Shown here: in pieces, positions 1 through 4,145 of the stretch
Layout of the letters: every line of letters begins with the position of its first letter
Numbering within the stretch: the first letter of the stretch is position 1
NCBI GenBank assembly: GCA_000004985.1
Contig: GG739196.1
DNA length: 4,145 nt
Source of the DNA: Naegleria gruberi
Taxonomy: Eukaryota
Strand: one strand, 5' to 3'
Translations under genes and position numbers: made by a program
The notes under the pieces: model-generated
Told to the model about the DNA's origin: nothing
Database searches by the model: none
The model's input: the letters and a program-made list of their open reading frames with translations, nothing else

Positions 1-299
1 GAGAATCATTTACTTATTGCGAGAGTGCTCACCAATTAAGGATTGTGGTATTGGCTTTTAAGGAAGATCGTTCTACAACTTTCAATACCATCTCTCTTGA
101 CTGTATTATATTGTTGAATACTGGACAAGAGAGAATGACCAGAAAATGGACAAAAGGAATATGAACTCTTTCATAAATTGAGGAATCGTCTTTGAGAGAT
201 GAGGATCTATCTTATGTAATCCTGCATATAATTCCACAATGATTTTGGGTTTAAACTACATCAAGGTTTTAAAAAGGCAAAGAATAAGCAAGAGGCCTT

Positions 300-516
300 T
301 TTCTTTTTACCAATATATTTAAAAGACATTCACGATCTTGGTGCAAGATATTTTAAGGATAATTGAAAAAAATTGTAAAAGTTTCCTGTAACGGATTTAA
401 TCTATTAATAATTTCAAAAAAAATACCACAACGTATACTTACTCCTTCACTACTGTGGATTTATCTAATAAATAACGTTTTTTCATAATACTACTATCGC
501 AAACATTTAATCTAAA
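300..516 (+). promoter_or_regulatory. Putative promoter/5' leader of the 517-1221 gene (AT-rich, TATA-like tatatttaaaa at 314-324, oligo-A tracts)
   Basis: The only support is position upstream of the ORF, AT richness, a TATATTTAAAA element and A7-A8 runs at 367-373 and 415-422. No transcript data. Confidence 0.15.
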
Positions 517-1221
517 ATGATGAAACCAAGCCATTCTAACAATCAACCTGCTACTACTCCGCAATTTCTAAATGACATTCTCAAGCAATTAACCAACAAG
601 TCATCAAACAAAAATTCCTTTCCCGTTGCTCCCTCTTCAATTGTGTCGAATAACAATACAGCCACACCTTCGAATAATAGACAGGCAAGGTACTCGTCTT
701 CCAAGAATAACAATAGAAAATCAAACAATAATGTAAATAACGGACACAGAAAGAAACGAAACATTCAAAAGCCAATTAAAATCATTCAATCGAGAAGTTG
801 GTTTGGCAGTGAAGACGATTGGCTGCAGGGAAATGTTGTTCCTGTTCAAAGTCCAAGTTTCTTGTTGTTCAATCAAACTGATTCATCAGTTTTAAAACAA
901 GATTCGAATAATAAACAGAGTGTCGTTTCTGCTTTTGATTTCTTCAAGATTCAAAGGAAGGAAAGTATTGCTGAACTCTCTCAAAACAACAACTCCTCTC
1001 TTAAAACAATCATTGCCAATACAGATCAATCAGTGTGTCCAATCTGTGAAGAAGATTTGGATAAATCATACGATTCTCAGAGAATGAATTGGGTTTTGAG
1101 TGAGGCAGAGTTTTCACCTTCTCTGCAATTATATGTCCACTCAAATTGTTCCAATTCAAAGAAGAGAAAAGTTATTCCAAATCATTCATCAGTCGAAACT
1201 TTGAAAAAGGTGAAAATTTGA
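517..1221 (+). CDS. Hypothetical Asn/Ser/Thr-rich low-complexity protein, probably nuclear, with a possible C2HC-type zinc-binding motif; no family recognised
   Basis: Uninterrupted 234-codon ORF from ATG at 517 (A-rich context ctaaaATGatg) to TGA at 1219-1221. The N-terminal half is poly-N/S/T low complexity (NNNTATPSNN, SSSKNNNRKSNNNVNN). Basic patches GHRKKRNIQKPIK and SKKRKVIP resemble monopartite NLSs. The C-terminal region has C-P-I-C (about 1035-1046), then about 33 aa, then H-S-N-C (about 1138-1149). The only antisense ORFs are short and low-complexity. Confidence 0.55.
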   Translation: MMKPSHSNNQPATTPQFLNDILKQLTNKSSNKNSFPVAPSSIVSNNNTATPSNNRQARYSSSKNNNRKSNNNVNNGHRKKRNIQKPIKIIQSRSWFGSEDDWLQGNVVPVQSPSFLLFNQTDSSVLKQDSNNKQSVVSAFDFFKIQRKESIAELSQNNNSSLKTIIANTDQSVCPICEEDLDKSYDSQRMNWVLSEAEFSPSLQLYVHSNCSNSKKRKVIPNHSSVETLKKVKI

Positions 1222-1247
1222 AACTTAAATTAATTTCGTCTCCTTTT

Positions 1248-1260
1248 ACCCGCTCATTTT
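1248..1260 (+). repeat. Left terminal inverted repeat ACCCGCTCATTTT
   Basis: Exact 13-bp reverse-complement match to 3476-3488. Similarity stops immediately outside (1247 t versus the complement of 3489, a). Confidence 0.5.
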
Positions 1261-1460
1261 TGTTGACGCTTGTTTTGACGATTTTATAGTCATGAATGAC
1301 GCCTTTGTTTATGCTTGTTAAGGTGTCATTGGGACGGTGTTGTGGACGTCAAAATGACGTTTTTTTTCGTCATTTTGACGGTGTCAATTTGGGAGTCATT
1401 AAGACGTCACAAAAAGCGTCCTCAATGACGTCTCAAAGTGTGTCTCCAATGACGTTACAG
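1261..1460 (+). repeat. Subterminal repeat region: about 12 copies of TGACG / (A)ATGACG(T) / GACGTC (ACGT core) in both orientations, with internal direct repeats
   Basis: ttgacgc (1263), ttgacga (1275), atgacgc, gggacgg, ggacgtc, aatgacgt, ttcgtcat, ttgacgg, agacgtcac, agcgtcc, atgacgtc, atgacgtt. Direct repeat pair GcGTCcTCAATGACGTc (about 1413-1431) / GtGTCtcCAATGACGTt (about 1439-1456). Second pair GGTGTCAtTGGGAcG (1322-1337) / GGTGTCAatTTGGGAg (1380-1396). Confidence 0.55.
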
Positions 1461-1540
1461 AATGATCATTAATTTTTGATAAATTGAAATTTTATTGAAC
1501 TATTCATAATTCTTACAAGTCGAAAATCTTTCATCTTGAA

Positions 1541-1613
1541 CCATTTCACATTGAGTTAAACCCAATGCTGTGATTTCACACTGTGTGAATTAGCATTGTA
1601 AAAGATTTCACAC
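1541..1613. repeat. ATTTCACA(C) direct repeats with a perfect 15-bp palindrome and flanking inverted arms, abutting the gap
   Basis: GATTTCACAC at 1572-1581 and again at 1604-1613; a related atttcacat at 1543-1551. TTCACACtGTGTGAA at 1575-1589 is a perfect palindrome. Outer arms CAATGCT (1563-1569) and AGCATTG (1592-1598) are inverted repeats. The gap begins directly after the second GATTTCACAC copy. Confidence 0.6.
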
Positions 1614-2816
1614 NNNNNNNNNNNNNNNNNNNNNNNNNNNNNNNNNNNNNNNNNNNNNNNNNNNNNNNNNNNNNNNNNNNNNNNNNNNNNNNNNNNNNNN
1701 NNNNNNNNNNNNNNNNNNNNNNNNNNNNNNNNNNNNNNNNNNNNNNNNNNNNNNNNNNNNNNNNNNNNNNNNNNNNNNNNNNNNNNNNNNNNNNNNNNNN
1801 NNNNNNNNNNNNNNNNNNNNNNNNNNNNNNNNNNNNNNNNNNNNNNNNNNNNNNNNNNNNNNNNNNNNNNNNNNNNNNNNNNNNNNNNNNNNNNNNNNNN
1901 NNNNNNNNNNNNNNNNNNNNNNNNNNNNNNNNNNNNNNNNNNNNNNNNNNNNNNNNNNNNNNNNNNNNNNNNNNNNNNNNNNNNNNNNNNNNNNNNNNNN
2001 NNNNNNNNNNNNNNNNNNNNNNNNNNNNNNNNNNNNNNNNNNNNNNNNNNNNNNNNNNNNNNNNNNNNNNNNNNNNNNNNNNNNNNNNNNNNNNNNNNNN
2101 NNNNNNNNNNNNNNNNNNNNNNNNNNNNNNNNNNNNNNNNNNNNNNNNNNNNNNNNNNNNNNNNNNNNNNNNNNNNNNNNNNNNNNNNNNNNNNNNNNNN
2201 NNNNNNNNNNNNNNNNNNNNNNNNNNNNNNNNNNNNNNNNNNNNNNNNNNNNNNNNNNNNNNNNNNNNNNNNNNNNNNNNNNNNNNNNNNNNNNNNNNNN
2301 NNNNNNNNNNNNNNNNNNNNNNNNNNNNNNNNNNNNNNNNNNNNNNNNNNNNNNNNNNNNNNNNNNNNNNNNNNNNNNNNNNNNNNNNNNNNNNNNNNNN
2401 NNNNNNNNNNNNNNNNNNNNNNNNNNNNNNNNNNNNNNNNNNNNNNNNNNNNNNNNNNNNNNNNNNNNNNNNNNNNNNNNNNNNNNNNNNNNNNNNNNNN
2501 NNNNNNNNNNNNNNNNNNNNNNNNNNNNNNNNNNNNNNNNNNNNNNNNNNNNNNNNNNNNNNNNNNNNNNNNNNNNNNNNNNNNNNNNNNNNNNNNNNNN
2601 NNNNNNNNNNNNNNNNNNNNNNNNNNNNNNNNNNNNNNNNNNNNNNNNNNNNNNNNNNNNNNNNNNNNNNNNNNNNNNNNNNNNNNNNNNNNNNNNNNNN
2701 NNNNNNNNNNNNNNNNNNNNNNNNNNNNNNNNNNNNNNNNNNNNNNNNNNNNNNNNNNNNNNNNNNNNNNNNNNNNNNNNNNNNNNNNNNNNNNNNNNNN
2801 NNNNNNNNNNNNNNNN
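1614..2816. other. Assembly/scaffold gap (1203 N)
   Basis: Unbroken run of n from 1614 to 2816. Any ORF called across it is an artefact. Confidence 0.98.
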
Positions 2817-3101
2817 ATGTATAGACCAGAAATTGGTATCTTTGGTGCCTTGTCCTATGTTGCCATCAATGCTGAATAAGACAAGTTCCTTTCTATTGTC
2901 TTTGTCAAGCTTGGCTCCATTGGTTCCCCAGCCACAATGACTAGAACTGTGCAAGCTGCTGAAGCTATTGCTCTCTACGGCTTGTTGTTGTTCCAATTCC
3001 AATTCTGATGTATTACCATATCTTCTGATAGCTTGTGTAGGTTCATTCATAGTCTTGTTGAAAAGGTAACCAGTACCACTACCGTAAATGGTATTATTCA
3101 A
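2817..3101 (-). CDS. Element-internal ORF fragment, N-terminal 95 codons visible, continuing into the gap; unknown function, candidate transposase or element accessory protein
   Basis: The minus strand is open for 95 codons from 3101 to the gap edge: LNNTIYGSGTGYLFNKTMNEPTQAIRRYGNTSELELEQQQAVESNSFSSLHSSSHCGWGTNGAKLDKDNRKELVLFSIDGNIGQGTKDTNFWSIH. All three plus-strand frames stop within about 120 nt (2817 frame: MYRPEIGIFGALSYVAINAE*). The start is unclear. The ORF-track M at 3101-3099 is TTG. An in-frame TGA sits at 3119-3117 and the first in-frame ATG at 3050-3048. An ATG at 3129-3127 opens a +1 frame (MSILTMSRGIE*, stop at 3096-3094), suggesting an intron, a frameshift or a decayed copy. 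The ORF-track label + for 1608..3101 is wrong; the translation is of the minus strand. Confidence 0.4.
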
Positions 3102-3315
3102 TTCCTCTAGACATTGTCAAAATGCTCATTGGTAAAGTGACTAAAAAACAGTGCTTGGAATCCTGTATGAGAACTGTAGAAAGTTCTTTGAAGCAGGGGA
3201 TAAAGAAAGTGATTGGAAGGCAGTTGATGAAGATGTTAAGCTTTATTTTTTAAATTATTTTCAAAAATATTCACAAGTCTGAAATACGTCACCTCCTCCT
3301 TCACTGATTTTCATC

Positions 3316-3392
3316 ATCAAAACAACACAAAACAAACAACAACAAATAAACAACACATTACAACATCAAGTAGAACACAACAGAATATCGAT
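3316..3392. repeat. CA/ACAA-rich low-complexity tract (TTGT-rich on the minus strand)
   Basis: caaaacaacacaaaacaaacaacaacaaataaacaacacattacaacatcaagtagaacacaacagaa. It is essentially G/T-free on the plus strand and lies between the right subterminal repeats and the internal ORF. Confidence 0.6.
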
Positions 3393-3419
3393 AATTAACT
3401 TTGGAGTAACTTTATGCAA

Positions 3420-3475
3420 AAACGTCAGTGATGACGTCAAAAAAAGCGTCAATCCACCATCAGGAATGACGAAAT
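3420..3475 (-). repeat. Subterminal repeat region at the opposite end (ACGTCA, ATGACGTCA, AGCGTCAA, AATGACGAA)
   Basis: aacgtcagtgatgacgtcaaaaaaagcgtcaat...ggaatgacgaaat lies immediately inside the right TIR. It includes the perfect CRE-like palindrome TGACGTCA at 3432-3439 and the conserved 18-bp block 3435-3452 shared with 1263-1280. Confidence 0.5.
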
Positions 3476-3488
3476 AAAATGAGCGGGT
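3476..3488 (-). repeat. Right terminal inverted repeat (reverse complement ACCCGCTCATTTT)
   Basis: Exact 13-bp inverted match to 1248-1260. Confidence 0.5.
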
Positions 3489-3545
3489 TGTACATCAATT
3501 AAATAAAATCCTTAATTTACTATTAAATCACATCATCTTATTTTT

Positions 3546-4145
3546 CTAATTCCTAGAGTCAATCAACTTGTTAACCATTCTATCAAATGTTTTGTAAAAG
3601 TCCGCAACATCCACAGTCAAGTAATCTCCCAAACTGTCCTTTCTCAAATTCTTTGGATTTGAATTACTCCACAATGTATAGTCATTTCCCTTCCAAAATG
3701 TGAATTGTTCAAAGCATCTCCATCCTCTTGTTGTTACTGTATTCCAAATTTCAAGAACTGCAGAGGTTTCCTCAGGCATCCACAATGAGTGAGTCAATCC
3801 AGCTCCATGATATCCAATTAAAAAATCTGAATCGTGAACTTTTTGAATTTGTTCAACTAATTTCAAATGTGCAAAATCAACTCTTTCCACTGTGAATTTC
3901 TTGCCATATTCTCTGTGAGTCTTCATTCGATCCAACACCTCTTCTTCATTGCTAATTTGACGAGACATGAAATTGTGCTCGACTCCAAATTTCACATAAG
4001 GTCTTCGACTGATGAACAAGACACGAATCACATCACCCTTATTGATTTCTCTCTTCTTGATACCCAAACCATTCAAAATTCTATTGGCAAAATTGGCAAC
4101 GAGTGGAATTTTTGAGTGACACATAGTAGCATCATTCTCATTAAA
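3546..4145 (-). CDS. Glycosyltransferase family 61 (DUF563; EOGT-like or beta-1,2-xylosyltransferase-like), C-terminal catalytic portion, 5'-partial
   Basis: Minus-strand ORF with stop TAG at 3546-3548 (plus-strand cta). Translation contains DFLIGYHGAGLTHSLWMPEETSAVLEIW; HGAGLTH plus a downstream hydrophobic/acidic segment is the conserved GT61/EOGT core motif. Upstream of it lie VIRVLFISRR and NEEEVLDRMK, matching the family pattern of a basic stretch followed by a helper helix. The ORF-track Met at 4124 is not necessarily the start: the 21 nt upstream (4125-4145, minus frame FNENDAT) have no in-frame stop, so the frame is open to the window edge. Full GT61 proteins are much longer than 192 aa. 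Confidence 0.85.
   Translation of the reverse strand, partial: FNENDATMCHSKIPLVANFANRILNGLGIKKREINKGDVIRVLFISRRPYVKFGVEHNFMSRQISNEEEVLDRMKTHREYGKKFTVERVDFAHLKLVEQIQKVHDSDFLIGYHGAGLTHSLWMPEETSAVLEIWNTVTTRGWRCFEQFTFWKGNDYTLWSNSNPKNLRKDSLGDYLTVDVADFYKTFDRMVNKLIDSRN

Follow-up and report, generated by a model that had tools for sequence, protein, structure and literature searches.

The published ends of the piggyBac transposon combine 13-bp terminal with 19-bp subterminal repeats, separated by spacers of 3 and 31 bp, on an element of 2.4 kb (PMC2532691). A different layout is described for non-autonomous rolling-circle elements of the Helitron2/Helentron type (HLE2), which carry terminal inverted repeats of 12-16 nt and insert between T and T without target duplication, the DINE-1/HINE members having in addition a microsatellite-like tract and internal repeats (PMC4067079; PMC11417382). 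Within the genus, piggyBac and CMC elements have been reported in Naegleria lovaniensis (PMC6125883). Literature on Naegleria transposon catalogues otherwise offered superfamily-level mentions only. The genome of N. gruberi is gene-dense and contains only ~5% repeats.

The window analysed here, 4145 bp in length, is an entire scaffold of Naegleria gruberi NEG-M. Inside it lies a segment that a sequence-only reading had proposed to be a DNA transposon with terminal inverted repeats (TIRs), inserted between two convergent genes; the genes are indeed convergent, a Pcf11-like ORF on the plus strand and a GT61 glycosyltransferase on the minus strand (Table 1). The two ends of the segment sit on separate contigs joined across an assembly gap, which accounts for 1203 of the 2241 bases of the candidate, and its length of 2.24 kb is therefore an estimate. 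A segment of the estimated size would accommodate about one ORF of at most 500 aa. Scans of the window for Rfam families and tRNAs returned nothing above noise. We give about an even chance to the reading that takes the segment for a DNA transposon of the cut-and-paste (TIR) type, or an immobilised remnant of one, lodged in a convergent-gene spacer of ~83 bp and probably present on a single haplotype.

Table 1 Features of the candidate segment and its flanking genes (positions in the 4145-bp window).
Feature	Position	Strand	Remark
Pcf11-like zinc-finger protein NAEGRDRAFT_54890, left host gene	517..1221	+	stop codon 26 bp before TIR
Left terminal inverted repeat ACCCGCTCATTTT	1248..1260	+	perfect reverse complement of 3476-3488
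Left gapped inverted similarity, imperfect	1248..1320	+	aligns to 3488-3407
Left subterminal 18-bp block TTGACGCTTGTTTTGACG	1263..1280	+	two TGACG units spaced 12 bp; 2 bp inside TIR
Left WWTGACGY cluster, 10 motifs	1264..1454	.	7 forward, 3 reverse; CpG observed/expected 1.46
Perfect hairpin CGTCAAAATGACG-T8-CGTCATTTTGACG	1347..1380	.	composed of four motifs
Tandem 24-bp unit GACGTCACAAAAAGCGTCCCCAAT, 2.4 copies	1403..1459	+	third copy, direct, at 3433-3456
Assembly gap	1614..2816	.	1203 N; would hold body of internal gene
Internal ORF, N-terminal 98 codons, open into gap	2817..3110	-	first ATG 3050-3048
Sixth right-end TGACG	3287-3291	reverse	outside 3423-3471 cluster
CAAAACAACA-type microsatellite-like tract	3318..3365	.	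upstream of internal ORF
Right gapped inverted similarity	3407..3488	-	aligns to 1248-1320
Right TGACG cluster, 5 motifs	3423..3471	.	2 forward, 3 reverse; CpG observed/expected 1.47
Right subterminal 18-bp block	3435..3452	-	17/18 (94%) complementary to 1263-1280; 23 bp inside TIR
Right terminal inverted repeat	3476..3488	-	perfect match to left repeat
GT61/EOGT-like glycosyltransferase NAEGRDRAFT_54891, C-terminal part, right host gene	3546..4145	-	stop codon 57 bp after TIR

The perfect 13-bp inverted repeat on which the proposal was built is present as described, with both termini of the form 5'-(A)CCCGCTCATTTT; the left TIR shortens to 12 bp if the outer A is assigned to the flank. Beyond these two sites, ACCCGCTCATTTT has no further copy in the window at up to two mismatches. 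By itself, the repeat is within chance expectation: 57 of 500 Markov shuffles (11%) contained a perfect inverted match of 13 bp or more from one contig to the other, and a second perfect 13-mer pair occurs at 1185-1197 and 4004-4016, within the two coding regions. The composite of the ends, in contrast, is above chance. When 1248-1320 was aligned with the reverse complement of 3407-3488, segment ends that were picked after the repeat had been seen, the gapped alignment scored 49, a value reached by three of 500 shuffles (29.5 +/- 6.2), and the inverted similarity thus reaches further inward than previously described. This mirror-image similarity covers ~75-80 nt per end, with indels, and is anchored at the outermost base of each; the sequence outside is unrelated, as had been noted, with the inverted repeat stopping at both outer boundaries. 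The second conserved block, matching at 17 of 18 positions and displaced by 21 bp between the two ends, was likewise recovered.

The motif arrays point in the same direction. TGACG occurs 17 times in the window against an expectation of 3.0 +/- 1.7, a 5.6-fold enrichment that none of 200 shuffles reached, and 16 of the 17 copies fall within the two ends, in arrays spanning ~200 bp at one end and ~55 bp at the other. Several of the motifs are palindromic TGACGTCA-type sites, and the CpG observed/expected ratio, elevated in both ends (Table 1), lies between 0.2 and 0.65 elsewhere. The left end folds stably (1248-1390, -23.7 kcal/mol, z = -5.2), and a third copy of the 24-bp unit GACGTCACAAAAAGCGTCCCCAAT is found in direct orientation at 3433-3456. 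Clusters of the motif had been claimed to lie immediately inside both ends and to face inward; their position stands, both starting no more than 25 bp from the 13-bp repeats, but the orientation is only mostly inward (left, seven forward and three reverse; right, two forward and four reverse). A rough estimate of our own for the chance of the repeat landing beside the clusters is 0.11 x (25/1600) x (25/1316), or ~3e-5. The explanation that fits this architecture best is a mobile element bounded by TIRs and located in a short convergent spacer. In such an element, a transposase would bind the WWTGACGY repeats as a multimer, bring the two ends together and cleave at the terminal CCC/GGG; it might perhaps be the product of the internal gene, the body of which would lie within the gap.

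At the flanks, the search for a target-site duplication at the proposed termini returned none of 2, 3, 4 or 8 bp, nor was there any sign of a longer one. The imperfect 3-bp pair noted in the sequence-only reading, TTA (1246-1248) and TTG (3488-3490), reads as given and agrees at two of three positions. Its two further observations, TA on the left only and TTAA absent, are equally correct, the 2-bp flanks being TA and TT and the 4-bp flanks TTTA and TTGT, neither of them TTAA (layout TTTA-CCC and GGG-TTGT). The 8-bp flanks are CTCCTTTT/TGTACATC when counted from ACCC or TCCTTTTA/TTGTACAT when counted from CCC. TTAA-bounded ends further out were considered and rejected; the additional bases form no inverted repeat.

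The internal ORF has the top codon score among the six frames and a purine-rich first position; it looks coding, with host-like codon usage. No homologue of the fragment was detected among 5.8 billion sequences, and four matches in a set of 1.84 billion representatives were spurious, being repeat proteins (FG-GAP, BspA-LRR and similar) that had summed weak stretches. The 98 codons matched nothing in Pfam, PHROGs or the PDB, a tblastn-type search of IMG/VR yielded nothing, and an AlphaFold model of the fragment was too low in confidence to use (pLDDT 33). Eight small ORFs from the element were also looked for by exact match in a collection of 15 billion proteins, and none was present. None of the annotated N. 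gruberi proteins resembles the internal ORF and the proteome holds no paralogue, so nothing points to an autonomous family with multiple copies. As for the ends, a pattern of TIR plus block had no match in IMG/VR or in prokaryote genomes and a single match in JGI metagenomes; this match falls in a LytTR response-regulator gene of a bacterium, and one match is what chance predicts. A look-up of P0005, an odd cluster member, gave only unrelated metagenome contigs (L001-L010). The transposon proposal is therefore upheld in part: the end architecture is non-random, but there is no target-site duplication, and the readable internal ORF is without similarity to a transposase.

The lack of a target-site duplication also speaks for the strongest alternative, an immobile, lineage-specific (orphan) host gene of ordinary kind between the two flanking genes, in which the TGACG(T) clusters would be regulatory sites of the CRE/bZIP type and the 13-bp repeat a coincidence or part of a palindromic regulatory sequence. 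The shuffle frequency of the repeat and the second such pair in the same window fit this explanation, as do the many palindromic TGACGTCA-like motifs, a type bound by dimeric transcription factors, the host-like and paralogue-free ORF, and the promoter-like position of the right cluster, ~320-420 bp upstream of the ORF. The larger cluster, however, is on the 3' side of the internal ORF, adjoining the 3' end of a convergent gene, where a promoter role makes no sense. Moreover, the inverted similarity begins precisely at the outer boundary of each end, the remaining non-coding stretch of the window (1-516) contains no TGACG, the related locus L013 shows no enrichment of the motif, and excision of the segment would give back a typical spacer. 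We consider an orphan gene rather unlikely.

If the segment were taken out, the convergent genes would stand 83 bp apart, and the spacers in relatives measure 85 bp (L013, a Pcf11-like gene of 51% identity) and 150 bp (L011, a GT61 gene of 49% identity). Neither of these two loci could serve as an empty site, since the neighbours differ in both. Near-identical twins of both flanking genes were found on one scaffold of 243,952 bp, NAEGRDRAFT_74093 (96% identity) and NAEGRDRAFT_74092 (100%), with consecutive IDs and likewise consecutive UniProt entries (D2VYE5/D2VYE6). Because of these consecutive-ID copies, the window is probably a second haplotype, and this second haplotype is possibly the carrier of the insertion. 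The left gene differs from its twin by 4% in protein, and haplotype divergence alone could account for the separate scaffold. The absence of an annotated N. gruberi protein resembling the ORF fits a main-scaffold locus without the segment.

Rolling-circle elements of the Helitron2/Helentron and DINE-1/HINE type were not among the candidates of the sequence-only reading. An origin as a non-autonomous HLE2 element would account for the missing duplication, for a 13-nt TIR within the 12-16 nt range, for the T residues abutting both repeats (T1247 and T3489, in T-rich flanks, the left one ending TTTT and the right one beginning T), and for the microsatellite-like tract and internal repeats, as in DINE-1/HINE (PMC4067079; PMC11417382). 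The stem-loop that defines the group, expected after the right repeat or, in 'reverse' forms, before the left one, is missing, however (folds of 3489-3548, z = +0.2, and of 1200-1262, z = -0.5, relative to shuffles), and hairpins are located inside the repeats instead. In AT-rich DNA such as this, chance alone would produce T/T flanks in ~12-15% of cases, no RepHel sequence is seen in the readable segment, and long gapped inverted similarity (75 nt) with binding-site arrays at both ends is atypical of the group. We regard this origin as improbable.

Also improbable is a mobile family confined to Heterolobosea that makes no target-site duplication and has palindromic WWTGACGY arrays and an CCCGCTCATTTT terminus, moved by the orphan internal protein, which would then be a transposase without recognisable similarity to known superfamilies. 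Finally, the candidate could be an assembly artefact, with contigs from separate loci, or a chimeric clone, fused across a repeat, so that the two ends were never parts of a single element. Such an artefact would account for the mismatched flanks, and the two repeats are linked solely via the 1203-N gap, but it is highly improbable, since the consecutive-ID counterparts of both flanking genes share a single 244-kb scaffold, placing the flanks in one locus, and each junction of flank and repeat lies within contiguous sequence.

As a transposon candidate, the segment is plausible and fairly ordinary. Confirmation would mean that a DNA transposon had inserted into a single haplotype of a gene-dense protist genome, and hence probably in the recent past, and piggyBac-like ends without TTAA targeting would bear on the coupling of end architecture and target choice. 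Should the segment instead belong to a family already listed in Repbase, or be an orphan gene that is fixed, its interest would be limited to routine annotation.

Among the known cut-and-paste families, Tc1/mariner differs from the segment in its TA duplication, here missing. Short TIRs are shared with hAT (Ac-type), P and CACTA elements, as are asymmetric subterminal regions of 50-250 bp, dense in a short motif that contains CpG and occurs in either orientation; in Ac this motif is AAACGG. In contrast to hAT elements, the segment has no 8-bp duplication (CTCCTTTT versus TGTACATC) and no visible BED or hAT-dimerisation sequence, and its terminus, ACCCG, is neither the YARNG of hAT nor CACTA. 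A DIRS-like element was rejected on account of its size and the shortness of the inverted repeats, and a Fanzor/IS607-type cargo for want of homology. PIF/Harbinger elements resemble the segment in the two shared positions of the TTA/TTG pair and in a short TIR with a G/C-rich start followed by T-rich sequence, and subterminal binding-site repeats would be plausible for their Myb-like partner protein. They differ in that the duplication here is imperfect, the size fits one ORF rather than the usual two, and neither DDE_Tnp_4 nor Myb-like sequence is visible outside the gap.

Compared with piggyBac (Trichoplusia ni IFP2), the segment lacks TTAA, carries its short asymmetric-spacer end 3' of the ORF and not 5', has additional TGACG motif arrays, and shows no DDE_Tnp_1_7 match in the readable 98 residues, although the N-termini of piggyBac proteins are not known to be conserved. 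The sequence-only reading had set piggyBac aside for the absent TTAA, which is correct, but this was too hasty with regard to layout, since the 13-bp TIR, the subterminal repeat of 18 bp and the unequal spacing at the two ends (2/23 bp here, 3/31 bp in piggyBac; PMC2532691) all match. The 5'-CCC...GGG-3' termini are shared as well, as is a total length of ~2.2-2.4 kb with space for a single ORF, the length here being estimated across the gap. The superfamily signals are thus split between an end layout that is piggyBac-like and a sole near-matching footprint, TTA/TTG, that is PIF/Harbinger-like.

The window is a complete small scaffold of the Naegleria gruberi NEG-M assembly, and the segment 1248-3488 sits where its left and right flanking genes converge. 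The left gene shows weak matches to Pcf11 and PCFS4 zinc fingers, and the right gene encodes a Glyco_transf_61 (GT61) protein. Both have twins on one N. gruberi scaffold of 243,952 bp: the GT61 twin, NAEGRDRAFT_74092, is identical to the right gene at 199/199 residues, and the Pcf11-like twin, NAEGRDRAFT_74093, shares 96% identity with the left gene (nine substitutions and a 2-aa indel). Since these locus numbers are consecutive, as are the UniProt accessions D2VYE5 and D2VYE6, the window is another copy of that locus and has partly diverged from it; it would most simply be the other haplotype of a heterozygous strain; NEG-M is reportedly heterozygous. The right contig was assembled apart from the larger scaffold although its flank is identical at the protein level, which, together with the finding of no N. 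gruberi protein similar to the open frame inside the segment, suggests that the main scaffold may lack 1248-3488. Divergence between the two copies is mosaic, being confined to the left gene at the protein level, possibly because one side underwent gene conversion or lost heterozygosity. P0005, an unrelated 54-aa metagenome peptide (contigs L001-L010), is listed in the 90% cluster of the N. gruberi GT61 proteins (query P0001), which looks like a database clustering oddity and not biology.

Without the segment, the spacer between the two stop codons measures 83 bp (26 + 57), and the convergent spacers in two related contigs measure 85 bp (L013) and 150 bp (L011). Neither contig represents an empty site, as the neighbours differ. 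In L013 (heterolobosean, Logan SRR7467761) a histidine-rich 359-aa orphan (1549-2628, minus strand), not GT61, converges on the Pcf11-like gene, and synteny at the locus is thus not kept at that distance; the 12-mer (the terminal repeat without its outer A) was not found there, and TGACG is not enriched.

Features of the window, with coordinates
Feature	Coordinates	Strand	Details
Left contig	1-1613		1203 N to right contig
Left ORF, Pcf11-like	517-1221	+	234 aa; EFC35482 / NAEGRDRAFT_54890
Second 13-bp inverted repeat, perfect	1185-1197 / 4004-4016		TTCATCAGTCGAA / TTCGACTGATGAA; in both flanking coding regions
Palindrome, perfect, 10 bp	1227-1236		AAATTAATTT; within the 26 bp separating the Pcf11-like stop codon from the left repeat; no significant fold
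13-bp terminal inverted repeat	1248-1260 / 3476-3488	+ / -	
18-bp subterminal block	1263-1280 / 3435-3452		17/18 match
End-to-end inverted similarity	1248-1320 / 3407-3488		gapped alignment to reverse complement
CpG-rich ends	1248-1460 / 3401-3488		observed/expected 1.46 and 1.47
TGACG clusters	1264-1454 / 3287-3471		16 of 17 copies
Local hairpin (example)	1347-1380		13-bp stem, T8 loop; z = -5.2
Tandem 24-bp units	1403-1459		built of the motif
(A/G)TTTCACA(C/T), three copies	1540-1613		ATTTCACAT once, GATTTCACAC twice; ~30 bp spacing; directly before gap, 3' side of internal ORF
Right contig	2817-4145		
Internal ORF	3110 into gap	-	98 codons; first ATG at 3050
Microsatellite-like tract	3318-3365		CAAAACAACA-type, 5 copies, 75% match; between right motif cluster and internal ORF
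Right ORF, GT61	3546-4124	-	100% identity to EFC35483 / NAEGRDRAFT_54891

The sequence-only reading had proposed a candidate 2.24-kb transposon here; each sequence feature that it lists lies where it says, and more than half of the proposed length is unsequenced gap. The 13-bp repeat is indeed perfect and the 18-bp block is conserved as described, 2 bp from the repeat on the left and 23 bp from it on the right. In 57 of 500 Markov shuffles, however, the two contigs shared a perfect inverted repeat at least 13 bp long, and the second such pair in the coding regions, an internal control, indicates that these repeats arise by chance here. Taken alone, the 13-bp repeat is no evidence. The inverted similarity reaches further inward than first described, passing through the 13-mer, an indel, the 18-bp block, another indel, GTCATGAATGAC/GTCATCACTGAC and then GTTTATGC/GTTTTTGC, with an alignment score of 49 versus 29.5 +/- 6.2 in shuffles (reached in 3/500). 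The sole database match to the pattern of repeat plus block, where about one is expected by chance, was a chance match in a bacterial LytTR-type response-regulator gene (metagenome contig L012, 11424-11465).

The TGACG clusters reported at both ends are present, with 17 copies against 3.0 expected, a number reached in none of 200 shuffles. Their orientation, described as inward-facing, is mixed at both the left (7:3) and the right end (2:4). WWTGACGY is the better form of the motif, and nearly all CpGs of the element ends fall within it, the observed/expected ratios of 1.46 and 1.47 there comparing with 0.21-0.65 in the flanking genes and internal ORF. The motif also builds strong local hairpins and tandem units. 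The structure is real and non-random.

The sole long open frame within the segment scores highest of all six frames for codon usage, and its first codon positions are rich in purines, as in both flanking genes; it is probably real coding sequence. Beyond the gap the minus-strand frames all close within 18 codons, so the internal gene would not exceed about 500 aa, provided the gap estimate holds. Its fragment had no relative among 5.8 billion proteins and no match in Pfam, PHROGs, PDB or IMG/VR; four matches among 1.84 billion representatives were spurious, all repeat proteins with weak stretches summed. A single-sequence AlphaFold model (pLDDT 33) was unusable, and no Rfam family or tRNA was found in the window.

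Inverted similarity anchored at both outer boundaries, single-motif arrays inside both ends (one of them 3' to the internal gene, a position in which no promoter would be expected), the internal gene itself and a spacer otherwise of normal size together give an even chance that the segment is a TIR-type DNA transposon with putative transposase-binding subterminal repeats. The end architecture fits the transposon reading, which has serious weaknesses: no transposase is recognisable in the 98 readable codons, the annotated N. gruberi proteins give no sign of further copies, and the flanks at this locus carry no target-site duplication, with no match of 2, 3, 4 or 8 bp and none longer seen. A less probable account is an orphan gene of the ordinary kind, in which the motifs are CRE-like regulatory sites and the repeat is a coincidence. 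A non-autonomous element of the Helitron2/Helentron type (HLE2) is improbable: such elements have 12-16-nt TIRs and T^T insertion without duplication (PMC4067079, PMC11417382), all compatible with the segment here, but the stem-loop required outside the repeat was not found. A mis-scaffolded artefact is very improbable, since the two flanks correspond to neighbouring genes on a single scaffold. The likeliest reading of the structure is a low-copy DNA transposon without superfamily assignment, in a small alternative-haplotype scaffold, of moderate interest for transposon annotation in Heterolobosea and unsurprising in kind.

Among known families, hAT, Tc1/mariner, CACTA and Kolobok (TTAA duplication, RR/YY termini) were each ruled out by termini or duplication. 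The end layout is close to that of piggyBac, a 2.4-kb element with 13-bp terminal and 19-bp subterminal repeats at spacers of 3 and 31 bp (PMC2532691), and PiggyBac elements are on record for N. lovaniensis (PMC6125883). The termini here are CCC...GGG, but, as the sequence-only reading had observed, the defining TTAA is missing, and the element is therefore not assigned to piggyBac. The flanks read TTA and TTG, which that reading had called an imperfect pair for PIF/Harbinger; with one mismatch, they provide the best footprint among the families compared.

Follow-up and report, generated by a model that had tools for sequence, protein, structure and literature searches.

A minus-strand open reading frame, probably of a transposon gene, in a gapped inverted-repeat-bounded element of Naegleria gruberi

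The element and its genomic setting

The window, by which we mean the whole stretch of DNA that was analysed (4,145 nt), is one complete Naegleria gruberi scaffold. It carries two convergent host genes, a Pcf11-like one on the left and a GT61 glycosyltransferase gene on the right, and an element that occupies the ~85-nt spacer between them. Because the window is a complete small scaffold, the run of N in its middle is taken to be an assembly gap of estimated size; at that nominal size, the element, its terminal inverted repeats (TIRs) included, measures 2,239 nt (~2.24 kb). The gap falls exactly within the element, and we infer that this is the expected effect of repeated sequence on Sanger assembly. 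The features of the locus, apart from the open reading frame (ORF) itself, are as follows.

517-1221, plus strand: Pcf11-like ORF of the left flank, 234 aa with many N and S residues; distance from its stop to the element, 27 nt
1249..1260, plus strand: left TIR, CCCGCTCATTTT, 12/12
1263..1280, plus strand: left subterminal inverted repeat, TTGACGCTTGTTTTGACG, 18 nt, beginning 2 nt inside the left TIR
1264..1454, both orientations: left TGACG cluster, 10 motifs
1614..2816, no strand: assembly gap, 1203 N, equal to 401 codons if its size is exact; it conceals the body of the ORF
3423..3471: right TGACG cluster, 5 motifs, the palindrome TGACGTCA among them
3435..3452, minus strand: right subterminal inverted repeat, CGTCAAAAAAAGCGTCAA, 18 nt, 23 nt inside the right TIR
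3476..3487, minus strand: right TIR, CCCGCTCATTTT, 12/12
3546-4145, minus strand: GT61 (Glyco_transf_61) gene of the right flank; its stop lies 58 nt from the element

The protein of the right flank has 100% identity to N. gruberi NAEGRDRAFT_54891. The annotated 192-aa version of the latter is probably N-terminally truncated, because the frame is still open where the scaffold ends. In Pfam, the left-flank ORF has sub-threshold similarity to three domains, namely Pcf11 C-terminal, Clp1-interaction, and zf_PCFS4 (the best at E 1.5e-5, with 25 bits against a cut-off of 27); possibly, it is the final exon of a gene for a Pcf11-like 3'-end processing factor. A search of other assemblies for this locus or an allele of it, by exact match to the left-flank ORF and to the GT61 protein, returned no record. 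The two nearest relatives of the GT61 protein are encoded on metagenome contigs from ENA (L001 and L002, with 61% and 49% identity to the Naegleria protein, respectively), the GC content of which (34-38%) suggests that they presumably come from uncultured heteroloboseans. The gene neighbourhoods on these two contigs are not syntenic with the window, and neither contig carries the element.

The ends of the element are well marked. The 12-mer CCCGCTCATTTT has exactly two matches in the window, inverted relative to each other, where 0.14 would be expected, and the two subterminal repeats, TTGACGCTTGTTTTGACG and CGTCAAAAAAAGCGTCAA, match at 17 of 18 positions (94% complementary). The motif TGACG occurs 17 times in the window against 3.0 expected, a count that was reached in none of 200 shuffles, and 15 of the 17 occurrences are located in the two arms of the element. 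The left cluster also holds a perfect 13-nt inverted pair, CGTCAAAATGACG and CGTCATTTTGACG, at 1347-1359 and 1368-1380. The TIRs, the subterminal repeats, and the TGACG clusters make a convincing transposon end pair, and that the element is genuine and bounded by inverted repeats is well supported; in this respect the initial annotation, which had placed the ORF inside a real TIR-bounded element, is borne out. The left arm, which is the 3' arm relative to the ORF, folds with z = -4.3, a strong fold that is due to the presence of the TGACG palindromes, and a search of Rfam gave no match. Several of the subterminal TGACG repeats are full palindromes of the form TGACGTC(A), which, like TGACGTCA, is the classical CRE/bZIP site.

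The element is flanked by ...TCCTTTTA on the left and TTGTACAT... on the right, and a comparison of the two junctions revealed no target-site duplication; the best case is a match of 4 out of 5 (TTTTA on the left, TTGTA on the right), which is not beyond chance. Canonical cut-and-paste insertion should leave such a duplication. Three explanations can be offered for its absence: a duplication-free mode of insertion, recombination of one copy of the element with another, or a scaffold that links the left and right ends of different copies across a repeat-induced gap. A separate, speculative observation concerns the junctions at 1248/1249 and 3487/3488: if the outer CC/GG of the TIRs were part of the target, the empty site would read ...TTTTACCCGGGTTGTA..., and the insertion would have taken place in a CCCGGG palindrome.

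The open reading frame and its 5' end

The initial annotation had drawn attention to a minus-strand frame that runs into the gap, and every detail it gave of this frame is correct, including the 95 open codons, the TGA 18 nt upstream of the TTG, and the positions of the two ATG codons. The elements of this region are listed below.

2817..3116, minus strand: visible part of the ORF, 100 open codons from stop to gap, ending ...HCGWGTNGAKLDKDNRKELVLFSIDGNIGQGTKDTNFWSIH
3117..3119, minus strand: in-frame TGA that closes the frame upstream, 18 nt upstream of the TTG at 3101
3094..3129, minus strand: out-of-frame mini-ORF, MSILTMSRGIE followed by a stop, starting at ATG 3129 in the +1 frame
1491..1496, minus strand: AATAAA, a possible poly(A) signal, 60-115 nt past the possible stops of the ORF

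From the TTG to the gap the ORF comprises 95 codons. It is the only long frame within the element, as had been claimed: the next longest open stretches in the two arms have 64, 63, and 58 codons. Because the gap cuts the ORF, its open length is 100 codons at the least. When the 671-nt arm was randomised, one or another of the six frames stayed open for 100 codons or more in 207 of 5000 mononucleotide shuffles and in 509 of 5000 first-order Markov simulations. Codon usage was scored with a model trained on the two flanking genes and two genes of a related metagenome contig. The ORF scored 0.035 bits per codon, whereas chance open frames of at least 80 codons scored -0.069 +/- 0.084, with ~13% of them attaining the value of the ORF; four real genes, each left out of training, scored between -0.01 and 0.18. 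With p 0.04-0.10 for the open length and p~0.13 for the codon score (given that the frame is open), both measures lean towards coding, though only marginally, and neither is decisive.

On the far side of the gap, each of the three minus-strand frames is closed by a stop no more than 19 codons past the gap edge (1556..1613). If the nominal gap length is used to fix the frame, this stop is the TGA at 1610-1608, which gives a protein of 497 aa from the TTG. The AATAAA beyond it is statistically non-significant given the AT-rich DNA. The start region of the ORF lies 360-440 nt inside the right TIR, and this position, together with the stops shortly past the gap, makes the element a one-gene element of typical autonomous size; the layout is that of a one-gene autonomous element. 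On the opposite strand, facing the leader of the ORF, there is a 45-codon open stretch (...YENCRKFFEAGDKESDWKAVDEDVKLYFLNYFQKYSQV and a stop, 3145-3282, plus strand) that looks protein-like by eye and has no match in Pfam.

The 5' end is ambiguous, in agreement with the initial annotation. The first in-frame ATG is at 3050 (MNEPTQ..., with A at -3), and no in-frame ATG precedes codon 23 of the open stretch, while the ATG at 3129 belongs to the mini-ORF. Deletion of one base between ~3116 and 3097 would fuse this mini-ORF to the main frame, and an extra base, introduced by genuine mutation or by a Sanger error ~300 nt from the contig end, may explain the offset. The short intron near 3095-3130 that had been suggested instead is unlikely: the only GT donor downstream of ATG 3129 is a poor one (GTCTAG at 3112), and the shortest intron that would restore the frame is 34 nt. 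There are 139 mechanically feasible GT-AG joins that lead into the frame, some of them from an upstream ATG at 3317, and this number is too large to be informative. That ATG opens an upstream leader ORF (MMKISEGGGDVFQTCEYF and a stop, 3261-3317, minus strand), and several GT donors within the leader ORF could be joined to acceptors at 3105-3107 with the frame preserved; one such product would read MMKISEGGEELNNT.... Initiation at ATG 3050 is the simplest reading of the 5' end.

Homology searches and comparison with known element families

The 100-aa peptide had no match in Pfam at E <= 1 and none among PDB sequences at E <= 10, and its sole match in PHROGs was non-significant (E 0.39); ten other open stretches from both arms had no match in Pfam either. 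A word-indexed search of 5.8 billion proteins returned no match at E <= 10, with or without the post-gap peptides appended. Scanning 1.84 billion cluster representatives with HMMER gave four matches with E from 1e-5 to 7e-4; we judged these to be spurious, a composition or repeat artefact, because the proteins are internally repetitive and were aligned in five short stretches each. At least one annotated N. gruberi protein of the same scaffold is present in the protein database, and no entry there shares the residues of the peptide, from which we infer that the ORF has no annotated N. gruberi paralogue. An AlphaFold2 model built from the single sequence of the visible peptide reached a pLDDT of 36 and is unusable. 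The inability of the initial annotation to place the ORF in a family was confirmed by all of these searches, none of which produced a credible match. Its further proposal, a transposase of a new lineage, is unsupported: only ~100 N-terminal codons are visible, and the N-termini of transposases and other element proteins are commonly without detectable homology. For the same reason, and because the catalytic core would lie in the gap, the lack of matches is uninformative with respect to that core.

Other copies of the element were sought in three ways. A scan of viral contigs with the TIR pattern, and one of metagenome contigs with the TIR plus the subterminal motif, gave chance pattern matches only, with no extended similarity, and a protein search of metagenome contigs yielded no second copy. 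Viral and metagenome contigs made up the whole scope of these scans. In the literature on N. gruberi transposon families we found no description of the element.

In its general plan the element resembles a class II TIR transposon: short perfect TIRs, bidirectional subterminal arrays, a single ORF of ~1.5 kb in ~2.2 kb total, and insertion into an intergenic spacer. It differs in having no target-site duplication and no recognisable transposase domain in the sequenced part. Among the individual families, piggyBac (IFP2) has 5'-CCC...GGG-3' termini, a 13-nt TIR, a ~19-nt subterminal repeat separated from the TIR by unequal spacers of 3 and 31 nt, and a length of ~2.5 kb with one ORF, the N-terminus of which is unconserved. 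The present element is similar in that its TIR of 12-13 nt starts with CCC, its subterminal repeat measures 18 nt, and its spacers are 2 and 23 nt. However, it is flanked by TTTA and TTGT and not by TTAA on both sides, so that the defining TTAA duplication is absent; furthermore, the asymmetry of the spacers is reversed relative to the ORF, and the visible peptide has no DDE_Tnp_1_7 match, the core being in the gap.

The TA duplication of Tc1/mariner elements is not seen here either (TA on the left, TT on the right). As for PIF/Harbinger, the TWA feature reads TTA on the left versus TTG on the right, the visible part has no DDE_Tnp_4 match, and 2.24 kb leaves little room for a second (Myb-like) ORF. 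Elements of the hAT, P, and CACTA types carry many short bidirectional subterminal motifs near short TIRs, and the N. gruberi element does so too. On the other hand, its termini are CCCGC and not YARNG or CACTA, and there is no 8-bp or 3-bp duplication. The Pfam hAT, THAP, and Transposase_21 models gave no match to the visible peptide at E <= 1; the hAT C-terminal domain would be in the gap. The peptide ...FSIDGNIGQGTKDTNFWSIH loosely resembles the D...H spacing at the first catalytic Asp of hAT transposases, a resemblance that is non-significant. With the deciding catalytic domain in the gap, no assignment more precise than that of an unclassified TIR element can be made.

Interpretation of the frame

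In our preferred reading, to which we assign a probability of about 0.5, the frame represents the 5' (N-terminal) ~80-105 codons of the only gene carried by a class II TIR transposon of ~2.24 kb, and this gene probably encodes a transposase. The element would have inserted into the ~85-nt spacer between the convergent Pcf11-like and GT61 glycosyltransferase genes. Read along the minus strand, it would begin with a TIR and a TGACG block (3487-3423), continue with a leader of ~300 nt and the start of the ORF, located either at 3050 or, if one base is corrected, at 3129, and then pass through the gap, where the body of the ORF would lie. A stop at ~1556-1610 would be followed by a short 3' region and by the second TGACG block and TIR (1454-1249). 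The protein, of ~500 aa if the gap estimate is right, would most probably be the transposase of the element; recognition of the subterminal TGACG repeats would fall to its N-terminal region, and the unsequenced part would encode its catalytic core. The ends of the element, the open frame with its placement and strand, and the lack of homologues are established, whereas translation of the frame, a transposase as its product, and binding of that product to the repeats are putative. Against this reading stand the lack of homologues, the pLDDT of 36, the weak statistics in favour of coding, the missing duplication, the lack of a second copy among the contigs scanned, and the fact that an ATG is found only at codon 23.

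Several of these points would be accommodated if the frame were non-functional, either open by chance or left over from decay, and the copy itself were dead or non-autonomous, with the TGA at 3119 and the offset of ATG 3129 as signs of decay. At least 100 codons are open in 4-10% of the randomised arms, the codon score is not significantly above that of chance open frames, the searches found no homologues whatever, the pLDDT of the model is 36, and the best-placed ATG is out of frame. Yet the frame is clearly the longest in the arms (100 codons versus 64 or fewer) and, being cut by the gap, may be much longer; its position and orientation suit a one-gene element, and the 2.2 kb of the whole far exceeds the size of typical non-autonomous miniature elements. 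The perfect 12/12 TIRs and the 17/18 subterminal repeat argue against an old, decayed copy, and we regard a non-functional frame as possible and distinctly less probable than a transposon gene. One could also dispense with the transposon and view the ORF as an ordinary host gene that happens to be lineage-specific (an orphan), and regard both the inverted repeats and the TGACG clusters as regulatory or coincidental. The N. gruberi genome is gene-dense, and the spacing suits a gene for ~500 aa with flanks of ~400 nt; the missing duplication, the failure to find another copy in viral and metagenome contigs, and the identity of TGACGTCA with the classical CRE/bZIP site point in the same direction. 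This reading, however, leaves a perfect GC-rich 12-mer, inverted and placed exactly at the outer edges of the two TGACG clusters, and an 18-nt inverted repeat just inside each 12-mer; such mirror symmetry would not be expected between the promoter and the terminator of a single gene, which makes a host gene improbable.

The remaining candidates take the missing duplication at face value. Under one of them, which we consider a doubtful proposition, the element is a transposon whose insertion leaves no duplication. The protein of ~500 aa would be either a divergent nuclease of the TnpB/Fanzor type or a member of an undescribed transposase or recombinase lineage; the TGACG(TCA) arrays would be the predicted binding sites, and the target would be a CCCGGG-like palindrome, to which the outer CC/GG of the TIR would belong. 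A narrower version, very unlikely in our estimation, has an IS607-like element, likewise without duplication, in which the ORF encodes an RNA-guided nuclease of the Fanzor2/TnpB type like NlovFz2 and the 3' arm encodes the guide (omega) RNA. The NlovFz2 elements of Naegleria lovaniensis are ~2.0 kb long, with one ORF of 495 aa located ~350-450 nt inside the left end (PMC10432273), and the 96-aa N-terminal segment of the protein is disordered and unique to NlovFz2, with 5'-CCG as the TAM (PMC10432273). The N. gruberi element is reminiscent of these: the genus is the same, element size and ORF length are similar (2.24 kb and ~497 aa at the nominal gap), the N-terminal ~100 aa are likewise an orphan segment, there is no target-site duplication, and the upstream junction on the ORF strand, ...CCCG/CTCATTTT, contains CCG, a coincidence that was spotted post hoc. 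In contrast, the visible parts of the N. gruberi element share no protein or DNA similarity with NlovFz2. A Smith-Waterman comparison of the visible peptide with full-length NlovFz2 scored 30, against a shuffle mean of 31, and when the arms were compared by blastn with the NlovFz2 left end and omega RNA, the best match was an arm-internal stretch of 31 nt (77%, E = 0.026). The RuvC and zinc-finger core of a TnpB-type protein would fall within the gap. The post-gap peptides lack a recognisable RuvC-III motif, as well as the D-x-D-x-N-A-A-x-N-I motif typical of TnpB C-termini, and the 3' non-coding arm is longer than in NlovFz2 (360 nt vs ~140-165 nt). TGACG arrays and perfect TIRs, in turn, are not seen in the NlovFz2 locus. 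Our literature search found no paper linking Fanzor with N. gruberi, and the name "gruberi" is absent from the accessible part of the Fanzor catalogue. With regard to the 31-nt stretch, AAACAAAGGCGTCATTCATGAC (1282-1311, minus strand) resembles the right-end junction of the N. lovaniensis Fanzor2, AAATAAAGGCG/ACATTCTTCATC; its E value was computed in a tiny search space, and the likeness is probably due to chance, because it is arm-internal and not at the end of the arm.

The frame as the probable beginning of a transposon gene remains our preferred reading. The present gain is one unclassified, incompletely assembled transposon copy, and 100 unconserved N-terminal residues cannot carry the claim of a new transposase lineage. 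To our knowledge, the mobile elements of heteroloboseans have been little described. If the protein obtained after closure of the gap proved to be an intact transposase, the locus would represent a compact element in a free-living heterolobosean, and possibly a recently active one, as the perfect TIRs suggest although no second copy was found. In that case, an explanation would be worth seeking both for the missing duplication and for the arrays of CRE-like TGACGTCA.
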